This document shows, in pieces, positions 1 to 64,000 of a stretch of DNA of 64,000 nucleotides; the stretch's first letter is position 1; each line of letters opens with the position of its first letter. The notes below the pieces were generated by a model. It did no database searches and was not told where the DNA came from. It saw nothing but the letters and a program-made list of their open reading frames with translations. The stretch spans positions 248,001 through 312,000 of the IMG/VR virus record IMGVR_UViG_3300032288_004964; one strand, given 5' to 3'. The translations under genes were made by a program, and so were the position numbers.

Positions 1-3000
1 AATCCATCAACACTTACTGCTACAAGACAAGAAACTGATGATGTCATAGATGTTATAATGATATCATTAGCATGAGCCGTATATTGTCTACTTGCGGTTA
101 TGTTAGATCCTAAAATAGAAGATCCTGTCATACCATTTGTAGTATTATTACATCCACCAATTATAGAACCAAATGGTGCATTTGAAGTATTACAATAACC
201 CCCACCTATAGCAGAATAAGATGAGCAATATCCAGAAATTGTATTTTGTTGACCACCTCCTATTGTTGAAAATGATGAATTAGTACCTGATATTGTATTT
301 GCTATACCACCTCCTATTGTTGAATTAATTGAAGAATACCCAGAGATTGTATTTGAATTACCACCATTTATAGTTGAGTGATACGAATAATAACCTGAGA
401 TTGTATTTTGTTGACCACCACCTATATTTGAGTTATTTGAATATTGACCACTTATTGAGTTTAATGATCCACCATTTATAGTTGAGTTGTATGAGTTGAA
501 TCCAGATATTGTATTTTGTTGACCACCTCCTACTGTTGAACTATATGAATTAAATCCAGATATTGTATTTAATGTACCACCGCTTATAGTTGATCTATAT
601 GAATTTGTACCAGATATTACGTTTTGAACACCTCCGCTTATAGTTGAGCAATGTGAATAAGTACCACATATTTTGTTTAAGCGTCCGCCTCCTATTGTTG
701 AATCTATTGAGCAGTATCCAGATATTTCGTTTTGTCTACCACCAGATATAGTTGATTGATGAGAGAATTGACCTGAGATTGTATTTTGACATCCACCACT
801 TATAGTTGAAGAGTTACTAGTAGCTCCAGAGATAATATTACAAGAACCTCCACTTATTGTTGAATAATATGAAATATTTCCAGAGATTAAATTACAATAT
901 CCACCGCTTATAGTTGAAATAGTAGAAGTATTACCAGAGATTGTATTAAGTTTACCACCACCTATAAATGATTGATATGAGTAAAGACCAGAAACTATAT
1001 TATAATAACCACCACTTATAGTTGAAAAACATGAATTGGTACCAGAAATTGAATTAGATCTACCACCGCTTATAGTTGAATATTCCGAATTAATTCCAGA
1101 TATTATATTGGCGTTTCCTCCTCCTATTGCTGAAAAAAATGAGTTAGAACCAGAGATTGTATTACAAGAACCTCCTCCTATTGTCGAATTATCTGAATTA
1201 GGACCAGATATTGTGTTCGTCTGTCCACCGGATATAGTAGAGTAATATGAATTAATTCCAGAAATTGTATTATCACATCCACCACTTATAGTTGATTGAT
1301 ATGAATTTGTACCTGAAATTTTATTTAATTGACCACCAGATATAGTGGAATAATAAGAAGATTTACCAGAGATTGTATTAGTACTACCACCACCTATAGC
1401 TGAGTAATATGAACATTCTCCAGAGATTGTATTTGTTAGACCACCACTTATTGTAGATCTATATGAATTTGTACCTGAAATTATATTATTATAACCCCCA
1501 CCTATAGTAGAAGAATCTGAATTATATCCTGATATTGTATTAGTACCACCACCACTTATAGTTGATTGATATGAATAACAACCAGAGATTGTATTAGTAC
1601 TACCACCACTTATAGTTGATTTTTGTGAGTAAAAACCAGAGATTGTATTAGTACTACCACCACTTATAGTTGATTTTTGTGAATAATATCCAGATATTGT
1701 ATTTTGCTGACCACCTCCTATAGTTGATAAGCACGCACTGTAGTATGATGAAACTGTATTACAACATCCACCACTTATAGTTGATAAACATGAACTCTCT
1801 ATACAATTACAATAACCACCACTTATAGTTGAACAATTTGAGCTAGATATATAATTAAAATAACCACCACTTATAGTTGATCTATATGAATAAGAGCAGA
1901 TCATATTTGCTTCACCACCACTTATAGTTGATAAGCATGAGTCAGTTATACAATTATTCCAACCGCCGCCTATATTAGAGTAATTTGATGCTCTTATTGT
2001 ATTAGAGACTCCACCACTTATAGTTGATAACCATGAAGAACTACATATTGTATTAAATTGACCACCACCTATAGCAGATCTAAGAGATCCGTCACATATT
2101 GTATTACTAGAACCACCAACTATATTAGATGCTAATGAGTTTGAAATTATATTTTGGCTACCACCTGATATAGTTGAGGTGGAACCTGAACTTGTTCCGC
2201 TTATTACATTAAGTTGACCACCTGATATAGTTGATGATCCTGAATTTGTTCCAGATATTGTATTATTTCTTCCACCACCTATAGTAGACCAACAAGAACT
2301 TGTAGCTGATATTATATTATTACAACCACCACTTATAGTGGATTGACGAGAAGAACTAGATATTGTATTAGAATTACCACCACTTACCGTTGAGCAAGCA
2401 CCAGCTGCACTATTACTTAATCCACATCTTTCAGTAGATCCAAGTCCCGAACCTAAAACAATAATTGCTGATGCTGATAATCCTGGACCAGTTGGACCTT
2501 GTATACCTTGTGGACCTTGTGGACCCGGAGATCCTTGAGATGCTAAAAGTGCCCAACTTATAGTATCAATATCTGGTGATGATGTTGTTGGTCCGACTGG
2601 ACTTAAACAAAACCAAGATGCACTTGCATACCCAACTGCATCATTAATTGAATATGATGCTCCACTTGACCAAGATCCCTGCCAAGTTAAACCAGCAGGA
2701 CCTACTGGACCAGCAACACCTTGAGGTCCTATTGGACCTTGTGCACCAATTGAGCCGCTAGTTCCAGATGTGCCAGTTGTTCCAGATGTGCCAGATGTAC
2801 CTGTTGTACCGGATGTTCCACTCGTACCTGATGTTCCAGTTGTACCGGAAGTACCACTTGTTCCATTACTACCATCAGTACCATCTATACCAGATAATCC
2901 AGATGTTCCTGAAGTACCAGATGTTCCTGAAGTACCAGATGTACCGGAAGTGCCATTAGTACCATTAGTTCCAGTAGCTCCGGTTATGGTAACATAAGCA

Positions 3001-3848
3001 CCTGTTAAATTAACCCACCATTGACTATAAGTATTACCAACAGATTCTGAATAGTTAACTACTATTGCCATTGTTCCTGAAATAGGATCATAAGAATCTA
3101 CTTCACCAATCATATATCCACCATAAGTATCTACAACATAATCATCTATGTATAAACCAGGAAAATAATCAAACATAACGACTGACTGGCCATATGAATA
3201 AGCCAACCCAGGCTGAACTTGAAAATTAACAACATATCCAACACCAGGTACTTCAATAGTTGTACTTGATGTACCTCTATATCTATCACCTACTGGACCT
3301 GTTGCTCCGGTAGGACCTTGTAATCCTATTGATCCTGTAAATCCTTGAGGACCAGTAGGACCAGATATCCAATATCCAGATAGGTTTACATACCATTGAC
3401 TATAGGTGTTACCAACAGATTCAGAATAATTAACAACTAATGATATAGATCCTGTTATTTTATCATAAGAATCTACTTCACCAATAATATATCCACCGTA
3501 AGTATCTACAGTATAGTCATCTACATATAGTCCTGGGAAATAATCAAACATAACAACAGACTGACCATATGTATATGCTAAATCAGGTTGAATATTAAAG
3601 TTAATTACACTACCAACTAAAGGAACTTCTATTGTATTACTTGATGTGCCTCTATATCTATCACCAAATCCAGTTGCTCCCGTGGGACCAATACCACCAC
3701 TAGTAGCAGTTGATCCAATTGGGGTAATAACTCCAAATTGGTCTTTTTGTTTTAAAATATTATCTACATCATATGCAACTAAATAACCAGTTGAAGGTGT
3801 AGCTGCTGTAGTTAAAGACATTGTATTCCCAAAAAGTATAGAACTCAT
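1..3848 (-). CDS. Large tail-fibre/adhesin-like protein, 3'-truncated by the window edge; duplicated ~95-aa domain, collagen-like GxY and GTS repeats, ~18-aa STISGGxxNTISG repeats
   Basis: ATG at 3848 (MSSILFGNTMSL...); frame read as open to the window start, so it is absent from the ORF track; AATATATA motif upstream. Confidence 0.8.
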   Translation of the reverse strand, partial: MSSILFGNTMSLTTAATPSTGYLVAYDVDNILKQKDQFGVITPIGSTATSGGIGPTGATGFGDRYRGTSSNTIEVPLVGSVINFNIQPDLAYTYGQSVVMFDYFPGLYVDDYTVDTYGGYIIGEVDSYDKITGSISLVVNYSESVGNTYSQWYVNLSGYWISGPTGPQGFTGSIGLQGPTGATGPVGDRYRGTSSTTIEVPGVGYVVNFQVQPGLAYSYGQSVVMFDYFPGLYIDDYVVDTYGGYMIGEVDSYDPISGTMAIVVNYSESVGNTYSQWWVNLTGAYVTITGATGTNGTNGTSGTSGTSGTSGTSGTSGLSGIDGTDGSNGTSGTSGTTGTSGTSGTSGTTGTSGTSGTTGTSGTSGSIGAQGPIGPQGVAGPVGPAGLTWQGSWSSGASYSINDAVGYASASWFCLSPVGPTTSSPDIDTISWALLASQGSPGPQGPQGIQGPTGPGLSASAIIVLGSGLGSTERCGLSNSAAGACSTVSGGNSNTISSSSRQSTISGGCNNIISATSSCWSTIGGGRNNTISGTNSGSSTISGGQLNVISGTSSGSTSTISGGSQNIISNSLASNIVGGSSNTICDGSLRSAIGGGQFNTICSSSWLSTISGGVSNTIRASNYSNIGGGWNNCITDSCLSTISGGEANMICSYSYRSTISGGYFNYISSSNCSTISGGYCNCIESSCLSTISGGCCNTVSSYYSACLSTIGGGQQNTISGYYSQKSTISGGSTNTISGFYSQKSTISGGSTNTISGCYSYQSTISGGGTNTISGYNSDSSTIGGGYNNIISGTNSYRSTISGGLTNTISGECSYYSAIGGGSTNTISGKSSYYSTISGGQLNKISGTNSYQSTISGGCDNTISGINSYYSTISGGQTNTISGPNSDNSTIGGGSCNTISGSNSFFSAIGGGNANIISGINSEYSTISGGRSNSISGTNSCFSTISGGYYNIVSGLYSYQSFIGGGKLNTISGNTSTISTISGGYCNLISGNISYYSTISGGSCNIISGATSNSSTISGGCQNTISGQFSHQSTISGGRQNEISGYCSIDSTIGGGRLNKICGTYSHCSTISGGVQNVISGTNSYRSTISGGTLNTISGFNSYSSTVGGGQQNTISGFNSYNSTINGGSLNSISGQYSNNSNIGGGQQNTISGYYSYHSTINGGNSNTISGYSSINSTIGGGIANTISGTNSSFSTIGGGQQNTISGYCSSYSAIGGGYCNTSNAPFGSIIGGCNNTTNGMTGSSILGSNITASRQYTAHANDIIITSMTSSVSCLVAVSVDG
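150..2400 (-). repeat. Degenerate ~54-bp coding tandem repeat (beta-helix/YadA-head-like motif)
   Basis: Recurrent gattgtatt...ccaccacttatagttga with ~54-nt period, e.g. near-identical units at ~1587-1695. Confidence 0.85.
2755..2980 (-). repeat. 9-bp coding repeat encoding (GTS)n
   Basis: gttccagat/gtaccagat units; the + strand VPD ORFs are its shadow. Confidence 0.85.
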
Positions 3849-3928
3849 GTATAAGATTTATTTTATTATAGTGTATATATTATTTTATTAAATCCTTTTT
3901 ATTTTTTATCTTTGTAAAAAGAAATAAA

Positions 3929-4351
3929 ATGGGACATTGTATATCAGTATATTTAATTAAAAAAGAAGATTTAAGAGATGAAAAACTATCTGAAGTATTA
4001 GATGGTAAAAAACAAACAAAGATTGTCTGGACAGAGTTAAAAGAAGGAATTTTAGCTACTCCATTCATACCAGATATTAGAGAATTCGGTAGAGATAAAA
4101 CAATTGCTAAAATTGAAACCGACTATTTTGGAGGACCCGGTTATCAGGAAGCTAAACTATTTGTAAATAATAAGAAAGAATATAATAAGTCTAGTGAGTT
4201 TGACCATTTAGTAAGTCCTATTAATGATGTACTAAAACTAATGGGTATTATTAAAAGGGAAGGTATGGATGAATTTGATACTATTGGGTTAGGAAACTAT
4301 AGATCTAATAGAGATTTTAACCACCAAGAAGCAGAAATTGGAGAATTATAA
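3929..4351 (+). CDS. Hypothetical protein
   Basis: ORF track; TATCTTTG promoter element just upstream. Confidence 0.7.
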   Translation: MGHCISVYLIKKEDLRDEKLSEVLDGKKQTKIVWTELKEGILATPFIPDIREFGRDKTIAKIETDYFGGPGYQEAKLFVNNKKEYNKSSEFDHLVSPINDVLKLMGIIKREGMDEFDTIGLGNYRSNRDFNHQEAEIGEL

Positions 4352-4917
4352 TGAAAAAAGAAGAAATACTAAGTAGTAGAAAAAAATCAATTTATATTTA
4401 TAAAAACACATTTACTACAGGTATAGTAGATGGTCAGTTTATTTTAGATAGAGATTTATTTGATAAACATTGTAGAAAATATGACTTTATACATGGTGAC
4501 ATTAAATCTCCAAATATAATGGGTCAATATTTTTTATATGAGTCTTTAATAGATGGTAGGTTTAAGTCAAATATGTTACACGATCTTGAGTTACATTATC
4601 CAAAATTAGGAGTCTATTTAAACTCTCTTCCATGTGATCAAACAATTGAAGTTGAATGGGTTGATTACAGGAGAACTTGGGAATGGAATATTGAATATGA
4701 TTACAATTACCAGGAAAAGGTATATCAAAATTATATGGCTGAAATTCCAACCGAGATCCAAAGACTACCTCTTTGGTCTGACTCTTTATTAGTTTATGGT
4801 GTTTGGGATTCTAAACCAAATTGGAAACAACTAAAACAAGCTTATGAAAAAACTTGGTGGTTTCATAGAAGTGTAGAAGACCTGAGAGACCTACAATTAG
4901 AAAGATTATTAAAATGA
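4351..4917 (+). CDS. Hypothetical protein (C-terminal RDxxLxxLL motif)
   Basis: ORF track, coupled starts and stops. Confidence 0.7.
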   Translation: MKKEEILSSRKKSIYIYKNTFTTGIVDGQFILDRDLFDKHCRKYDFIHGDIKSPNIMGQYFLYESLIDGRFKSNMLHDLELHYPKLGVYLNSLPCDQTIEVEWVDYRRTWEWNIEYDYNYQEKVYQNYMAEIPTEIQRLPLWSDSLLVYGVWDSKPNWKQLKQAYEKTWWFHRSVEDLRDLQLERLLK

Positions 4918-5207
4918 TTAAAGACTTCAATTACATAAAATATCCAGAAGATAGATTATATCTAAGGGTTGGTAATTTATGTCAAGTTATGAAAGACAAT
5001 CTCCAAGCAAAGAGCTTTACAATATCTTGGGTGTATTTGGCTGAGATTCAAAGAAGAATAAAGTCTGATGTCGATCCCGAAGAAATTAAGAGAATTGAAT
5101 CACATCTTCTTTCACCTGAATTTATTAATCAAAAGTGTTTTAGTGATTCGGATAAACAAAACCTCAAATCAATTATTAGAGAATATAAACTAAAGCAAAT
5201 TCTATGA
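4914..5207 (+). CDS. Hypothetical protein (C-terminal REYKLKQIL)
   Basis: ORF track, ATGA overlap. Confidence 0.7.
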   Translation: MIKDFNYIKYPEDRLYLRVGNLCQVMKDNLQAKSFTISWVYLAEIQRRIKSDVDPEEIKRIESHLLSPEFINQKCFSDSDKQNLKSIIREYKLKQIL

Positions 5208-5479
5208 GTTGGGATGGAATATACGCAAAAGATAGAGTTTATCCACAATTTGAGCCTGGTGATGAAGTATTTACAACTAAAAGTAGTTGGAGAGCAATTA
5301 GTGCCAATAAACCATATCAAGTTGTTAAATGTCACAAGAAACCAGGTATGACCGTTGATATTTGGGTCATTACTTTAATAACCGATGGTGGATATGAAAG
5401 TGATTATGCTTCCTATCAGTTTCAGAAAACAAAAAGACAAATAAGAGAAGATAAAATTAAATCTATACTTAATATCTAG
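5204..5479 (+). CDS. Hypothetical protein (C-terminal REDKIKSIL)
   Basis: ORF track, ATGA overlap. Confidence 0.7.
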   Translation: MSWDGIYAKDRVYPQFEPGDEVFTTKSSWRAISANKPYQVVKCHKKPGMTVDIWVITLITDGGYESDYASYQFQKTKRQIREDKIKSILNI

Positions 5480-5834
5480 GAATTTTCATATCCGTAGTAA
5501 TCTCTATCTTAAATCCAAATCCTGTATCTTCATCTGAACTATATTTAACTTCAGAATCATATCCGTTTCTACCATCAAATGTAGTTGGTCTTGGACCATA
5601 CATTCTTTGTTGTCTTCTCATTTCTTCTTCTTTTAACTTAGCTTCATGTTGGGCAACCATTTCTTCAAATGTTAATCCTTGTTGTTCAACCTGTTGCGGC
5701 TCTTGATGTGTAGAAAATTGTTGAGGTTGATGTCCATATTTTCTTAATAATTGTTCAGCTTCCCAACTATTAATATTAGCTGGTTGAGTATGTTCTTCTT
5801 GACTTTGGACTATTCTTACTTGAGGTCTTTCCAT
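5469..5834 (-). CDS. Hypothetical Q/E-rich protein
   Basis: ORF track. Confidence 0.65.
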   Translation of the reverse strand: MERPQVRIVQSQEEHTQPANINSWEAEQLLRKYGHQPQQFSTHQEPQQVEQQGLTFEEMVAQHEAKLKEEEMRRQQRMYGPRPTTFDGRNGYDSEVKYSSDEDTGFGFKIEITTDMKIPRY

Positions 5835-5843
5835 AATATTAAA

Positions 5844-6320
5844 TTAAGTTTTTATCAAATTAATTCTATTTCCACCAAAGTATTCTAATTTGTAACCAGG
5901 TATAGGATTTCTTTGTAAGTATCTTAAATAAACTTTTGTTCTTTGTGATATATATTCTTTTTCTTGTTCCTTTGGAAGACCAACCATTGTTATTTTTTTA
6001 ACCCAAGATTTTCTTTTTATAAAATCTTTTAATATACCACCAAATATAGTTTCTACCGTTCTATATAAATTAACATTTACAATTTTAGAAACTTCATAGT
6101 ATTCTTTTTCTGGATCATATACAAAATATGACAATTCATATTCTGTTCCTAAATTATTTGATTTAAGTATAGGTATATTTTTAAATTCAACTAGATACCA
6201 ATTATCAATAGTATCTTGAAATCTATATCTTACTTTTTTATCATTATCGGAAGCCAATTCCCAAGAATAAGATTCAACAGATTCTAATAATAAATCATAT
6301 ATAGAATTAATATATTTCAT
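5844..6320 (-). CDS. Hypothetical protein, putative late gene
   Basis: ORF track; TAATATATA motif immediately upstream. Confidence 0.7.
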   Translation of the reverse strand: MKYINSIYDLLLESVESYSWELASDNDKKVRYRFQDTIDNWYLVEFKNIPILKSNNLGTEYELSYFVYDPEKEYYEVSKIVNVNLYRTVETIFGGILKDFIKRKSWVKKITMVGLPKEQEKEYISQRTKVYLRYLQRNPIPGYKLEYFGGNRINLIKT

Positions 6321-6406
6321 AGTATTATATATTAAATTTGAAAATATTTAAATTATTTTTAAAAAATAACAAAACAAAGAATAAATATTTAATATATAGT
6401 ATATAT

Positions 6407-6502
6407 TGCGGGGTAGAGAAGTGGTCAACTCGCTAGGCTCATTTTAGACTATCTAATGAAGAAATAACCTAGAGATCACAGGTTCGAATCCTGTCCCCGC
6501 TA
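6407..6502 (+). tRNA. Initiator-type tRNA-Met(CAT) with 23-nt insertion in the anticodon loop
   Basis: TGCGGGG/CCCCGCT acceptor with 1:72 mismatch; CTAGG-CTCAT[23 nt]AA-CCTAG; GGTTCGAATCC. Confidence 0.8.
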
Positions 6503-6590
6503 CAAAAAGGAAGATTTGAAACCCAACAAAAAAAGATTATATAAACGGGGTTCTTTTGAAATTCATTTCTTCTGAAGAATTAAAAAAATA

Positions 6591-6623
6591 TTTGGTGATT
6601 AATAAAAATCACCTTATATTTGT
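6591..6623 (+). promoter_or_regulatory. Bacteroidota-type sigma promoter (-33 TTTG, -7 TATATTTG) driving leader 1 and tRNA cluster 1
   Basis: tttggtgattaataaaaatcaccttatatttgta. Confidence 0.75.
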
Positions 6624-6656
6624 AAAAGAAAATTAAAACATATTAAAAATTAAAAA

Positions 6657-6737
6657 ATGAACACAACTACTAACATATTGTCTTATTATTATGAGGAGAA
6701 AAACCCTTCTATCAGACAAGTATTGTTTGTGTTGTAA
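6657..6737 (+). CDS. Attenuator leader peptide 1 (Tyr/Glu sensor) MNTTTNILSYYYEEKNPSIRQVLFVL
   Basis: TAT TAT TAT GAG GAG run; followed by a terminator and Tyr/Glu tRNAs. Confidence 0.85.
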   Translation: MNTTTNILSYYYEEKNPSIRQVLFVL

Positions 6738-6758
6738 TTATTATTATAATATTAAATG

Positions 6759-6795
6759 AAACCCAGTCTGATTATCAGACTGGGTTTTTTGTTTT
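6759..6795 (+). terminator. Attenuator terminator 1
   Basis: aaacccagtctga-tta-tcagactgggttt plus U tract; ATCAGAC at 6711-6717 in the leader is complementary to the 5' arm. Confidence 0.85.
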
Positions 6796-6815
6796 ATATA
6801 TGTTCTTTGAAAATT

Positions 6816-6906
6816 GGGAGTATAACGTCAGCGGAATGTAAGCCGCCCCTCGTAAATATATGGCGTATGGCTTGAGGTAACTAGTGTTCGAATCCTGGTA
6901 CTCCCA
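6816..6906 (+). tRNA. Atypical tRNA-Tyr-like gene (irregular anticodon arm containing GTA)
   Basis: GGGAGTA/TACTCCC acceptor identical to tRNA-Tyr at 7660; TTCGAATCC T-loop. Confidence 0.5.
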
Positions 6907-6911
6907 CAAAT

Positions 6912-6983
6912 GGTCTTGTCGACTAATGGTTAGGTCAACACCCTTTCAAGGTGTAGATGCGGGTTCGATCCCCGTCAAGACTA
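6912..6983 (+). tRNA. tRNA-Glu(TTC)
   Basis: Cloverleaf; acacc-CTTTCAA-ggtgt. Confidence 0.9.
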
Positions 6984-6992
6984 CAAATAAAT

Positions 6993-7078
6993 GCTACGGT
7001 ATGCAAACCGGAATAAGCGACCAGACTTTCAATCTGGACATCGAAAGATGTGTGCGGGTTCGAGCCCCGTCCGTAGTA
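6993..7078 (+). tRNA. tRNA with TTC (Glu) anticodon and long variable arm
   Basis: ccaga-CTTTCAA-tctgg; acatc-gaaa-gatgt V-arm; A73. Confidence 0.8.
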
Positions 7079-7081
7079 CAA

Positions 7082-7223
7082 AAATATCAGGAGTACCTGT
7101 CGTAGAAAGTTAATCACTTTCCCTGATATTTATAAAACTCAATGAAGTAAGTGACTTTAGGTAGTACCGACAGGAGGGTGAATTTGATTAAGTTCTTTGG
7201 GGTTCGAATCCCACCATTGAGTT
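7082..7223 (+). ncRNA. Hairpin plus tRNA-like element (acceptor stem and T-arm) with potential mutual pairing
   Basis: actcaatg/cattgagt stem; GGTTCGAATCC; cctgtcg(7096)/cgacagg(7168) complementarity. Confidence 0.45.
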
Positions 7224-7228
7224 GTTTT

Positions 7229-7312
7229 GGGAATGCGCCAACGTTGGAGAGTTGGGCTAGTCTGTAAAACTAGTGGCTTATGCCTGAGTGAGTTCGATTC
7301 TCACCATTCCCA
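7229..7312 (+). tRNA. tRNA-Tyr(GTA)
   Basis: ctagt-CTGTAAA-actag; long V-arm. Confidence 0.85.
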
Positions 7313-7316
7313 CAAG

Positions 7317-7541
7317 ATGAAGATAATAGATTTTTTAATACAAGTAGGTACCTTCAAAAGTAAAGGTGAGGCAATTAGAGCTGTAAAAAACAAAATGACT
7401 TTGAAGATAAGAGGTACTGATGAAAGTAATGTTCAATATAAAGATATCATAATAGATGAAAGTAATATAAATGGTTATATCTATATTGAAAATGAAAAGG
7501 TTTATGTAACAAATTTTGATATAAAAGATTTGGTAGATTGA
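7317..7541 (+). CDS. Small S4-like RNA-binding-domain protein
   Basis: True start likely ATG 7317 after the tRNA; IIDFLIQVGTFKSKGEAIRAV resembles the S4 motif of the TyrRS C-terminus. Confidence 0.55.
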   Translation: MKIIDFLIQVGTFKSKGEAIRAVKNKMTLKIRGTDESNVQYKDIIIDESNINGYIYIENEKVYVTNFDIKDLVD

Positions 7542-7578
7542 ACTTTTTTATTTATCTTTGTAAAACAAATATAAAAAT

Positions 7579-7651
7579 GCACCGTTAGTGAAGCGGCTAA
7601 CACGTCTCCCTTTCACGGAGAAGATCATCGGTTCGAACCCGATACGGTGTA
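7579..7651 (+). tRNA. tRNA-Glu(TTC)
   Basis: tctcc-CTTTCAC-ggaga; own TTTG...TATCTTTG promoter at ~7529-7562. Confidence 0.9.
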
Positions 7652-7659
7652 CAAATTTT

Positions 7660-7739
7660 GGGAGTATCGCATAGCGGCAATTGCAGTAGACTGTAAATCT
7701 ACCCTTTCGAGTTCGAAGGTTCGAGTCCTTCTACTCCCA
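7660..7739 (+). tRNA. tRNA-Tyr(GTA)
   Basis: gtaga-CTGTAAA-tctac. Confidence 0.9.
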
Positions 7740-7743
7740 CAAA

Positions 7744-8373
7744 TTATATATCAGAGTCACTCCTAAGTAATCCACACTTTTGACACTCTTCAAATCCATC
7801 ACCATCTTTATCTCCCCAAATGTGTTCACAATTTCTGTGTTCAAAATATTCATCAATATCCCCATCACCATCAGTATCATATCCGTCATTAACACCATCA
7901 CCATCTTCATCAACTTCAACCTTTTCAAAAACAGGTTTTGACTCGACTGGAATATTAACTACTTCAGTTTTTCTTTTCATTGATGATGTATAGTCAGGCA
8001 TAACTGTTTCTTTCTTTGGTTCATCCGGAAACTCACCTGCTTTTGAAAGTGACATTCCATCCTCTTCATCAACTTTTTGAATTAACATTTTATCTCTATC
8101 TTCTGAATTAAATCAATAATCAATAACTTTATTTAAATTACCAACAAAAGCACCTAATAAAATTAATAACATTTCTTTCCAGTCCTCTCCAATTGATATT
8201 CCAAAAAATACCGCTGAATTAATACCAACAATTATAAGTATAAATATACCTAATACTATGGCGGTTATTCTCCATCTATTTGCCTGCATTTGCTGAAGCA
8301 TATAATAAAATCTATTTTTATCTTCAACTTTTATATAATCTGTTTTACTACTAAAGAATTTTCCCAATCCCAT
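7744..8373 (-). CDS. Two-TM membrane protein with acidic DxDGDG C-terminus, interrupted by an in-frame TGA at 8113-8115
   Basis: ORFs 8113..8373 and 7744..8088 share a frame and are joined by TGA-TTT-AAT-TCA-GAA-GAT-AGA-GAT-AAA. Confidence 0.6.
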
Positions 8374-8476
8374 AATTAATTTTTATTTTTATATATTAAT
8401 TTAAAAATAAAAAAAATAAAAAAATTATTAGGGGGAGTGAAACTTTTTATATATATTTGTATAAGAGATTAAAACT

Positions 8477-8560
8477 ATGAAAAATTTACATAACATATCA
8501 ATAGCGATTATAGCGGGCGGCGCGGGGAGCGACTGTCATTGGCTGAGTTATGTGTTGTAA
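8477..8560 (+). CDS. Attenuator leader peptide 2 (Ile/Ala/Gly sensor) MKNLHNISIAIIAGGAGSDCHWLSYVL
   Basis: ATA/GCG/GGC/GGG codon run; followed by a terminator and Ile/Gly/Ala tRNAs. Confidence 0.85.
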   Translation: MKNLHNISIAIIAGGAGSDCHWLSYVL

Positions 8561-8587
8561 ATAATAAATATATTTATAATAATATTG

Positions 8588-8618
8588 AAACCCAGTCACA
8601 AAATGACTGGGTTTTTTT
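8588..8618 (+). terminator. Attenuator terminator 2
   Basis: aaacccagtca-caaaa-tgactgggttt plus U tract; tggctgagtt (8540-8549) can pair with the 5' arm. Confidence 0.85.
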
Positions 8619-8627
8619 AATTTATAT

Positions 8628-8701
8628 AGGTGAGTAGCTTAGATGGTAAAAGCATGTGTCTTATACACACAAGATAGTGGGATCGTTACCCACCTCACCT
8701 A
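8628..8701 (+). tRNA. tRNA-Ile(TAT)
   Basis: tgtgt-CTTATAC-acaca; T-loop ATCGTTA. Confidence 0.85.
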
Positions 8702-8929
8702 CTGAAAAAAATAAAAATGAAAGGAAAAATGAAAAGTTGAAATTGAATTGTTGGTTTATTTATAGATGTGTTAATAGTAATATCTATTTTCACCGTGTTA
8801 AATAAGAATATTAAATGTCGTATTTATGAAAATGAATATGAGACATGGGTACCTGACTTAAACGGTAACATACAACGTAAAGAAACTAAAACAATTGTTA
8901 TTAACTTCTTAAGAAGATTAGGATAACAA

Positions 8930-9003
8930 GCAATAGTGGTGTTAATGGTTTAGCACATCTGACTTCCAATCAGAAGGTGTCGGTTCGAATCCGGTCTAAT
9001 GCA
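8930..9003 (+). tRNA. tRNA-Gly(TCC)
   Basis: tctga-CTTCCAA-tcaga. Confidence 0.85.
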
Positions 9004-9050
9004 CAAAGTGAGAAAACACTTAAAAACCATCCCACCAGGATGTAAAAATC

Positions 9051-9133
9051 GCGGGTGTAGTATAGTGGAGGCGAAAGCCGTATTATATCGGTCTTCCAAA
9101 CCGAAGATGTGAGTTCGATTCTCATCACCCGCT
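9051..9133 (+). tRNA. tRNA-Gly(TCC) with D-loop hairpin insertion
   Basis: tcggt-CTTCCAA-accga; ggc-gaaa-gcc in the D-loop. Confidence 0.85.
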
Positions 9134-9146
9134 CAAATAATGTAAT

Positions 9147-9222
9147 GGGGTTACATGTACCAAGGCTTAGGCGAGACTGCTTTGCAAGCAATCTGTGGTG
9201 GGTTCGATTCCCACTAGCTCCA
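9147..9222 (+). tRNA. tRNA-Ala(TGC)
   Basis: TTTGCAA loop; G3.U70 pair; atypical D arm. Confidence 0.75.
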
Positions 9223-9234
9223 CAAAAAAAACAA

Positions 9235-9307
9235 GCGAAAGTAGCTCAGTTGGTAGAGCGTAACCTTGCCAAGGTTAAGGTCGCGGGTTCGAGACCCGTC
9301 TTTCTCT
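9235..9307 (+). tRNA. tRNA-Gly(GCC)
   Basis: taacc-TTGCCAA-ggtta. Confidence 0.85.
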
Positions 9308-9308
9308 C

Positions 9309-9452
9309 AAGATAGTAGCAATGTAAGAGTGTTACTTCGTATTTCAAACGACTAGTTCAGGTTCGAATCCTGGGTTCCGCTCAAAATAATATAAGCGGAA
9401 TTAGTGTAACGGCAGCACAGTAAAAACACACTCAGCAAATTTTCTCTATCTT
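9309..9452 (+). ncRNA. YrlA/Y-RNA-like permuted tRNA mimic
   Basis: Long closing stem (agatag/ctatct, gagtgt/acactc, ttact/agtaa) enclosing T-arm, loop-closed acceptor stem, then D-arm. Confidence 0.6.
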
Positions 9453-9456
9453 ATTA

Positions 9457-9529
9457 GGGCCAGATGCCAACGGCAGGTCAACTCGCTTGCACCGAGATTG
9501 TTTGGGTTCGATTCCCACTGTGTCCACCA
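9457..9529 (+). tRNA. Atypical tRNA-Ala(TGC), encoded CCA
   Basis: ctcg-CTTGCAC-cgag; G3.U70; bulged acceptor stem. Confidence 0.65.
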
Positions 9530-9559
9530 ATGTATTTGGACAAGAACCTAAATTAAAAT

Positions 9560-9590
9560 AAAAAAAGCCTCATTTGATGAGGCTTTTTTT
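9560..9590. terminator. Bidirectional intrinsic terminator
   Basis: aaaaaaagcctcat-ttg-atgaggcttttttt between convergent units. Confidence 0.8.
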
Positions 9591-9592
9591 AT

Positions 9593-11056
9593 TTAAGATA
9601 TTTTAATTTTCATTTTTGTTCCGGTGTCTATTTTATCACAGGATAAATCAAATTTGTGTTCTTTTAATATGGCAAAACAGATATTTAGTCCAAGCCCGGA
9701 TTCACTTTCTTTCTCTACTGAATAAGAAGATAATATTTTATCAAATTTATTTTGAGTCAATCCTATACCATTGTCTTCAATAATTAAATATTCATTCTCC
9801 ATGTATATTTTAACTTTTTTACTTTCGCTTTTATTATATTTTAAACCATTTTTTATTAGATTATCAATAGCGTTCCAGAAAAGTGTCTCATTTACTATAG
9901 CATTTGGTAAATCTTCGACTTCTACTTGTGTAGAATATGATGTTGTGAGAATACATCTATTTAATAAATCTTTTAAATTTACATCAGTTTTATCTAACAC
10001 TACATTTTGTTTAACAAGATTGGTAAACTCATATACCGACTTATAAACTTTTTGAGTATGATTAAGTCCTTCTTTAATCATTTTAACTGGTCCATCAATT
10101 TTTAATTTTTGTAATTCTTCTGGAGTAACTCTTTTCTCTAAAGAGTTTATACCTCGAGGAATATAAGTATTTATACCAGAGTGCATATCATGTCTAATAA
10201 TTCTAGCGGCATGTTCTAAATAAGTATTCTTTTTATTAATATCTCTTAGTTGTTTTTCAATTTCTTTATCTTGTACTTTAATTGTTTTTCTTTGTAAAAG
10301 AGCAAGTATAGAAAGCCCCATAATTGAAGCACATATAATTGCCCATATTAAATAAGTTCTTAATTTTGATTTTTGAACTTCTAAATCTTTATTTTCTACT
10401 TGTAACTCTCCTTTAACAACAGTAAGATCTATTATGTCTTTTTCTTTAGATAATGTTTTAATTGTACCTGTCTTAGAATCTATTACTTGTTGATTAGCAT
10501 TAGCCTTTTGTAGTGAATCTTTTTCAAATATTAATTTTTTAATTTTGTTATCAATTTCTTCAGCTACCTTTTTTAAGTCTTCTTTTGATAAATTATCATA
10601 AGATTGTGGAAGATTTTTAATAAAATTTTGGTCATTCTTAACTTGATTAGCTTCATTTTCATCTAATTCTGCAGGAGTAGGTGCGGGTACCATTATCTCT
10701 TTGATAAGATAAATATACTCTTTAGAAGCAGATATTTGTGATTCAATAGGACGTATTTTTGAGTTAATAGACTTGTTGAACCACCAATTAGCTCCCTCAA
10801 ATTCTTTTCTCGAATAAAGAGCCAATCCTATTTCTAAACTAATTGATTTTTCTTCAGGTGATAATTCCGAATTTTCGCTATCTCTGATTTTATAGATATC
10901 AATTTTATCCATAAGATTATTAATGTAATTATCATCTGGGCAAATAGGAACTCCTTGGTCCCAAACAGATTCAACACTTTCTGTTGTATCTATCTTAGTT
11001 TGTGAATAAGAGGCCAAACAGATAAGGCTAAATAATATTAAGAAATATTTTTTCAT
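9593..11056 (-). CDS. Membrane sensor histidine kinase
   Basis: Signal peptide, TM helix, H-box RHDMHSG, N-box NLIKNGLKY, G1 DNGIG, G2 GLGL. Confidence 0.85.
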   Translation of the reverse strand: MKKYFLILFSLICLASYSQTKIDTTESVESVWDQGVPICPDDNYINNLMDKIDIYKIRDSENSELSPEEKSISLEIGLALYSRKEFEGANWWFNKSINSKIRPIESQISASKEYIYLIKEIMVPAPTPAELDENEANQVKNDQNFIKNLPQSYDNLSKEDLKKVAEEIDNKIKKLIFEKDSLQKANANQQVIDSKTGTIKTLSKEKDIIDLTVVKGELQVENKDLEVQKSKLRTYLIWAIICASIMGLSILALLQRKTIKVQDKEIEKQLRDINKKNTYLEHAARIIRHDMHSGINTYIPRGINSLEKRVTPEELQKLKIDGPVKMIKEGLNHTQKVYKSVYEFTNLVKQNVVLDKTDVNLKDLLNRCILTTSYSTQVEVEDLPNAIVNETLFWNAIDNLIKNGLKYNKSESKKVKIYMENEYLIIEDNGIGLTQNKFDKILSSYSVEKESESGLGLNICFAILKEHKFDLSCDKIDTGTKMKIKIS

Positions 11057-11153
11057 AGTGGTTGTATAATTTATTTTTAAAAAACTTCTTCAATCACTAT
11101 ATATATTATTTCAGGATTGAAAAACCTTTATAATATTATAATATATAATTTAT

Positions 11154-11291
11154 ATGAATGAGGAAATTGAAAAAATACTAAAAGAGATTGCTGAGAAAAA
11201 TATAGAAAAATTTGGACCACTTCATGAAGAATGTGGGATGTATCAATATTTCTGTAGATGTAAAACTAATGAAAAAAATCCACTTATATAA
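11154..11291 (+). CDS. Small hypothetical protein (45 aa)
   Basis: MNEEIEKILKEIAEK...; TAATATATA motif upstream, terminator downstream. Confidence 0.5.
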   Translation: MNEEIEKILKEIAEKNIEKFGPLHEECGMYQYFCRCKTNEKNPLI

Positions 11292-11303
11292 GTGGATTTT
11301 TTA

Positions 11304-11690
11304 TTAAAAATCAATAGTGTATTTAACACTAAACTGTTTTACTCCTGGATTATAGTTAAATTTTAATCCATTTATAAATATTGGTTTTAAAACAATTGTC
11401 TTATCTGGTAATATTTCTACATAATCATTTATAAACTTTTCAGGTTCATTAACCTTACCCTTTAAATCTATTTTTAATTCACTAACCGGATCTAAAGTTA
11501 GATTATTTGATTTAACCTTTTTATTAAATTTATAACAAGTATCTACTATTGATAACTTAGGCTGATTAAATTTTATAGATTGTGCTTGCATCTTACTAAG
11601 ACCTAAACTCAAAAATGCAGCTATAGATAATATAATATTTTTGAAGAATCCTTCTTCTTCATTTATAAACTCATCATACTTTTTAATCAT
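11304..11690 (-). CDS. Hypothetical protein with MIKKYDEFINE N-terminus
   Basis: ORF track; late-type motif upstream. Confidence 0.7.
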   Translation of the reverse strand: MIKKYDEFINEEEGFFKNIILSIAAFLSLGLSKMQAQSIKFNQPKLSIVDTCYKFNKKVKSNNLTLDPVSELKIDLKGKVNEPEKFINDYVEILPDKTIVLKPIFINGLKFNYNPGVKQFSVKYTIDF

Positions 11691-11729
11691 AATTGTATAT
11701 ATTATTTTTTTTACATATATTTGTAGACT

Positions 11730-12317
11730 ATGATTAAAATTTTAGGTAAAATCCCAAAAGGTGAGTTTGGTTTAGCATGTTCCGGTGGAGTTGATTCTAT
11801 GGCTATTCTTGATTTCCTTATTACCGGGAATCATATTCCACATATTTTATACTTTAATCACAATACAAAACATGGTGATGATGCTGAAAAGTTTATTACT
11901 GATTATTGTAAAGAAAAAAATCTTAAATTAACAATCGGTAGAACATATCTTAAACCAACTTCAAATAAGGAAAAGATTTGGAGTAATGCTCGTTATGAAT
12001 TCTTTTCAAAATTTGATTTTCCTATCATGACTTGTCACCACTTAGATGATTGTGTAGAAACATATATCTTCTCTTGTCTGAGAGGATTTCAATCTGTTAT
12101 CCCATACTCTAAAGGTAATGTGATTAGACCGTTCTTATTGAATGAAAAATCGGTATTTACTAAATGGTGCATTGATAAGGAAGTTCCATTTATTCAAGAT
12201 GATTCAAATGATTGCTTAGACTATTCAAGAAATAGAATTAGACATCAAATTGTACCTGAGTCTTTATTAGTGAACCCAGGATTGAAAACAGTTGTTAAGA
12301 AAATGGTATCAAAATAA
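11730..12317 (+). CDS. tilS: tRNA(Ile)-lysidine synthetase (short form)
   Basis: PP-loop SGGVDS, HHLDD, IRPFL, DDSN...SRNRIRH motifs. Confidence 0.85.
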   Translation: MIKILGKIPKGEFGLACSGGVDSMAILDFLITGNHIPHILYFNHNTKHGDDAEKFITDYCKEKNLKLTIGRTYLKPTSNKEKIWSNARYEFFSKFDFPIMTCHHLDDCVETYIFSCLRGFQSVIPYSKGNVIRPFLLNEKSVFTKWCIDKEVPFIQDDSNDCLDYSRNRIRHQIVPESLLVNPGLKTVVKKMVSK

Positions 12318-12377
12318 ATTTGATACTTTAATTTATCTTTCTTATATTTGTATAATTAACCACTTAAAAATATTACT

Positions 12378-12494
12378 ATGTCTAAGATGAAAGAAATTTA
12401 TATGGAAATTCAAGAACAATTTCCTAATGGTGAAATCCCTGCAGATTTTAATTTTGATGAGTATATTACTCAAAAAGTCTCTAAAATTAAATAA
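12378..12494 (+). CDS. Small hypothetical protein (38 aa)
   Basis: MSKMKEIYMEIQEQF...; host-type promoter upstream. Confidence 0.5.
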   Translation: MSKMKEIYMEIQEQFPNGEIPADFNFDEYITQKVSKIK

Positions 12495-12590
12495 TGTTAA
12501 TAACTAAGAGAAGGTGTTAATATCTTCTCTTCAACTATGCTTAAAAACTCCGTATATTTGTATAAACAATTAAAAAAAATAATAAACACT

Positions 12591-12923
12591 ATGAAAAATT
12601 TCTATCTATCACTAACTATTATGATTATTGTATTATGTGGTCTCTTCTTTATTACCAATGTCTTATTCGGTAATGGAAGTACATTGAGTCATAAATACAC
12701 TAAATCATATGACAGTCTTCAAGTCGGTAAAACCTATCAAATTTCTACTAAATTGGATAAAGACAATCCTTATGAGAAACCATTGATTGATACAGTTATT
12801 GTAGTTTCTAAAACTAATACTGAGAATGGCGCTTATGTAATGTATGTTCCTTCTGATGATACAACAAGTCATCGATCTGGTAAAGAAGAATTTCTGACTA
12901 CTATAATGAAAAAGATTAACTAA
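12591..12923 (+). CDS. Hypothetical membrane-anchored protein
   Basis: Start moved to 12591 because a promoter motif lies at ~12553; N-terminal TM. Confidence 0.65.
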   Translation: MKNFYLSLTIMIIVLCGLFFITNVLFGNGSTLSHKYTKSYDSLQVGKTYQISTKLDKDNPYEKPLIDTVIVVSKTNTENGAYVMYVPSDDTTSHRSGKEEFLTTIMKKIN

Positions 12924-12972
12924 AATTCTAAACCCACTTAAAAGAGTGGGTTTTTTATTTTATATATATTCT

Positions 12973-13344
12973 ATGTTAAAGATAGACTGGTATTTAGAGC
13001 ATCCAATTGACTTTGAGTATAAAAATTATATTCTACTTGACTATATTTTATCAATAGATAAAAGTTATCAAATTCATAAATTAAGCCCTTATCTTCTTTG
13101 GACAGAAAATCTTGTAAATGAGTTAAAATATTTTGAACTAAAAAGAAGTCAATTTTTAGAAAACACTAAACAAAATAAAATAATATTTACAGATGGTTCT
13201 ATAAGATTAATAAAAAAGACAATAGATGAGCCAGAAAGTATTAAAATAATAAAAGAGATAATTGACTACTCTACACCAATATTAGAATCAAAGATAAAAA
13301 CAGGGTATAAACTATTAGAAAAGTATCCACAAATTTTATTTTAG
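12973..13344 (+). CDS. Hypothetical protein
   Basis: ORF track; ATG at 12973 after a terminator. Confidence 0.65.
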   Translation: MLKIDWYLEHPIDFEYKNYILLDYILSIDKSYQIHKLSPYLLWTENLVNELKYFELKRSQFLENTKQNKIIFTDGSIRLIKKTIDEPESIKIIKEIIDYSTPILESKIKTGYKLLEKYPQILF

Positions 13345-13387
13345 AACATAGATTTACTAATATATACAAGTAAATAAATGTATTACA

Positions 13388-13552
13388 ATGCCAGCTAAAG
13401 ATAAAATGTTTTCTCTTAGAGTACCTGAGAAATTACTTGAAGATTATAAAAAATTCTGTGATGAAAATTCTATCAATATTTCAAAAAGACTAAGAAAGTT
13501 TATGGAAAGAGATATTGAAATTTGGAAATCTAAACAAAAAAATAAAGAGTGA
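13388..13552 (+). CDS. Ribbon-helix-helix-like small DNA-binding protein
   Basis: MPAKDKMFSLRVPEKLLEDYKKFCDENSINISKRLRKFMERDI fits the RHH pattern. Confidence 0.6.
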   Translation: MPAKDKMFSLRVPEKLLEDYKKFCDENSINISKRLRKFMERDIEIWKSKQKNKE

Positions 13553-13800
13553 GTGATAAAATTTGTTATATTTGTTTAAGTGATGATATCTATTATGATG
13601 TTGATGAACCACTTATTTGCGATATGTGTGATGAGTATTACTGTTATGAATGTTCATATACCTACTCAATTCATTATCAACATGAAGGATCAAGATGTTA
13701 TCAATGTGCTGACCAGAGTAGGAGAAAACCTTTAAACAGAAGAGACTATAAAATAGATTACATTTTAAGAAATGAAAAAATTAAAAATATTTTAAAATAA
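13549..13800 (+). CDS. Cys-rich zinc-finger-like protein
   Basis: Four CxxC pairs. Confidence 0.65.
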   Translation: MSDKICYICLSDDIYYDVDEPLICDMCDEYYCYECSYTYSIHYQHEGSRCYQCADQSRRKPLNRRDYKIDYILRNEKIKNILK

Positions 13801-13890
13801 ATTAGGCAGATATAAAACTTTTATCTATATTTGTATAAAATAATGACAAAATAAACAAAAGGGACAAAAACTTTTTAATATATATACACA

Positions 13891-14001
13891 ATGACAACAA
13901 TTAATTTAAATATGAACATGAATACACTGACAGTGGTGAATAATACGTTATGTATTAGACCTTGTGAGGGTTTTGATCTATTTAAAGGATTTGTCAATTA
14001 A
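13891..14001 (+). CDS. Attenuator leader peptide 3 MTTINLNMNMNTLTVVNNTLCIRPCEGFDLFKGFVN
   Basis: First 23 codons use only M,T,I,N,L,V,C,R, the amino acids of the downstream tRNA cluster. Confidence 0.85.
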   Translation: MTTINLNMNMNTLTVVNNTLCIRPCEGFDLFKGFVN

Positions 14002-14029
14002 TGTAACAAATTTTTAATAAAAGATACTC

Positions 14030-14062
14030 AAAACCCTCAGTCAAAAACTGAGGGTTTTTTTA
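14030..14062 (+). terminator. Attenuator terminator 3
   Basis: aaaaccctcagt-caaaa-actgagggtttt; perfect 12-bp antiterminator tgagggttttga(13965)/tcaaaaccctca(14028). Confidence 0.9.
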
Positions 14063-14075
14063 TTATAAGAAATTT

Positions 14076-14148
14076 GGACTGGAAGCTAGTATGGTACAGC
14101 TGCGGCCTGTTAAGCCGAGGATAGTGGGATCGTTACCCACCCAGTCCG
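14076..14148 (+). tRNA. tRNA-Asn(GTT)
   Basis: cggc-CTGTTAA-gccg; T-loop ATCGTTA. Confidence 0.8.
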
Positions 14149-14164
14149 CAAAAAGAAATAAAAA

Positions 14165-14243
14165 CGGTGCGTACCGAGCCACACTGATAATGTGGATATT
14201 CGTAATGGTGTTGCAAATGTAGGTTCAAATCCTATCGTACCGA
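14165..14243 (+). tRNA. D-armless tRNA-like gene with GAT (Ile) anticodon and long variable region
   Basis: cggtgcg/cgtaccg; ccaca-CTGATAA-tgtgg; GGTTCAAATCC. Confidence 0.55.
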
Positions 14244-14249
14244 CAAAAT

Positions 14250-14322
14250 GGTTCCTTCGTTCAACTGGACAGGACATCGGTCTTCTAAACCGAGGATATG
14301 GGTTCGAATCCCGTAGGGACTA
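14250..14322 (+). tRNA. tRNA-Arg(TCT)
   Basis: tcggt-CTTCTAA-accga. Confidence 0.9.
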
Positions 14323-14384
14323 CTGAGAGAGACCGTTTATAGTTTTTAACAGGACACAAGAGTGGAAGCGTAGAAAACTAAAAT

Positions 14385-14468
14385 GCCGGAGTGGCGAAAT
14401 GGTTAATACGCGCTAGCCTTAGAAGCTAGTGTCTATATGACGTGTGGGTTCGAGTCCCACCTCCGGTA
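14385..14468 (+). tRNA. tRNA-Leu(TAG)
   Basis: ctagc-CTTAGAA-gctag; long V-arm. Confidence 0.9.
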
Positions 14469-14500
14469 CTGAAGTGAAACTAAAGTTCACTACTAAAAAT

Positions 14501-14586
14501 TACTGTGTTGCCGTAGTGGCCGAACGGTCCAGACTGTTAATCTGGTGACGAATAGTCCAACGTAGGTTCGAATCCTACCACAGTAG
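14501..14586 (+). tRNA. tRNA-Asn(GTT) with long variable arm
   Basis: ccaga-CTGTTAA-tctgg; G73. Confidence 0.8.
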
Positions 14587-14591
14587 CAAAA

Positions 14592-14664
14592 GCCCCCGTA
14601 GCTTAATCGGGAAAGCACTTGTTTTACATACAAGATAGAGTCGGATCGTAACCGGCCGGGGGTA
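14592..14664 (+). tRNA. tRNA-Val(TAC)
   Basis: cttgt-TTTACAT-acaag; T-loop ATCGTAA. Confidence 0.85.
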
Positions 14665-14671
14665 CAAATAT

Positions 14672-14744
14672 TGTCAGTTAGCTCATTTGGTAGAGCACTT
14701 GTCTGATACACAAGAGGTGGTGGGATCGTAACCCGCACTGACAA
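14672..14744 (+). tRNA. tRNA-Ile(GAT)
   Basis: cttgt-CTGATAC-acaag; T-loop ATCGTAA. Confidence 0.85.
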
Positions 14745-14750
14745 CAAAAT

Positions 14751-14833
14751 GGTACTGTGGCCGAGCGGTGTCGAAAGACGAGAGGCAGTAGTCTGCAAAA
14801 CTACTCACACTGGTTCGAATCCAGTCAGTACCT
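14751..14833 (+). tRNA. tRNA-Cys(GCA) with D-loop hairpin insertion
   Basis: gtagt-CTGCAAA-actac; U73; gtc-gaaa-gac in the D-loop. Confidence 0.85.
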
Positions 14834-14845
14834 CAAAAAGAGTTC

Positions 14846-14917
14846 GCTCTCTAAGCATTAATGGTGATGCGCTAGTCTTGTAAACTAGATAAATCGGATC
14901 GTTACCGGTAGAGAGCT
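14846..14917 (+). tRNA. tRNA-Thr(TGT)
   Basis: ctagt-CTTGTAA-actag; T-loop ATCGTTA. Confidence 0.85.
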
Positions 14918-14922
14918 CAAAT

Positions 14923-15068
14923 CGGTAGGACCCTATATTCTGTGGTAACTTCTAGAGAAGCCACAAGATGAATCGGTCTGGGTTAAAAACCAAACTTGGT
15001 TATTTGATATTCTAGAAATCATCATTTAATTAAGATTGGGAAGGTAGGTTCGAATCCTACCCTACTGT
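14923..15068 (+). ncRNA. 146-nt tRNA-like RNA (acceptor stem and T-arm enclosing a multi-hairpin core)
   Basis: cggtagg/cctactg; gtagg-TTCGAAT-cctac; no recognisable anticodon arm. Confidence 0.5.
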
Positions 15069-15075
15069 CAAATAT

Positions 15076-15147
15076 TGTTCTGTAGCTCAATGGGAGAGCA
15101 CTTCCTTGACATGGAAGAGGTAGTCGGATCGTTACCGACCAGAACAA
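15076..15147 (+). tRNA. tRNA-Val(GAC)
   Basis: cttcc-TTGACAT-ggaag; T-loop ATCGTTA. Confidence 0.85.
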
Positions 15148-15148
15148 C

Positions 15149-15267
15149 TTAATGGATGGTGATTGAAAGAGTTACTTCGTTTAATGGAAAAACAATTGAC
15201 TTCTAATCAGTGCACGGTGGTTCGATTCCACCAGTATAAAACCTCTTTCTACCTTTTCCTCCATTAA
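15149..15267 (+). ncRNA. Y-RNA-like element carrying D, anticodon (TCT, Arg) and T arms on a long closing stem
   Basis: ttaatgga/tccattaa and gaaagag/ctctttc stems; shares GTTACTTCG...AGTA(T)AAAAC with the 9309 element. Confidence 0.55.
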
Positions 15268-15269
15268 AT

Positions 15270-15349
15270 GCTGATGTGGCACAGTGGCGACTGCACCAAC
15301 CTTGTAAGTTGGAACACAAACATCGGGGGTTCGAGTCCCTCCATCAGCT
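15270..15349 (+). tRNA. tRNA-Thr(TGT) with extended variable region
   Basis: ccaac-CTTGTAA-gttgg. Confidence 0.8.
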
Positions 15350-15356
15350 CAAAAAT

Positions 15357-15443
15357 GCTTCTGTGGCGAAATTGGCAGCACGCGAGGGACTTAAAATCCC
15401 TTGGACCGGAAAGTCCGTATCGGTTCGAGTCCGATCAGAAGTA
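15357..15443 (+). tRNA. tRNA-Leu(TAA)
   Basis: aggga-CTTAAAA-tccct. Confidence 0.9.
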
Positions 15444-15449
15444 CTAAAA

Positions 15450-15521
15450 TGCGATATAGCTTAATGGAAGAGCGGCTCCAGACATAGGGAGTTAGTCTTG
15501 GTTCGATTCCAGGTATCGCGA
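15450..15521 (+). tRNA. tRNA-Met-like with 8-nt anticodon loop (AGA-CAT-AG)
   Basis: gctcc-AGACATAG-ggagt; normal D and T arms. Confidence 0.6.
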
Positions 15522-15526
15522 CAAAT

Positions 15527-15596
15527 GGCGTGGCTTAGTGGAAAAGAGCAGTCTCTCATAAGGACTGATAAGTGGGTTCGAACCCCATACACGCTA
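15527..15596 (+). tRNA. Atypical tRNA with CAT anticodon (Met or Ile2)
   Basis: agtct-CTCATAA-ggact; short acceptor/D connector. Confidence 0.6.
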
Positions 15597-16247
15597 CTAA
15601 TTAATTTTATTAGGATATCCTAACTTAGCCTTATTAACTATGTTTATATGTTCAACATTTTTTGGGAATAATCTTGGATGATAATTATCATATTGGTCTA
15701 AAAACTTAAAATCTTCTTTTTTAAGTTTCATTCCATCAAATCTATTTAAGAAGTTTATAAATGATTGTAAAGATTCATCTACTAAACCAAATACAGTATT
15801 ACTTCTATCAAAATTAGAACCATAAGAAGTATATTGAATTACTTTTATTTTATTCGGTTCTTCAATACTAAATTCACAGGTCATGGCATCACCATATGTT
15901 ATATCAATAGTTAATGTTATATTACCATCTTTGTCATCTTTAGCAAAATAAATATCAAATTCTAAAGTATCGGGTGTTCCCCATATCTCTCCTGATTCTT
16001 TACTACCAAGTGGTGTAGAAGCATAAGTTATCTGAACCATGTCAGAGTGTAACATTATATTATCTTTCTTAAATTTATAAAGATTATTGTGATAATTTAT
16101 TGTAATGAATTCTGATAGTTCGTTTTCCCATCTCTTATCATAGATAGTATTTAAAGTATTAGTCTTACTATCTATATTAGGTTTTATATTACCATTAGCT
16201 TTAATTGTAGCTTCAATATCTTCATTAAATCTTCTTAAATATTTCAT
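15597..16247 (-). CDS. Hypothetical protein, paralog of 22092..22820
   Basis: Shared PDxLxFDI...IDxTYGDxMxxEFxIxxPNK motif; MKYLRRFNE start. Confidence 0.75.
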   Translation of the reverse strand: MKYLRRFNEDIEATIKANGNIKPNIDSKTNTLNTIYDKRWENELSEFITINYHNNLYKFKKDNIMLHSDMVQITYASTPLGSKESGEIWGTPDTLEFDIYFAKDDKDGNITLTIDITYGDAMTCEFSIEEPNKIKVIQYTSYGSNFDRSNTVFGLVDESLQSFINFLNRFDGMKLKKEDFKFLDQYDNYHPRLFPKNVEHINIVNKAKLGYPNKIN

Positions 16248-16302
16248 ATTGTATATATTTGTTTTTTAGAATTCTTTTCTTATATTTGTATAAAATAAAA
16301 AT

Positions 16303-16443
16303 ATGTTAGGACTTTGTAAAAAACTGCAAGATAAAACTGGAATTGACCGTTTTTGGTTTAGATTACTTTTTATAATTTGGTTCATCGGTATTGGTGGATG
16401 GGCTATTATTTGGTATATTCTACTCTCGTTTATTATTGATTAA
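16303..16443 (+). CDS. PspC-domain small membrane protein
   Basis: MLGLCKKLQDKTGIDRFWFRLLFIIW...IIWYILL resembles the PspC GVCxGL...GID...RL pattern. Confidence 0.65.
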   Translation: MLGLCKKLQDKTGIDRFWFRLLFIIWFIGIGGWAIIWYILLSFIID

Positions 16444-16464
16444 AAACTTATAAAAAATTATAAA

Positions 16465-17922
16465 ATGAAAAATATTGTAACAAGAATTGCTCCTTCTCCA
16501 ACTGGTAAGTTTGTCCATTTAGGAAACTTAAGAACTTTACTTTATAATTACTTCCTTGCTAAAAGACACGGTGGTAAATTCCTTGTGCGTTTAGAAGATA
16601 CTGACCGTGACCGTTATACTCCAGAATTTCTACAATATTTTAAAGATACTTGTGATTGGTTAGGAATTGTACCTGATAATTCTTTTTGGAATCCAGATCC
16701 ATCAATTGGTTCATTTATTCAATCAGAAAGAGATTATTCTGACAAAGTTAAATTTCTATTAGATAATGGATTGGCTTATTATGCTTTTGATACAAAAGAT
16801 GATTTAGATATTTTAAAGTCTAAAGGTCTTAAATATGATGCAACCACTCGTATGTCTATGAATAACTCATTGACAAGACCTGATACTGATATTAATTCTG
16901 TTCCTTATGTTATTCGTTTTGCTGTTACACCAGATGTAGATATTACTTTTACAGATGCAATCTTAGGTGATATTACTATTAACACAAATACTTTAGATGA
17001 TAAGGTTTTAATTAAATCCAATGGTATTGGTTCTTATCATCTTTGTAATGTTTGTGATGATCATGATATGAAAGTTACTCATGTTCTTCGTGGACAAGAA
17101 TGGGTAAATTCTACTCCTTTTCATATTCTTATGTATAAAGCATTTGGTTGGGATATTCCTACTTTTGCTCACTTACCTCTAATTATGAATCCTGATGGTA
17201 AAGGTAAACTAGCAAAAAGAACGGCTGCTAAATATGGTATTCCTATTGCGCCACTTGGTTATACTGATGATAATGGAGTCTATATCCCAGGTTGGAAAGA
17301 TTTAGGTTATGATCCTAAGGCATTTATCAATTCACTTGCTTTAATTGGTTGGAATCCTGGTAATGATGTTGAAGTTATGTCCTTAGATGATATGATTAAT
17401 TCATTTTCATTAGACAGAGTTCATAAATCAGGTGCTCGTTTTGATATTGATAAAGCAAAATGGATTAACTCACACTATTTAAAGGCTACTGATAATAAAG
17501 ATTTAATTCCTTTTGTTAATATTGTGGATAATAGATATTCTAATGATAAATTAGATAAGATTATTACTTTAGCAAAAGATAGAGCTACTTTTAAGACAGA
17601 CTTAAATAATATTGTTGATTTGTTTTTTGATACACCTGTTATTACAGACTATTCAAAAATTGATGATAACTATATAAAAGTAATGTCTAGTTTTGTTGAT
17701 AATATTGACTCTGTTGATTTCAATGATACTGATAGTATTAAATTAACAATTTCTTCTATCTGTGATGGGTTTGGAATTAAGATTGGTAAAGTAATGCCTG
17801 GTTTGAGAATTGCTTTAGTTGGTGGAATAAGTGGACCAGATTTAATGACCACGATGTCAATTCTTGGTAAAGACCAAGTAAAATTGAGAATTCTTAACTC
17901 TACAAAAACAGTTACTGTATAA
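16465..17922 (+). CDS. gltX: Glutamyl-tRNA synthetase
   Basis: RIAPSPTG, HLGN (HIGH), RLEDTD, DDHDM-VTHVLRG, KLAKR. Confidence 0.92.
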   Translation: MKNIVTRIAPSPTGKFVHLGNLRTLLYNYFLAKRHGGKFLVRLEDTDRDRYTPEFLQYFKDTCDWLGIVPDNSFWNPDPSIGSFIQSERDYSDKVKFLLDNGLAYYAFDTKDDLDILKSKGLKYDATTRMSMNNSLTRPDTDINSVPYVIRFAVTPDVDITFTDAILGDITINTNTLDDKVLIKSNGIGSYHLCNVCDDHDMKVTHVLRGQEWVNSTPFHILMYKAFGWDIPTFAHLPLIMNPDGKGKLAKRTAAKYGIPIAPLGYTDDNGVYIPGWKDLGYDPKAFINSLALIGWNPGNDVEVMSLDDMINSFSLDRVHKSGARFDIDKAKWINSHYLKATDNKDLIPFVNIVDNRYSNDKLDKIITLAKDRATFKTDLNNIVDLFFDTPVITDYSKIDDNYIKVMSSFVDNIDSVDFNDTDSIKLTISSICDGFGIKIGKVMPGLRIALVGGISGPDLMTTMSILGKDQVKLRILNSTKTVTV

Positions 17923-18039
17923 AATTAAAAACCTCTGAATTCTCAGAGGTTTTTAATTTTATAGTAATTTGATTTATATACCCATTTATATCCTTTGTAC
18001 ATAATATTAAAATAGAATAGTCACTTTTTAGCATTATCA

Positions 18040-20271
18040 TTAATTTATTGGATAAGAAGGTAAAAATAATCTTGTGTTAGCATTATCTGCAAAAACTAAG
18101 TATTTAGATGCTTCTCCAATAATAGCCTGATTTAACATCTTATTATGTTCTTCTTTAGGAATAATATCAGTAAATAATCTAATATTAGTCATTTTCATAT
18201 CAGAAGCAAATATTTCAGCATATACACCTTCTAATTGGAATTCAACCGGTGTCATATCTTGAGTATTTTCGTAAACTAATCTAAGTAAAGTATTTGGTAA
18301 GTTTTGAGCATCATCTTCATCATCAACATTTCTCTTATAAATATATTGAGTTATAGTTCTTAGTCTTTGGTCTATATTTAATAAGTAACAATACCAAGTA
18401 TCTTCATCAAAAGCAACTGTATTTGATAAGGTAGCCCCGGTTATATTATAACTATAAGTAGATCCACTTATATTAACTATTAATTCATCATTAATTAAAT
18501 TTGATTTCCATCCTAAATTATTTGTAGAATCATATAAATTAAATAAGTTATAAACATCATCTACAACATAGTTATGTATATTAAACCAAGCCATATATCC
18601 AATATTATCTCCTTTTTTAATATAAGTGTCCATATTTTTGTATCTAACTGCAACTGACCCTAAATCAATTGTTGCTAAATCATAATTTGATTTAGAAATA
18701 ATATTACTTGAATTTTCAATTAATTCTTTATCTATTTGAGCAAAGTAATCCATTCTAATTGGATCCTTTGTTAATGTTGTATATTGTTCTTTGTTAGCTA
18801 CTGCATCTTTATCTTGTTTAACTTCAACACCAAATAATTCTTCAATAGTTGTATTTTTAGTAAGTTCAGCAAGTTTATTTTTAATCTCAGGTGTACCAGG
18901 TTTGACATTTGCTTTCTGAGTGTATTTTTTCAATATCAATTTATAATAGATTGCTGAATTATTAAAATTTCTAAATTGTTGAGCATGTTCTACTTGATAC
19001 ATTCTGTTTAGATCACAGAAGTATAAAAAGTCTTCTTTACTCGGTCTTCTTTGTGGTCCAAATATTTCCTTAAATTGTTGTTTAGTAATATGAGCTTCCA
19101 TTGTTTCAAATAAATTTAAATCAAATTGATTCATAACTATTTGAGAATCAGGGAAATTATTACCTTCTATTGAAACTTTAAGATCACCATTACAAACAAC
19201 ATTATATAATTGATATTCATTTAAAGTATGATCTTGACCCTGTTTATCAGCATCAGTAACAAAATAAGTAACTCTATGACCAAATATTTGTTGAGCATCA
19301 GTGCTTAATTTATTTAATAAATTAATAGCTGTATTTTGTTGATAAGGATTATATAATTGTGATTTATCATTTGATGTTAGACTATATAAAGTATTTGTTG
19401 TGTCACATTGTCCTCCTGAATTTGAAACTCCAGTAGATGATGTATTTGGTATAAAATTACCATTAGCATCATAATAACCAGAAACATTAGATTTACAACA
19501 CTCTCTAATACCATATAAATTAGTTTTGAAATAATCTTTACTAACATTTTGAAAATCACCAATTAAATTAACATCTTGAATTGTTATATTAGATGTTGAA
19601 TTATTCTCTATTGAATATTCAATTTGAAAAAATCTAATAGGGTTTATTCTTAAAGAGGTGATATTCTCTTTAGTAAAGGGTTCCCATCCAGACCAAGTTC
19701 TACTACTATCTTGTGAAAATCTATACTTAATATTAACACCAGTTAGATTAGATGATGAAATAATTTCAATGTCATCTACTTTGAATACTTTATAAATATA
19801 AGGAGCTTTTAATATAGTTGACTCTCCTGCCTTTAGTTTTATAGGCTGATCTCCAGTTTCAATATTTCTTTCAAGTAGTCCACCTAATTTATATTCTAAT
19901 AATCTAATAATACCGATTGTTGATGATCCTTCTCTGGTCCATTTAATATCTATAAATAAAGGATCTTTTGGATCAAATGGTGGAAAATTATCAATATCAT
20001 TTTTTAATTCTTGCCAATCACTCCAAGATGTTGAATTTCTAGATAATCTATAAGTAGTTGTTAAAAATCTTGTATCAGTTGACCCTAAAGTATCATATGA
20101 GAATGTTGTAAGTTTATTAACATCCATTATATCTACAAAACTTATTGTATATTCATCACCTGGTTTAGAAAAAACAGGAGTTGCTTCAGAAGATGAAGTA
20201 GCAGCTGTTATACTAAATTGGTCTGATATAGATAAAGTTCCATTTAGTGTATCTGATATTATTTGTTGCAT
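18040..20271 (-). CDS. Virion protein containing a T4 gp14-like neck/head-closure domain
   Basis: QIFGHRVTYF...QFDLNLFETMEAHITKQQF...RPSKEDFLYF resembles the gp14 family; late motif upstream. Confidence 0.55.
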   Translation of the reverse strand: MQQIISDTLNGTLSISDQFSITAATSSSEATPVFSKPGDEYTISFVDIMDVNKLTTFSYDTLGSTDTRFLTTTYRLSRNSTSWSDWQELKNDIDNFPPFDPKDPLFIDIKWTREGSSTIGIIRLLEYKLGGLLERNIETGDQPIKLKAGESTILKAPYIYKVFKVDDIEIISSSNLTGVNIKYRFSQDSSRTWSGWEPFTKENITSLRINPIRFFQIEYSIENNSTSNITIQDVNLIGDFQNVSKDYFKTNLYGIRECCKSNVSGYYDANGNFIPNTSSTGVSNSGGQCDTTNTLYSLTSNDKSQLYNPYQQNTAINLLNKLSTDAQQIFGHRVTYFVTDADKQGQDHTLNEYQLYNVVCNGDLKVSIEGNNFPDSQIVMNQFDLNLFETMEAHITKQQFKEIFGPQRRPSKEDFLYFCDLNRMYQVEHAQQFRNFNNSAIYYKLILKKYTQKANVKPGTPEIKNKLAELTKNTTIEELFGVEVKQDKDAVANKEQYTTLTKDPIRMDYFAQIDKELIENSSNIISKSNYDLATIDLGSVAVRYKNMDTYIKKGDNIGYMAWFNIHNYVVDDVYNLFNLYDSTNNLGWKSNLINDELIVNISGSTYSYNITGATLSNTVAFDEDTWYCYLLNIDQRLRTITQYIYKRNVDDEDDAQNLPNTLLRLVYENTQDMTPVEFQLEGVYAEIFASDMKMTNIRLFTDIIPKEEHNKMLNQAIIGEASKYLVFADNANTRLFLPSYPIN

Positions 20272-20369
20272 AATCTATATATTAAATTTACCTTTCTATT
20301 TAAATTCCTTCTAAATATTTTTTTATTAACAAAACTGTCCGTATATTTGTAGTATATAATTATAAAGAT

Positions 20370-21617
20370 ATGAACATTAAAGAGAAATTCTTAGAACTAA
20401 CAAGTAGAACTTATCCTCACGGAACTGAAAAGGATATTTTCCCATTACTGAATCCTGAACTAAAAGAGGATGAGTTTGGTAACTTGTTTATTAAAATTGG
20501 TGAAAGTGATGTAATGTTTACTTCTCACTTAGACACTGCTACATCTGCACTTAGTGAAGTTGTACATGTTATTGATGGTGTGAATATCAAAACTGATGGT
20601 AAATCTATTCTCGGTGCTGATGATAAAGCCGGTGTAACTATTATGTTACATATGATTGAAAACAATATCCCTGGTCTTTACTACTTTTTCTTAGGTGAGG
20701 AAGTTGGTTGTGTTGGTTCTAGAAAAGTTGCTTCTAAATATAAAGAAGAAAAAATTGAAGGCATCAACAAAGTAATATCATTTGACCGTAGAGGAACTAC
20801 TTCGATTATTACATTCCAGAGTGGAAGTAGATGTTGTTCAGATAAATTTGGTGATGAACTATCAAAACAATTAAATTCAGCAAATGAGACATTTTCTTAT
20901 AAAAATGACACTACTGGACTTTTAACTGACTCTATTCAGTTTGTTAGATTGTATCCTGAGTGTACTAACATTTCTGTTGGTTATCAAAATGAACACACAT
21001 TTTCAGAGGTTCAAAATATTGAACACTTAGAAAAATTGGCAGAAGCTTGTTTGAAAGTTGATTGGAATAACTTACCTGTTGAGAGAGATCCTTCTAAAAC
21101 TGAATACAGTTATGGTTCTTACGGTGGAGCATGGGGAAGTGAGTATGATTATGACTATGATTATGGTTATAGATCTTGGACTAAACCAAGTGTTCCAGTT
21201 GATAGAACTGAAAAAACTTGGTTTCATGATGCTAAGTTTAACTATGTTTCAAGTGTTGAAATTAACACCTTAACTAAAAAAGTTGTTTCTGTAGACCTTT
21301 GTAAAGAAAGAATTGCTCTTGAGCAAGAAATGATTGATAAATTACTCACTCAACTTGAACTACACTATATTAAATCTGAATGGGATGGATTCAAATTAAA
21401 AGTTTATTATGAATTTGATCATTCATCTGACTGTGATAGAAATGACTTAATTGAATATCTACCAGTTTTAGATTATAAAGAAATTGAGGAGTTAAAGGAT
21501 TATGGAACTGAAGTGTTTTCTAAAGTAGAATCAAAATTAAAACCAACTAATAAACCAACATATAGACCTGTTGATAATGATTCAATGAGTGGATATAGTG
21601 AAGACTTATATGACTAA
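20370..21617 (+). CDS. M20/M28-family metallopeptidase
   Basis: SHLDT, GADDKAG, GEEVG, NEHT metal-ligand motifs. Confidence 0.8.
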   Translation: MNIKEKFLELTSRTYPHGTEKDIFPLLNPELKEDEFGNLFIKIGESDVMFTSHLDTATSALSEVVHVIDGVNIKTDGKSILGADDKAGVTIMLHMIENNIPGLYYFFLGEEVGCVGSRKVASKYKEEKIEGINKVISFDRRGTTSIITFQSGSRCCSDKFGDELSKQLNSANETFSYKNDTTGLLTDSIQFVRLYPECTNISVGYQNEHTFSEVQNIEHLEKLAEACLKVDWNNLPVERDPSKTEYSYGSYGGAWGSEYDYDYDYGYRSWTKPSVPVDRTEKTWFHDAKFNYVSSVEINTLTKKVVSVDLCKERIALEQEMIDKLLTQLELHYIKSEWDGFKLKVYYEFDHSSDCDRNDLIEYLPVLDYKEIEELKDYGTEVFSKVESKLKPTNKPTYRPVDNDSMSGYSEDLYD

Positions 21618-22044
21618 AGAAGTTGAAATATTAAAAATTGGAAGTATCATACCACCAGTAAGAATTAATGGTATGTATGATACTTCCATCAAACCTACCG
21701 CTATGGTAGTTTTTGATGCTGGATCAATATATGATCACTATGTCTCTATTCTTAGAGAAGAATGTAAAAATGATTATAGATTTCTAAAAACAGAAAAGTC
21801 TATTATTTCAGATAGATTCTCAAATAGGGTTGCTGGTAGAATAGGAGAAGGACATTCTTATGTTGGTAAGTTTGATGATGAACCACAAGTTGGTAAATCA
21901 TTTACTCTTGGTAATGGATCTTGGTCTACAACTACAGTTATTAATATAATTGATGAGAATATAATTATCACAAAGAATTCTATATATGCTATTCATGATG
22001 TCTCGAAAATGAGAGATAAAAAATTGAAAGATTTAGGAATATAA
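21610..22044 (+). CDS. Hypothetical protein (C-terminal RDKKLKDLGI)
   Basis: ORF track; ATG at 21610 overlapping the upstream stop is the likely start. Confidence 0.65.
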   Translation: MTKEVEILKIGSIIPPVRINGMYDTSIKPTAMVVFDAGSIYDHYVSILREECKNDYRFLKTEKSIISDRFSNRVAGRIGEGHSYVGKFDDEPQVGKSFTLGNGSWSTTTVINIIDENIIITKNSIYAIHDVSKMRDKKLKDLGI

Positions 22045-22091
22045 ACCCACTTTTGTGGGTTTTTTTATGATACATTTTTAATATATAGAAT

Positions 22092-22820
22092 ATGAAACAT
22101 ATTAAAAAATTCAATGAAAATAAAGTATCAATTTTTGATTCTTCTGAATGGCTAAAACTTCTACCTAAAAAATTAACTATTATTAATCAAAATGGTGAGT
22201 TTACACTAGATGTTAGAGGTTTAGATCCAGAAGATGGTTATTCTGGTGTGTATAATTTGATGAATTCTATTTCTATTTCTTATTCTCAAAATACTATTGA
22301 GAAAGAAGATGATGATCCAACGGCTGATGGTGAACCAGATAGTCTTCAATTTGATATTTCTATTGTTAAAGATAACAAAGGTGATGAAGCAAATCCTTCA
22401 AATTCTTTAAGATTAAATATTGACTTAACATATGGTGACTCAATGATGTATGAGTTTACAATTGATTATCCAAATAAAGTAAATGTTCATCATTATAATG
22501 GTAAAGATTCTTTATATGATCCTGAAACATACTTTGGATTTTCTGATGAGTCATTAAAGGAATTAGTTAATTTTTTCAATAGATTTGGATTCAATACTAC
22601 TACAGATGATTTTAAATTTATAGATAGTGATATAGATAGTTATGATTATAAACATCCTACTGAAAAGTATTTAAAAGACCCTCAAACAATCGGTAATAAA
22701 TTAATACCTATGATTATGGATGATGAGATGAAATCAGAGATTGATACTCTAAAAGGTGGTGATAAGATCAAAAGATATCATGAATTTGATTTTAAAAAGA
22801 AAAATAATTTGGCGGATTAA
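22092..22820 (+). CDS. Hypothetical protein, paralog of 15597..16247
   Basis: MKHIKKFNE start; TAATATATA upstream. Confidence 0.75.
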   Translation: MKHIKKFNENKVSIFDSSEWLKLLPKKLTIINQNGEFTLDVRGLDPEDGYSGVYNLMNSISISYSQNTIEKEDDDPTADGEPDSLQFDISIVKDNKGDEANPSNSLRLNIDLTYGDSMMYEFTIDYPNKVNVHHYNGKDSLYDPETYFGFSDESLKELVNFFNRFGFNTTTDDFKFIDSDIDSYDYKHPTEKYLKDPQTIGNKLIPMIMDDEMKSEIDTLKGGDKIKRYHEFDFKKKNNLAD

Positions 22821-22987
22821 AAAATCTACCTTATATTTGTGAAACAATTGGGATGGGAAACGATTCAGATACAAGTCTCAATTTTTTTTTACAAAAATAA
22901 TTTGGCAGATATAAAACTTTTTTCTATATTTGTATAAAATAAGAACAAATAACAAAAAGAGAGAATAACTTTATAATATATACTGAA

Positions 22988-23086
22988 ATGAAAAACTTAA
23001 ACTTAAATATCGTTAACCCGCAACCTCAAGTTGTAATCGATCAGGATCCTGATACGATAGGGGCTAACTATGTGGTTTTAAGTTAA
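22988..23086 (+). CDS. Attenuator leader peptide 4 (Pro/Gln/Asp sensor) MKNLNLNIVNPQPQVVIDQDPDTIGANYVVLS
   Basis: PQPQ..DQDPD run; followed by a terminator and Asp/Pro/Gln tRNAs. Confidence 0.85.
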   Translation: MKNLNLNIVNPQPQVVIDQDPDTIGANYVVLS

Positions 23087-23110
23087 AGAATAATATTAAC
23101 TATGAAACGT

Positions 23111-23150
23111 AACCCAGTTAGTCGAAAGATTAACTGGGTTTTTTGTTTTT
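23111..23150 (+). terminator. Attenuator terminator 4
   Basis: aacccagttagtc-gaaa-gattaactgggtt plus U tract; ggctaact (23062-23069) pairs with agttagtc. Confidence 0.85.
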
Positions 23151-23223
23151 TATAAATTATAGAAATGAGTATATAAAAATAAAAAGTACTCTTTAGAGAA
23201 TAGAGTAAAAGAATTCTCAAATT

Positions 23224-23297
23224 GGTTCGTTAGTAGAGTTGGTTACAATATCGCACTGTCACTGCGAAGGTCACGGGTTCGAATCCCGTACGAACCG
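23224..23297 (+). tRNA. tRNA-Asp(GTC)
   Basis: tcgca-CTGTCAC-tgcga. Confidence 0.9.
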
Positions 23298-23302
23298 CAA
23301 AA

Positions 23303-23374
23303 GGTCTTGTCGTCCAATGGTAGGATAACCCGTTGTCTGCGGGAAGGTTGTGGGTTCGAATCCCATCAGGACCG
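23303..23374 (+). tRNA. tRNA-Asp(GTC)
   Basis: cccg-TTGTCTG-cggg; G73. Confidence 0.8.
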
Positions 23375-23383
23375 CTAAAATTT

Positions 23384-23456
23384 CGGGGTGTAGCGCAGTT
23401 GGTAGCGCGCCTGGTTTGGGACCAGGAGGTCGTCAGTTCGAGCCTGGCCACTCCGA
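23384..23456 (+). tRNA. tRNA-Pro(TGG)
   Basis: cctgg-TTTGGGA-ccagg. Confidence 0.9.
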
Positions 23457-23469
23457 CAAAAAATTAAAA

Positions 23470-23554
23470 CGAGATGTAGCCTAGAGGTTTCCGTATGGAT
23501 AAAGGCACTTGGTTTGGGACCAAGACGACGCAGGTTCGAATCCTGCCATCTCGA
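23470..23554 (+). tRNA. tRNA-Pro(TGG) with D-loop hairpin insertion
   Basis: cttgg-TTTGGGA-ccaag; tcc-gtat-gga in the D-loop. Confidence 0.85.
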
Positions 23555-23585
23555 CAAAGAAAAAAAATATTAATAAATAGAAATT

Positions 23586-23639
23586 ATGAGAACAACAACA
23601 CAATACCAACAACAACAACAAATTAATCCAACAGATTGA
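23586..23639 (+). CDS. Attenuator leader peptide 5 (Gln sensor) MRTTTQYQQQQQINPTD
   Basis: Six CAA codons; followed by a terminator, two tRNA-Gln and glnS. Confidence 0.9.
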   Translation: MRTTTQYQQQQQINPTD

Positions 23640-23667
23640 TAATGGTATCGTATTGTTTAAACTTTAC

Positions 23668-23702
23668 AAACCCTACTCAATCTGATTGAGTAGGGTTTTT
23701 TT
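23668..23702 (+). terminator. Attenuator terminator 5
   Basis: aaaccctactcaat-ctg-attgagtagggttt plus U tract; cagattga(23632)/tcaatctg(23677) antiterminator. Confidence 0.9.
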
Positions 23703-23704
23703 AT

Positions 23705-23778
23705 TGTCCGGTGGCGAAATTGGTAGACGCACTAAGCTTTGACCTTAGTTTTTGTAGGTTCGAACCCTACCCGGACAG
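23705..23778 (+). tRNA. tRNA-Gln(TTG)
   Basis: ctaag-CTTTGAC-cttag. Confidence 0.85.
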
Positions 23779-23785
23779 CAACAAT

Positions 23786-23857
23786 TGGAAAATAGTATAA
23801 TGGTTATTATTTCTGACTTTGAATCAGAAGATACAGGTTCGATCCCTGTTTTTCCAA
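23786..23857 (+). tRNA. tRNA-Gln(TTG)
   Basis: tctga-CTTTGAA-tcaga. Confidence 0.85.
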
Positions 23858-23876
23858 CTAAAAAAATATAAAAATT

Positions 23877-25511
23877 ATGAATTTCATAGAAGAAAAAATA
23901 TTAGAAAAAGGAAATCTCGATAAGTTAAAACTTCGTTTTCCACCAGAACCAAATGGGGCTATACTAAACGATGGTAGAGTTGTCGGTGGTCTTCACTTAG
24001 GACATGCTAAATCCATTATACTAAATTTTGGATTAGCAGAAAAGTATAATGCTACATGTGTGTTAAGGTTTGATGATACAAATCCAACTACTGAAAGAAA
24101 AGAGTTTGTAGATTCAATGATTGAGGATATCAAATGGCTTGGTTATACTCCAAGTGAAATCAGATACACATCTGATTATTTTGATTTTCTTTATGAATGT
24201 GCTGTTACTTTAATTAAGAAAGGATTAGCTTATGTTGATGATTCAACATCTGAAGAAATTGCTAACTTAAAAGGAACTCCAACTTCAGTTGGTAAAGACT
24301 CACCTTATAAATCTAGAAGTATAGAAGAAAACTTAGACTTATTTAATAGAATGAGATTAGGTGAATTCTATGAAGGTTCTAAAATCTTGAGAGCCAATAT
24401 TGATATGACTTCTCCTAATATGATTTTAAGAGATCCGGTTCTTTACAGAATAATATCTAAGTCACATCACAGAACTGGTGATACTTGGAAGATTTATCCA
24501 ATGTATGACTTTGCTCATCCACTTTCAGATTATAAAGAAGGTATCACTGATTCCCTTTGTACTTTAGAATTTGAAGTTCATAGACCTTTATATATGTGGG
24601 TCTTAGAAAATTGTGATTTAGAAAATTCTTTACCAGAAGAAACTGAGTTTGCTCGTTTGAACATTGACTATACGGTTATGTCAAAGAGAAAACTAAAAAG
24701 ATTAGTTGAAGAAGGATTTGTTGATGGGTGGAATGATCCAAGAATGCCAACTATTTCTGGTTTAAGAAGAAGAGGTTTTACTCCAAACGCTATTAAAGAT
24801 TTCTGCGATAGAATTTCTGTTACCAGAAAAGAATCAGTTGTTTCTTATTTGCTTTTAGAAGAATGTTTAAGAACTGATTTGAATATAGTTACCAATAGAT
24901 TAATGGGTGTTATGGATCCAGTTAAGTTAGTTATTACTAATTGGGATAGCGGAACTGAAATGGTTGAAGTTGAAAATAATCCTGGCGATGAAAGTGCTGG
25001 AGTGAGAATGATTCCTTTTAGTGGTGAATTATTTATTGAAAGAGAAGATTTCAGAGAAGAAGCCAATAAAAAATTTCATAGATTGAAATTAGGTGGAGAA
25101 GTAAGACTAAAAGGAGCTTATGTTATTATGGCTAACGAAGTTATCAAAGATGAATTTGGGGAAATCACTGAGATCAGATGTACTTATGATCCTTTAACAA
25201 GATCGGGTATGACTTTTGAAAGAAAGATTAAAGGAACTATTCACTGGGTATCTGCTGAACACGGAGTTAGAATGGATGTAAATGAATATGATAGATTGTT
25301 CAATGATGAATCACCAGATAAAAATGAAGATGATTTTATCAATTATATCAACCCAGATTCACTTATAATTAATGATAAGGCAATCTTTGAACCTCACGTT
25401 TTAAACGTCAAGGCACCAGTTCAAATGATGAGAAAGGGGTATTATATTTTAGATACTGACGGTAAAAGTTTCAATAAAACGGTAAGTTTGAAAGAAGGTT
25501 GGGTAGGTTAA
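23877..25511 (+). CDS. glnS: Glutaminyl-tRNA synthetase
   Basis: RFPPEPNG, HLGH, RFDDTNP, YPMYDFAH, MSKRK, GWNDPRMPT. Confidence 0.95.
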   Translation: MNFIEEKILEKGNLDKLKLRFPPEPNGAILNDGRVVGGLHLGHAKSIILNFGLAEKYNATCVLRFDDTNPTTERKEFVDSMIEDIKWLGYTPSEIRYTSDYFDFLYECAVTLIKKGLAYVDDSTSEEIANLKGTPTSVGKDSPYKSRSIEENLDLFNRMRLGEFYEGSKILRANIDMTSPNMILRDPVLYRIISKSHHRTGDTWKIYPMYDFAHPLSDYKEGITDSLCTLEFEVHRPLYMWVLENCDLENSLPEETEFARLNIDYTVMSKRKLKRLVEEGFVDGWNDPRMPTISGLRRRGFTPNAIKDFCDRISVTRKESVVSYLLLEECLRTDLNIVTNRLMGVMDPVKLVITNWDSGTEMVEVENNPGDESAGVRMIPFSGELFIEREDFREEANKKFHRLKLGGEVRLKGAYVIMANEVIKDEFGEITEIRCTYDPLTRSGMTFERKIKGTIHWVSAEHGVRMDVNEYDRLFNDESPDKNEDDFINYINPDSLIINDKAIFEPHVLNVKAPVQMMRKGYYILDTDGKSFNKTVSLKEGWVG

Positions 25512-25882
25512 ACTACCTCCCATCTTCCGTCTGATAAAAATTTATAAGAGCCGACAAACTCAAATTTTTTCCATTGGTCTGGAGATATTAAAGAAAGGAA
25601 TTCTTCATTGGATTCCTTTTTATAAAGGTTATATATTTCACCTGTTACTGGTTCAAAATTATGATTAGATTTATATAATCTTTCATTAATTTGAATATCT
25701 TTCATCAGTAGTTCATATTGATTAGCAATTTCTTCAAATTTAGTAGAATAGTATTTCTTTACTTTAGTATTTTTCTCCATTTTAAACAAAGATATATCAT
25801 CTGGTTTAAAATTCTGAGATCCAATTTCGGTTGGATAAGATTTAATTATTTTATCTTCTACAAAGTTATCTGGTCTTTTCAT
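25508..25882 (-). CDS. Hypothetical protein (DUF2452-like)
   Basis: FEPVTGEIYNLY...FLSLISPDQW pattern. Confidence 0.55.
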   Translation of the reverse strand: MKRPDNFVEDKIIKSYPTEIGSQNFKPDDISLFKMEKNTKVKKYYSTKFEEIANQYELLMKDIQINERLYKSNHNFEPVTGEIYNLYKKESNEEFLSLISPDQWKKFEFVGSYKFLSDGRWEVV

Positions 25883-25992
25883 ATTAATTATATAATATAG
25901 TATTTATTAGTTTAAAGTATATCATGATGATACATGAATTTGCTTTTATTAGTTAAATTTTTTTCTTATATTTGTAAATAATATATAATTTA

Positions 25993-26448
25993 ATGACCTC
26001 GGTATTCAAAATAAAATTCGATAAAAATTCTGACTTCTTAAATGATGATTATGAAAGATTGGCAGAGTATGAAAAAGAAGTTATTTCTAATATTGAAGTT
26101 GAATCATTTTTTGATTATGATGATGATGATGATAAATACAACTGTATTTTAATCACAACACACATTGAAATTGAAAAATATATTAGTATATTAAACAATA
26201 ATTTAATTAAATATGAACTAAAAGATTTATCTAAAAGTATATTAAAAGGTAAAATTGATATAGAAGATTTACTAAAAGATAAATATTTACCAACAAGTCA
26301 GATAAAATTTAATATCTTTATGGAAGGTATTAATTACTGGACAATGGAAAATATAGATATTGATACTATACTTGATAGAATATCAGAAGTAGGAATGAAC
26401 AATTTAAAAGAAGTAGAAAAAGATTTTCTCAAAAACTATAAAATATGA
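25993..26448 (+). CDS. Hypothetical protein
   Basis: ORF track; C-terminal IDTILDRISEVGMNNL. Confidence 0.65.
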   Translation: MTSVFKIKFDKNSDFLNDDYERLAEYEKEVISNIEVESFFDYDDDDDKYNCILITTHIEIEKYISILNNNLIKYELKDLSKSILKGKIDIEDLLKDKYLPTSQIKFNIFMEGINYWTMENIDIDTILDRISEVGMNNLKEVEKDFLKNYKI

Positions 26449-26601
26449 AAAATATAATCACTAAAATTTGCCAATCTTTGGCTGATAAAATTATTAAAAA
26501 CATTAAAGAATCTCAGACAGATTTTGAGTATGAGTTTTGGATTTCACAAGGATTAAACCTTGATGATTTCTGTATTAGAAGAGGTATTTATTTAAATTAA
26601 A

Positions 26602-27015
26602 ATGAACTTATTTTTAGACGACATCCGCACTCCGGATATGTCACATAAACCCGGTAAAGGTTTAGGCACAGATTATTCTGATAAAAACAAATGGGTTATT
26701 GCCAGAGATTACTTCCAATTTGTTGATATCATTAATAATCATTTTGATGAAATTGAATTAGTTTCATTTGACCATGACCTTGCTTGTGTTAAAGATGGTA
26801 AAGAATATACTGGTAAAACAGCTGCTGACTACTTAATTAATTACTGTTTAGACAATGATAAAAAGTTTCCAAGTTGGTATGCACATACTGATAATACATC
26901 TGGTCGTCAAAATATAATTGGAGGTATTACTTCTTATTTGAAGAATGTTGAAGGAGTTGATATGTCTAATTTTAGATATTTTCATAATGGAATTTTAAAT
27001 GGTAAAATGGTATGA
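26602..27015 (+). CDS. Cyclic-phosphate-processing receiver-like domain protein
   Basis: LFLDDIR, SFDHDL, TG, HTDN motifs. Confidence 0.65.
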   Translation: MNLFLDDIRTPDMSHKPGKGLGTDYSDKNKWVIARDYFQFVDIINNHFDEIELVSFDHDLACVKDGKEYTGKTAADYLINYCLDNDKKFPSWYAHTDNTSGRQNIIGGITSYLKNVEGVDMSNFRYFHNGILNGKMV

Positions 27016-27326
27016 GTAATTTTATAGCAAGACATATAATAAGTAAAATAGAATCAGAGATAAAAAAGAAACAAGCTATTTTAAAGCATGAAAGTTTCTA
27101 TTACTTTGATGTTCCTGTTAGTAACGGTGTTAAAAAAATTAATAGATTTAATAGATGGAACCCTTATATGACAGAAGAAATATTACCTTATAGTTGGTAT
27201 ACTTTACAAGGTAGTACTCTTATGGAGATTTTAGATAAAATTAAAAACAATAAATTCTACATTTATAAAAAAGTAAATGGTAAAGATTGTAAAACAAGAA
27301 TAAGAAATGAGCAAATTAAAAGATAA
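27012..27326 (+). CDS. Hypothetical protein
   Basis: ORF track. Confidence 0.6.
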   Translation: MSNFIARHIISKIESEIKKKQAILKHESFYYFDVPVSNGVKKINRFNRWNPYMTEEILPYSWYTLQGSTLMEILDKIKNNKFYIYKKVNGKDCKTRIRNEQIKR

Positions 27327-28026
27327 GGATTTTAAAGGATATGGTTTACAATATGAGTATAATACTCAAAGTAATTGTTATGAACATGCTTGTGATGATG
27401 AAGGAATTTGTCGTTGTTCTACAATAGAAAATGCTCGTGTTGAAAATGTTGATGTTAAAATAATTGTAGATAAGATTTATGCTTTATATTTTGATAATTC
27501 AAAATCTACTAAAAGACATAATACTATCAATTCTATTTTATATGGAATGGATAAAGAAATTGACATCTATACTATAGATAGAATTGTTAGAGCTCATAAA
27601 ATTTGGAAAAATGATAATTGGGATATTTCAATTGAAGGTGGTTATTATGGAGAAGAATTAGGAGATATTAAAATAATTGAGTCACTTGCTAAAAGAATTG
27701 AGAGTGATTTAGAATTGGCTTTTGATATTGATGATTTGGATAAAAGAATTGAATTCATTCTAAATGTTGAATATGGATATATTTTACCAGAATTAGTAAA
27801 TTCTAAATATGAAATAGTGGATATTAAAAAATCAGATATTATATTTGGAAGCGATGATCATTATAAAAAAATACAAACAGAAAATTTAGAACATTATTCT
27901 AATAAGAATTATACTGGTATCAGGGGTATTGTTAAGGAAAAAGATAGTAAGTTTAGACTAATAGATGGATATCACCGTGTCTATAAATTTGATGGTGATT
28001 TAATTAAAGTTTTAAAAGCAAAATGA
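27307..28026 (+). CDS. Hypothetical protein with C-terminal ParB-like motif
   Basis: LIDGYHR. Confidence 0.6.
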   Translation: MSKLKDKDFKGYGLQYEYNTQSNCYEHACDDEGICRCSTIENARVENVDVKIIVDKIYALYFDNSKSTKRHNTINSILYGMDKEIDIYTIDRIVRAHKIWKNDNWDISIEGGYYGEELGDIKIIESLAKRIESDLELAFDIDDLDKRIEFILNVEYGYILPELVNSKYEIVDIKKSDIIFGSDDHYKKIQTENLEHYSNKNYTGIRGIVKEKDSKFRLIDGYHRVYKFDGDLIKVLKAK

Positions 28027-28448
28027 TTAATTTTTTTCATCATGGAAATAATATCGGATTCTCCTTTAATGGAGTTTCCGGTTTTATTTTGCTATTTTTT
28101 TTAATATATGAAGTAGGATTTTTTCTTTTTACAAGAACATTTACTATTCATAAAATATACCTTTACATTGTAGTTAGAAGACAATTAAAACAAATGATAC
28201 CTAAATGGTGGGAAATAAACAGTATGAGTTTTGTTTATATTCATAAAAAAAATAAATACTATGAGGTTTATATTAAACTTCGTAGAAAATTTAATGAAGG
28301 ATGGGCAAATGATTTTATTAAAGTAAATTCTATCGGTAAAATAATTAACTCAGATTTTATGAACTATATTAATGAATATGATCAAAAATATCAAAATGAA
28401 ATTAAACAATGGATGAGAAATAAGGCTTTAGAAGATATTGGAATTTAA
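28023..28448 (+). CDS. Hypothetical membrane protein
   Basis: N-terminal TM; C-terminal RNKALEDIGI. Confidence 0.6.
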   Translation: MINFFHHGNNIGFSFNGVSGFILLFFLIYEVGFFLFTRTFTIHKIYLYIVVRRQLKQMIPKWWEINSMSFVYIHKKNKYYEVYIKLRRKFNEGWANDFIKVNSIGKIINSDFMNYINEYDQKYQNEIKQWMRNKALEDIGI

Positions 28449-30319
28449 GACCAAGATTCATTTTCTAACTCTTCAAACCTTTCTGATAATTTATTTAATC
28501 TTTTTCTTACTTTATCTCTGTATTCTTCTTCATTTTCAAATTCTAATTCTAATTTTAATTGACCTGTATAAGATAAAATATCATTTAATCTTTTAATTTC
28601 ATATTTATATCTTGATGTTAATGTCTTTATAACTGGTGCTAAATTTAATTGATATGAAAATTTATCAATATTTATATGAACATCATCTTCTATATCATAA
28701 CCTAAAATATCAGCATCTGACTTAGATAAATATTCAATACCCATTATATCAACAGAATCATCTTTATTTGGCCCAGTTACCAAATATACAGTAGTTGATA
28801 TAGCCTTAGGAATCCAATTGCTCTTACTGTCTTTAGTCATTATTGATTTTAAAATATAAGAATAATCATTCCATTCATTCCATCTATCAGATAATTTTTC
28901 AAACCAATAAGAACTTTCATCTATTCCAACAATATTTGGATCTCCATCATAGTACCAATCCGCCTCATCCCAATCTTCAATACTACCATCTGAATAAACT
29001 TTACTAATTGCTTTTTGAGCATTCTCTTTGTATATATGGTAACCTTTAGCTTCTGAATAAACACAATCATTAACATGTAAATATTCATCAATAGATTCAT
29101 CAAATACTATCTCTTCATAATCATCAGGATACCAACCTCTGTATCTTCTACTTCCCATAGTAACTTGAACTGATTGGTCTCTTAGAAGAAAATCACCAAG
29201 TGGATCAGAATAAACAGATTCATCTTCGGGTATTCTTCTATCATACCATTCAGAATAAACACCACCTTCTATTTCATTATATCCACCAGATGTTGAATCT
29301 AAGATATATTGGCCTTCATTTTCATCTGTATCATCATCATTATAAAAATAACCATCATTTGGATTATATCTTCTGAAAGTATCCATATAAGGATATTTAA
29401 GATAATCATAATCTCCATCTTTAAATGGTTTAACCTTTACAGTCATTCCAACATTTTTGTCTACACCTTCTATATTAACTGTTCCATAGCTGTGGTGATT
29501 GTTATATGACTTATAACACCAACCTTGTTCTTTAGCATAATTTCTAAACTTTTGAACATCAGAATCTTTTATAGTATATTGTCTATCCATAAAATATTCA
29601 ATACCTTCTACTGGTTTACCTAAACTTCTGATAGATGTTAATTTCCAAACAAGAGCTCTTCCTAAAATCTTATCATCTTCTTTTAAGATAACCATTTTAC
29701 ATACTTCAGGATTCATTTCATATATTCTAAATATAGAACTATTTTTCTCAGCCATACAAGAACTACCAAGTGTTCCAGATACTTCAGCATAGTTTTTAGA
29801 ATTATACCAAAATCCAATATCAACACCTTCAACAACTTCAAATTTCTCAGTGGATTTTTCTAAAGCAGCTTTAAATGAATTAACAAAATCTTCTCTTTGT
29901 TTATCATTATATTTACCAGGAAATAATTTATTAATGAATTTGCCTATTGTAATTTGACTTCTTGATTTGGTTGAAACACCACTAGCTCTTGATGATCCTC
30001 TTTTATCTAAATCAAAAAGTTCATCTGCTAAAGCTCTATCAACTTTAGTATCAATATCATCTATATGTGGGAATTTCTCAATAATATTCTTTTTAGCATT
30101 TCTCATAGTTGAGAAACTTAAATACCCTTCTTTGTCTAAATCAACAAAAGTAATATCTGGTTTAATATCAGTAGTTTCTGATCTTCTTAAATCTAAAGCA
30201 ATATCAGAATCTATTTTACCAATAATCTTTCTTAAATCAGGAGAATAATAAAGTATAGACTCATTTATTGCCTTCTCAAGTAATAACTCAGATAAAAAAC
30301 TATTATATTTGCTAATCAT
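28445..30319 (-). CDS. Large acidic hypothetical protein
   Basis: ORF track; MISKYNSFLSE start; late motif upstream. Confidence 0.7.
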   Translation of the reverse strand: MISKYNSFLSELLLEKAINESILYYSPDLRKIIGKIDSDIALDLRRSETTDIKPDITFVDLDKEGYLSFSTMRNAKKNIIEKFPHIDDIDTKVDRALADELFDLDKRGSSRASGVSTKSRSQITIGKFINKLFPGKYNDKQREDFVNSFKAALEKSTEKFEVVEGVDIGFWYNSKNYAEVSGTLGSSCMAEKNSSIFRIYEMNPEVCKMVILKEDDKILGRALVWKLTSIRSLGKPVEGIEYFMDRQYTIKDSDVQKFRNYAKEQGWCYKSYNNHHSYGTVNIEGVDKNVGMTVKVKPFKDGDYDYLKYPYMDTFRRYNPNDGYFYNDDDTDENEGQYILDSTSGGYNEIEGGVYSEWYDRRIPEDESVYSDPLGDFLLRDQSVQVTMGSRRYRGWYPDDYEEIVFDESIDEYLHVNDCVYSEAKGYHIYKENAQKAISKVYSDGSIEDWDEADWYYDGDPNIVGIDESSYWFEKLSDRWNEWNDYSYILKSIMTKDSKSNWIPKAISTTVYLVTGPNKDDSVDIMGIEYLSKSDADILGYDIEDDVHINIDKFSYQLNLAPVIKTLTSRYKYEIKRLNDILSYTGQLKLELEFENEEEYRDKVRKRLNKLSERFEELENESWS

Positions 30320-30395
30320 ATAACTCTATATATTAAAATTTAGTTTTTAATAAATAGATTTAGTATATTTGTATATCAAAAAATAATTTACATTA

Positions 30396-31478
30396 ATGAA
30401 AATAAAAAAGTTTAATCAGTTTAATACATCTGAATGGATTGGTCCTCTTGAAATATTGGATATAAAAGATAATATTGTCTTTACTAACTTTGGTAATTTC
30501 TCTAATAAATCAGGAAATAAACTTACTATTGGTTATTCTTATATTTTAAGAGTTGTTGGTAATGAAATAATTGATACGGGAATGAGTTGTGTGGATTTAG
30601 TTGTTCTAGTTAAATCTACAAAAGGTTATAAAGTTCTTTCTATTAAAAGAGGTAGACCGCCATTTGTAGGTATGTGGGCTAATCCAGGTGGGAATATTGA
30701 TGAAGGTGAGAAACCTTTAGATGCTGCTGTTAGAGAATTAGAAGAAGAAACTGGATTGGTTATACCTGGTAAAAGTTTTAATTATGTTGGATCATTTGAT
30801 AAAGAGTTTAGAGATCCTCGTAATAAAAATTGTGTAAGTCACGCTTTTAGTATTGTTCTTGATGAACAACCTTCTGTTAAAGCAGGTGATGATGCTACAG
30901 AGTGTACTTGGAATGATGTAGATGAAAATGGTAATGTAAAAGTAGATATGGCTTTTGACCATTCTGAAATAATTAAAAAATCTGTAAATATGTTAAATTT
31001 AAAAAATGTTAAAGAACCATTTGTTATTGTCTTGGTTGGACCACCATTATCTGGTAAAACAACTTGGATTAAAAATAATTATCCAACAACTGAGGTGATT
31101 AGTCGTGATGAGATTGTTATGGAAGTTTATGGTTCTAAAAACTATACAGAGGCATTTAAAAATGTTGACCAAAAAGAAGTAGATAAAGTTTTACATGAAA
31201 GACTTGTTGATGCTAACTTGAAAAAGAAAAATGTTATTATTGACATGACTCATATGGCTTCTAAACGCAGAAAACATAATCTAAATTACTTTTCTGATGA
31301 TTATTACAAGATGGCTGTTATTTTCCCTATTCTTTCAGATGATGAATATGAAAGAAGAAATAAAAAAAGAATTGAAGAAGAGAATAAAGATCTTCCAATG
31401 AATATTGTAAAAAGTATGATTTCATCATATCAACCTATCAGTCCAGAGGAAGGCTTTGATAAAGTTATCTCAATTTAA
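30396..31478 (+). CDS. NUDIX hydrolase fused to a P-loop (polynucleotide-kinase-like) domain
   Basis: GGNIDEGE...AAVRELEEETG NUDIX box; GPPLSGKT Walker A followed by ISRD. Confidence 0.8.
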   Translation: MKIKKFNQFNTSEWIGPLEILDIKDNIVFTNFGNFSNKSGNKLTIGYSYILRVVGNEIIDTGMSCVDLVVLVKSTKGYKVLSIKRGRPPFVGMWANPGGNIDEGEKPLDAAVRELEEETGLVIPGKSFNYVGSFDKEFRDPRNKNCVSHAFSIVLDEQPSVKAGDDATECTWNDVDENGNVKVDMAFDHSEIIKKSVNMLNLKNVKEPFVIVLVGPPLSGKTTWIKNNYPTTEVISRDEIVMEVYGSKNYTEAFKNVDQKEVDKVLHERLVDANLKKKNVIIDMTHMASKRRKHNLNYFSDDYYKMAVIFPILSDDEYERRNKKRIEEENKDLPMNIVKSMISSYQPISPEEGFDKVISI

Positions 31479-31558
31479 TAAAAAAATCCAAGATTAATCT
31501 TGGATTTTTTGGTATTTAAGAACATTTATATTATATTTGTCTTAAATATAAGATATAT

Positions 31559-31915
31559 ATGAACAATTTAGATACAACATACTCTTTGAAGCTAAATAAT
31601 CTTAAATTACAAGATGGTGACTATGTAAAATCAAGTAATTGGGATGAAAAGATTTATGAGTCTGGTGGATTCTCAAGAGATGATCAGTTTATGGTTTTTA
31701 ATTGTGATGGTATCGAAGTTGTTGTTGATTTTGAACTTACTGTTGCTGGTAGAGTTAGTTATGATCCAGGTGATTATTGGACTCCACCATATACTGACAT
31801 AGATTTTACCGATATTGAAGTAAAAGTAAAGTCTTTAGTTGTTGATGAATGGGAAGTTGAATTGACCAAGGAAATTGAAGATTTCCTTGTAAAAGAAATA
31901 AAAAATTATTTATAA
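31559..31915 (+). CDS. Hypothetical protein
   Basis: ORF track; GDYWTPP motif. Confidence 0.65.
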   Translation: MNNLDTTYSLKLNNLKLQDGDYVKSSNWDEKIYESGGFSRDDQFMVFNCDGIEVVVDFELTVAGRVSYDPGDYWTPPYTDIDFTDIEVKVKSLVVDEWEVELTKEIEDFLVKEIKNYL

Positions 31916-31916
31916 A

Positions 31917-32255
31917 ATGAATAAAGTCTATTTTGACAAAGAGTTTTATGGATGTTGGGTGGTAAAAGAACTTGATGATATTTACACCTTTAAATACATT
32001 AACATAAAAACAAATGAGGAATTCAATGGAATTCTTACTTGGAAAAAATCAGTTAATAATGAAGATTATGGATTAGATGATAATTGTCGTCTTTATTCAT
32101 TAGATTTAATGGATGAAGAATTTCTATTTTATGGTAAATACATTAATGATAGATTTTTTATCTATTCAATTGATAAAGATAAATTAGAAAAACTTTTTAC
32201 AGAAAAAGATATTGCATTTGTTGGTAGTGAACTAGTAGAAGATGTTAGTAACTAA
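31917..32255 (+). CDS. Hypothetical protein
   Basis: ORF track. Confidence 0.6.
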   Translation: MNKVYFDKEFYGCWVVKELDDIYTFKYINIKTNEEFNGILTWKKSVNNEDYGLDDNCRLYSLDLMDEEFLFYGKYINDRFFIYSIDKDKLEKLFTEKDIAFVGSELVEDVSN

Positions 32256-32529
32256 GGAAGAAGTAATTGAATATACTAAGAATCATCTAAAAATGAGTAG
32301 TGACTTTGGCCCATTTTATAAGATCAAAGATATCAAAATTTTAGAAGTTACTATAAATGATCCATTTGCAGTAGCATATGTTCAATATAAAACAGAAGTC
32401 TATAAAATACATGATGGATTTATTCCAAATGTTGGTAAGTTTGTAGATGGTACTTTAACAATTGATTTAACTGAACCCGAATTTAAAAGAGATATAAAAA
32501 TAAATAGAATATTAAACCCAGATAATTAG
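32242..32529 (+). CDS. Hypothetical protein (C-terminal RDIKINRIL)
   Basis: ORF track. Confidence 0.6.
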   Translation: MLVTKEEVIEYTKNHLKMSSDFGPFYKIKDIKILEVTINDPFAVAYVQYKTEVYKIHDGFIPNVGKFVDGTLTIDLTEPEFKRDIKINRILNPDN

Positions 32530-32559
32530 TCTGGGTTTTTTATTTTAATATATACTCTT

Positions 32560-33411
32560 ATGAAAGTAAGAAAATTAGGAGATAAAAAGCCAAAAGTTTT
32601 AATATTTCAAGGTTCACCAAGAGATAAAGATACTTGTCCTAATATGGATTCTAAAACACATGGTGTTGTAGATCATATGGTTGATAAATGGTCTCCATTT
32701 GTTAATTTCAAAGTTATAGATCTTGCTGTTAATCAATCTAAAAGACCTACAATTCAACCTTGTAAAGGATGTGTATCAACTGCTGGTGGATATCACTGTC
32801 ACTTTCAGTGTTCTTGTTACTATAAAGGTGATAAACAAAAGCCAGATTTGTTAAAAGAATTAGATGTTTATAATTTATTACAAGAGTGTGATGCTTTTAT
32901 TATAGTTTCACCGATTCATTGGCATTCACTTTCCTCACAAATAAAATTATTATTTGACCGTTTAGTTTGTGTTAATCAAACATTGACTATTGAAGATGCT
33001 AGAAAGATAATGGGTGATGGTAATATTAAAAATTCTGAAATAACTGGTAAGTTTGCCCGTTCTGGAAAACATGATGATATGTTAAGAAATCATTTAGAAG
33101 GAAAAGTTGCGGCTTTTTATACACATGGTGATGATGGTGCTGATGATTATGAAGGTAAGGAAATGCCTGAATCATATAATGATGTAATGCATGACCCTTT
33201 CTCTATTGACCCAAAAAGTGTTTTAACACCTTTTATATTACAATTAAAATACTCTGGTATTTTTGTTCCTGATAATTTAGTAGAAGCTTTTTATACTAAT
33301 AAGGGAATGAATTATTATGATGCTAATAAAACATTTAATAAGAATAAAGAGTTCTTTGATAGAGCTGATAACTTATTAGAAAATTTATTAGATTATTTAG
33401 ATACTCTTTAA
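32560..33411 (+). CDS. Flavodoxin-like / iron-sulfur flavoprotein (FMN reductase family)
   Basis: GSPR, PCKGC...CHFQCSC, SPIHW...IKLLFDRL. Confidence 0.75.
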   Translation: MKVRKLGDKKPKVLIFQGSPRDKDTCPNMDSKTHGVVDHMVDKWSPFVNFKVIDLAVNQSKRPTIQPCKGCVSTAGGYHCHFQCSCYYKGDKQKPDLLKELDVYNLLQECDAFIIVSPIHWHSLSSQIKLLFDRLVCVNQTLTIEDARKIMGDGNIKNSEITGKFARSGKHDDMLRNHLEGKVAAFYTHGDDGADDYEGKEMPESYNDVMHDPFSIDPKSVLTPFILQLKYSGIFVPDNLVEAFYTNKGMNYYDANKTFNKNKEFFDRADNLLENLLDYLDTL

Positions 33412-33610
33412 AACTTCCTTTAATTTTTTTATAGAAATTTTACAAAAAATTTGGTGAGATTAAAAATCCTCCTTATCTTTGTATAAGAAATCAGAAATGA
33501 TTTTAGTTCATTGAAATAGTTTATTGAAAATATACCAAAACGGTGAGAGATATTAAAAGTAGTACACTAAGTACGAGCTCATATGGGAGGCTGTCACCGT
33601 CCGCAAATTT

Positions 33611-33695
33611 GAGGAAGTTCCAGAGTGGTCAAATGGGGCTGTGTAGTAACACGGCTGACTTTTAGTCTTCAGAGGTTCAAATCCTTTCTTTCTCA
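33611..33695 (+). tRNA. tRNA-Tyr-like with 8-nt anticodon loop
   Basis: gctgt-GTAGTAAC-acggc; long V-arm; A73. Confidence 0.6.
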
Positions 33696-33785
33696 CAAAA
33701 AATATTTTGAAAAACATTTGGTAGAATAAAAAAAAGTTTCTATCTTTGTAAAACAAAATTAAAAGGTATTATATAAAAAACATAT

Positions 33786-33861
33786 TGCGGGAGGGTGAAA
33801 CGGAAAATCATTCCAGGCTCATAACCTGACGAGATACTTGGTTCGACTCCAAGTCCCGCTA
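33786..33861 (+). tRNA. Initiator-type tRNA-Met(CAT)
   Basis: cagg-CTCATAA-cctg; 1:72 mismatch. Confidence 0.75.
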
Positions 33862-33895
33862 CTAAAAAAAGTTTTTATAAATTTTTTACAAAAGA

Positions 33896-33976
33896 TTTGG
33901 ATAATTAAAAAAAAGTTTCTATCTTTGTAAAACAAAATTAAAAACAAAACTATAAAAATAGTTCTTTAACATATTG
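33896..33976 (+). promoter_or_regulatory. Host-type promoter followed by a boxA-like element
   Basis: tttggataatt...tatctttgta, then gttctttaacatattg; the promoter is nearly duplicated at ~33717. Confidence 0.65.
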
Positions 33977-33979
33977 AAA

Positions 33980-34840
33980 TTACAGAAATAATGACTTCGG
34001 TCATTAAAGTAAGTAGGGCGGCTTATAGTCCATAAATAATCTCTGAAAGGAGGATAAAGTGATCACAAATGCTAAATGTGATTGCGGCTTGACCGAAAGG
34101 TTGAGCTCGGGTAAGCGAGTGGAATACCATTATTCCTGAGTAGCCGAGGGTAACACTGTAGGCGAAATGGTTTAGTGATTAGGCGATGTAGATCGTCTGA
34201 TTGACTTCGGAAGAAGAATAGGAATAATCCATAGGAATCTTTGCAAGAAGTGGTGACCCACCAGTTATCATCATTGCGAATTCCAACTTGAGAGGTATCT
34301 CAAAGTCGAAAGACAATTTAGTGTACAGGTGGTGCTGTTACTAAACACTAAACTGACTACCAAGTCGGTGACCTTGCTAAGGTGAGGTCTGGTGAAGATA
34401 TCTTAAAGAGTTGTGATGGAGGCATCACACGGAGTAGTCTAGTATTCTTGAGGCCAAAAGCTTTGGGAACTAAGAGATAACCACTACTTCGACAAAATCT
34501 ACAGCACTAAAATTTACTTTTTGACGTAAAAATTAAAACTTAAATCGAAAGTGTTATCTAGTTACTGATAGAAAGGTACCTACTTAGTTATGGGTTGTCC
34601 ATAGCCACATAAGTCCGAAAGACTGGTGTGATTTTACCGAAAAGCTTATAGGGGGTCGAATCCCGAACTAGCCTGCGAGGGTTGGATAAGTAGAGTAAGT
34701 AGAGAGTATTCAGTGACTCAAGGGGTGGTTAGTCTAACTAACCGGTACTGACAAGATACCATTCAAAAGATGGTGGATAGATTTGGGAATACATAATCCA
34801 AACAAAGACTTGTCATATTAAGATGTAATCTCAGTCTTTT
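33980..34840 (+). ncRNA. Large structured ncRNA, GOLLD-like
   Basis: ~850 nt with no ORF in the track, higher GC than flanks, many GNRA/UUCG-capped hairpins, flanked by tRNAs; family name is from size and context only. Confidence 0.6.
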
Positions 34841-34844
34841 ATTT

Positions 34845-34920
34845 GGTCAGTTCGTCTAGCGGCATTCAGGACGGATATCTATTCAGATATCAAACATTGG
34901 TTCGAATCCAATACTGACTA
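34845..34920 (+). tRNA. tRNA-Glu-like with 8-nt anticodon loop
   Basis: gatat-CTATTCAG-atatc; normal D and T arms. Confidence 0.6.
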
Positions 34921-34999
34921 CTAAGTTTTCGTAGTGGTTAACTTACTCCGAAAGGGGGGTCTGTCAATGACAGTGTGACTACCTCAAAGTCACACATAT

Positions 35000-35099
35000 G
35001 GCCCGTTAGTCTACAGGACTCGCAAGAGAATCAGATTTATCTGATTAGGACGGTCAACTTTTCGGTTGATAGATATTGGTTCGAATCCAATACGGGCTA
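35000..35099 (+). tRNA. tRNA-Glu-like with 8-nt anticodon loop and two hairpins in the D-loop
   Basis: gtcaa-CTTTTCGG-ttgat; nested in a 10-bp stem 34925/35124. Confidence 0.55.
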
Positions 35100-35133
35100 C
35101 AGAAATCACGGTCTTTTGACCGTCTACGAAAAC

Positions 35134-35162
35134 ACCCACTAATTATTTTAGTGGGTTTTTTG
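35134..35162 (+). terminator. Intrinsic terminator ending the ncRNA operon
   Basis: acccactaa...ttagtgggt plus U tract. Confidence 0.75.
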
Positions 35163-35211
35163 TTTTAAATAAACTTTTTGCTTATATTTGTATATTAAAA
35201 ATAATTAAAAT

Positions 35212-35676
35212 ATGAAAGAGTTATTTGAACTAACACAGGAACTAGAAGTTCTAAAATACATTTTTCCAAAAATTATTGTCGCAACAATCTGTGGTTCTAT
35301 CATCGGATGGGAAAGAGAGCGTAAAAATAAAGTCGCTGGTTTAAGAACCAATGTCTTAATCTGTGTAGGATCTGCGATATTTACCATTGTTTCCTTCTTA
35401 TGTTCTAAATACTACAACATATCTGACCCAACAAGAATTCTATCAACTATAGTTACCGGTATTGGTTTCTTAGGTGGTGGGGTTATTATGAAACATGATG
35501 ATAGAATTGTTGGTATGACATCAGCAGCATTTATTTGGACCATTTCAGCAATTGGTATACTTTGTGGTATGGGTTTTATCATATCACCTATTCTCCTAAC
35601 TATTGGTTTACTAACCGTATCACTTTATTTTGAAAAAGTAGAAAAATATATTAAAAAAGATATAAACAAGAAATGA
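35212..35676 (+). CDS. MgtC/SapB family membrane protein
   Basis: IGWERE...AGLRTN, DPTRI, GIGFLGGG motifs. Confidence 0.85.
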   Translation: MKELFELTQELEVLKYIFPKIIVATICGSIIGWERERKNKVAGLRTNVLICVGSAIFTIVSFLCSKYYNISDPTRILSTIVTGIGFLGGGVIMKHDDRIVGMTSAAFIWTISAIGILCGMGFIISPILLTIGLLTVSLYFEKVEKYIKKDINKK

Positions 35677-36161
35677 AATTAGAAATCGAACGCAAATTCT
35701 TACTAAAGGCTATGCCTGATAAGACACCATCTGAAATTGTTAAAATTGACCAATGGTATTGGAAAAACTCAAAGGGTGTCTGGGAAAGAGCCAGGTCTTG
35801 GGATTCCAATATTAATGGTGTGTCTTGGATACATACTATTAAGAAGTCTGTATCAAAAGGTATTAATATAGAAGATGAGCACAATATTGATAAGGAAGAG
35901 TATGACTTCTTTATTAAAAGATGTAAGACTCCTGGTGAAGATGCTAAATTCATTTCTAAAGAAAGATGGATTTATCCTGATGGTGATCTTAAATGGGAAG
36001 TTGATATATTTAATAGTGGGCATCATTTGATAGTCGCTGAAATTGAAATTCCTAAAAAATCATTTAAGGTTAATATACCTGATTTTATTAAGGATAAACT
36101 TCTTATGGAAGTTACTGAAATTAAACAATTCAGTAATAGAAACTTATCCAACAAAATTTAA
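35673..36161 (+). CDS. CYTH-domain protein
   Basis: EIERKFL...WEVDIF...AEIE. Confidence 0.8.
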   Translation: MKLEIERKFLLKAMPDKTPSEIVKIDQWYWKNSKGVWERARSWDSNINGVSWIHTIKKSVSKGINIEDEHNIDKEEYDFFIKRCKTPGEDAKFISKERWIYPDGDLKWEVDIFNSGHHLIVAEIEIPKKSFKVNIPDFIKDKLLMEVTEIKQFSNRNLSNKI

Positions 36162-36168
36162 ATAAAAA

Positions 36169-36756
36169 ATGAAAAATAAATTAGAGCTTAGGATGATGGG
36201 TTTAGTCCCATATAATATCTCACCAATTCAACAAGCAATCCAATTTGGACATGCTGTTGTTGAATATGGTCAGAATGTAAAATCATATGATGTAATAAAT
36301 AATATTGAATTAAAAAAGTATAATGATTGGGCTGATAGTTGGAAAACATTTATTATACTAAATGGTGGTACATCTAACCACTCTATAAACAGATATCATC
36401 AATCAGATGAACCATTTGTTGGAACAATGGAATCAAATTTAGTTTTATTAGAACAAAATGATATTGAGTTGGCTACTTTTTATGAGCCAGATTTAAATGA
36501 TATGTTATCGGCTATTGTTTTTATTGTGGATGAAAGAGTATTTAATAGAAAAAAATATCCTGACTTTGAAGACTGGGTTATTGATAACTATGGTGATTTA
36601 ATTAGTAGTAGTGGTGATGTTTATCAAATTGCTAAAAGAATAAAAGAATCAACTTCAAAAGAGGATCAAAAAGTTTATCAATCTTGGACTAAATTAGTTG
36701 GTGGTGAAAAGAATATTTTCTTGAGAGATTTCTTAAAAAACTTTAGATTGGCATAA
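36169..36756 (+). CDS. Peptidyl-tRNA hydrolase 2-like phage protein
   Basis: IQFGHA...KTFIIL...FYEPDL pattern. Confidence 0.5.
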   Translation: MKNKLELRMMGLVPYNISPIQQAIQFGHAVVEYGQNVKSYDVINNIELKKYNDWADSWKTFIILNGGTSNHSINRYHQSDEPFVGTMESNLVLLEQNDIELATFYEPDLNDMLSAIVFIVDERVFNRKKYPDFEDWVIDNYGDLISSSGDVYQIAKRIKESTSKEDQKVYQSWTKLVGGEKNIFLRDFLKNFRLA

Positions 36757-37133
36757 TGGGATATATAGCACCACATAAAGAAAATGTTAATTGGATTAAA
36801 ATAGATAATGACCCATTTGATGTTATTGATGTAACGGTTCAATTTTCTATTGGGTCACACACAACAACTTATATAAGTTTTGATTTAAATAAATATCCTA
36901 AATATTTAAATTATATTACTTCATTGTATGAGAATCATCAAAGATTTGAATTAAGTAGTAATAGATTTATAGCTCCTGGATCATATATTAAATCTATTGA
37001 TGTTGACTTTGATACAAAAATGAATGTAACTGTTAAATCAGATATTTTTAATGCTGTTGATACTCAACAAAGGCGGGATGAAATTATAGATGAGTTGTTA
37101 AATAATAAAACTTCTGAAAATAAAACAATATAA
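36756..37133 (+). CDS. Hypothetical protein
   Basis: ORF track. Confidence 0.6.
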   Translation: MGYIAPHKENVNWIKIDNDPFDVIDVTVQFSIGSHTTTYISFDLNKYPKYLNYITSLYENHQRFELSSNRFIAPGSYIKSIDVDFDTKMNVTVKSDIFNAVDTQQRRDEIIDELLNNKTSENKTI

Positions 37134-37156
37134 AATAAATAAACCTAATTGTAACT

Positions 37157-39292
37157 ATGATAAATGAAAAATTAGATGGTAGTGAATACCTAAAAAATCT
37201 TCCTGATGTTAAAGCATCATTAGAAGATGATGAGGACGAAGATAAGTCTTTTAGTTCTAAAAAACCAGACAGTAAGTCTAAGACTCCCGTTTTAGATACT
37301 TATAGCCGTGATTTAACCAAAATGGCTGAAGAAGGAAAACTAGACCCTATTGTTGGTAGAGAAAAAGAAATTGAAAGAGTTTCTCAAATTCTTTCACGTA
37401 GAAAGAAAAACAACCCAATTTTAATTGGTGAACCAGGTGTTGGTAAATCTTCAATTGCTGAAGGATTAGCACTTCGTATTATCCAAAGAAAAGTAAGTAG
37501 AATTCTTTTTAACAAAAGAGTTGTAATGTTAGACTTGGCTTCAATGGTTGCTGGTACTAAATACCGTGGTCAATTTGAAGAAAGAGTTAAGGCTTTAATG
37601 GGAGAACTTGAAAAAGAACCAAATGTAATTCTTTTCATTGATGAGATTCATACTATGATTGGTGCTGGTGGAGCATCAGGATCATTAGATGCCTCTAATA
37701 TGTTCAAACCCGCTTTAGCAAGAGGTGAAATCCAAATCATTGGTGCTACTACTTTGGATGAATACCGTAAACACATTGAGAAAGATGGAGCTTTAGAAAG
37801 AAGATTTCAGAAAGTTATGGTTGAGCCAGCTTCTCCGGAAGAAACTTTACAAATCATTTCTAACATCAAAGACAAGTATGAGTCGCATCACAATGTTACT
37901 TATACTGAAGAAGCTATCAAAGCTTGTGTTGATTTAACTTCTCGTTATATGAATGATAGATTCCTTCCAGATAAAGCTATTGATGCTTTAGATGAGGCTG
38001 GGTCTCGTGTTCATATCTCAAACATTGTAGTTCCTAAAGAAATCACTGATATTGAAAAGAAAATTGTAGATATCAAGGATAAAAAGAATGAAGTAATTCG
38101 TTCTCAAAAGTATGAAGAAGCTGCTAAGTTAAGAGATGTTGAAAGACAATTAAATGAATCTTTAGAATCAGCTAGAAAAGCTTGGGAAGAAGACTCTTCT
38201 AAAAACAGACAAACTGTTACAGAAGATAATGTTGCTGAAGTTGTTTCAATGATGACTGGAATTCCTTTACAAAAAGTAACTCTTAATGAAACTAACAAGT
38301 TAGGTAAAATGCAAGAGTCTATTATTGGTAAGGTAATTGGTCAAGATGATGCTGTTAAAAAGATTGTTAAAGCAATTCAAAGAGGTCGTGTTGGTCTTAA
38401 AGATCCAAACAAACCAATTGGTTCATTTATGTTCTTAGGACCAACTGGTGTAGGTAAAACACAATTAGCTAAGGTATTGGCTAAGTATCTATTTGATTCA
38501 GAAGATTCTTTAATTAGAATTGATATGTCTGAATATATGGAGAAATTCGCAGTATCTCGTTTGATTGGAGCTCCTCCAGGATATGTTGGACATGATGAAG
38601 GTGGTCAATTAACTGAAAAAGTTAGACGCAAACCTTATTCAGTTGTTCTTCTTGATGAGATTGAGAAGGCTCATCCTGAAGTGTTCAACTTATTACTTCA
38701 AGTTTTAGATGATGGTCAATTAACTGATTCATTGGGTAGAAAAGTTAATTTCAAAAACACTATCATTATTATGACTTCTAATACAGGTTCACGTCAATTA
38801 AAAGACTTTGGAACTGGAGTTGGTTTCTCCACTAAGAACAGAGAAAGTAAAGGACAAGAAGAATCAAATGCTGTTATTGATAAGGAATTAAAAAAGAAAT
38901 TCGCACCAGAATTCTTAAACCGTATTGATGATGTGGTTATGTTTAACTCTCTTGTAAAAGAAGATATTAACAAGATTATCTCTATTGAGTTAGAAAAGTT
39001 AGTAGGCCGTGTCCAAGAAATGGAATACAACTTAGATATCACATCAGAAGCTGTTGATTATATTGCATCTGAAGGATTTGACCCAGAGTATGGAGCAAGA
39101 CCTTTGAAGAGAGCAATTCAAAGATTAGTTGAAGATGTTCTAACCGAAGAGATTATTCAAAGTAATCCGGATAAAGGATCTAAACTTTCTTTAAGTTATA
39201 ACAAAGAAGAAGAAAAGATGGTTGTTCAAATTACCCCACCTGAATCTAAAGTTGCTAAGAAAAGAGCACCTAAGAAAAAAGATGATAAGTAA
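37157..39292 (+). CDS. clpC: ClpC-type AAA+ chaperone lacking the N-terminal Clp-repeat domain
   Basis: Two Walker A motifs ([16 protein letters not shown]); UVR middle domain YEEAAKLRD; GVGF ClpP-docking loop. Confidence 0.85.
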
Positions 39293-39388
39293 TCAAATCA
39301 ATGTGAAAAGAGAAAGTTTATACTTTCTCTTTTTTATTTTTAAACTATTAGTATTGTATAAACTATAAGATAAAAAGTATTTTATTAA

Positions 39389-40090
39389 ATGATACATATA
39401 CTATGGTGCACTCTAAGACCAGCACAATTCAAATTCGCTCATTCTGAGTGGATTAAAAGAGCTGACAATCCTCAAAATATTCAAACTTATGTAGCTGTTA
39501 ATTGGCAACAACAAGCAGATGAATTAAGAGAATATTTAAAATCAAATTTCTTAATAACACTTAATACAAATAAGATTGGAGTTTGTTATCCATCTTACCA
39601 ACTAAGTTCTAATTTAGGTATTAAAATGGGTCAATGTAAAGATGATGATATTGTTGTTTTTGCTTCTGATGATTTTATGACTCCTCAAGGTTGGGACACT
39701 TATCTAATTAATAAGATAAATGGTAAAGGAGATGTTGGTTTAATGGTTAGAGATGGTTATCAACTTCCAGATTCTTCTAATATGTTATATCCTGCTATTA
39801 CAATTCCTATTATGACTTATGGTTGTTTGAAGAAATTGAATATGACTATTTATCATCCTGCTTATAATCATATGTTTTCAGATTGTGAGTTATATAATAA
39901 TTTAAAAGACTTAGGATTATTATATGATGATAGAAAAAATGATACTACAGTTTTTGAGCACTTACATCATGCTGCTGGTAAAAGAAATGCTGATGGTGCG
40001 GATCAAGCTTATAATGCTAAATGGAAAGATGATGAAATAACTTGGAATAAAAGAAAGTTATTACCATTAGAAGAAAGAATTAAAGTATGA
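39389..40090 (+). CDS. GT2-like glycosyltransferase
   Basis: ASDD motif; HMFSDCEL; EHLH. Confidence 0.6.
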   Translation: MIHILWCTLRPAQFKFAHSEWIKRADNPQNIQTYVAVNWQQQADELREYLKSNFLITLNTNKIGVCYPSYQLSSNLGIKMGQCKDDDIVVFASDDFMTPQGWDTYLINKINGKGDVGLMVRDGYQLPDSSNMLYPAITIPIMTYGCLKKLNMTIYHPAYNHMFSDCELYNNLKDLGLLYDDRKNDTTVFEHLHHAAGKRNADGADQAYNAKWKDDEITWNKRKLLPLEERIKV

Positions 40091-40914
40091 GAAAAAAGAT
40101 AAAAATTAACTTTACTGATTTTTGGGGAGGTTTTGATAAAACAAATAACTATTTCTATAACTTATTGAAAGATGAGTTTGATATTGAGATATCAAATAAT
40201 CCAGAATATTTATTCTTTTCTTTGTTTGGAAATCAACATCAACAATTTAAATGTAAAAAGATATTTTACACAGGTGAAAATGTTGCTCCACCATTACAAT
40301 ATTGTGATTGGTCATTTTCATTTGACTATTTAGATGATGAAAGGAATTACAGATTACCACATTATTTATTATATGATGGTTACTATGAATTACAAAGAGA
40401 AAAGATAATAGATGAATCTTTTGCTAAAAGAAAGTTCTGCAATTTTGTAGCATCTAATGGTAATTGTAATGATAGAAATCGGTTTTTTACAGAGCTATCA
40501 AAATATAAAAAAGTAGATTCTGGTGGTAGATTTATGAATAACATAGGTCAACCTGTTTCTGATAAAAGAAAATTTCAGTCTGAGTATAAATTTTCAATTG
40601 CTTTTGAAAATAATGCTTATAGACCTCAACAACCTGGTTATACAACTGAAAAGATTATGGAACCAATGACTGTGAATTCTATTCCTTTGTATTGGGGTAA
40701 TCCTTTAATCAATAAAGAATTTAATACTAAATCATTTGTTAACTTTTATGACTTTAATTCTGAAAAAGATATGATTGATTACATAGTAGAGTTAGACAAA
40801 GATGATACTAAATACTTAGAAGTATTAAAACAACCCTGGTTTGAGGAGTATAATATACCAGATAATAATAAGATTGAGAATATAAAATCATTCTTATATA
40901 AAATATTTAATTAA
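40087..40914 (+). CDS. GT10 alpha-1,3-fucosyltransferase-like
   Basis: KFCNFVASN, YKFSIAFEN, YTTEKI, IPLYWG. Confidence 0.85.
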   Translation: MRKKIKINFTDFWGGFDKTNNYFYNLLKDEFDIEISNNPEYLFFSLFGNQHQQFKCKKIFYTGENVAPPLQYCDWSFSFDYLDDERNYRLPHYLLYDGYYELQREKIIDESFAKRKFCNFVASNGNCNDRNRFFTELSKYKKVDSGGRFMNNIGQPVSDKRKFQSEYKFSIAFENNAYRPQQPGYTTEKIMEPMTVNSIPLYWGNPLINKEFNTKSFVNFYDFNSEKDMIDYIVELDKDDTKYLEVLKQPWFEEYNIPDNNKIENIKSFLYKIFN

Positions 40915-40915
40915 T

Positions 40916-41707
40916 ATGGGTAAAAAATGTGCTTTAGTTTTAATAACTGGTGATAGAGTTGATTACATAGACAGTTCTATTAAATCTTGTCTTAATCTTA
41001 TCAATAAGTATAATAGTGAGATTGAAACTGATATATACTTGGTGTCATTTAATGATGTTAAATTAGTATCAAATAATAACATTAAAACTTTATCTTTTAA
41101 TAGACCATCTATAGATTCTGATATTGTTTTAAATTTCCCAAGAAGTGTTCAACAAGTAAATAACTATTCAAATGATATTGAGTTGACTAAAAGAATATCA
41201 TTAGGTCATTTAATTCTATTTGGTCTTGTTCCTGATACAATTTTTAAAAATAAAGACATATTTAGTCAATATGATTATATTTTAAAGTCTAGAGCTGATT
41301 TAGTTTTTGATTTTAATGAAAATGATATATCTAAATTTAATTCAATCAATCAACTATTAACATTTGAATGTTTTTGGGGAGGTTGTAGATATAATCCAAA
41401 CTTTACTAATGACCATTTTGTTTTTGGTGAAAGTTCTGATGTATTAAAATTAATATCATTTCCTATTAGTGAGTGTATTATTAATAAATTCTGGAATCCT
41501 GAGCAATATATGACATATCTTTTCACAAAATCTAATAAAAGTAAAGTTCAAATGAGCACCGATAAATATTATCTTTTATCTAAAGATAGAGATAGTAGAA
41601 AGTGGATTGGATTTCCTTTAGAAAAAATAAATAAAAATGATATTATATTTTTAGAAAATATGAATATAGATATCACAAAAATTAAATTTACAAATGAATA
41701 TGAATGA
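40916..41707 (+). CDS. Putative glycan-modification protein
   Basis: YDYILKSRADL motif; context. Confidence 0.5.
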   Translation: MGKKCALVLITGDRVDYIDSSIKSCLNLINKYNSEIETDIYLVSFNDVKLVSNNNIKTLSFNRPSIDSDIVLNFPRSVQQVNNYSNDIELTKRISLGHLILFGLVPDTIFKNKDIFSQYDYILKSRADLVFDFNENDISKFNSINQLLTFECFWGGCRYNPNFTNDHFVFGESSDVLKLISFPISECIINKFWNPEQYMTYLFTKSNKSKVQMSTDKYYLLSKDRDSRKWIGFPLEKINKNDIIFLENMNIDITKIKFTNEYE

Positions 41708-42335
41708 AAAATTAGAAAGAGTTGAAAAAAAATATAATCAGTTATGTTTAACAAGATCAGATATCAATGAACATTTACCTACATTATTTAAATATGCTAA
41801 GGAATGCGAAAGTATTTTAGAAACCGGTGTTAGGGGAGTTGTATCTTCTTGGGCACTATCATATGGTTTACTTTGTAATAATTCTGAAAATAAAAGAATA
41901 TTATTTAATGATATATCTGAATGTAATATTGGTGAAATCTTAGATTGTTTAAAAGACTTAAATGTTAATACATCTTTTGAGTGGATTAACAATCTAAACC
42001 TTAATCTAAATGAAAGATTTGATATGGTATTTATAGATACATGGCATATCTATGGTCAGTTAAAAAGAGAGTTAAATAAATTTGCTCCTATTACAAATAA
42101 ATATATCATAATGCATGATACTACGGTTGATGAGATTTATGGCGAAACTATAAGATGGATGGGTGGTGAAGGAGTAGCAACTCAACAGTCGCTATCAACT
42201 GGAATTCCTGTTGATGAAATATTAAAAGGATTAGGACCAGCTATCCATGAATTTTTAAATACTAATACTGATTGGGTATTAAAAGAGAAATTCACTAATA
42301 ATAATGGATTAACAATTTTAGAAAAAATATCTTAA
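41694..42335 (+). CDS. Class I SAM-dependent methyltransferase-like
   Basis: LETGVRG, FIDTWH, MHDT. Confidence 0.7.
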   Translation: MNMNEKLERVEKKYNQLCLTRSDINEHLPTLFKYAKECESILETGVRGVVSSWALSYGLLCNNSENKRILFNDISECNIGEILDCLKDLNVNTSFEWINNLNLNLNERFDMVFIDTWHIYGQLKRELNKFAPITNKYIIMHDTTVDEIYGETIRWMGGEGVATQQSLSTGIPVDEILKGLGPAIHEFLNTNTDWVLKEKFTNNNGLTILEKIS

Positions 42336-42338
42336 CTA

Positions 42339-43064
42339 GTGAAGAATATAATAGCATATAGTTTGTGGGGAGATAAACCTATTTACTGGATAGGAGCAAT
42401 TGCTAATATAAATTTAGCAAAGCAATATTTTCCAAATTTTATCTGTAGATTTTATATAGATGAAAATTGCGATTCAAAATTAATTGAAACTATAAAAGGA
42501 GATAATGTTGAAGTTGTTCTTGTTGGTAAAGAAAAAGAATACCAAGGAATGTATTGGAGGTTTGAGGCATCTCAAGATAATGATGTTAATGTGTTTTTAT
42601 CTAGAGACTGTGATTCTAGACTCTCTGAGAGAGAAAGTAAAGCAGTTAGTGAGTGGATTTTATCAAATAAAGATTTTCATATAATGAGGGATCATCCATA
42701 TCATACAGTTCCAATTTTAGGAGGAATGTGGGGATCTAAAAATGGATTAATGCGAAAAATTAACTTATTACAACTAATAGAAGATTGGAGAATAAAAAGA
42801 AATCAAGATATTGTAAGGATATCGGGTCATAGACAACATTCTATTAATGCTTATGGTGATGACCAAGACTTTTTAAGACAAGTTGTTTATCCATTAGTAA
42901 AAGATAATACCATAGAACATTCTGAATTTAATTTAAGATTTGGTGGTGAAATAAAAAATTTTCCATCTATTAGACAAAATTATGAGTTTGTTGGTGATGT
43001 TTTTGATGAAAATGATGTAAGACATCCAGAATATTGGAAAATAATAAAAAATGTAATAGGATAA
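42339..43064 (+). CDS. Putative glycosyltransferase-like protein
   Basis: SRDCDSR, MRDHPYH, LGGMWG, DQDFL. Confidence 0.55.
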   Translation: MKNIIAYSLWGDKPIYWIGAIANINLAKQYFPNFICRFYIDENCDSKLIETIKGDNVEVVLVGKEKEYQGMYWRFEASQDNDVNVFLSRDCDSRLSERESKAVSEWILSNKDFHIMRDHPYHTVPILGGMWGSKNGLMRKINLLQLIEDWRIKRNQDIVRISGHRQHSINAYGDDQDFLRQVVYPLVKDNTIEHSEFNLRFGGEIKNFPSIRQNYEFVGDVFDENDVRHPEYWKIIKNVIG

Positions 43065-43065
43065 A

Positions 43066-43935
43066 ATGAAAATAGTTATTATACAGGAAGCTGGTAGACA
43101 TGAAAAAAATAAAAACTTTAGAGAATCTCTAAATCTACACAGAGCTTTATCCAAAATTGAAGGAGTTGAATCTAAAGTTTGGGGTCTAAATTATCCAGAT
43201 TATTTAATTCCATTTTCTGAAATAGAAAGTTGGGCTGATGTTATATTTATAATTGAGAATTATACATCTGGTTGGTTACCTATTAATGAAATTTCAAATA
43301 GTAAAAAATTAAAAATATTTTGGAGTATAGATAGTCATTGTGTATTAGAACAACACAAAACTCTTTGTAAAATTTTAAATATTGATATATTGTTAAACTC
43401 AACAGAATCATATATACCAAACTTTAATGGTTTGGTTAAAAAATCATATTGGTTTCCTAATTCCTATCCTGATGAGTTAATGTTTCCAAAACAAATAGAA
43501 AAAAATATAGATATTGGATTTTGTGGCAATGTTTTAAATAGAGGTCAGGTAATTAACTCACTTGATAAATATGGTATAAAAAAGGACATTTTTGTTATTG
43601 GTGATGATATGGTAAATGCAATAAACACATATAAAATACACCTAAATTGTAACATATCAAATGATATTAATTATAGAACATTTGAAACAACAGGATGTGG
43701 AACTTTCTTACTTACCAATTATACTCCCGGTCTTGAAAAACTATTTGATATTGGAAAAGAAATTGTTGTTTACAATGATTTAAATGATTTAGATAATAAA
43801 GTAAAATATTATTTAGAGAATGAAGAAGAAAGAGAAGGAATAGCAAAAGCTGGATATGAAAGATCAAAAAAAGATCATACTTACTACGAACGTGCTAAAA
43901 CATTATTAGATATTATAAATAATAATAAAATATGA
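43066..43935 (+). CDS. CgeB/YkvP-like glycosyltransferase
   Basis: NYRTFETTGCG...LFDIGKEIVVY...HTY. Confidence 0.75.
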   Translation: MKIVIIQEAGRHEKNKNFRESLNLHRALSKIEGVESKVWGLNYPDYLIPFSEIESWADVIFIIENYTSGWLPINEISNSKKLKIFWSIDSHCVLEQHKTLCKILNIDILLNSTESYIPNFNGLVKKSYWFPNSYPDELMFPKQIEKNIDIGFCGNVLNRGQVINSLDKYGIKKDIFVIGDDMVNAINTYKIHLNCNISNDINYRTFETTGCGTFLLTNYTPGLEKLFDIGKEIVVYNDLNDLDNKVKYYLENEEEREGIAKAGYERSKKDHTYYERAKTLLDIINNNKI

Positions 43936-45788
43936 AAGTTTTATTTTTTTTCACATCACATCGTCAATCATTTGAATTCTACTATCAATCTAAAATAATA
44001 AATAATTATAAATTATTTAAACCAGATATTTTAGTTTATAATAACAATATTGAAATAGAATATAAGGATTTAGTAAATAAATTCTATCTAAATAATAATA
44101 TTAAATTAGAGATTTATCAAGATTCTGAAAATACTGGTTATGTCACTGGTTTATTTACTGGATTAGTTAAATGCTTTGATAAGTTTGCTAATTATGATTA
44201 TGTGGTGCATCTACATCCTGACGTTTTTTTAATAAATGAGAATAAAATATTTGAAATTTTAAAACAAAATTTGTTTAGTGATGTTGAAATGTTAATTTCA
44301 AAATTTCCAGAAGAATATCCACAAAAATCTTTTTATACTGACTTTTTTATATTTAAGCCTAAGAAAAACTTTTTTATAAATTATAACAAATATAGTCATA
44401 TTGGAGCTGCGGAGCAAATTCTATTTAATTTATGTAAGAGAGAAAATATTACTTTTTTTGAAAGATATAAAGATTCAAATGATTTTAATATTCTTCAAAG
44501 AAGAATTGATAGATTTAATATTTTACACACTCATGATTTAAGAATTTTTCAAAATAACTTGATTCATTGGGATAGAAGTATCAATGATTTAGACTCTATA
44601 GTAAAAAAATTAATCTTTTTAACAAAAGATGAGAATGGAAGAGAGATTGGTATTTACAATTTAAAAGATGTTAAAGTAACTGGTCATAATTTATTCTATC
44701 CAAATGTTTTACTTTATTCGCAAAATAAATTATATAATCCAATCAAAGAACAAACCATGTCTCTAAAATTGGCTGATGTCAATAATGTGTTTGATTACAA
44801 ATATGAAAATGTATTAAATACCGAATATAATCCTGTTTTTTATTTTATTTATAACACTGATAACTATTATCACTTTGTTTATGATACTTTACCATATCTT
44901 ATATCATTTCTTGACATAAGAAGTCAAATTCCAAATATAAAAATTCTTATGAATTATTCAAATCCAACCATGAGTGATTTTTATAAATTTGTTTCCGAGT
45001 TTTTAGATTTACTAGATATTAAAGAAAGTGATATTTTAATAGTTGATAAAAATACTGAGTATAAAAATGTTTTCATATCATCATCTTACACACATGGACA
45101 TGATTCAAATTTACCACCAAGAAAAGAAATATACTCTTTTTATAAAAATATAGTTGATATAGTTAAAAGTAAATATAAATTAGATACACCTAAGAAGATT
45201 TATATTTCTAGAAGAACTTGGTTACATAATAATTTCTCCAATATAGGGACAAATTATACAACTAGAAGAAAACTAAACAATGAAGATGAATTAGTTGACT
45301 TATTAATTAAAAATGGATATGAGGAAATATTTACTGAGAATCTATCAACAATTGAAAAGATTATTACTTTTGCTAATGCTGATGTTATTGTTGGTGCTAT
45401 AGGAGGTGGTATATCAAATGTTTTATTTTCTAAAAAAGAAGCTAAATTAGTAGCTCTTATTTCACCTACCTTTTTAGATATTAATAATAGATTCAGATAT
45501 AGTTTAGATTGTGTTAATACTATTTATTTTAATAAATCATCACATGTTGAAACTGAATATTGGAAAAAATATATGAGAATTAAATCTAATGATATAATTG
45601 GTGAAATAGAAGAAGTTAAAGAAAGGACATTAATAATATCCTATACTGATGAGATGGTAGCTGGGTGGAATAGTAAAATAGAATTTAAAAAAATAGAAAT
45701 AGAAAAGTCTAATTGTAAAGCTTTAGATAACGGATTAAATTCTGCTTGGATAATTGACATAGAAGATTTGAAAAAATATATAAATTAA
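43932..45788 (+). CDS. Fusion protein with GT61-like domain
   Basis: NYYHF, KIYISRR, RKLNNEDE, F.NADVIVG. Confidence 0.7.
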   Translation: MKVLFFFTSHRQSFEFYYQSKIINNYKLFKPDILVYNNNIEIEYKDLVNKFYLNNNIKLEIYQDSENTGYVTGLFTGLVKCFDKFANYDYVVHLHPDVFLINENKIFEILKQNLFSDVEMLISKFPEEYPQKSFYTDFFIFKPKKNFFINYNKYSHIGAAEQILFNLCKRENITFFERYKDSNDFNILQRRIDRFNILHTHDLRIFQNNLIHWDRSINDLDSIVKKLIFLTKDENGREIGIYNLKDVKVTGHNLFYPNVLLYSQNKLYNPIKEQTMSLKLADVNNVFDYKYENVLNTEYNPVFYFIYNTDNYYHFVYDTLPYLISFLDIRSQIPNIKILMNYSNPTMSDFYKFVSEFLDLLDIKESDILIVDKNTEYKNVFISSSYTHGHDSNLPPRKEIYSFYKNIVDIVKSKYKLDTPKKIYISRRTWLHNNFSNIGTNYTTRRKLNNEDELVDLLIKNGYEEIFTENLSTIEKIITFANADVIVGAIGGGISNVLFSKKEAKLVALISPTFLDINNRFRYSLDCVNTIYFNKSSHVETEYWKKYMRIKSNDIIGEIEEVKERTLIISYTDEMVAGWNSKIEFKKIEIEKSNCKALDNGLNSAWIIDIEDLKKYIN

Positions 45789-46567
45789 TGGAAAATGGAT
45801 TATTATACTTTCATCAGGGATATTCTGATATAATTAATTGTTTATCTCTCGTAAATTATTATGCTGAAAAATATACTTCATTAAAAGTTTTAATGAGAGA
45901 TGATTTTAGAGAAACTTTTGATTTTTATATAAAAGGCTTAAACAATGTAGAAGGTTTGTATCTTCCAAAATCACAATTAGATAGGAATAATTTTTCATCT
46001 ATTTCTAATTTATCAATAGACCATGATATTTTATTTCATGGGTATAGTGACTTTTATAGAAGAGATAAATTCAGAGGTTCATTTCATAGTAATATTTTTA
46101 ATGTTAAAGGATTCTATACAATATATGGCATAGACTATATAAATAAAATAAACTATTTTTCATTTGAAAGAAATTTAGAATCAGAGGATGAGTTTTATAA
46201 AAAAATTATTGGAGAAGAAAAGGATTATATAGTTTATCATGAAAATGATGACAATAAAGTAAATATAGATAAAATTAATTATAAGTGTGTAGATTTAAAT
46301 GGCATTTCTAATAATATATTTGAAACTATTAAAGTTCTAGAGATGTCTAAAGAAATACACATAGTTGATTCAATTTGGGCAGCATTTTGTTATTTACTTG
46401 ATTGTAAATATCAAATTTTTCAAAATAAAAAAATATACTTATATCCATTTTATAATAGAAGCGGGTCTTGTTTAGCGGGACCTGATTGTGAAAGATTTAC
46501 TAATAGTAAATATTCGCAAAGTTTAGATCCTATTCATCCAGAAAATTGGACAATAATAAAGTATTAA
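45788..46567 (+). CDS. Putative glycosyltransferase
   Basis: HQGYSD...EIHIVDS; context. Confidence 0.5.
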   Translation: MENGLLYFHQGYSDIINCLSLVNYYAEKYTSLKVLMRDDFRETFDFYIKGLNNVEGLYLPKSQLDRNNFSSISNLSIDHDILFHGYSDFYRRDKFRGSFHSNIFNVKGFYTIYGIDYINKINYFSFERNLESEDEFYKKIIGEEKDYIVYHENDDNKVNIDKINYKCVDLNGISNNIFETIKVLEMSKEIHIVDSIWAAFCYLLDCKYQIFQNKKIYLYPFYNRSGSCLAGPDCERFTNSKYSQSLDPIHPENWTIIKY

Positions 46568-46568
46568 T

Positions 46569-48032
46569 ATGAAAGTAGCATTGCTAATATCAGGATATTT
46601 AAGAACTTTTAAATTAAATATACCGCTTATAAAATCAAAAATTTTAGACCAATTTGATGATGTTGATGTTTATATACACATAACAAAAAATGAATCTAAA
46701 GATGATAGATACTTCAATCTTACAAATGAAATTGAAGATATTACTTATATAAATAATATACTTAACCCTACATCTCTTATATTTGAAGATAATATTGATA
46801 TATCTAAAAATAAAAAGAAGAATGATGTTAGCAATCTTTGGATTAAATATTATAAGTTAAATGAACTTAAAAAAATAAATGAATCTATATCTGGTAAATA
46901 TGATTTGGTTATTAAGTATAGACCAGATTTAAACTTAATATCAGATAATTTATTTACTAATGATATAAATAAGGATATTGTTTATATACCAAAAGATAGT
47001 GTAATTGATAAATCCAAATTAGCTAATATAAATGATAGATACATATGTGATATATTTGCTTATGGTAATACTAATGTGATGAATGAGTATTTCAATGTTT
47101 ATAATAATATTGAAGAAATTGGTGATAAATATGGGTATGTATCTGAAACATTATTATACAACCATTTAACTAAAAATAATATTCAATATGAATTAGTTGA
47201 TATAGAATATAATGTTATTTTATCTATGTGTAATGTTTTTGCTATATGTGGTGACTCCGGTTCAGGTAAAACAACATTAGGTAACATATTAAAAAAATAT
47301 TTTAACAATTCTTTTATGTTAGAATGTGATAGATATCATAAATGGGAAAGAGGAGATGAAAACTGGAAAAAATTTACACATCTAAATCCAGATGCTAATT
47401 ATATAACAAAAATGAATGATGATATTTTTGATTTAAAAATAGGTAAATCAATATATCAAGTTGATTATAATCATAGTAATGGTAAGTTCACAGAAAAAGA
47501 ACAAATAGATAAATCGGATAATATTATTGTTTGTGGGTTACATAGTTTATATTCTAAAAATGATAATGTTTACAACTTAAAAATATTTATAGACACAGAT
47601 GTTAATTTAAAGAAGAAGTGGAAAATAAAAAGAGATATTACCAAAAGAGGATATACAATTGATCAAATATTGAATCAAATTAATAGTAGAGAAGAAGATT
47701 TTCAAAAGTTTATTTATCCTCAAAGAGAAAAATCTGATATAATTATTAATTTTTTCACAAATGTTGAATTTGTTTTAGATGATATAGATAAAGAATCTGA
47801 TATTTACCTAAGGATATTTATTAATAAAAAATACCCACTTATTGATATTTTAAGTAATTTATCAAAAAAAGAAATTGAATTTCAAATAGATTCTGAATCA
47901 GATGAAAATTTTAACAAAATTACTTTTTATAAATATAAAGAATGTGATATATTAGGTGATTATTATCATTTAAATAATTACTATGATTATATAATGTTTT
48001 TTATTCTATCTTTACGACAAACAAATAATTAA
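46569..48032 (+). CDS. Glycan-related domain fused to a phosphoribulokinase/uridine-kinase-like domain
   Basis: ISGYLR and RPDL N-domain; GDSGSGKTT, DRYHKWER, VCGLH. Confidence 0.7.
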   Translation: MKVALLISGYLRTFKLNIPLIKSKILDQFDDVDVYIHITKNESKDDRYFNLTNEIEDITYINNILNPTSLIFEDNIDISKNKKKNDVSNLWIKYYKLNELKKINESISGKYDLVIKYRPDLNLISDNLFTNDINKDIVYIPKDSVIDKSKLANINDRYICDIFAYGNTNVMNEYFNVYNNIEEIGDKYGYVSETLLYNHLTKNNIQYELVDIEYNVILSMCNVFAICGDSGSGKTTLGNILKKYFNNSFMLECDRYHKWERGDENWKKFTHLNPDANYITKMNDDIFDLKIGKSIYQVDYNHSNGKFTEKEQIDKSDNIIVCGLHSLYSKNDNVYNLKIFIDTDVNLKKKWKIKRDITKRGYTIDQILNQINSREEDFQKFIYPQREKSDIIINFFTNVEFVLDDIDKESDIYLRIFINKKYPLIDILSNLSKKEIEFQIDSESDENFNKITFYKYKECDILGDYYHLNNYYDYIMFFILSLRQTNN

Positions 48033-48066
48033 AATATTAGTATAATAGTAAATTACTAATATTTTT

Positions 48067-49125
48067 ATGATAAAGATTGCTTTTTATTCACATGAAATTG
48101 ATTTTGCTGGAACATGGAGATCTCATGAAAGAATAATAGAAGAATTACAAAATTATGATGAGTTCAAAACATATGTCTTATATAGTCCAGATGTGACTAA
48201 TAATCGTCTTGATATTTGTAAAAAAATACTAAATAAAACAGAATTTATTCCATTTAACAGAAGTAAACAAAAAACTGGACCAAATGAGGGATGGACTCCA
48301 ATAGAAACTAACTTTTCAGAAGTTTGTCTAAAATTAGACTTAGATATATTACACTTTGCAAGATCTGGATATTTTGAATGGCCATTTAATAATAGAAACG
48401 CCAAACTACAAATAGAAACAAATATATTTGGATATGATGATAACTCTCCATATTTAGATAGATCAATAGCTATAGCTAATGTTATTCAAAATTTGAAGAA
48501 AAAGAAATCAGATATAATTATCCCAAATCCAATACCATCAGAAACAAATCAATATGAAAGTTTAATTGATATGAGAGATGATTTTGGATTTTTAAAAAGT
48601 GATATAATTCTTGGAAGAATAGGAAGAGCTGCTAATTTTAATCCAATCGCATTAAATGGATACGCAATTGCAAAATCTAAATTTCCAAATTTAAAATATT
48701 TAATTATATCTCCTTGTGATGATACAATAAATTTTGTTAACTCTAACAATATAAAAGATGTTTTTTATATAAATCCTACAAATGATGATACTATTATAGA
48801 AAGATTTCATAAAACAATAGATATTTTTGCACATTATAGATCGGATGGTGAGATACATAGTACCGCAATTGCACAAGCTATGATTTATGGTATTCCAGTT
48901 ATATCGCACTATGCTGGTCTAAATGGTCAAGTAGAAACAATAGGTTTAGGTGGATTTTGTGTATCAAATCCTAATGAATATGCAGAAGCTATAGTAAAGT
49001 TAACAGATATTGACGAGAGAAATAGAATCGGAGAATTAGGTAAAAACTTTACAAAAGAAAGATCAGAACAAAAAAATATTGGATTGATATTATCCAAAAA
49101 ATATAAAGAATGGTTGAATTATTAA
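48067..49125 (+). CDS. GT4-like glycosyltransferase
   Basis: GRIGR, GEIHSTAIAQAMIYGIPVI. Confidence 0.75.
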   Translation: MIKIAFYSHEIDFAGTWRSHERIIEELQNYDEFKTYVLYSPDVTNNRLDICKKILNKTEFIPFNRSKQKTGPNEGWTPIETNFSEVCLKLDLDILHFARSGYFEWPFNNRNAKLQIETNIFGYDDNSPYLDRSIAIANVIQNLKKKKSDIIIPNPIPSETNQYESLIDMRDDFGFLKSDIILGRIGRAANFNPIALNGYAIAKSKFPNLKYLIISPCDDTINFVNSNNIKDVFYINPTNDDTIIERFHKTIDIFAHYRSDGEIHSTAIAQAMIYGIPVISHYAGLNGQVETIGLGGFCVSNPNEYAEAIVKLTDIDERNRIGELGKNFTKERSEQKNIGLILSKKYKEWLNY

Positions 49126-49760
49126 AAATGTCACATTTATTAAGTCCCTATGTTATAGGAGCTGAAGGAAATGTTTCTTGTAAAGTGAATGATGCTTTTT
49201 ATATTAAAGGCAGTGGTAAATCTCTTTCTTCTCTTACTATAGAAGATTTAGTTTTATGTGATATGAGTGGTAATGCACATTCATCTTCAAAAAATAGACC
49301 GAGTATAGAAACTGGATTTCATGCATGGTTACTAAGTAATTTAGATATAAACTTTGTAGCTCATACACATCCAATAAATACATTAAAAATATTATGTAGT
49401 AAAGAAATATATAATTTTTCAAAATTTAGATTATTTCCAGACCAAGTTGTTTTTAATGGACCCGAATCCTGTGTAGTTGACTATTATCACCCAGGTGATG
49501 AGTTATTAGATGGTATCAAAATATCAGTAAATGAATACTTATTAAAATATGGATACCCACCAAAAATTATTTTACTTAAAAATCATGGAGTAATAACTTT
49601 TGGTAAGAGTATAAATGAGTGTATTTTATCAACACAAATGTGTGAAAAATCAGCTGAGATATTTTTAGGATCTTTATTTAATCCTGACTATCTATCAAAT
49701 GATGATATTAATAAAATTATAAATGATAATAAAGAAAAATATAGACAATCGCTATTATGA
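49110..49760 (+). CDS. Class II aldolase/adducin family protein
   Basis: EGNVS, PSIETGFH, HTH, LLKNHG. Confidence 0.85.
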   Translation: MVELLKMSHLLSPYVIGAEGNVSCKVNDAFYIKGSGKSLSSLTIEDLVLCDMSGNAHSSSKNRPSIETGFHAWLLSNLDINFVAHTHPINTLKILCSKEIYNFSKFRLFPDQVVFNGPESCVVDYYHPGDELLDGIKISVNEYLLKYGYPPKIILLKNHGVITFGKSINECILSTQMCEKSAEIFLGSLFNPDYLSNDDINKIINDNKEKYRQSLL

Positions 49761-50050
49761 AAGTTATTTATGTAGACATTGACGAGACAATCTGTGAAAC
49801 TCCTAACCCAAGGAATTATTTTAATGCTAAACCAATAAAAGAAAATATTGAAAAGATTAATAAGCTATATGATGAGGGTAATACAATAGTATATTGGACA
49901 GCCCGTGGTAGTAGAACTCAAATTAATTGGTATGAGTTAACTAAAAAACAACTTATAGAATGGGGAGCAAAACATCATGAATTAAATGTTACTAAACCAT
50001 ATTATGATTTGTTTATAGATGATAAAACATTAAGAATTGAAGAAATATGA
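49757..50050 (+). CDS. Small HAD-family phosphatase
   Basis: VDIDET, WTARG, KP..D.FIDDK. Confidence 0.8.
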   Translation: MKVIYVDIDETICETPNPRNYFNAKPIKENIEKINKLYDEGNTIVYWTARGSRTQINWYELTKKQLIEWGAKHHELNVTKPYYDLFIDDKTLRIEEI

Positions 50051-50535
50051 AACTAATATCACATAGAGGAAATATAATAGGTCCAAATCCAAGTAGAGAA
50101 AACTCACCATCTTATATTGATACCGCTATATCAGCTGGTTATGAAGTTGAGGTTGATATAAACTATAATAATGGTGTTTTCTATTTAGGCCATGATACAC
50201 CTGACTTTGAAATAAGTGAGAAATGGATAACTAAAAGAATAAATAATATCTGGTTTCATTGTAAGAATTTAGAAGCAGCTACTCAGCTTTCTAAGTTGTC
50301 AGATAAATTTGGTGAAGTTAAATTTTTTTGTCATTCTTCAGACTCATATGTTTTAACCAGTACTAATCATATTTGGGTACATGATTTAAGTATGAGACTA
50401 AGTGATAGATGTATAATTCCATTATTAAATGATACTGATATTTTAAAATATGAGGGCAATGTAGTATATGCTGTTTGTACTGACTATATCACACTAGCTG
50501 AATTTAACTTAAAACAAAAAGGACTTTTTAAATAA
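50047..50535 (+). CDS. GDPD-like phosphodiesterase domain protein
   Basis: ISHRGN, EVEVD, LGHD, HCKN, VCTD. Confidence 0.7.
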   Translation: MKLISHRGNIIGPNPSRENSPSYIDTAISAGYEVEVDINYNNGVFYLGHDTPDFEISEKWITKRINNIWFHCKNLEAATQLSKLSDKFGEVKFFCHSSDSYVLTSTNHIWVHDLSMRLSDRCIIPLLNDTDILKYEGNVVYAVCTDYITLAEFNLKQKGLFK

Positions 50536-52109
50536 TGAGAAATATTAAATTAATAATACCAATGTCTGGTATAGGCAAAAGGTTTGTAGATGCGGGTTAT
50601 AAAGATCCTAAACCTTTAATAGAAGTTGATGGTTATCCTGTAATCAAACATGTTGTTGATTTATTTCCTGGTATTACAGATGTTACTTTTATATGTAATG
50701 AATTACATATGAAAGAAACTAATATGAGAGATATTCTTAATAAAATTTGTCCTAATTGTAAAATATTAGAAGTTTCTAATGAGAACAGAAGAGGACCGGT
50801 AGATGCTGTTTTACAAATAAAGGATTATATTAGTGATGAATGTGAGGTAATAGTTAGTTACTGTGACTATGGAACTGTTTGGGACTTTGATAAGTTTTTA
50901 GACAAAACATCATCTGGTGAGTTTGATGGTATGATTCCATGTTATACCGGATTTCATCCACATATGTTAGGAAGTGATAATTATGCTTTTTGTAAAGAAG
51001 ATAATATGAAACTTATTCAGATAAAGGAAAAAGAACCTTTTACTGATAATAAAATGAGTGAGTTTGCTTCTAATGGAACATATTATTTCAAATCTGGAAA
51101 AAATCTTAAAAAGTATTTTCAAGAATTAATGGACCTAGATATAAATCTAAAAGGTGAATTCTATATTAGTTTAGTTTATAATTTGCTTGTTAGAGATGGT
51201 CTAAATGTTGGAATATTTGAAATTGAGAAAATGTTACAATGGGGTACACCTTATGATTTAGAAATCTATAAAGGATGGTCAAGTTATTTTTCAAATATTA
51301 AAAATGTCCAATCAGATATAACAAATCCAAAAAATACAACTCTTATTTTACCAATGGCTGGCAAAGGAAGTAGATTTACTGAAAAGGGATATGAACTACC
51401 AAAGCCACTTTTAGATGTTGATGGATTACCTATGATTATTCAAGCTGTTAATTGTCTACCAAAATCGGATGAAAATATATTTATATGTTTAGAAGAACAT
51501 ATTAAAAATTATAATCTTGTTAGTGAACTTAGTTTTAATTATCCAGGTTGTAAAATTAAAACTATTAGCGAAACAACTCAAGGTCAGGCTTGTACTTGTG
51601 AGATAGGAATAAATGAATTTGATGTGAATTTAGAAAACCCTATAATGATTTCAGCCTGTGATAATGGTGTTTATTATGATAAAGAAGAATATTTAAAATT
51701 AGTAAATGATGAATCTATAGATATAATAGTATGGTCTTTTAGAAATAATCAAACAAGTAAAGTTAATCCAAATATGTATGCTTGGTTAGATGTTGATGAT
51801 GAGAATTTTATAAAGCATGTTTCTTGTAAAAAATTCATCTATGATGATCCTTTAACAACACATGCTATTATAGGAACTATGTTTTTTAGAAAGGCTAAAT
51901 ATTTTATAGATGGATTAAACAAAAACTATACAGAAAATATAAAAACTAATGGTGAGTTTTATGTTGACGATGTTTTAAATCAAAACATAAAAGATGATTT
52001 GAGAGTAAAAGTGTTTGAGGTAAAAAACTATATCTGTTGGGGAACACCAGATGACTACAAAACATATAACTATTGGAAGGAATATTTTAAAAATAAAAAT
52101 ATAAAATGA
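50535..52109 (+). CDS. Tandem two-domain nucleotidyltransferase
   Basis: Two copies of PMxGxGxRF...PKPL...GEFY...WGTP. Confidence 0.8.
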   Translation: MRNIKLIIPMSGIGKRFVDAGYKDPKPLIEVDGYPVIKHVVDLFPGITDVTFICNELHMKETNMRDILNKICPNCKILEVSNENRRGPVDAVLQIKDYISDECEVIVSYCDYGTVWDFDKFLDKTSSGEFDGMIPCYTGFHPHMLGSDNYAFCKEDNMKLIQIKEKEPFTDNKMSEFASNGTYYFKSGKNLKKYFQELMDLDINLKGEFYISLVYNLLVRDGLNVGIFEIEKMLQWGTPYDLEIYKGWSSYFSNIKNVQSDITNPKNTTLILPMAGKGSRFTEKGYELPKPLLDVDGLPMIIQAVNCLPKSDENIFICLEEHIKNYNLVSELSFNYPGCKIKTISETTQGQACTCEIGINEFDVNLENPIMISACDNGVYYDKEEYLKLVNDESIDIIVWSFRNNQTSKVNPNMYAWLDVDDENFIKHVSCKKFIYDDPLTTHAIIGTMFFRKAKYFIDGLNKNYTENIKTNGEFYVDDVLNQNIKDDLRVKVFEVKNYICWGTPDDYKTYNYWKEYFKNKNIK

Positions 52110-52744
52110 GTATAATTACAATATCAGAGCATTCAATATTGCCTGAATTAATAAAAAAAGATGGATGGATATTAGATTTAGGATGTGTGAATTTTACATT
52201 CTCTGTGGAAATGAAAAAATATTGCAATAATATTATTTGCTTAGATCCAAATGATAATATAACTAATATTCCTGATGGGTTAATATATGAAAAAAAAGCA
52301 TTAGTAGATAATAATGATAAAGAAGTAACATTTTATATTTATAATGATATTCAAGGATATTCTACTCTAAATCCAAAAAAAGATTGGTGTAAATTAAATG
52401 AGGTTATAAAAGTCGAAGCTTGTAACTTACAAGATATCATGAATAAATATAACATTAAACAATTTGAATTGATTAAATTTGATATAGAAGGTGCTGAATA
52501 CTCTATTTTAGAAAATATTGATTGGACAATATCAAAGCAGTTTTCTATAGAATTTCATGATTTTAGATTTATGAATCCTTTCTTTCCTAATAATGAAGAA
52601 TATTACAATAATTTGAAAATTAAAATGGAAAAATATTGCGACATTTATCAACATGAATGTACCGACCATGATGGTTTTCCAAAAGGAATGGGTAAAAATT
52701 ATTGGGATAGTCTATTTATTTTGAAAAAAAAATACTGGAAATGA
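52106..52744 (+). CDS. FkbM-family methyltransferase
   Basis: LDLG, KFDIEGAE, IEFH. Confidence 0.8.
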   Translation: MSIITISEHSILPELIKKDGWILDLGCVNFTFSVEMKKYCNNIICLDPNDNITNIPDGLIYEKKALVDNNDKEVTFYIYNDIQGYSTLNPKKDWCKLNEVIKVEACNLQDIMNKYNIKQFELIKFDIEGAEYSILENIDWTISKQFSIEFHDFRFMNPFFPNNEEYYNNLKIKMEKYCDIYQHECTDHDGFPKGMGKNYWDSLFILKKKYWK

Positions 52745-53397
52745 TTATTGGAAATGGATTGATAGCATCTGCATTTTCCAATTTTGAAAATGATGACTAT
52801 ATAATATTTGCATCAGGTGTTTCTTTTTCCTTAGAAAACAGAAAAGAAGAATTTTACCGTGAGGAAAAATTATTAAAAAGTCTGTTTAATACTGATAAAA
52901 AAATAGTTTATTTTAGCACAGTAAACCTATTTGATAATAATAATCCCTATTTTAGTCATAAAAAGAAAATGGAAAAAATAATATGTGATAATTTCAAAAA
53001 CTATCTCATTTTTAGACTTCCACAGGTTATCGGTAAAGGAGGAAATAGTAATAATCTATTTAATTACTTTAAAAATAAAATTATTAATGATGAGTTTATT
53101 TATGTTGAAAAAAATTCCACCAGATCACTCATAGATATTGAAGATGTTAGAGATATATGTTTGTTCTGCTTCAAGTATAACAATAAAATTTTAAACATTT
53201 CAAATATAAATACCATAAAGGTTTATGATATGGTAAATATTATGTATAAATATCTAAATAAAATTAGTAAAATTATACAAATAGATTCTTTACCAAATAA
53301 AATAATTGAAAATTCTTATGAAATTGAAGAATGTATATTATTACTTAATCTGAAAAAAGAAAACTACACTGAAAAAATTATACAAAAATATATATGA
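52741..53397 (+). CDS. NAD-dependent epimerase/dehydratase-like protein
   Basis: IIGNGLIA, FASGVS, YFSHK. Confidence 0.7.
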   Translation: MIIGNGLIASAFSNFENDDYIIFASGVSFSLENRKEEFYREEKLLKSLFNTDKKIVYFSTVNLFDNNNPYFSHKKKMEKIICDNFKNYLIFRLPQVIGKGGNSNNLFNYFKNKIINDEFIYVEKNSTRSLIDIEDVRDICLFCFKYNNKILNISNINTIKVYDMVNIMYKYLNKISKIIQIDSLPNKIIENSYEIEECILLLNLKKENYTEKIIQKYI

Positions 53398-54299
53398 TAA
53401 ATATCTCAGAATTAACACACTCAAATTTATACAGTTATCCTATTGATGATTGTATAGAATACATTAATAAAATACCTGAGGTTAAATATGAAGGTAATGA
53501 AAAAATAAAATTTCATGCTTATTGGTTTATTGGAAAAGAATTTGGTAGAAAACAAACTCTTTTGCTAAAATCATATTTAGCAACACAAAATTTAGAAAAA
53601 ACTGAATTTATTTTGTGGTGTAATGTAGATATAACAGATAATGATTTTCTTAGACCATTTCTACCATATATAACTTTTAAAATTTATAATCCAATTAAAG
53701 AGAGTATAGATACACCAATAGAAGATAGAATTGATATTCTTAGTTTAAATGATGAAAAGAACTGGTCTGGTGGTGACTTGTTTAGACTATTAGTTCTTCA
53801 TAATTATGGTGGTATCTATTTAGATATGGATATGGTTTTACTGAGAGATTTTTCACCACTCTTTTACCAAGAGTTTATGTATAAATGGGGTTGTCTACCA
53901 TTTGATACATCTAGTGATATAAATGGAGCTTGTATGGGTATTTTTAAAAAAAGTAAACTTAGTTTCGATCTTTTACAAACAATCAAATCCTTACCACTTT
54001 CACCTTTAACAACAATGTGGAGTAGTAATTTATATAAAATGGTTAGAAAAAATAATAGTAATTGGTCAGTATTACCAGCAGCCTTTTTTAATCCTGAGTG
54101 GCAAGATGATCCTAATAGAAATTGGGGATCTAATGATAATAATGCGTTTGCTGACAATCCATATAAATTATATGAAGGTGTTTTTTCTTGGCATTGGCAC
54201 AACAGATGGGATAATGATATACATCCAAATTCTAAGTGGAAAAAAATAGAAGATATAATTGAAAATAAATTAAAAAAATTAAATATACCAAATGAATAA
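53394..54299 (+). CDS. GT32-like (DXD) glycosyltransferase
   Basis: DLFRLLVLHNYGGIYLDMD. Confidence 0.8.
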   Translation: MINISELTHSNLYSYPIDDCIEYINKIPEVKYEGNEKIKFHAYWFIGKEFGRKQTLLLKSYLATQNLEKTEFILWCNVDITDNDFLRPFLPYITFKIYNPIKESIDTPIEDRIDILSLNDEKNWSGGDLFRLLVLHNYGGIYLDMDMVLLRDFSPLFYQEFMYKWGCLPFDTSSDINGACMGIFKKSKLSFDLLQTIKSLPLSPLTTMWSSNLYKMVRKNNSNWSVLPAAFFNPEWQDDPNRNWGSNDNNAFADNPYKLYEGVFSWHWHNRWDNDIHPNSKWKKIEDIIENKLKKLNIPNE

Positions 54300-55083
54300 T
54301 GTTATTATAACACAACTAAGAAATCAATCAGGAAGAATTTTAGATTGGATTTTATACCACTACGAAGAAGGATTTGATACATTTATAATATATGACGACT
54401 ATTCTGAAGATAGTACAGTCTCTGAAATAAATAATATTATGTCAAAATATAATATTAGTATTATACTAAAAAATACGGATGGTTTAGGTAAAAAATATAA
54501 TATACTAGATTGTTCTAATTCAGAGTCATATGTTTTTGATAATTCATTAAATAGAAGAATCAAGAGGTCCTATTCAGCTGGTAATTCTATTGTTAAATCT
54601 ATTAATCCAGATGCAATTTGTGCAATTATTGATATTGATGAATTTCTTGTTTCAAATAGTGATAAAAAACTAACAGATATTATTAGAGAAAATCTAATAC
54701 TAAAGAATGTTGATCAGTTAGTAATAAACTCATTCGATGTATATAACAATTATAAATTAGGTGACTGGTACACTACATCTGATGATACATCTAATAGATG
54801 GGACTTTAATGATACTTTTAGAACTCATTTTAAAAATAGATATAAATCTGTGATAATATCAAAGTCTCTTGATGTGTGTAACTCACCACACATACTGAGA
54901 TGGGAAAATGATCCAATAGTTGATAATAAAAATCTAATAGATTCATTTAGAATTTTGGATTTTAATTTATTAAGAATTCATCACTTTAGAAAACCAAATT
55001 TAAAAATTAATATAAATTTTACAAATGACTCTACTTTAATTAATAAAATGAGAATTATTAAAAATAAATATGAAAAATTATAA
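54292..55083 (+). CDS. GT2/GT92-like glycosyltransferase
   Basis: WILYH...YDDYSED, IDIDEF. Confidence 0.7.
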   Translation: MNNVIITQLRNQSGRILDWILYHYEEGFDTFIIYDDYSEDSTVSEINNIMSKYNISIILKNTDGLGKKYNILDCSNSESYVFDNSLNRRIKRSYSAGNSIVKSINPDAICAIIDIDEFLVSNSDKKLTDIIRENLILKNVDQLVINSFDVYNNYKLGDWYTTSDDTSNRWDFNDTFRTHFKNRYKSVIISKSLDVCNSPHILRWENDPIVDNKNLIDSFRILDFNLLRIHHFRKPNLKININFTNDSTLINKMRIIKNKYEKL

Positions 55084-56173
55084 TTATTTAATAGTTGGAT
55101 CAGGTCTTTTTGGATCAGTTTTTGCACATGAGATGACAAAGGCTGGTAAAAAATGCCTTATAATTGAAAAAAGAAATCACATAGGTGGAAATTGCTATAC
55201 TGAAAATAAAGATGATATAAATATACACACTTATGGTCCTCATATTTTCCACACCAATGATAGGGGAATTTGGGAATGGATAAATCAATTTACTGAATTT
55301 CACAATTATAAACACTCTCCTAAAGTTTTTTATGATGGTAATATGTATTCTTTTCCAATTAATTTAATGACTCTACACCAACTATGGGGAGTTAAGACAC
55401 CAAAAGAAGCCGAAGATAAATTAAAAGAAGTTTCTATTCAAAATAGCAATCCCCAAAATTTAGAAGAGTGGATTCTATCTCAAGTAGGTGAAGATATTTA
55501 TAATACTTTTATTAAAGGATATACTCAAAAACAATGGAATAAAGATCCTAAAGATCTACCAACATCTATTATCAAAAGACTTCCTATTAGAACAAATTTT
55601 GATGATAACTATTTTTTTGATAAATATCAAGGAATACCTGTAGGTGGATACACTCAAATATTTGAAAAAATGTTAGAAGGTATAGAAGTTAGAACAGGTA
55701 TAGATTATTTTTCTGATAAAGAATATTATAATTCACTTGCTGAAAAAATAGTATTTACCGGTAAGGTAGATGAATTTTTTGATTATAGATTCGGTGAATT
55801 AGAATATAGATCTTTAAAATTTGTAAATCAAAAGATTGATATAGAAGATTATCAAGGATGTTCAATAGTTAATTATACAGATTATGAAATACCATACACT
55901 AGAATAACAGAACATAAACATTTTGAGGGGTCTAAATCAGATGTAACTTGGATTACCAAAGAATATCCTTTAGATTATAAAAGAGGTGAAACACCTTATT
56001 ATCCAATTAATGATGAAAAGAATAATACTATCTATAATAAGTATAAAGAATTATCTAAAGATTCTAATGTTATATTTGGTGGTAGATTATCCGAATATAA
56101 ATATTATGACATGCATCAAATAATTGGATCGGCTCTTACTAAAGCAAAAAAAGAATTATCAAATGAAAAATAA
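55070..56173 (+). CDS. glf: UDP-galactopyranose mutase
   Basis: VGSGLFG, HIGGNCY, YGPHIFHT, YQGIP, GRLSEYKYYDM. Confidence 0.95.
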   Translation: MKNYNYLIVGSGLFGSVFAHEMTKAGKKCLIIEKRNHIGGNCYTENKDDINIHTYGPHIFHTNDRGIWEWINQFTEFHNYKHSPKVFYDGNMYSFPINLMTLHQLWGVKTPKEAEDKLKEVSIQNSNPQNLEEWILSQVGEDIYNTFIKGYTQKQWNKDPKDLPTSIIKRLPIRTNFDDNYFFDKYQGIPVGGYTQIFEKMLEGIEVRTGIDYFSDKEYYNSLAEKIVFTGKVDEFFDYRFGELEYRSLKFVNQKIDIEDYQGCSIVNYTDYEIPYTRITEHKHFEGSKSDVTWITKEYPLDYKRGETPYYPINDEKNNTIYNKYKELSKDSNVIFGGRLSEYKYYDMHQIIGSALTKAKKELSNEK

Positions 56174-56384
56174 AACAGGAGCTGGTGGTGAAATTTATTC
56201 AAATAAAACCGCCGATAGATTAAGTAAAGATTATGGAATTGATGCAGCTGATGAGTTGAGTAAAATGTTATCTGAGCAAATTGCAAAAGAAATTGATAAA
56301 GAAATTCTAAAAAGTATGGGTATTTATAATAGAAATATAAGAAGAATGAATTCTATTAATAAGATATTTAAATCTTCTGAATAA
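56163..56384 (+). CDS. Small protein resembling a helix of the T4-like major capsid protein
   Basis: YGIDAADELSKMLSEQIAKEIDKEIL. Confidence 0.55.
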   Translation: MKNKTGAGGEIYSNKTADRLSKDYGIDAADELSKMLSEQIAKEIDKEILKSMGIYNRNIRRMNSINKIFKSSE

Positions 56385-56967
56385 TTGTAGGTAGTGATCC
56401 TAATTCTAAAACTTTTCTATTATCTAATAAGAACTCAATATCATAGAAGTTAAACATAAATGTCATTGTAAATTCTTTAGCATTTACTCTCATTTGTGAA
56501 TAGTTAAATGTATTATCAGATAAACCTTTAATTATTAATTGTTTGAAATTAAGTCTATAAATACCATCTCTATGTATATCAACACAAGTTATAGAAAATG
56601 GATGAACATAAAGTTCTTCAACATCTAAGTAGTGTTTTGTAACAATATCAAACATTAGCCAGTAGTTCAAATCAGAATCAACAGATCTAAATGTAACCGT
56701 TAGTTCTCTTGTTGTTATAATATCTTGAACATTCTTTGCTGGCTTGTAGTATTTTTCCTTACCTCTTGGATAAATTTGCTTAACAGATTCAAATCCAATT
56801 CCTGGAAAGTTAACAGACTTTATAGTAGAGTTAAGATAATCAATAATATTTTCATATTGAATATGATTCTTTTCTAAAATAGGAGCATATTGTGGTATAA
56901 TCTCCGCTGGTAAAAAATCTGAAGGAAGATTAAACACAAATTGACTATTCTGACTACTTAATCTCAT
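56368..56967 (-). CDS. Putative tail tube/tail-completion-like protein
   Basis: IKSVNFPGI...LTVTF...NY pattern of T4 gp19/gp3-like folds. Confidence 0.5.
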   Translation of the reverse strand: MRLSSQNSQFVFNLPSDFLPAEIIPQYAPILEKNHIQYENIIDYLNSTIKSVNFPGIGFESVKQIYPRGKEKYYKPAKNVQDIITTRELTVTFRSVDSDLNYWLMFDIVTKHYLDVEELYVHPFSITCVDIHRDGIYRLNFKQLIIKGLSDNTFNYSQMRVNAKEFTMTFMFNFYDIEFLLDNRKVLELGSLPTIIQKI

Positions 56968-56971
56968 TTAT

Positions 56972-58807
56972 TTATCCGCCATTATTTTTTGTGTTAGGAT
57001 TAGCTGTAGTTGTACTTAATACTTTCTTTCTTGTTACAATTGCAGTTTCCTGTTTAGTATTTGGATCATCAATAATTCTAGGATTATCAGATATAGTTGA
57101 TATAGTTGGTATATTTTGATTTAAATCATTAACATTGCTATTAGAATCATACATTTTATATAATCCAGTATAGATAACGGTAGTTACATCATCAGTTGTT
57201 GTTGTAATATAAAATACATTAATTCCACTTTCATATATTTTTCTAATATCTGGAATTTTATTTTTAGCTATTTTGAATACAACTTGGCCAAGTGCTAAAT
57301 TATTTTCAGCATCTCTATAAATAGGAACACTAACATCAATTGTTGGATTTTTAAATTCCATCTTAATATCATTCATATTACTCATATCTAAATACTGAAT
57401 TTGAGATGTTGTGTCAGAAGTTCCTGTAAAGTCAATAGCGATTACAAAATTGATTATATTATCAAATGGAAATACATTTATTAATAACTTACCTATTCCG
57501 TAATATTTATTTTTTTGAAATACTACATTATCTGATTTTCCAATAATATATGTTCTATCTATCATAACTGGGAAAGGAACTTTAATTGTAGACACATTTA
57601 TATTGTTTCCATTGCCCATACCCATACCATTACCCATTCCAAGTCCCGAATTAGCATCTCCGAATCCTGAACCAGATCTAGTATTATAGATTTTAGGCTT
57701 ATTAGCATTTCTTAAATTAATTTTAGAAAGGTTTAAACTATATTTTGATACTTCATCTTGTAACATACCATATGAAGCCATTCTAACTATATAAGAGTCA
57801 TCTACAGCGTCTATCAAACGCATTTCAACATCTATTATAGCTGTAGTTGTTGAATACTTTATAATAGGTCTATATTCTATTTTTTCATTAAAGTCATCAC
57901 TTACTATAACCTTCATTGATTTACCTTTAATATTTTGCTCATATAAAGTAATTGTATATTCTAAATAATATCTATTACCAAGAGCTACCGAATTATCTAA
58001 AAATAGTTTTAATTCAGCAATTGTATCATTATATGTTCCATAAATTTCAAAAAAGTCACCATTTACAGAATGGTCAATTCTTAGACCTAATTGCTCAAAT
58101 TCTGGTGTTTGAGGTACAGTAACAGTTACTTTACTAGATAGTAGATAAGTTGTAACACTATTTAATGTTTGTGATTTATTAATAAAGTAAAAATCAATAA
58201 ATATAGGAGATGTTTGACTTAAACCTATACCACCTGTTAAGTTAGAGTTTATACTATTATTTTTTACAACACCATTAACTCTTTGATTTGCAATTTGATT
58301 AACTGCTGGTATTTCAATAGTTAAATTTTTACCCCATAGTTTTTCTTGAAAGAAAAGTGGTGGAGATGTATAGTTTAATAAGTAGGATTGATTAACATCT
58401 GATATGTCAAAATAAAAATTTGATAATTCATATAATTTTTTATTATCATATCCATATGTATAAACTTTAATATAAGCACCAATGTGTTCACCAAAAGTGT
58501 AATTAATAGGTAAATGTAACTTTATGGTATCATATCTAACTGGAATACCTGCTGAATAATCAGCATCTTTTAGAAATGAATAATAAGATGTGTCAACTTT
58601 TCCAAATTTATTGGTAACTGCATCAATTTTAAATAATTGATTTGTTTTAATATTACCAGTGGCACTTGCATCTCCTGATAGAAAAGAAGATATACTATCC
58701 TTTACATTAGATAGAATTTTATATTTCTCACTTATTAAATTACCATCATTATAAACATATTCTAATAGAACATCTCTATCTACCTTTGCAAATTTTGAAA
58801 TTTTCAT
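56972..58807 (-). CDS. Putative virion structural protein
   Basis: ORF track; beta-rich composition; context. Confidence 0.55.
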   Translation of the reverse strand: MKISKFAKVDRDVLLEYVYNDGNLISEKYKILSNVKDSISSFLSGDASATGNIKTNQLFKIDAVTNKFGKVDTSYYSFLKDADYSAGIPVRYDTIKLHLPINYTFGEHIGAYIKVYTYGYDNKKLYELSNFYFDISDVNQSYLLNYTSPPLFFQEKLWGKNLTIEIPAVNQIANQRVNGVVKNNSINSNLTGGIGLSQTSPIFIDFYFINKSQTLNSVTTYLLSSKVTVTVPQTPEFEQLGLRIDHSVNGDFFEIYGTYNDTIAELKLFLDNSVALGNRYYLEYTITLYEQNIKGKSMKVIVSDDFNEKIEYRPIIKYSTTTAIIDVEMRLIDAVDDSYIVRMASYGMLQDEVSKYSLNLSKINLRNANKPKIYNTRSGSGFGDANSGLGMGNGMGMGNGNNINVSTIKVPFPVMIDRTYIIGKSDNVVFQKNKYYGIGKLLINVFPFDNIINFVIAIDFTGTSDTTSQIQYLDMSNMNDIKMEFKNPTIDVSVPIYRDAENNLALGQVVFKIAKNKIPDIRKIYESGINVFYITTTTDDVTTVIYTGLYKMYDSNSNVNDLNQNIPTISTISDNPRIIDDPNTKQETAIVTRKKVLSTTTANPNTKNNGG

Positions 58808-58855
58808 TAAAGTGTATTCCTTTTGTAGTATATATAAAAAAGAAAAACCTTTCTA

Positions 58856-59245
58856 TTATGAAAGGTTTCTTTTTTTCAACTCATTTTGAATTATTGTTAG
58901 AATTTCTTCATTACTTAATTCAATATAGTTTAACTTTATTTGGTCATATAAAGATTGCTCTTCTTTAACCAACTGCTGTATCTTATCATTAATTGGATCC
59001 ACCATTTTTTGAATCTTTTGAGTTTCTTCTTCTAATTCAAAAATAAATTTTAGAGATTTCTGCTTTGTCTCATCTTCTGTTAGATTGTCAATATTCTTAA
59101 TAATATCCTCTAACCCACCAATTGTGTCTTCAACTTTATTTTTTAGATTCTCAATTAACTTTTTATAGTTATTTGCGTCTCTGTTCAGAGAAAGATATTC
59201 TTTTCTAATGCCTACTGCTCTATCTATGAAAATTTGTGATATCAT
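58856..59245 (-). CDS. Coiled-coil hypothetical protein
   Basis: ORF track. Confidence 0.65.
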   Translation of the reverse strand: MISQIFIDRAVGIRKEYLSLNRDANNYKKLIENLKNKVEDTIGGLEDIIKNIDNLTEDETKQKSLKFIFELEEETQKIQKMVDPINDKIQQLVKEEQSLYDQIKLNYIELSNEEILTIIQNELKKRNLS

Positions 59246-60141
59246 TATCCTATTTCTTTTTTAGTTCTAACCTTTTTAGTTGTTTTTTTACCACCTTCAT
59301 TTATCATCTGTGGTTCCGAAATAATGACTTTAGCTGGATCAATCTGAATAGATTCTTTTTGTTCTACTTTAGTTTTAACTTCAGCACCGTAAACTAACTC
59401 TTTAATCTTTTGCTTAATCATATCTTCTATGATTTGTGGATTTTTAAGTAAGTTATCAGTAAATTCGGATGCCAAGAAATCAATAATACTTGTATTATAT
59501 GAATCTTCCATCATTTCAATAAAGTCAAGTCTAGGAATTTTATTTTTAATCTCAAGAGATATAGAAAATTCTTTAACTCTTTTAACATTTTTAAACATTG
59601 TAATAATAGGATCTTCAACTTTTGGTTGAACATATTGTTGAGGCTCATCTCTTCTAACTTCAACTCTTTGAACTTCTTCTTTAGGTTGAACTGGTAACTC
59701 ATTATCATCTCCTAAAATTTTAGCAAAAGCCTCATTTTGTTTATTGATAGAATTATTATTAGTATTAACTCCGTATTTTCTGGCCAATTCTGCTTTTTCA
59801 TCTTCTTCAGATGTCATAAATACAACTGGTTCATTCATAGCGGGTTTAAATGGATTGTTTAGACTACTACCATCTATACTAATAGATACTTCACCTGATA
59901 CATCATCTCTGATTTTATCAGCTGGTATGCTTTTAATTTTTTCTGCTAAGTTATTATAAGCACCTTGATTGTTGAAAAAATTACTTGGATCTATTTGTTC
60001 TGTATAGAAGTTTATATCCATTAACTTTTTAACATCAACTTTTTGTTTATTCTCAAGAATGGCAATATTTTCAAAAGATCCAATGACCTTTACTATTTCA
60101 CCTGTTTTATTATCCTTGAATGATTTATTTGATAAGTCCAT
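59245..60141 (-). CDS. Hypothetical protein
   Basis: ORF track. Confidence 0.65.
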   Translation of the reverse strand: MDLSNKSFKDNKTGEIVKVIGSFENIAILENKQKVDVKKLMDINFYTEQIDPSNFFNNQGAYNNLAEKIKSIPADKIRDDVSGEVSISIDGSSLNNPFKPAMNEPVVFMTSEEDEKAELARKYGVNTNNNSINKQNEAFAKILGDDNELPVQPKEEVQRVEVRRDEPQQYVQPKVEDPIITMFKNVKRVKEFSISLEIKNKIPRLDFIEMMEDSYNTSIIDFLASEFTDNLLKNPQIIEDMIKQKIKELVYGAEVKTKVEQKESIQIDPAKVIISEPQMINEGGKKTTKKVRTKKEIG

Positions 60142-60191
60142 ATTATTAAAAGTTTTTTATAATGGTTTATACTATAAAAAGTTATATTTGT

Positions 60192-60881
60192 TTAAGTATT
60201 ACCAGAATAAAAATTTACCTTACCTCGTTTAATATTTCTATTAATAATTGAATCCAGTGGTTGTAAATTTAAATAGTGATTTAGTCTAATTACATCCTCC
60301 TCACTAATCGCTGTGCATAATGGAATAATATGGTCTATATCCCAAACATACCCATGATTAGACCAATTCATGTTGTCTGTAAATTTACTCTCAAGGTGAT
60401 TTTTAAATTCTTCAATAGAACATCCAAGTATTTCAATAGTCTTATTACTTTTTAATAATCCTTTCTTCTTAAAAGATTGTCTAATTAGTTTTGATATTGA
60501 TGATTTTAGTTTGAATATAGGATCCGTTTTTCTACGGTTCCTTTGATATGTTGTCTTATACTTTGTTATCTTATCTTTATTCTTTTTTGTATGTTCGGAT
60601 TTATATTTTGCTACTTTTTCCTTATTATTAATGGAGTATTGTCTTTGATATTCTATTTTTTGATCACTATTAGACTCATAGTGTTCTTTTCTTTTCTTTA
60701 GTATATCTTCTCTATTTAAATAGTAATAATCAATTCCTGACTTTCTTAACTTTTCTATATTTTTTATTCTATAGTTTTTCTTATACTCTTTCATACATTC
60801 CTTACAAGAGTTTGTATTAGATACAAATAGAAGACTATCCTTTTCTATATTACACTTTATACATAATTTTTTTGTTATCAT
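60192..60881 (-). CDS. HNH-type homing endonuclease-like protein
   Basis: N-terminal CxxC pairs; WDIDHIIPL...LNHYLNLQPL. Confidence 0.75.
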   Translation of the reverse strand: MITKKLCIKCNIEKDSLLFVSNTNSCKECMKEYKKNYRIKNIEKLRKSGIDYYYLNREDILKKRKEHYESNSDQKIEYQRQYSINNKEKVAKYKSEHTKKNKDKITKYKTTYQRNRRKTDPIFKLKSSISKLIRQSFKKKGLLKSNKTIEILGCSIEEFKNHLESKFTDNMNWSNHGYVWDIDHIIPLCTAISEEDVIRLNHYLNLQPLDSIINRNIKRGKVNFYSGNT

Positions 60882-60958
60882 AAATTATATATTAAATAAA
60901 AATCCCTGAAAAATGACTTCTTCAGGGATTTATAAAATAAATATTTAAAAATATTCAA

Positions 60959-61930
60959 TTAAATATCTTTAAAAAAATCATCTTCTTCTTCAATAGCTGA
61001 TGATTTAGTTGTAGTTTTTTCTGCGAAGTTATCATCAAAATCAAAGTCATCAGATGATGGTTTTGTTTCAGCTTTAGCTCCTGAGAAAGAAGAAGAAGAC
61101 TTACCAGTTAAGAAATTTGTAATTTCTGTAATCTTAGATTGTTGTTCTTCTGTTAACTTCTTAGGTGAAAACTCTTCTAAATCGTGTTCACGATCCATTA
61201 AGAATTCTTTTACTTTACCTTGAACAGATGGGTCAATTTTACCTTCTACAAGTGGTGCATTTTTGAAAACACCTTTCTCTTTGAAATAAATCGGAAGAGA
61301 TGTAGCTTCTGGTTTGAACATACTCATCTTGTAATCAGGATAAGTTTCATCACCGGTTTGGATTTCTTTTACTACTAATACGAAGTCTTTACCTGAATCT
61401 AAAGAGAAAACATTACAACTTACTCCAGAGATTTCTCCGTTTCTTTCAGCTTGAATTTTATCTTTAATAGTTTTACCATATTGCATGATAAGGATTTTAC
61501 CAACTAATTCTGGTTGTTGTTCGTCTTCAATAACTAATACATAAGAGTAGTATTTCTTAGAATATTTTAATTGTTTTGACTTCTCAATTAAAATTGCATT
61601 TTTTGAATTTTGCATTGTGTAGTATAAGTCAGTCAAAGGACACTTCTCATTGAAGTTCTTTGGTGAATCAAACCATCCGCTTAATTCTTTTGGTTGTTTG
61701 ATATCAACATAGTGAGTAATTTTCTCAATAGCTGATTGTCCTACTTTACCATCTTTTGTTAAGTTAGGTAAAAATCTTACTACAGATCTCCAACCTCTTT
61801 TTTTGTCTTTCACTTTAGAAAGATCTACACGGTAGATACCGTCATTGTTTGTTGCCTTTTGTTCATTTAAGAAGTCCATTTTAGTGTCTAAACTGCCATT
61901 AAATAAATCATCGATTTCATTTGCTGCCAT
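60959..61930 (-). CDS. T4 gp32-like single-stranded DNA-binding protein
   Basis: VRFLP, KCP, YSYVLVIED...GK...YGKTIKDKI, GKDF, YPDY; acidic tail EEEDDFFKDI. Confidence 0.8.
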   Translation of the reverse strand: MAANEIDDLFNGSLDTKMDFLNEQKATNNDGIYRVDLSKVKDKKRGWRSVVRFLPNLTKDGKVGQSAIEKITHYVDIKQPKELSGWFDSPKNFNEKCPLTDLYYTMQNSKNAILIEKSKQLKYSKKYYSYVLVIEDEQQPELVGKILIMQYGKTIKDKIQAERNGEISGVSCNVFSLDSGKDFVLVVKEIQTGDETYPDYKMSMFKPEATSLPIYFKEKGVFKNAPLVEGKIDPSVQGKVKEFLMDREHDLEEFSPKKLTEEQQSKITEITNFLTGKSSSSFSGAKAETKPSSDDFDFDDNFAEKTTTKSSAIEEEDDFFKDI

Positions 61931-62046
61931 AATTGCTTTTTATTTTTTTGTTATATCAAATACTTTGTGTATCTGATTATTAGTTATATTAATTGTTTGT
62001 GAAAAAGTTTTAAGATTTGTTGTGTTATTTAAGAAATAATAGTATA

Positions 62047-62748
62047 TTATAAAAAATAATTAATCATTTCAGATGTTTTACCACCATTATTAAAAATCTT
62101 ACAAAGATTCTTATATTCTATATCATTTACTTTATAAAGTTGTAAATCAGCACCATATAAAGTATTAATATCACCTGTATTTTCGTCTAAATAATCTTCT
62201 GACCACATTGATGAGGTTGGTCTAAATCCAGTTACTTCATATAATCTTTTTAGACAATCTATAACTACTGGAAATTTATCTGGATTAAAAAGACCTAAAT
62301 TTAGATAGATAACTGAGTAACCAGGAATGGTATTATTTAATATATTCTCTTGTAGTCTTTCAAGATAACTCTTACCAGATCTATTTTTTGATTCTTCAAC
62401 CTCCGAAAAATAAACATCATTGTAGTTCTTACTAGCCAATTTAATCATATCATTTGATAAAGGTTTAGATAAATCAATAAACATATTTTTCCAAGTATCT
62501 TGAGTGGATTCACATTCTTTATTAATCCAATTCTCTTCAAAACTCATATCATAAAATAATTGATGTCTAATAGGTCTTGTTATATTATCAGTTGTAAAAA
62601 ATTGATATCCAGACTCATATAATTTACACTTAGATAGAGACTCCTCATCTGTTAAATCATAGAATAGTTCTTGAATATCCAATTCAGTCGGAAATTCAGA
62701 TTCGGTAATAACTGATTCAAATAACTTATATGTTTTTAAATATTTCAT
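62047..62748 (-). CDS. Hypothetical protein, MKYLKTYKLFES family
   Basis: ORF track. Confidence 0.7.
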   Translation of the reverse strand: MKYLKTYKLFESVITESEFPTELDIQELFYDLTDEESLSKCKLYESGYQFFTTDNITRPIRHQLFYDMSFEENWINKECESTQDTWKNMFIDLSKPLSNDMIKLASKNYNDVYFSEVEESKNRSGKSYLERLQENILNNTIPGYSVIYLNLGLFNPDKFPVVIDCLKRLYEVTGFRPTSSMWSEDYLDENTGDINTLYGADLQLYKVNDIEYKNLCKIFNNGGKTSEMINYFL

Positions 62749-62751
62749 AAT

Positions 62752-63198
62752 TTAATTTTTAAATTCAGCTCCAAATCCACATTCTACTCCAAAAACTCTA
62801 ACTTTAATTTCCACATATGATATTTTATAGTCTATCATATTGTATTCATCATCCATTAAATTTTCATTATTTATGACAACTTTTTCTTTTTGATTTACAT
62901 GATGTTTTCTTGGAATATAAATCTCCCAACTACATCTACTATCTTTTAAGTAATTATCAACTCTAAGAATAAATTCCTTAATTTCATTTATATCAAAGAG
63001 CTCTTTATATCCTCTAAACTTGTCTATTGTAATTCTAAACTCAGGATAATATCCAAAACTTTTATAATATGTATCTTCGGTATCTTCTACTTTTACTCTG
63101 AATCCAGTATCTTGAAATTCAAGAGACATATCTATAATATCATTTTTAATATTATCTCCTCTAGATTCAAATAACTTATATGTTTTTAAATGTTTCAT
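62752..63198 (-). CDS. Hypothetical protein, MKHLKTYKLFES family
   Basis: ORF track. Confidence 0.7.
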   Translation of the reverse strand: MKHLKTYKLFESRGDNIKNDIIDMSLEFQDTGFRVKVEDTEDTYYKSFGYYPEFRITIDKFRGYKELFDINEIKEFILRVDNYLKDSRCSWEIYIPRKHHVNQKEKVVINNENLMDDEYNMIDYKISYVEIKVRVFGVECGFGAEFKN

Positions 63199-63704
63199 AA
63201 TTTTATCATTAATCTAAAGTTTGTAAAAGAAATATAATCACCAATACCATCAAAATCTTCTTCTTTACTACAACCAGTTAAAAACTCTACGCCACTAGCA
63301 AAAAATCTTAAAGGTGATTTATCTTTATCGGTTCTATATTTAGTTTCTTTATCTATTGGGTCATAAATTGAATATGTTGAATAATACCATTCGGTTAAAC
63401 TAATAATACTATCTTTTATTTCATACCAAAAGAAAAGATTACCTGGATAACCACCTTGTGGATTAACAACTCCTGGTATTTCTCTATTTCCAGCACCCCA
63501 AGGTTTACTAATATAAACTTCTAAATAAATATCAGTTCTTGTCTTATTAAAGTATCTTTCTGGGTCAATCTCTACATCCTTTCTAATTCTACTAATGTTA
63601 ACTTGTAGACCGTTATCTTCCAATTCAAGAAGAATATCATTAACATAATTTTCAAGATCATCAATACTAGATTCAAATATTTTATATGTTTTTAAATATC
63701 TCAT
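63195..63704 (-). CDS. Hypothetical protein, MRYLKTYKIFES family
   Basis: ORF track. Confidence 0.7.
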   Translation of the reverse strand: MRYLKTYKIFESSIDDLENYVNDILLELEDNGLQVNISRIRKDVEIDPERYFNKTRTDIYLEVYISKPWGAGNREIPGVVNPQGGYPGNLFFWYEIKDSIISLTEWYYSTYSIYDPIDKETKYRTDKDKSPLRFFASGVEFLTGCSKEEDFDGIGDYISFTNFRLMIKL

Positions 63705-63705
63705 T

Positions 63706-64000
63706 TTACATTTTATATATTTTTATCATAATAAGACTAGCTTGTCTACCAATCAATTCTATATCTTTATGATCATCAAGATCAATCCATCTGCCATTCT
63801 CATAGAATAATTCAATGTATTCAGGGCCTGAAAATGATATGCTAATACCATATTCTTTTTCAGATATGTATTCTGATATTCTTTCTAATGTGTTTTTAAT
63901 ATTATCTGTTATATCAAATAAATGTGGCCATTTACCATGATCCGATTCTATATCAAAGTATCCTTCACCCCAATGTTTACAAGTTAGCCCTTCATCTTGG
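63706..64000 (-). CDS. Partial CDS entering from the right edge, probable paralog of the adjacent family
   Basis: Open frame QDEGLTCKHW...IKNTLERISEYI...KM* ending at TAA 63706-63708. Confidence 0.55.
   Translation of the reverse strand, partial: QDEGLTCKHWGEGYFDIESDHGKWPHLFDITDNIKNTLERISEYISEKEYGISISFSGPEYIELFYENGRWIDLDDHKDIELIGRQASLIMIKIYKM

What the first reader, a model, noticed from the sequence alone, without database searches (positions are those of the whole stretch)
33611..35099. Four tRNAs with 8-nt anticodon loops, extra base always 5' of the anticodon
Loops: GTA-GTA-AC (Tyr body, 33611), CTA-TTC-AG (Glu body, 34845), CTT-TTC-GG (Glu body, 35000) and AGA-CAT-AG (Met-like, 15450). 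In the first three the arm can zip to 7 bp plus a 4-nt loop. Expanded loops are the hallmark of +1 frameshift suppressor tRNAs; alternatively these are non-decoding decoys. Three flank the large ncRNA, lack a leader peptide, and correspond to the Tyr/Glu pair of cluster 1.
Basis: partly seen in the sequence, partly recalled or inferred. Interest (0 to 1): 0.7.

Follow-up and report, generated by a model that had tools for sequence, protein, structure and literature searches.

The report
Remodelled tRNA look-alikes flanking GOLLD RNA
A huge freshwater phage surrounds its giant GOLLD RNA with tRNA-Glu and tRNA-Tyr look-alikes whose anticodon arm is one base too long. The extra base is conserved in related phages, but the RNAs look like non-decoding tRNA mimics rather than frameshift suppressors.

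Summary
ARAGORN and hand parsing confirm 8-nt anticodon loops at 33611 (Tyr body), 34845 and 35000 (Glu bodies) and 15450.

The large ncRNA between them is GOLLD (Rfam, 270 bits). The window comes from a 385-kb phage with Bacteroidetes-type promoters.

The three GOLLD-flanking loops are not indel artefacts. About 30 Glu-type copies in 16 phage or metagenome contigs, and 5 Tyr-type orthologs, keep the extra base over covarying stems. In five GOLLD phages, all 11 Glu-type copies lie at the GOLLD locus.

Three things changed in these arms:
- Positions 32 and 38 became Watson-Crick partners, so the arm can close to 6-7 bp.
- The inserted base varies freely (A/U/C).
- UUC or GUA stays invariant.

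Some copies carry 23-50-nt D-loop hairpins. In two phages a copy is replaced by an acceptor/T minihelix.

The genome is 90.5% coding in the standard code and has about 3,600 in-frame GAA-A/U sites.

I read them as non-decoding tRNA mimics co-transcribed with GOLLD. Frameshift suppression is unlikely.

The 15450 tRNA is a separate case: its orthologs are tRNA-Ile(UAU) with 7-nt loops.

The parts
33450..33483 (+). Bacteroidetes-type promoter (TTTG-N-TAnnTTTG) ahead of the Tyr-type element
   Evidence: The pattern occurs 9 times in the window against 0.73 expected.
33611..33696 (+). Tyr-type tRNA look-alike ('Tyr8'). Loop GTAGTAAC at 33643-33650, long variable arm, A73, no encoded CCA.
   Evidence: ARAGORN agta. 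Rfam tRNA scores only 20 bits. Five orthologs keep the 8-nt loop over covarying stems.
33717..33750 (+). Second copy of the promoter, ahead of tRNA-Met
33786..33862 (+). tRNA-Met(CAT) with a normal 7-nt loop and a U1:U72 mismatch. This is the conserved upstream neighbour of GOLLD.
   Evidence: ARAGORN. Rfam tRNA 35.7 bits. A tRNA-Met holds the same position in L001, L005, L008, L012, L176 and L178.
33896..33929 (+). Third promoter copy, ahead of GOLLD
33940..34837 (+). GOLLD RNA. The 5' limit is approximate. The Rfam-modelled 3' domain is 34430-34837.
   Evidence: RF02032 at 270.1 bits, E 2e-77. Metatranscriptome contigs lie almost only on 34009-34880.
34845..34921 (+). Glu-type tRNA look-alike no. 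1 ('Glu8'). It starts 7 nt after the last GOLLD position. Loop CTATTCAG at 34879-34886.
   Evidence: ARAGORN attc. Rfam tRNA 41.6 bits. Family alignment A3.
34922..34999 (+). Conserved spacer RNA: an invariant 19-nt 5' block (AGTTTTCGTAGTGGTTAAC) followed by three covarying hairpins
   Evidence: Alignment A1 of 8 phages. 20 predicted pairs, 10 of them with compensatory changes.
35000..35099 (+). Glu-type look-alike no. 2. A 34-nt D-loop insertion forms two hairpins, one capped by a GCAA loop. Anticodon loop CTTTTCGG at 35058-35065.
   Evidence: Hand and script parse. Not found by ARAGORN or Rfam. Orthologs occur in L001, L008, L010, L033 and L178.
35134..35165 (+). Intrinsic terminator. It is the only terminator-like site on the + strand after the GOLLD promoter (the other + strand match, 33637-33656, is the Tyr8 anticodon arm itself).
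   Evidence: 9-bp stem followed by a T run.
15450..15522 (+). Separate case: an AUA-family (Ile-type) tRNA. Its open 8-nt loop AGACATAG (15480-15487) has no U33 and cannot zip.
   Evidence: ARAGORN acat. Orthologs have 7-nt loops with TAT. No indel in 3 independent metagenomes, and one relative lacks the gene.
16465..17922 (+). Context: phage-encoded glutamyl-tRNA synthetase
   Evidence: TIGR00464 gltX_bact at 396 bits, above its cut-off. PF00749 hit.

Best explanation
The three elements at 33611, 34845 and 35000 are tRNA-Tyr- and tRNA-Glu-derived RNAs. They belong to the phage's GOLLD locus and no longer serve as ordinary decoders.

Shown:
- GOLLD, Glu8 no. 1, a conserved spacer RNA and Glu8 no. 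2 lie between one consensus promoter and one terminator.
- Tyr8 and a tRNA-Met lie just upstream, each behind its own copy of that promoter.
- In these RNAs the acceptor stem, D stem and T arm are intact.
- The anticodon arm has been rebuilt. One base is inserted after U33, and positions 32 and 38 have changed into a Watson-Crick pair. The arm can therefore close to 6-7 bp, capped by N-UUC or N-GUA.

Inferred:
- The intact acceptor/T half makes them substrates for RNase P, RNase Z and the CCA-adding enzyme. Cleavage there would set the 3' end of GOLLD, which ends 7 nt before Glu8 no. 1, and would release stable tRNA-sized RNAs.
- The invariant UUC or GUA, the Glu-type D arm and the Tyr-type long variable arm with A73 are the elements that GluRS and TyrRS recognise in studied bacteria. 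The RNAs therefore probably still bind, and may be charged by, tRNA-Glu/Tyr-specific proteins without entering decoding. Candidates are the phage's own GluRS, host modification enzymes or anticodon-directed nucleases. That would make them mimics or decoys.

Whether they are cut off or stay attached to the GOLLD particle is open.

The 15450 tRNA is unrelated to this. It is a lineage-specific variant of an Ile(AUA)-type tRNA.
For: GOLLD identity.

One transcription unit: promoters at 33450, 33717 and 33896, and a single + strand terminator at 35134.

Conservation of the 8-nt arm:
- 22 of 26 Glu-type copies parse best with 8 nt.
- There are 17 distinct arm sequences.
- In alignment A3, 91% of cells pair in the 7-bp model against 66% in shuffles, and 6 of 7 pairs show compensatory changes.
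- The 32:38 pair is C:G 15 times and U:A once, never unpaired.
- Tyr type: 5 orthologs, 100% of cells paired, 4 pairs with compensatory changes. The inserted base is A/U/U/U/C and GUA is invariant.

Closed form: favoured by 3.2-4.5 kcal/mol.

Linkage to GOLLD:
- In G000, LR745206, LR756502, G409 and G410, all 11 Glu8 copies in genomes of 312-642 kb lie at the GOLLD locus.
- The order Tyr8, tRNA-Met, GOLLD, Glu8 recurs in L001, L176 and L178.

Anticodon arm dispensable, top half kept:
- In L005 and L012, Glu8 no. 1 is replaced by an acceptor/T minihelix.
- D-loop insertions are 23-50 nt.
- Acceptor stems are 7/7 in the parsed copies.

In other GOLLD clades an ordinary tRNA (Phe, Ser or Leu) starts just after the GOLLD 3' end.

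The phage encodes a GluRS and a CCA-adding enzyme.

Freshwater metatranscriptome contigs cover GOLLD and stop near its 3' end.

Literature: GOLLD sits in tRNA arrays and sometimes embeds a tRNA (10.1101/2024.12.08.627333; PMC6582537; PMC12990946).
Against: - No RNA-end, charging or ribosome data exist. The RNase P/Z step and the 'non-decoding' status are inferences.
- One metatranscriptome contig (34709-34880, depth 2) bridges GOLLD and Glu8 no. 1. An uncut form, or contaminating DNA, therefore exists.
- A Watson-Crick 32:38 pair alone does not rule out decoding. The U33:R37 'pair' cannot be told apart from ordinary U33/purine-37 conservation.
- A pure processing signal would not need an invariant UUC or GUA.
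- Glu8 copies also occur without GOLLD. Complete jumbo phages G001 and G003 have none by Rfam. L033 has tRNA-Met, the spacer and Glu8 without GOLLD in its fragment. Three Pirellulales chromosomes also carry one. The function therefore cannot be only GOLLD maturation.
- No tRNA-Glu-directed nuclease is known to me for these hosts.
Confidence: 0.5

Rival explanations
1. They are working triplet decoders for GAA and UAC. Their loop has been reshaped so that a host anticodon-directed nuclease or modification-dependent defence cannot act on them, making them nuclease-resistant spare tRNAs.
For: - All tertiary and identity elements are kept: GG in the D loop, a TTCGA T loop, the Glu-type D arm, and the Tyr-type long arm with A73.
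- The anticodon triplet is invariant.
- The insertion sits right at the wobble position.
- The phage also carries its own GluRS.
- It has been proposed that phage tRNAs escape anticodon nucleases through loop mutations (PMC10264068).
- An 8-nt-loop mitochondrial tRNA is on record as not known to cause frameshifting (PMC5009743).
Against: - D-loop insertions of 23-50 nt occur in half of the copies.
- One copy is replaced by a minihelix without an anticodon arm.
- Anticodon stems are degenerate in the G001-G003 phages, with 3-4 of 5 pairs.
- The closed hairpin is favoured by about 4 kcal/mol over weak A-U stems.
- The phage already has three canonical tRNA-Glu and two tRNA-Tyr.
- No RtcB-type repair gene is present.
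Confidence: 0.2
2. They are +1 frameshift suppressor (quadruplet-reading) tRNAs that the phage uses to express genes needing a +1 shift at GAAN or UACN.
For: - The 8-nt loops are real, conserved and sit behind consensus promoters.
- From my own knowledge, extra bases on the 5' side of the anticodon are found in classical suppressors such as sufJ.
Against: - The would-be fourth base varies among orthologs: A/U in the Glu type, A/U/C in the Tyr type.
- Positions 32 and 38 have become complementary.
- The genome reads as 400 ORFs and 90.5% coding in the standard code, so no obvious need for shifting appears.
- It holds 2,197 GAAA, 1,425 GAAT and 447 TACT in frame, about 9 GAA-A/U sites per gene.
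- The review PMC5009743 states that none of the natural tRNAs with non-standard loops is known to mediate frameshifting.
Confidence: 0.07
3. They are decaying tRNA pseudogenes or assembly artefacts with no function.
For: - Rfam scores are low: 20 bits for Tyr8, and nothing for Glu8 no. 2.
- Some copies in G001-G003 have degenerate stems.
- 15450 alone fits this picture: its 8-nt loop is lineage-specific, its orthologs have 7 nt, and one relative lacks the gene.
Against: - The same loop architecture persists across 16 contigs with compensatory stem changes.
- The anticodon triplet is invariant, synteny with GOLLD is conserved, and each unit has a consensus promoter.
- Independent assemblies agree.
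Confidence: 0.04

Closest known systems
GOLLD RNA in tRNA arrays, with neighbouring or embedded tRNAs (Lactobacillales prophages, Mycobacterium arrays, env-38 downstream of tRNA-Met)
   Same: GOLLD is flanked by tRNA genes, and a tRNA-Met lies directly upstream, as reported for env-38 (10.1101/2024.12.08.627333; PMC6582537; PMC12990946). In several other GOLLD clades a tRNA starts just after the GOLLD 3' end.
   Different: Here the flanking elements are not ordinary tRNAs. They have a conserved extra loop base, a closed 32:38 pair, D-loop hairpins and a conserved spacer RNA. I found no report of this in the papers I could search.
tRNA-like 3'-end processing elements of long non-coding RNAs (mascRNA of MALAT1; recalled from my own knowledge)
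   Same: A tRNA-shaped element sits directly 3' of a long structured RNA. Its acceptor/T half is intact and its anticodon arm is non-canonical. RNase P cleavage 5' of it would make the long RNA's 3' end.
   Different: Those examples are eukaryotic, and cleavage is not shown here. Our elements keep an invariant anticodon triplet and synthetase identity features, and they also occur away from GOLLD.
+1 frameshift suppressor tRNAs with 8-nt loops (suf alleles; engineered quadruplet decoders)
   Same: There is one extra nucleotide in the anticodon loop, on the 5' side of the anticodon.
   Different: Suppressors are rare mutant alleles or engineered molecules. Here the extra base is variable, 32:38 is Watson-Crick, and no target genes are evident.
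Natural tRNAs with non-standard loop sizes (yeast mitochondrial tRNA, tRNAs of a phage, a glass-sponge mitochondrial tRNA), as listed in PMC5009743
   Same: These are natural, conserved 8-nt or larger loops. None is known to mediate frameshifting.
   Different: The yeast mitochondrial tRNA is the working decoder for its codons, from my own knowledge. Ours are extra copies beside canonical isoacceptors, and several have features unlikely to fit the ribosome.
Phage tRNAs with anticodon-loop substitutions proposed to evade host anticodon nucleases (PMC10264068)
   Same: Phage-encoded duplicates of host-type isoacceptors are altered specifically in the anticodon loop.
   Different: That paper's text does not contain the word 'insertion'; from my own memory it concerns base substitutions in 7-nt loops. 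Here there is an insertion plus loop closure.

Membership tests
Canonical decoding tRNA | Cloverleaf with a 7-bp acceptor stem, D stem, 5-bp anticodon stem, and T arm with a TTCRA loop | tested here: met
   ARAGORN structures. Script parse of all copies.
Canonical decoding tRNA | 7-nt anticodon loop with non-Watson-Crick positions 32 and 38 | tested here: not met
   The loops have 8 nt. 32:38 is C:G, U:A or G:C in all 21 aligned arms. The phage's own canonical tRNA-Glu and tRNA-Tyr have CTTTCAA, CTTTCAC or CTGTAAA.
Canonical decoding tRNA | Reaches the Rfam tRNA (RF00005) gathering score of 29 bits | tested here: inconclusive
   In the region search, Glu8 no. 1 scores 41.6 bits, Tyr8 scores 20.0 bits and Glu8 no. 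2 has no match. 15450 scores 44.9 bits in the whole-window gathering run, which did not list Glu8 no. 1.
+1 frameshift suppressor tRNA | Expanded (8-nt) anticodon loop | tested here: met
+1 frameshift suppressor tRNA | A defined fourth base that matches the shift sites | tested here: not met
   The inserted base is A or U in Glu8 and A, U or C in Tyr8 orthologs.
+1 frameshift suppressor tRNA | Genes that need a +1 shift at the cognate codon | tested here: inconclusive
   400 ORFs and 90.5% coding in the standard code, with about 3,600 in-frame GAA-A/U sites. No gene-by-gene homology test for split genes was done.
+1 frameshift suppressor tRNA | Measured frameshift activity | not testable with these tools
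   Needs reporter assays or proteomics.
GOLLD RNA (RF02032) | Covariance-model score above the gathering threshold of 150 bits | tested here: met
   270.1 bits at 34430-34837 with the full model 1-416. Relatives score 275-291 bits.
tRNA-like 3'-end processing element | Sits directly 3' of the long RNA and has an intact acceptor/T minihelix | tested here: met
   A 7-nt U-rich gap separates 34837 from 34845. The acceptor is 7/7 and the T stem 5/5. A minihelix-only version occurs in L005 and L012.
tRNA-like 3'-end processing element | Cleavage by RNase P at its 5' end in vivo | tested here: inconclusive
   Metatranscriptome contigs stop near the GOLLD 3' end, but one low-depth contig bridges the junction. 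Contigs give no true RNA ends.

The most novel reading that the evidence does not exclude
Glu8 and Tyr8 are dedicated partners of the GOLLD nanocage. They would be chargeable but non-decoding tRNA mimics, made from the same locus, that the 14-mer cage carries, stores or presents. Possible roles are capturing GluRS or TyrRS, or shielding tRNA-shaped cargo from host nucleases. That would give GOLLD its first concrete molecular partner. The GNRA-capped hairpins in their D loops could serve as docking elements.
Probability: 0.15. Interest if true: 0.85.

Novelty: new variant of a known kind. Interest (0 to 1): 0.6.

Why it matters
GOLLD has had no known function since 2009. Recent cryo-EM work shows that it forms a closed RNA cage and proposes phage tRNAs as possible cargo. 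This lineage of huge phages ties GOLLD to a specific, conserved and clearly non-standard set of tRNA-Glu and tRNA-Tyr look-alikes, alongside a phage GluRS. That yields direct tests: are these RNAs cut from GOLLD, are they charged, and do they bind the cage? It also adds a conserved natural class of tRNA-derived RNAs with an extra loop base. The same tRNA-Glu loop recurs in unrelated phages and in three Pirellulales chromosomes, which suggests a repeatable structural solution whose purpose is unknown.

Tried and rejected
1. Sequencing indel. Rejected for all four loops: independent assemblies agree.

2. Glu8 as purely a GOLLD appendage. Rejected:
- Copies exist in complete jumbo phages without a GOLLD match.
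- L033 has tRNA-Met, the spacer and Glu8 without GOLLD.
- Three Pirellulales chromosomes carry a copy after clpP1-clpP2, beside a canonical tRNA-Glu.
- Only the starting genome matched among 401 Planctomycetota sampled.

3. Strict co-occurrence with a phage GluRS. Rejected: G003 has 5 copies and no class-Ic synthetase.

4. Use as donors for glutamyl-tRNA-dependent enzymes encoded by the phage. No GluTR, cyclodipeptide synthase or LanB-type dehydratase was found. The LanB search had no positive control.

5. RNA repair gene as a sign of tRNA-cleavage conflict. No RtcB was found.

6. Pairing between the spacer's invariant block and the GOLLD strand TAACCACTAC (34478-34487). There are 10 complementary bases in the window. 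However, the GOLLD motif is conserved whether or not a spacer is present, and two spacer-bearing loci break the pairing. The idea is not supported.

7. Literature searches for a prior description of these loops found none. Pope et al. 2014 (PMC3958112) could not be read. The reference list of PMC5009743 is not held, so I could not identify the phage it mentions.

8. A viral-contig scan for Tyr8 gave nothing. The metagenome scan gave three orthologs.
Full report
**Where the window comes from.** The window is bases 248001-312000 of a 385-kb IMG/VR virus record estimated 95% complete. It has 28.7% G+C and reads as 400 ORFs, 90.5% coding, in the standard code. The Bacteroidetes promoter consensus TTTG-N-TAnnTTTG occurs 9 times against 0.73 expected. 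The closest public records are the 635-kb and 642-kb uncultured phages LR745206 and LR756502. Near-identical DNA occurs in freshwater, lake and groundwater metagenomes.

**The observation.**
- ARAGORN reports 29 tRNAs in the window. Three have a 4-base 'anticodon': 15450 (acat), 33611 (agta) and 34845 (attc).
- The element at 35000 escapes ARAGORN and Rfam because of a 34-nt D-loop insertion. It still parses as a complete cloverleaf with loop CTTTTCGG.
- The ncRNA between them is GOLLD: RF02032, 270 bits, 34430-34837.

**Anatomy of the locus.**
- Three near-identical consensus promoters, at 33450, 33717 and 33896, precede Tyr8, a tRNA-Met and GOLLD respectively.
- After GOLLD come a 7-nt U-rich gap and Glu8 no. 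1.
- A 78-nt spacer follows. Its first 19 nt are invariant in 8 phages, and its three hairpins covary.
- Then come Glu8 no. 2 and the only + strand terminator downstream of the GOLLD promoter, at 35134.
- GOLLD and the two Glu8 elements therefore form one predicted transcription unit of about 1.2 kb.

**Conservation of the Glu-type arm.**
- A GOLLD-motif scan and a Glu8-motif scan of IMG/VR, together with the two phage records and a metagenome scan, gave about 30 Glu-type copies in 16 contigs.
- 22 of 26 copies parse best with an 8-nt loop. Two have the 7-nt loop CTTTTCA, and two have degenerate stems.
- The loop reads C/U-U-N-U-U-C-R-G/A over at least 13 different stems.
- In the alignment of 16 distinct arms, 91% of cells pair in a 7-bp model against 66% in shuffles. 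Six of 7 pairs show compensatory changes.
- The 32:38 pair is C:G 15 times and U:A once, and is never unpaired.

**Conservation of the Tyr-type arm.**
- Five Tyr-type orthologs are known: the window, LR745206 and three metagenome contigs.
- They share G-U-N-G-U-A-A-C, with N being A, U, U, U or C. Pairing is 100% and four pairs have compensatory changes.
- The extra base is therefore selected for, its identity is not, and the anticodon triplet is invariant.

**Linkage to GOLLD.**
- In five GOLLD-bearing phages of 312-642 kb, all 11 Glu8 copies in the whole genome lie at the GOLLD locus.
- The order Tyr8, tRNA-Met, GOLLD, Glu8 recurs in LR745206 and in two metagenome contigs.
- In other GOLLD clades an ordinary tRNA-Phe, -Ser or -Leu begins just after the GOLLD 3' end. 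In some clades no tRNA follows.
- Published work already notes that GOLLD lies in tRNA arrays, follows a tRNA-Met in env-38 and can embed a tRNA. It also proposes tRNAs as possible cage cargo (10.1101/2024.12.08.627333; PMC6582537; PMC12990946).

**Signs that the anticodon arm no longer decodes.**
- Positions 32 and 38, which are non-Watson-Crick in the phage's own canonical tRNA-Glu and tRNA-Tyr, have become complementary.
- The closed form is favoured by 3.2-4.5 kcal/mol. The A-U-rich stems are barely stable with an open 8-nt loop.
- Half of the copies carry a D-loop insertion of 23-50 nt, several with GNRA-capped hairpins.
- In L005 and L012 the first Glu8 is replaced by an acceptor/T minihelix without an anticodon arm.
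- In the G001-G003 phages some anticodon stems have only 3-4 pairs while acceptor stems stay 7/7.
- The same loop motif is kept even in copies with large D-loop insertions. This argues that the loop is read by a protein rather than by a codon.

**Against frameshift suppression.**
- The would-be fourth base varies among orthologs.
- The genome shows no obvious need for shifting.
- It contains 2,197 GAAA, 1,425 GAAT, 447 TACT and 514 ATGT in frame.
- The review PMC5009743 notes that natural tRNAs with non-standard loops, including some in a phage, are not known to mediate frameshifting.
- This is an argument, not a measurement.

**What limits the processing-signal idea.**
- Glu8 copies occur in complete jumbo phages with no GOLLD match.
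- L033 has tRNA-Met, the spacer and Glu8 without GOLLD in its fragment.
- L036, a phage contig, carries a tRNA-Glu with G73 and an encoded CCA and the loop CTTTTCAG.
- Three Pirellulales genomes carry a chromosomal paralog after clpP1-clpP2, beside a canonical tRNA-Glu. Only the starting genome matched among 401 Planctomycetota sampled.
- The same loop on at least three different tRNA-Glu bodies suggests a repeatable solution with a function of its own.

**Context genes.**
- The phage encodes GluRS (16465-17922), GlnRS (23877-25511) and a CCA-adding enzyme, but no TyrRS.
- LR745206 and LR756502 also encode GluRS and GlnRS. G003 has five Glu8 copies and neither enzyme.
- No GluTR, cyclodipeptide synthase, LanB-type dehydratase or RtcB was found.

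**Expression.**
- Contigs from four freshwater metatranscriptomes lie almost only on 34009-34880, many from diverged GOLLD relatives. The flanks are nearly bare.
- One low-depth contig (34709-34880) bridges GOLLD and Glu8 no. 1.
- Contigs give neither direction nor true RNA ends. This shows that GOLLD-like RNA is present in RNA libraries and little more.

**The 15450 tRNA.**
- Its orthologs at the same array position in LR756502 and LR745206 have 7-nt loops with anticodon TAT.
- The window also has a canonical tRNA-Ile(TAT) at 8628.
- Its loop AGACATAG lacks U33 and cannot zip.
- Three independent metagenomes reproduce it without an indel, and one relative lacks the gene.
- It is a real, lineage-specific variant of an AUA-family tRNA, possibly decaying. 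It is not part of the GOLLD set.

**Verdict.**
- The finding is real and conserved.
- Its most likely meaning is a set of non-decoding tRNA-Glu and tRNA-Tyr mimics tied to GOLLD (confidence 0.5).
- Nuclease-resistant decoders are the main rival (0.2).
- Frameshift suppression is unlikely (0.07).

Noticed in passing
window 16465-17922 and 23877-25511; G000 383124-383492: The phage encodes a bacterial-type GluRS, a GlnRS placed right after its two tRNA-Gln genes, and a CCA-adding enzyme. No TyrRS/TrpRS family hit was found.
   Followed up: partly
window 6993-7079, 14501-14587, 15270-15350 (also G000 245428-245513): Several isoacceptors that normally have short variable loops (Glu, Asn, Thr, Lys) exist in a second copy of 81-87 nt. 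Glu 6993 has a stem-forming long variable arm in ARAGORN's drawing; I did not inspect the other structures. The Asn-type copy has an 85%-identical homolog annotated 'tRNA-OTHER' in Cellulophaga phage phi4:1.
   Followed up: no
G000 370132-370204 (outside the window): A tRNA with anticodon CTA, which would read TAG, is present. The standard code still gives 90.5% coding, and 33 of 400 ORFs end in TAG, so the bulk of the genome shows no recoding.
   Followed up: no
window 34922-34999: A conserved spacer RNA lies between the two Glu-type elements. Its 19-nt block AGTTTTCGTAGTGGTTAAC is invariant in 8 phages and resembles a tRNA-Glu D arm. Three covarying hairpins follow. The spacer also occurs without GOLLD (L033).
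   Followed up: partly
window 33484-33500; L002 about 1548-1562; L033 about 8107-8093 (- strand): Transcripts from the repeated promoter begin with a conserved small hairpin, AATCA-GAAA-TGATT, capped by a GNRA loop.
   Followed up: no
window 35020-35046; L033, L010, L178 D-loop insertions: The D-loop insertions of the second Glu-type element contain GNRA-capped hairpins (CTC-GCAA-GAG, CCC-GTAA-GGG). Motifs of this kind often dock onto receptors in large RNAs.
   Followed up: no
L173 1494-1569, L174 1494-1567, L175 1483-1557: Three Pirellulales genomes carry a second, chromosomal tRNA-Glu with the 8-nt loop CTTTTCAG or CTTTTCGG and a G1:U72 pair. In the two loci whose neighbours I annotated (L173, L174) it sits directly after two clpP genes. 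It exists beside a canonical tRNA-Glu.
   Followed up: partly
L037 2226-2900 (LR756502): An ORF with HNH-endonuclease-like sequence features sits inside the tRNA array, at the place where the window has tRNA-Leu followed by 15450.
   Followed up: no
window 30396-31478 and 37157-39292: Neighbouring genes include a NUDIX plus P-loop kinase (AAA_33) fusion and a two-domain Clp-type AAA+ ATPase. An MgtC-family gene (35212-35676) follows the terminator here and in LR756502.
   Followed up: no

Follow-up and report, generated by a model that had tools for sequence, protein, structure and literature searches.

Positions 33980 to 34840 of the window, the 64,000-nucleotide stretch of viral DNA analyzed here, hold no gene of ordinary length and lie among tRNA-like genes, which raises the question of what this interval encodes, how its product is made, and what that product does for the phage. 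The original prediction was an ornate non-coding RNA of the GOLLD class, transcribed from a dedicated non-coding operon. Its descriptive observations hold on recalculation. Neither strand has an open reading frame longer than 45 amino acids, G+C is 0.40 compared with 0.275 and 0.304 in the two flanks and 0.285 in the whole window, and the four capped hairpins are all present (AATGAC-TTCG-GTCATT, 33990–34005; GACC-GAAA-GGTT, 34091–34102; GTC-GAAA-GAC, 34305–34314; CCT-GCGA-GGG, 34672–34681). The RNA spanning 33961–34840 (880 nt) folds at −263.3 kcal/mol versus −214.9 ± 5.9 kcal/mol for 20 dinucleotide shuffles (z = −8.2), a fold far beyond chance. Short reading frames of 26–45 amino acids do occur on both strands, and one could suppose that they encode one or more small proteins and that the structure is incidental. 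We assign this supposition almost no probability, given the absence of any longer frame, the z-score, and substitutions in 60 homologues that follow base-pair covariation (91 compensatory pairs) and not codon periodicity. As far as open reading frames show, a coding alternative is excluded.

The identity of the RNA was resolved by covariance models. A whole-window scan with Rfam 15 returned a GOLLD match (RF02032) at 34430–34837 on the plus strand, with 270.1 bits (E 6.8e-76) against a gathering score of 150 bits. The match extends over model positions 1–416 of 416, is not truncated, and is the sole non-tRNA hit in the window. The alignment produced by cmscan flags five non-canonical pairs, and the consensus helices can form. 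For ROOL, the other large RNA proposed for comparison, Rfam gave no match in the window at the gathering threshold and none at E ≤ 1 within 33400–35250. Extending the search to the whole virus record gave the same RF02032 result, a single GOLLD copy. RF02032 models only the 3' half of GOLLD, the universally conserved part, and the 5' half of the interval (33980–34429) was therefore tested separately; in the Rfam scans, no model covers it.

Used as an nhmmer query, the 5' half of the window matched 92 other loci among the matches listed (E 1e-113 to 1e-16), and each match sits directly upstream of the 3' domain of its own locus. In IMG/VR, at least 119 viral contigs matched a pattern built on the 3' domain, and the 92 loci are among them. 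The full-length relatives (71 among the matches listed) measure 814–897 nt, and the window RNA measures ~858 nt. For the 5' domain, an alignment of 60 sequences yielded a consensus fold of 117 pairs, with canonical pairing in 95.6% of cells and compensatory double changes at 91 of the pairs. Pairing fell to 36–42% when the 3' partner was slid by one to three columns and to 79.6% when the 3' letters were shuffled. All 19 helices can form in the window sequence, which is non-canonical at five consensus pairs, and the GAAA-capped hairpin at 34305–34314, invariant among the aligned relatives, is present. MAFFT and RNAalifold applied to full-length sequences gave a noisy 3' domain partly at odds with the Rfam structure; for the structure discussed here, the 3' half is taken from Rfam and the 5' half from its own alignment.

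A full RF02032 match, combined with homology and covariation in the 5' half, identifies the whole stretch as a two-domain GOLLD RNA. Had the RNA belonged to a new large structured class resembling GOLLD only in size and context, a 5' half outside every Rfam model might have been its first sign; after testing, nothing speaks for that reading, which has a negligible probability. It is refuted by a GOLLD model that matches in full at nearly twice the curated cut-off and by a 5' half homologous to 5' domains joined to more than 90 other GOLLD 3' domains. With high confidence, 33961/33980–34837 is a complete, full-length GOLLD RNA gene of the long, environmental, two-domain type and not a new class. 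The suggested class membership is borne out and can be sharpened to true GOLLD, the size (~860–905 nt), phage origin, and tRNA linkage all fitting the family. The family itself is already known, and the locus adds little to its definition. The features of the locus are collected in Table 1.

Table 1. Features of the GOLLD locus and its neighborhood (window coordinates).
Feature	Position	Strand	Basis and remarks
NUDIX–AAA_33 fusion	30396–31478		Upstream of GOLLD
FMN-reductase-like gene	32560–33411		Upstream of GOLLD
Putative promoter P1, Bacteroidota type, TTTG-N20-TATCTTTG	33450–33481	+	Upstream of T1; pattern scan; in direct repeat D1; conserved in LR745206
T1, class-II tRNA-Tyr-like, long variable arm, 8-nt anticodon loop G-U-[A]GUA-A-C	33611–33696	+	ARAGORN; Rfam tRNA partial, 20 bits
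Putative promoter P2, P1-type	33717–33748	+	Pattern scan, direct repeat
T2, aberrant tRNA-Met(CAT)-like, T.T mismatch at 1:72, weak D arm	33786–33862	+	ARAGORN; Rfam tRNA 35.7 bits
Putative promoter P3, GOLLD's own	33896–33927	+	Pattern scan; predicted start ~33934
GOLLD 5' leader motif	33961–33970	+	GTTCTTTAAC in the window, GTTCTTTGAA in most relatives
5'-terminal UUCG-capped hairpin	33990–34005	+	Position variable, yet common among relatives
GOLLD 5' ("cap") domain	34011–34429	+	19 helices including the GAAA-capped hairpin; nhmmer and alignment
GOLLD 3' ("ring") domain	34430–34837	+	RF02032 match
A/U-rich variable linker	34492–34559	+	Single-stranded in Rfam consensus; env-38 counterpart disordered, inward-facing (PMC12286853)
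Long-range pairing (Rfam "pseudoknot")	34560–34569 with 34709–34718	+	9 of 10 pairs can form; counterpart of env-38 L20 with J13/15
Hairpin taken as L21a, loop dinucleotide CG	34651–34664	+	Assigned by position in the Rfam consensus
U-rich tract after last GOLLD helix	34838–34844	+	Present in nearly all loci listed
T3, tRNA-Glu-like, 8-nt anticodon loop C-U-[A]UUC-A-G	34845–34921	+	ARAGORN; Rfam tRNA 41.6 bits
Structured spacer: invariant 20-mer GTTTTCGTAGTGGTTAACTT, then three covarying hairpins	34922–34999	+	Window, L001, L005, L046, L060
T4, T3 paralogue, ~30-nt D-loop insertion, loop C-U-[U]UUC-G-G	35000–35099	+	Direct repeat D3, alignment, nhmmer
Intrinsic terminator, 9-bp stem and T-run	35134–35156, T-run to ~35166	+	Closes the non-coding unit
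MgtC	35212–35676		Downstream of GOLLD
ClpB-like AAA+ protein	37157–39292		Downstream of GOLLD

How the RNA is transcribed can be read in part from its upstream region. The tandem host-type promoters that had been proposed exist as sequence motifs: three copies of TTTG-N20-TATCTTTG, each lying within one of the three copies of an 80-nt direct repeat (D1), and all of the Bacteroidota −33/−7 type, not sigma-70. The −7 box TAnnTTTG has been described as conserved in Flavobacterium and Bacteroides (PMC7641319). The window contains 14 matches to TTTG-N17-21-TAnnTTTG compared with 4.1 ± 2.05 in shuffled sequence; the spacer is mostly 20 nt, and the motifs often stand ahead of tRNA arrays. Among the matches listed, a TAnnTTTG box precedes the leader motif by at most 50 nt in 39 of 59 non-redundant GOLLD loci, and TAAAACAAA often comes after the box, as it does at P3. 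This recurrence marks a P3-type promoter before the leader motif as a feature of the GOLLD family. The window RNA probably starts near 33934.

A leader motif and a promoter upstream of it indicate that the RNA begins before 33980. The interval as first delimited stands as a non-coding structured RNA; its 5' boundary does not. Among the matches listed, 56 of 58 and 68 of 71 loci have the motif ahead of their 5' domain. This invariant motif (GUUCUUUGAA) falls outside both that first interval and the RF02032 model. We considered and rejected a role as a genome-wide signal, for example a phage promoter, the 385-kb genome containing 20 hits where ~21 are expected. A pairing partner was sought among GOLLD homologues through the G/A variant of the motif, and no clean covarying column was found.

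From P1 to the start of the next gene, only the hairpin and T-run at 35134–35166, at the other end of the unit, qualify as a credible terminator, and all three promoters would therefore feed GOLLD. A second candidate terminator, at 33637–33656, was rejected as the anticodon arm of T1. The proposal of a dedicated non-coding operon is supported by this organization, with the RNA's own promoter motif, two further promoters upstream, a single terminator downstream, and tRNA-like genes packed against the RNA. Host RNA polymerase would start at P3, with read-through from P1 and P2 adding to the output, and transcription would run through GOLLD, T3, the spacer, and T4 to the terminator.

The tRNA-like genes are the least conventional components of this operon. 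The aberrant tRNAs of the original prediction are real (T1, T2, and T3), and we add a fourth, T4, which ARAGORN misreads as an intron-bearing tRNA-Gln. The Rfam score of T2 was obtained with lax filters, the cut-off being 29. By ARAGORN, the genome has 37 tRNA genes, 29 of them in the window. Only 4 of the 37 are odd, and 3 of these 4, plus T4, sit in the GOLLD operon, with four tRNA-likes within 400 nt. T1, T3, and T4 depart from the canonical form of a decoding tRNA (7-nt loop, 5-bp stem, standard D and T arms). T3 and T4 have the usual Glu anticodon loop enlarged by a single base 5' of UUC, and a standard T arm; their D arm (GTCTAG..GGAC) resembles that of bacterial tRNA-Glu. In the phage genome LR745206, the extra base is U in the orthologues of both kinds, and the T1 orthologue has the loop G-U-[U]GUA-A-C. 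Because bases 32 and 38 are able to pair in every case (C-G or G-C), the arm can be described just as well as a 6-nt loop on a 6-bp stem.

These genes recur in related phages. T3-like genes were located by a loose stem-loop scan and nhmmer, and among the matches listed, T3-type genes lie directly 3' of GOLLD in the window and at loci L046, L001, L002, L004, L005, and L060. Across six or seven genomes, the copies show covariation in the anticodon stem. From this conservation, the T3/T4- and T1-type tRNA-likes are judged to be conserved RNAs and not junk. An exclusive association with GOLLD was considered and rejected: LR756504 (636 kb) has two T3-like genes and no GOLLD, so T3-type genes do not depend on GOLLD. 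In the spacer between T3 and T4, the segment GTAGTGGTTA (34931–34940) is complementary to GOLLD positions 34478–34487; a 10-nt match has a rough chance expectation of ~0.06, and we give this complementarity little weight.

The state of the locus also bears on whether its GOLLD still works. Aberrant-looking flanking tRNA genes and a minority variant of the leader motif (TTTAAC) would be in keeping with a decaying relic that has lost its function and persists as a passenger of a tRNA region. We find this very improbable, because nearly all consensus pairs are intact (the 3' and the 5' domain each have five non-canonical ones), as are the promoter and the terminator, and at least six large phage genomes, that of L046 included, retain a single-copy orthologue in an operon laid out alike. 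The tRNA-likes that look aberrant are themselves conserved, with covarying stems.

What the expanded loops are for is a more speculative matter. T1, T3, and T4 may be functional RNAs whose loops are deliberately expanded, each by one base 5' of an otherwise ordinary anticodon ([A/U]GUA and [A/U]UUC), serving either as quadruplet or +1-frameshift decoders or as non-decoding mimics, decoys or clients, that work with a GOLLD cage. We hold this reading only tentatively and think it rather unlikely. Our literature search for natural tRNAs with 8-nt anticodon loops in phages found engineering and classic suppressor work only. Candidate roles for the tRNA-likes include quadruplet decoding, decoys for anticodon nucleases, processing signals, and cage clients.

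One of these roles, processing, can be viewed across the family. In 89 non-redundant loci among the matches listed, a U-rich tract follows the GOLLD 3' end. A same-strand tRNA lies 6–23 nt past GOLLD in 24 of the 89 (tRNA-Met(CAT) in 19 of these 24), and an intrinsic terminator lies within 100 nt in another 40. Several of the remaining 25 have imperfect terminators or aberrant tRNA-likes that strict scans missed. In the window, T3 begins 7 nt past the GOLLD 3' end. The recurrence of a tRNA or a terminator after GOLLD points to end formation by tRNA-processing enzymes. RNase P cleaves upstream of tRNA-like elements, as in MALAT1/mascRNA and in polycistronic tRNA precursors. In the window, as at MALAT1/mascRNA, a long structured non-coding RNA ends a few bases before a tRNA-shaped element. 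By this analogy, which concerns mechanism alone, RNase P would release a defined end. Cleavage at the 5' end of T3, the conserved U-tract, or both would set the GOLLD 3' end; dependence on RNase P is suggested by the spacing, and the U-tract could act alone. Co-transcription of GOLLD with tRNAs was suggested by Weinberg et al. 2017 (PMC5737381).

Recent structures indicate what the trimmed RNA might become. The env-38 GOLLD (833 nt, PDB 9MEE) forms a protein-free D7 14-mer nanocage in which the 5' domains are the caps, the 3' domains are the rings, and the linker is disordered and directed to the interior (Kretsch et al. 2025, PMC12286853). Its bridges include an intermolecular pairing of L20 with J13/15 and the symmetric kissing loops L21a and L21b, and GC/CG covariation has been reported for symmetric kissing loop B8 (PMC12286853). 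The 700-nt GOLLD of Streptococcus agalactiae (PDB 9L0R), which is without P9, P11a-c, and P21b, forms a 12-mer, and the known GOLLDs include 10-, 12-, and 14-mers (PMC12990946).

The window RNA has counterparts of several of these elements, the loop names L21a, L20, and L11a having been placed by position in the Rfam consensus and not through an alignment with env-38. Its P21 region has two hairpins, and the loop taken as L21b holds GC. Among 71 homologues, the putative L21a dinucleotide is GC in most, CG in the clade of the window and a few others, and AU in a few, and it is therefore always self-complementary. This variation matches, at the level of sequence, the GC/CG covariation published for B8. 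The linker has no embedded tRNA according to ARAGORN. By analogy with env-38, formation of a nanocage by the window RNA is a well-founded expectation that we hold with moderate confidence; a 14-mer state would be a guess from likeness to the env-38 type.

The comparison with known GOLLDs places the window RNA closest to env-38, whose 3' domain is matched in full. The two RNAs share a two-domain organization (420 + 413 nt in env-38, ~450 + 408 nt in the window), an A/U-rich linker, a long-range pairing of 9–10 bp, and a conserved GAAA-capped hairpin in the 5' domain. Both also have two P21-region hairpins with self-complementary loop dinucleotides, a phage origin, and a neighboring tRNA-Met. 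They differ in the L21a dinucleotide, which by Rfam consensus position is CG in the window and not the commoner GC, in the flanking genes, which are non-canonical tRNA-likes in the window and not a normal tRNA-Met, and in the genome, here that of a 385-kb phage. GOLLDs of S. agalactiae and Lactobacillales prophages belong to the same family and have the same 3' domain; the S. agalactiae RNA is the shorter form without P21b (PMC12990946). The window RNA belongs to the longer, environmental type, its 5' domain measuring 450 nt and both P21 hairpins being present. The GOLLDs of Mycobacterium/Mycolicibacterium tRNA arrays likewise lie among mobile tRNA genes and are associated with pseudo- or odd tRNAs, but they carry a (pseudo-)tRNA inside the linker (PMC6582537; Morgado et al. 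2020, cited in PMC12990946), whereas the tRNA-likes of the window lie outside GOLLD, on both sides. ROOL, likewise large, ornate, and linked to phages and tRNAs, also builds cages from RNA alone (8-mer or 6-mer), but its sequence and fold are unrelated.

These elements suggest a model for the locus. Once transcribed from a strong promoter of its own and trimmed by tRNA-processing enzymes, the RNA would self-assemble without protein into a closed homo-oligomeric nanocage, with 5' domains as caps, 3' domains as rings, and the linker facing inward. In lytic growth, the cage would then bind or enclose tRNAs or cargo related to the ribosome and in this way act on the translation apparatus. For GOLLD, published work describes higher expression in phage lysis and binding to ribosomes in pull-down assays, and proposes that tRNAs are encapsulated or kept in "inhibited storage" (PMC12286853, PMC12990946). 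We consider the core of this model, the gene of a full-length GOLLD RNA in a 385-kb phage with Bacteroidota-type promoters, highly probable, and cage assembly moderately so. Confidence in the role in translation during lytic growth is low, and this is the least supported step.

In a rival reading, the operon serves chiefly to deliver tRNA-likes, with GOLLD acting as a store, chaperone, regulator, or processing scaffold for the co-transcribed expanded-loop tRNA-Glu/Tyr-like RNAs, without a cargo-independent role. The published proposals of tRNA encapsulation or storage speak for it, and such an arrangement would account for T3-type genes that abut the GOLLD 3' end in seven genomes among the matches listed, for the concentration of odd tRNAs and T4 in the operon, and for the tRNAs that follow GOLLD at 24 of 89 listed loci. 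We judge it unlikely: at least 40 of the 89 loci end in a terminator without a tRNA, the close relative L019 has no tRNA after GOLLD, and in LR756504 T3-like genes are maintained although the genome has no GOLLD. We retain the model of a cage acting on translation as the preferred reading of the locus.

The genomic setting extends what is known of the carriers of GOLLD. The record from which the window derives is a 385,333-bp IMG/VR virus contig, ~95% complete. Among public records, the uncultured phage genomes LR745206 (634,780 bp) and LR756502 (642,428 bp) come nearest; each has one GOLLD in the same layout, as do IMG/VR contigs of 483 kb and 313 kb. Al-Shayeb et al. 2020 placed the largest genomes of their study in a "Mahaphage" clade with predicted Bacteroidetes hosts and did not mention GOLLD (PMC7162821). 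The type of the putative promoters independently points to a Bacteroidota host. We also surveyed neighboring genes by clustering the open reading frames within 5 kb of GOLLD at 90 loci among the matches listed. A NUDIX gene lies upstream on the same strand at 20 of these 90 loci and a ClpB-like gene downstream at 18; only the window and L046 have both. These counts ignore the shared ancestry of the phages, and the recurrence of NUDIX and ClpB-like genes is therefore a lead and not functional evidence.

GOLLD structures have been solved since 2025, yet no function is known in the literature. The locus described here offers a clean natural unit for this problem, consisting of a promoter, a leader motif, GOLLD, a tRNA-like gene, a spacer, a second tRNA-like gene, and a terminator, and it adds GOLLD to the gene content of some of the largest phage genomes known, which have predicted Bacteroidota hosts. 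The comparison of ~90 loci provides testable leads in the leader motif GUUCUUUGAA, the 3' ends marked by a tRNA or a terminator, and the NUDIX and ClpB-like neighbors. The expanded-loop tRNA-likes are the most unusual part of the locus and may interest those who study recoding or tRNA-targeting defence. If the expanded-loop reading is true, GOLLD would gain a first concrete molecular partner or be tied to recoding.

Upstream of the 5' domain core of GOLLD, the large phage noncoding RNA, we identified a leader motif, GTTCTTTGAA, that is invariant and recurs at the equivalent site in about 68 of 71 GOLLD loci. The core lies 10-113 nt downstream of this motif, which falls outside the Rfam GOLLD model. 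A TAnnTTTG box usually lies 25-35 nt before the motif, and a small hairpin often precedes it. A search among the GOLLD loci for a pairing partner of the motif found none. LR745206.1 and LR756502.1, which rank among the largest phage genomes published, also carry one GOLLD gene each. Both records lack annotation, and GOLLD goes unmentioned in the paper that describes phage genomes of matching size.

Coordinates of features in the window, the whole phage record (G000) and related phage genomes
Feature	Sequence	Coordinates	Remarks
GOLLD gene	LR745206.1	420875-421280
GOLLD gene	LR756502.1	434685-435091
Leader motif	window	33961-33970
tRNA-Tyr-like and tRNA-Glu-like genes	window	33611-33696, 34845-34921, 35000-35099	8-nt anticodon loop
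T3-T4 spacer	window	34922-34999	invariant 20-mer GTTTTCGTAGTGGTTAACTT, then three covarying hairpins
Bacteroidota-type promoter motif	window	6591, 7529, 22808, 22901, 33450, 33717, 33896, 35159	examples of 14 sites
Odd tRNA	window	15450-15522	8-nt loop AGACATAG
Long second tRNA copies	window	6993-7079, 14501-14587, 15270-15350	81-87 nt
Long second tRNA copies	G000	245428-245513, 245518-245599	81-87 nt
CTA-anticodon tRNA	G000	370132-370204	outside the window
NUDIX hydrolase gene	window	30396-31478	fused to AAA_33 kinase-like domain
ClpB-like AAA+ gene	window	37157-39292
MgtC-family membrane protein gene	window	35212-35676	own promoter motif, 35159-35190

The tRNA-Tyr-like and tRNA-Glu-like genes with expanded anticodon loops form a set conserved in the window and in seven other loci (L001, L002, L004, L005, L046, L060 and L123). 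The one extra base, A in the window and U in relatives, lies 5' of a normal GUA or UUC anticodon; 32:38 pairing is possible in every member, and the anticodon stems covary. Such genes adjoin GOLLD in seven genomes and are also carried by LR756504, a genome that lacks GOLLD. The spacer between the two tRNA-Glu-like genes, T3 and T4, is conserved in the window, L001, L005, L046 and L060; it contains a ten-base complement to GOLLD 34478-34487.

Other unusual tRNAs were observed. One, whose anticodon ARAGORN called 'acat', scored 44.9 bits on the Rfam tRNA model and adjoins a normal tRNA-Met. Several usually short tRNA genes (Glu, Asn, Thr, Lys) have a long second copy next to one of normal length, which suggests insertions resembling that in the T4 D-loop. 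Elsewhere in the phage genome, a CTA-anticodon tRNA (an amber suppressor, 'Pyl' according to ARAGORN) may be a sign of TAG being read as sense in part of that genome.

Among protein-coding neighbors, a NUDIX hydrolase gene lies upstream of GOLLD on the same strand in 20 of 90 GOLLD loci, and a ClpB-like AAA+ gene lies downstream in 18 of 90, on otherwise diverse phage contigs. The operon terminator is followed directly by the MgtC-family gene, whose presence in a phage is unusual.

Sites of the Bacteroidota-type promoter motif (TTTG-N19-20-TAnnTTTG) are over threefold enriched in the window, and tRNA arrays stand behind most of them. This pattern points to a host within the Bacteroidota and to transcription of the phage tRNA genes by the host polymerase.
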